Assembly (NCBI GenBank): GCA_000004985.1
Contig: GG739493.1
DNA: 1,227 bases
From: Naegleria gruberi
Taxonomy: Eukaryota
Direction: 5' to 3' (one strand)
Position numbers and translations under genes: made by a program. The notes below the pieces were generated by a model. The model saw nothing but the letters and a program-made list of their open reading frames with translations, was not told where the DNA came from and did not search any database. Positions 1-1,227 of the stretch are shown here, piece after piece (positions within the stretch are counted from its first letter, which is position 1; each line of letters opens with the position of its first letter).

Positions 1-1211
1 TAGTGCTTTAATAATTCACCAAGGTCATACTTATCACCATTCAGACATTGCTGTAAGGTAAGCATACAAACAGCTTTGTAACATTCAAACAAGGGCCAAT
101 ATTCTATTTTCATTCCACAAAGGTATTCTAATGGTGTTTTTTCACATAGTGGAATGTTTGACAATTCCAGCTCTGTAATATTCTTTTTTTTCAACCATTC
201 AACGAAAGAAATACCATTCGTTTTCTTTTTCATTGGTGGTTCATTGTCTTGTTTTTCTTCATAATATTTTCTTTTCTTATTTTCTATTTCTTCTCTCTTT
301 CTTCTTGATTCTTGATTCTCATCTTGTTTTCTTTTCCTCTCTTCTTCGATCCTCCTCTTCTCCTCTTTTGCAATCTTTATTGCTTCTTCTTTCTTTCTTT
401 TTTCTTCTTCATTCCTCTTCTTCTCCTCTTGTTTTCTTTTTTCCTCTTCTTTCTTTTTCCTCTCTTCTTCAAGTCTACTCTCCTCTTCCTCATCGCATCT
501 ATCATCTATATCATTCATATATCCCACATCTTCATTGTCGTTAATCTCTGTTTCATCATTTTCCTTCTCATCATTGTTTTCGTCATACCATTGAAATATT
601 CCTATGTTTTTCTGAGAGCCATTATTTCCCAAAGTCATTAGAAATCTTTTTGGAGATGTCTTTGGATCTAATAGCCAATATTTTTCACCAAGTGATACAC
701 CAGTAGATAACATCTTAGACCCGCTAATTATGATTTCGTTCTTTGTTTTGGTAAGGTCCTTAATATGGATAGAATAATCTTTCAGAAATTCCTTAATCTC
801 TTTCGAATACTTTGTATCACATGTTGTGGAGGAGATGGCTAAAAAATCAATGCCAGTCCTAACACATAGTGTCCCGTTCTCGTCTGTAATTGAATCAGGA
901 CAGTAAATCACAAACTCATGATTTTCTCTACCCAGTTTGAAAGGTTTTCCTATTCTATAAACAAAAGACATGGGATATTTCGCTATTCCTACAATTTCAG
1001 AAGTTGGAGAAGCAACCTTAACATTATTTAGACCGTCAATAAATTCAGAAAAGTCTAACTCAATAGAATACGCATCTTCTTGCTTTGAATATTTTGTGTA
1101 CCATTTTTCTCCGGTACCTGGTTGGTACACACCAAAAGGAAATACTATTGGAGATGAAAAAGAATTACCAGTAATCACAATAACAAAATCATAGTCATGT
1201 CTATTTTTTAA
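1..1211 (-). CDS. Partial CDS on the minus strand for an uncharacterized protein with a central Glu/Lys/Arg-rich charged segment. It is probably a nuclear gene of an AT-rich eukaryote such as a budding yeast. The reading frame is open from the in-frame stop TAG at +1212..1214 (minus sense) down past position 1, so the C-terminal end lies outside the window. The first in-frame Met codon is at +969..971, and the true start is unresolved (see findings).
   Basis: I translated the reverse complement by hand, using codons whose last minus-sense base falls at + positions divisible by 3. About 403 sense codons are uninterrupted: none of the + triplets in register 3,6,9... up to 1211 is tta, cta or tca. 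The translation begins LKNRHDYDFVIVITGNSFSSPIVFPFGVYQPGTGEKWYTKYSKQEDAYSIELDFSEFIDGLNNVKVASPTSEIVGIAKYPMSFVYRIGKPFKLGRENHEFVIYCPDSITDENGTLCVRTGIDFLAISSTTCDTKYSKEIKEFLKDYSIHIKDLTKTKNEIIISGSKMLSTGVSLGEKYWLLDPKTSPKRFLMTLGNNGSQKNIGIFQWYDENNDEKENDETEINDNEDVGYMNDIDDRCDEEEESRLEEERKKKEEEKRKQEEKKRNEEEKRKKEEAIKIAKEEKRRIEEERKRKQDENQESRRKREEIENKKRKYYEEKQDNEPPMKKKTNGISFVEWLKKKNITELELSNIPLCEKTPLEYLCGMKIEYWPLFECYKAVCMLTLQQCLNGDKYDLGELLKH and continues. The composition looks like a protein, with alternating hydrophobic and charged stretches. Arg is encoded only by AGA and AGG. An open frame of this length by chance in AT-rich DNA is very unlikely. An antisense ORF (+970..1194) that is also open is typical of real coding sequence. 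Confidence 0.8.
184..191 (-). repeat. A8 homopolymer on the coding strand (T8 on the + strand). It lies inside the CDS and encodes part of LKKKN. Runs like this are prone to slippage.
   Basis: The + strand reads t-c-tttttttt-c, with the T run at 184..191. The frame reads ttg aaa aaa aag aat. Confidence 0.9.
222..497 (-). repeat. Low-complexity coding segment. On the + strand it is a polypyrimidine (CT-rich) tract and on the coding strand it is GA-rich. It encodes an E/K/R-rich charged region of about 90 residues that could form a single alpha-helix or coiled coil. It contains an exact 16-mer direct repeat, ttttcctctcttcttc, at +332..347 and +455..470 (123 nt = 41 codons apart), and a tandem 7-mer cttgatt x2 at +304..317.
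   Basis: The + strand at 233..545 is almost free of purines and is built from tcttc, tcctc and ttttc units. The minus-strand translation reads DEEEESRLEEERKKKEEEKRKQEEKKRNEEEKRKKEEAIKIAKEEKRRIEEERKRKQDENQESRRKREEIENKKRKYYEEKQDNEPPMKKK. I found the two 16-mers by counting bases directly. They encode EEERKRK and EEERKKK. Confidence 0.8.
480..587 (-). other. Acidic Asp/Asn/Glu-rich segment, YDENNDEKENDETEINDNEDVGYMNDIDDRCDEEEE, that sits immediately N-terminal to the E/K/R-rich block. The two together form a charge-segregated stretch: acidic first, then mixed and basic.
   Basis: Direct translation of the minus strand. YDENND maps to +570..587 and CDEEEE maps to +480..497. Confidence 0.7.
969..971 (-). 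other. First in-frame Met codon of the long minus-strand ORF (ATG read on the minus strand, local context aaaagacATGg). It is a candidate start codon, but 80 codons of open, protein-like frame lie upstream of it.
   Basis: The + triplet cat at 969..971 is in the ORF register. No other in-frame cat occurs in this register between 972 and 1211. Confidence 0.35.
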
Positions 1212-1227
1212 CTACCAAATAACATTC

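Follow-up and report, generated by a model that had tools for sequence, protein, structure and literature searches.

Where does translation begin in a gene whose reading frame runs open for a long way ahead of its first in-frame methionine and then stops close to the edge of an assembled scaffold? The question is raised by the window analysed here, which represents in full one unplaced scaffold, 1,227 bp long, from the draft genome of Naegleria gruberi NEG-M; its GC content of ~0.33 equals the 33% reported for that genome (PMC8296547, Table 2). On the minus strand, to which all features below belong, a continuous open frame of 403 codons (1..1211) begins after an in-frame TAG at 1214..1212 and is still open where the scaffold ends on its low-coordinate side, so that the gene lacks its 3′ end as well as its start. 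The first in-frame ATG occupies 971..969 (context atatcccATGt), and exactly 80 codons (1211..972), translating as LKNRHDYDFVIVITGNSFSSPIVFPFGVYQPG...KYP, separate it from the TAG. This stretch had been picked out in a sequence-only reading of the scaffold, all of whose coordinates and peptides for it proved correct; three features escaped it: an ATG at 1225..1223, a strong acceptor-like site at 1146/1145, and the exit of the frame at the other end of the window.

The locus is already known and is recorded in RefSeq as a partial predicted protein. The N-terminal part of the minus-strand frame product is 100% identical to the 374-aa XP_002667995.1 (GenBank EFC35251.1), which is labelled "predicted protein, partial [Naegleria gruberi]" and forms a singleton cluster. 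This model spans 1144..20, with full codons from 1142 to 21, and is flanked by tccaatAG/TA on the 5′ side and CTTG/GTgaat on the 3′ side (the slash marks the exon boundary). It ends at a donor-like site, CTTG/GTGAAT, whose GT lies at 19..18, and the frame is still open beyond it to window base 3. To judge from the AG and GT flanks, the model would represent a single internal exon, 1144..20, with both neighbouring introns assumed to lie off the scaffold; its boundaries are gene-finder output from the same sequence and are not independent support for the splice sites. The record thus describes the same locus in the manner of the partial gene models that arise where scaffolds of draft eukaryotic assemblies end, being flagged partial, bounded by AG and GT and starting inside the 80-codon stretch, but it omits codons 1–23 of that stretch, which a codon-usage test suggests may be coding too. 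Within the frame, a charged, purine-rich middle segment (566..261) has a low-complexity core rich in Lys, Glu and Arg and built of imperfect 60–63-nt tandem repeats. The scaffold carries the middle of one lineage-specific (orphan) protein-coding gene.

The 80 open codons had been considered unlikely to arise by chance, and the calculations bear this out. Only 0.15% of 200,000 shuffles of the 240 nt were stop-free, the analytic probability of 80 open codons was 0.0006 under the window composition and 0.0018 under the local composition, and across these positions the other two minus-strand frames contained 7 and 10 stops. Codon usage was scored with a model trained on the unambiguous, non-repetitive codons 81–215 and 331–403 of the same gene. 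Codons 24–80 (1142..972) scored +0.316 bits per codon in frame versus −0.38 and −0.58 in the other two frames; 3000 stop-free shuffles averaged −0.146 ± 0.127, and not one of them attained the observed score. The sequence upstream of the methionine at 971 therefore truly codes for protein, over 1144..972 at the least, and given both its openness and its codon usage, Met 971 is an internal residue that should not serve as the start in annotation. The remaining codons 1–22 (1211..1146) are ambiguous. Taken together they scored +0.161 bits per codon (p = 0.06 versus stop-free shuffles), codons 6–22 (1196..1146) scored +0.293 bits per codon (p = 0.024 by the same comparison), and codons 1–5, upstream of an out-of-frame ATG at 1198, summed to about −1.4 bits and were not coding-like. 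The RefSeq 5′ boundary at 1144 may be ~20 codons too short.

Searches for relatives returned little beyond the protein itself. A word-indexed search of 5.8 billion clustered proteins found only the protein, an exhaustive HMMER search of 1.84 billion representative proteins found the protein and one bacterial protein of fibronectin type III (FN3) repeats, which is not a usable homologue, and neither the JGI metagenome contigs nor the viral contigs of IMG/VR yielded a relative; a search with the C-terminal 88 aa returned nothing. Since these databases contain no orthologues, orthologous N-termini cannot decide the start. The bacterial match, a 3,776-aa giant protein (P0002) of FN3-like repeats, obtained its E value of 9e-5 as the sum of 12 near-identical repeat matches of 3–7 bits each to the same 36–38 residues. 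A profile of 17 repeat units from P0002 scored 13.6 bits versus at most 6.0 bits in 2000 shuffles, a comparison for which the partner was picked post hoc from 1.8 billion proteins. The resemblance of the 38-residue stretch IELDFSEFIDGLNNVKVASPTSEIVGIAKYPMSFVYRI is to the second half of the beta-sandwich repeat, with its conserved Y-x-YRV segment, and the alignment does not extend to the first half of the domain; each repeat contributes only 3–7 bits, and the Pfam family fn3 (PF00041), a domain of ~85 residues, gave no match even at E ≤ 10. The FN3-like motif, which lies across Met 971, agrees with the codon evidence and may be taken as a lead only. Pfam otherwise returned sub-threshold or low-complexity matches: CDC45, on the Lys/Glu-rich stretch, VWC2L, and MSV199 (PF10553), which reached 16.1 bits (E = 0.014, profile positions 46–119 of 132), below its gathering threshold of 22.4 bits, and received no support from PHROGs or PDB sequence searches. 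PHROGs and Rfam gave nothing, and the PDB sequence search nothing meaningful. Single-sequence AlphaFold2 predictions covered the N-terminal 215 aa (pLDDT 32) and the C-terminal 90 aa (pLDDT 46), and these values were uninformative on whether residues 1–80 fold with the rest.

We tentatively favour, at somewhat below even confidence, the explanation that the window has no in-frame initiation codon because the gene's first coding exon is located past position 1227, where the scaffold ends. The missing exon would be separated from the visible one by a spliceosomal intron whose 3′ splice site would be either the AG at 1146/1145, as implied by the partial RefSeq model, or the TAG at 1214..1212. The ATG at 1198 and the T4 run next to it would then be incidental features of AT-rich sequence, and the gene would simply be cut by the edge of an assembly fragment, with nothing mechanistically unusual about it. 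A 5′ intron with its first exon outside the window was among the possibilities raised from the sequence at the outset. That proposal is implied by the annotation, in which an exon at 1144..20 is bounded by AG and GT and the AG at 1146/1145 has the best tract; what did not hold was its attribution to a yeast gene, and the accompanying yeast framing, with TACTAAC signals and a "yeast-like" start context, was wrong for DNA that comes from Naegleria gruberi.

The candidate acceptor, ttctttttcatctccaatAG/TA (1164..1145), has pyrimidines at 12 of 15 tract positions, which ranks it first among 106 minus-strand AG sites; the first base of the RefSeq exon follows directly. The combination expected of a 3′ splice site, a YAG behind a pyrimidine-rich tract, is present at AG 1146/1145, where ttctttttcatctccaatAG ends. 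Splice sites were judged here against the general eukaryotic consensus, which may not be that of Naegleria; the literature searched yielded no Naegleria-specific splice-site consensus. In addition, the 71-nt segment 1215..1145 had a GC content of 0.27 and a T content of 0.42, versus a GC content of 0.34–0.35 in the exon. Only 82 nt of scaffold lie beyond the acceptor, and the mean intron length in N. gruberi is 203 bp, with 1.7 exons per gene (PMC8296547), so a donor located off the scaffold would be unremarkable. The arrangement recalls 5′-proximal spliceosomal introns of intron-poor protists such as N. gruberi (PMC8296547), in that an AG follows a pyrimidine tract, the putative intron is lower in GC and the first coding exon could plausibly be short or missing. 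It differs from them in that the first exon is not in the window and the intron is proposed from a candidate acceptor.

Two observations speak against an acceptor at 1145. Codons 6–22, which would then be intronic, carry the codon bias of the gene, and codons 1–22 would all have to stay open within an intron, for which the chance is ~0.13–0.15. The weak codon signal in codons 6–22 fits an acceptor placed further upstream, for example at the TAG at 1214..1212 (tatttggtAG/TTAAAA), or else a start at ATG 1198 combined with a one-base indel. The TAG could simply be a stop codon that falls within a UTR or an intron, or it could supply the YAG at which an intron ends; as an alternative acceptor it has a modest pyrimidine tract and would leave 13 nt of putative intron visible. 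The intron-like composition and acceptor on one side and the coding-like codons 6–22 on the other are weak, conflicting lines, neither of which is decisive. The weights that we give to the different start models are judgements from weak, partly conflicting signals rather than computed posteriors.

The explanation that fares next best, possible although rather doubtful, is that the gene starts at ATG 1198..1196 and that the scaffold is without one base between 1196 and 1176, most plausibly a fifth T in the run at 1188..1185. Either faulty base calling or assembly would have dropped the base within the final 40 nt of a scaffold that is tiny and of low coverage, or the sequence would represent a genuine frameshift allele. 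As the sequence-only reading had described, this ATG (context aaaatagacATGa) is one base off the main frame, at an offset of +1, and opens a mini-ORF (1198..1175; ATG ACT ATG ATT TTG TTA TTG TGA) that encodes MTMILLL before terminating at the TGA at 1177..1175. The proposed repair also works as described: lengthening the T4 run (A4 on the plus strand) by a single T joins the ATG to the main frame and gives MTMIFVIVITGNSFSSPIVFPF..., open to the window end. With the T placed at 1185..1189, the product is MTMIFVIVITGNSF..., a start-to-end ORF that likewise meets no stop before the window ends. The homopolymer is only the most plausible site, since the frames would be joined just as well by a +1 insertion or a 2-nt deletion anywhere between 1196 and 1175.

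Splicing offers no other way to use this ATG. Among all GT/GC..AG pairs in the window there were 0 solutions for an intron joining ATG 1198 to the long frame, and ATG 1198 can therefore be the start only if a base is missing. In the main frame, coding-like usage, though weak, is seen in codons 6–22 and not in codons 1–5, which lie upstream of the ATG, and the ATG itself is preceded by an A-rich leader with a purine at −3; an off-frame ATG early in an AT-rich stretch is common, however, and five off-frame ATGs lie within the 80 codons. Sanger assemblies are least accurate at contig ends. The comparison with homopolymer indel errors and frameshift alleles near contig ends holds insofar as one extra T in T4, some 40 nt short of the scaffold end, would give back an ORF that begins with ATG, but the run is a short one of only four bases, and the indel is a candidate proposed from the consensus sequence. 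The repaired protein would begin MTMIFVIVITGNSFSS-PIVFPFG..., with a short hydrophobic N-terminus resembling a signal peptide. Mean Kyte-Doolittle hydropathy was 3.1 over the first 9 residues, and MTMIFVIVITGNSFSS combines this hydrophobic core with S-F-S before Pro and an n-region devoid of positive charge, as judged without a trained predictor. Against this, T-rich sequence would encode a hydrophobic peptide whichever model applies, and the remainder of the protein, whose core is charged and rich in Lys, Glu and Arg, does not have the look of a secreted product. The indel would also reduce the window's best acceptor-like site to a coincidence. A homopolymer indel, which had been put forward together with the 5′ intron, is thus viable but is not the explanation we favour.

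It is unlikely that the fragment is a decaying or non-functional copy, such as a pseudogene, a leftover haplotype or a repeat fragment, in which the start has truly been destroyed. The scaffold is tiny and unplaced, an in-frame start is absent, and the protein forms a cluster by itself and lacks homologues even among other Naegleria, all of which such a copy would accommodate. Nevertheless, 403 codons are open in 33%-GC DNA with their codon bias intact, and the protein searches found no parent gene or paralogue.

A start lying wholly inside the window, through a very small first exon, is more improbable still. The ATG at 1225..1223 sits two bases from the contig end. It is followed by GT dinucleotides at 1215/1214 and 1212/1211 (the whole arrangement spanning 1225..1211), which would define a 10-nt (or 13-nt) first exon (ATGTTATTTG) and a 71-nt (or 68-nt) GT..AG intron ending at AG 1145, with a protein that begins MLFVFPFGVYQPG...; the two spliced products read MLFVFPFGVY... 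or MLFGIFPFG.... An exhaustive GT/GC..AG search gave these in-frame, stop-free solutions, their acceptor is the same as in the RefSeq model, and the intron would have the low GC (0.27), high T (0.42) and pyrimidine tract before the AG already noted. However, 39% of shuffles of the upstream 63 nt gave an equally valid ATG..GT, which is no support beyond chance, and the donor GTAGTT matches GTAAGT/GTATGT at 4 of 6 positions. The scaffold would moreover have to end 2 nt before a start codon, and the intron would conflict with the coding-like codon usage of 1196..1146.

Hardly credible is the remaining possibility raised at the outset, that translation begins at Met 971 and the 80 upstream codons are an untranslated leader open by chance. 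Its sole support is that Met 971 is the first in-frame ATG. It is rejected by the codon score of codons 24–80, whose strong in-frame bias no shuffle matched, and the RefSeq model also treats this sequence as coding, taking in 57 codons upstream of the methionine; the probability of the upstream frame being open is 0.0006–0.002, the context cccATGt is poor, with a pyrimidine at −3, and the weak FN3-like motif spans the residue. Of next to no probability is a programmed −1 ribosomal slip on the AUU-UUG/U4 run, within the first five codons of a gene that starts at ATG 1198 and with the scaffold sequence correct, which would yield a Naegleria-specific protein with a signal-peptide-like leader, and the U4 run forms no canonical X XXY YYZ slippery heptamer.

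The gene being an orphan, its start can be settled only by transcripts, reads or a better assembly; RNA-seq data for N. gruberi are available under PRJEB23822 (PMC6142364). No likely outcome would bring new biology, and the importance of the locus is limited to annotation quality. In this N. gruberi gene, the missing start codon is an ordinary edge effect of draft assembly and annotation, not a new biological feature.

Within the 403-codon open frame that runs along the minus strand (1..1211), the first in-frame ATG, Met 971, falls inside a 38-residue fibronectin-III-like motif, IELDFSEFIDGLNNVKVASPTSEIVGIAKYPMSFVYRI (about 951..1064, minus strand; residues 50-87), which is similar to the latter half of the fibronectin-III-like repeats found in a bacterial giant protein. 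Taken individually, this likeness is weak (13.6 bits), and the Pfam fn3 family gave no match. Directly antisense to the 80 open codons upstream of Met 971, the plus strand carries an ATG-initiated ORF of 74 aa (970..1194); the simplest reading is that the coding frame gives rise to it as a shadow ORF.

Downstream of the motif, residues 131-200 (about 612..821, minus strand) gave a Pfam match to MSV199 (PF10553), which large DNA viruses are known to carry; the alignment extends over positions 46-119 of the 132-position profile. The match scored 16.1 bits (E = 0.014), below the gathering score of 22.4, and searches of PHROGs and the PDB gave it no backing; at this sub-threshold level, the profile similarity hints at a possible virus-related origin.

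The middle of the frame is occupied by a charged, purine-rich segment (261..566, minus strand), the core of which (about 283..491; EEERKKKEEEKRKQEEKKRNEEEKRKKEE...) is rich in Lys, Glu and Arg and is encoded by imperfect tandem repeats with a unit of 60-63 nt, in which the purine strand skew is extreme. This segment could fold as a charged single alpha-helix or as a coiled linker. Pfam also matched CDC45 here, but below threshold, and the match was judged spurious.

The C-terminal 90 residues (3..272, minus strand) contain five Cys and were predicted to be all-helical at low confidence (pLDDT 46), and the search with this region gave no homologue. The RefSeq model (XP_002667995.1) ends at CTTG|GTGAAT, with the GT at 19..18 on the minus strand, past which the frame stays open (GELLKH) as far as the scaffold's final base (1..23, minus strand). 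The scaffold end truncates the C-terminal domain.

In a catalogue of about 15 billion sequences, this protein forms a singleton, which is unusual for an intact ORF of 400 codons, and no second copy was found in the other Naegleria genomes or assemblies of that collection. Given this isolation, the scaffold could possibly represent strain-specific, fast-evolving or foreign DNA.
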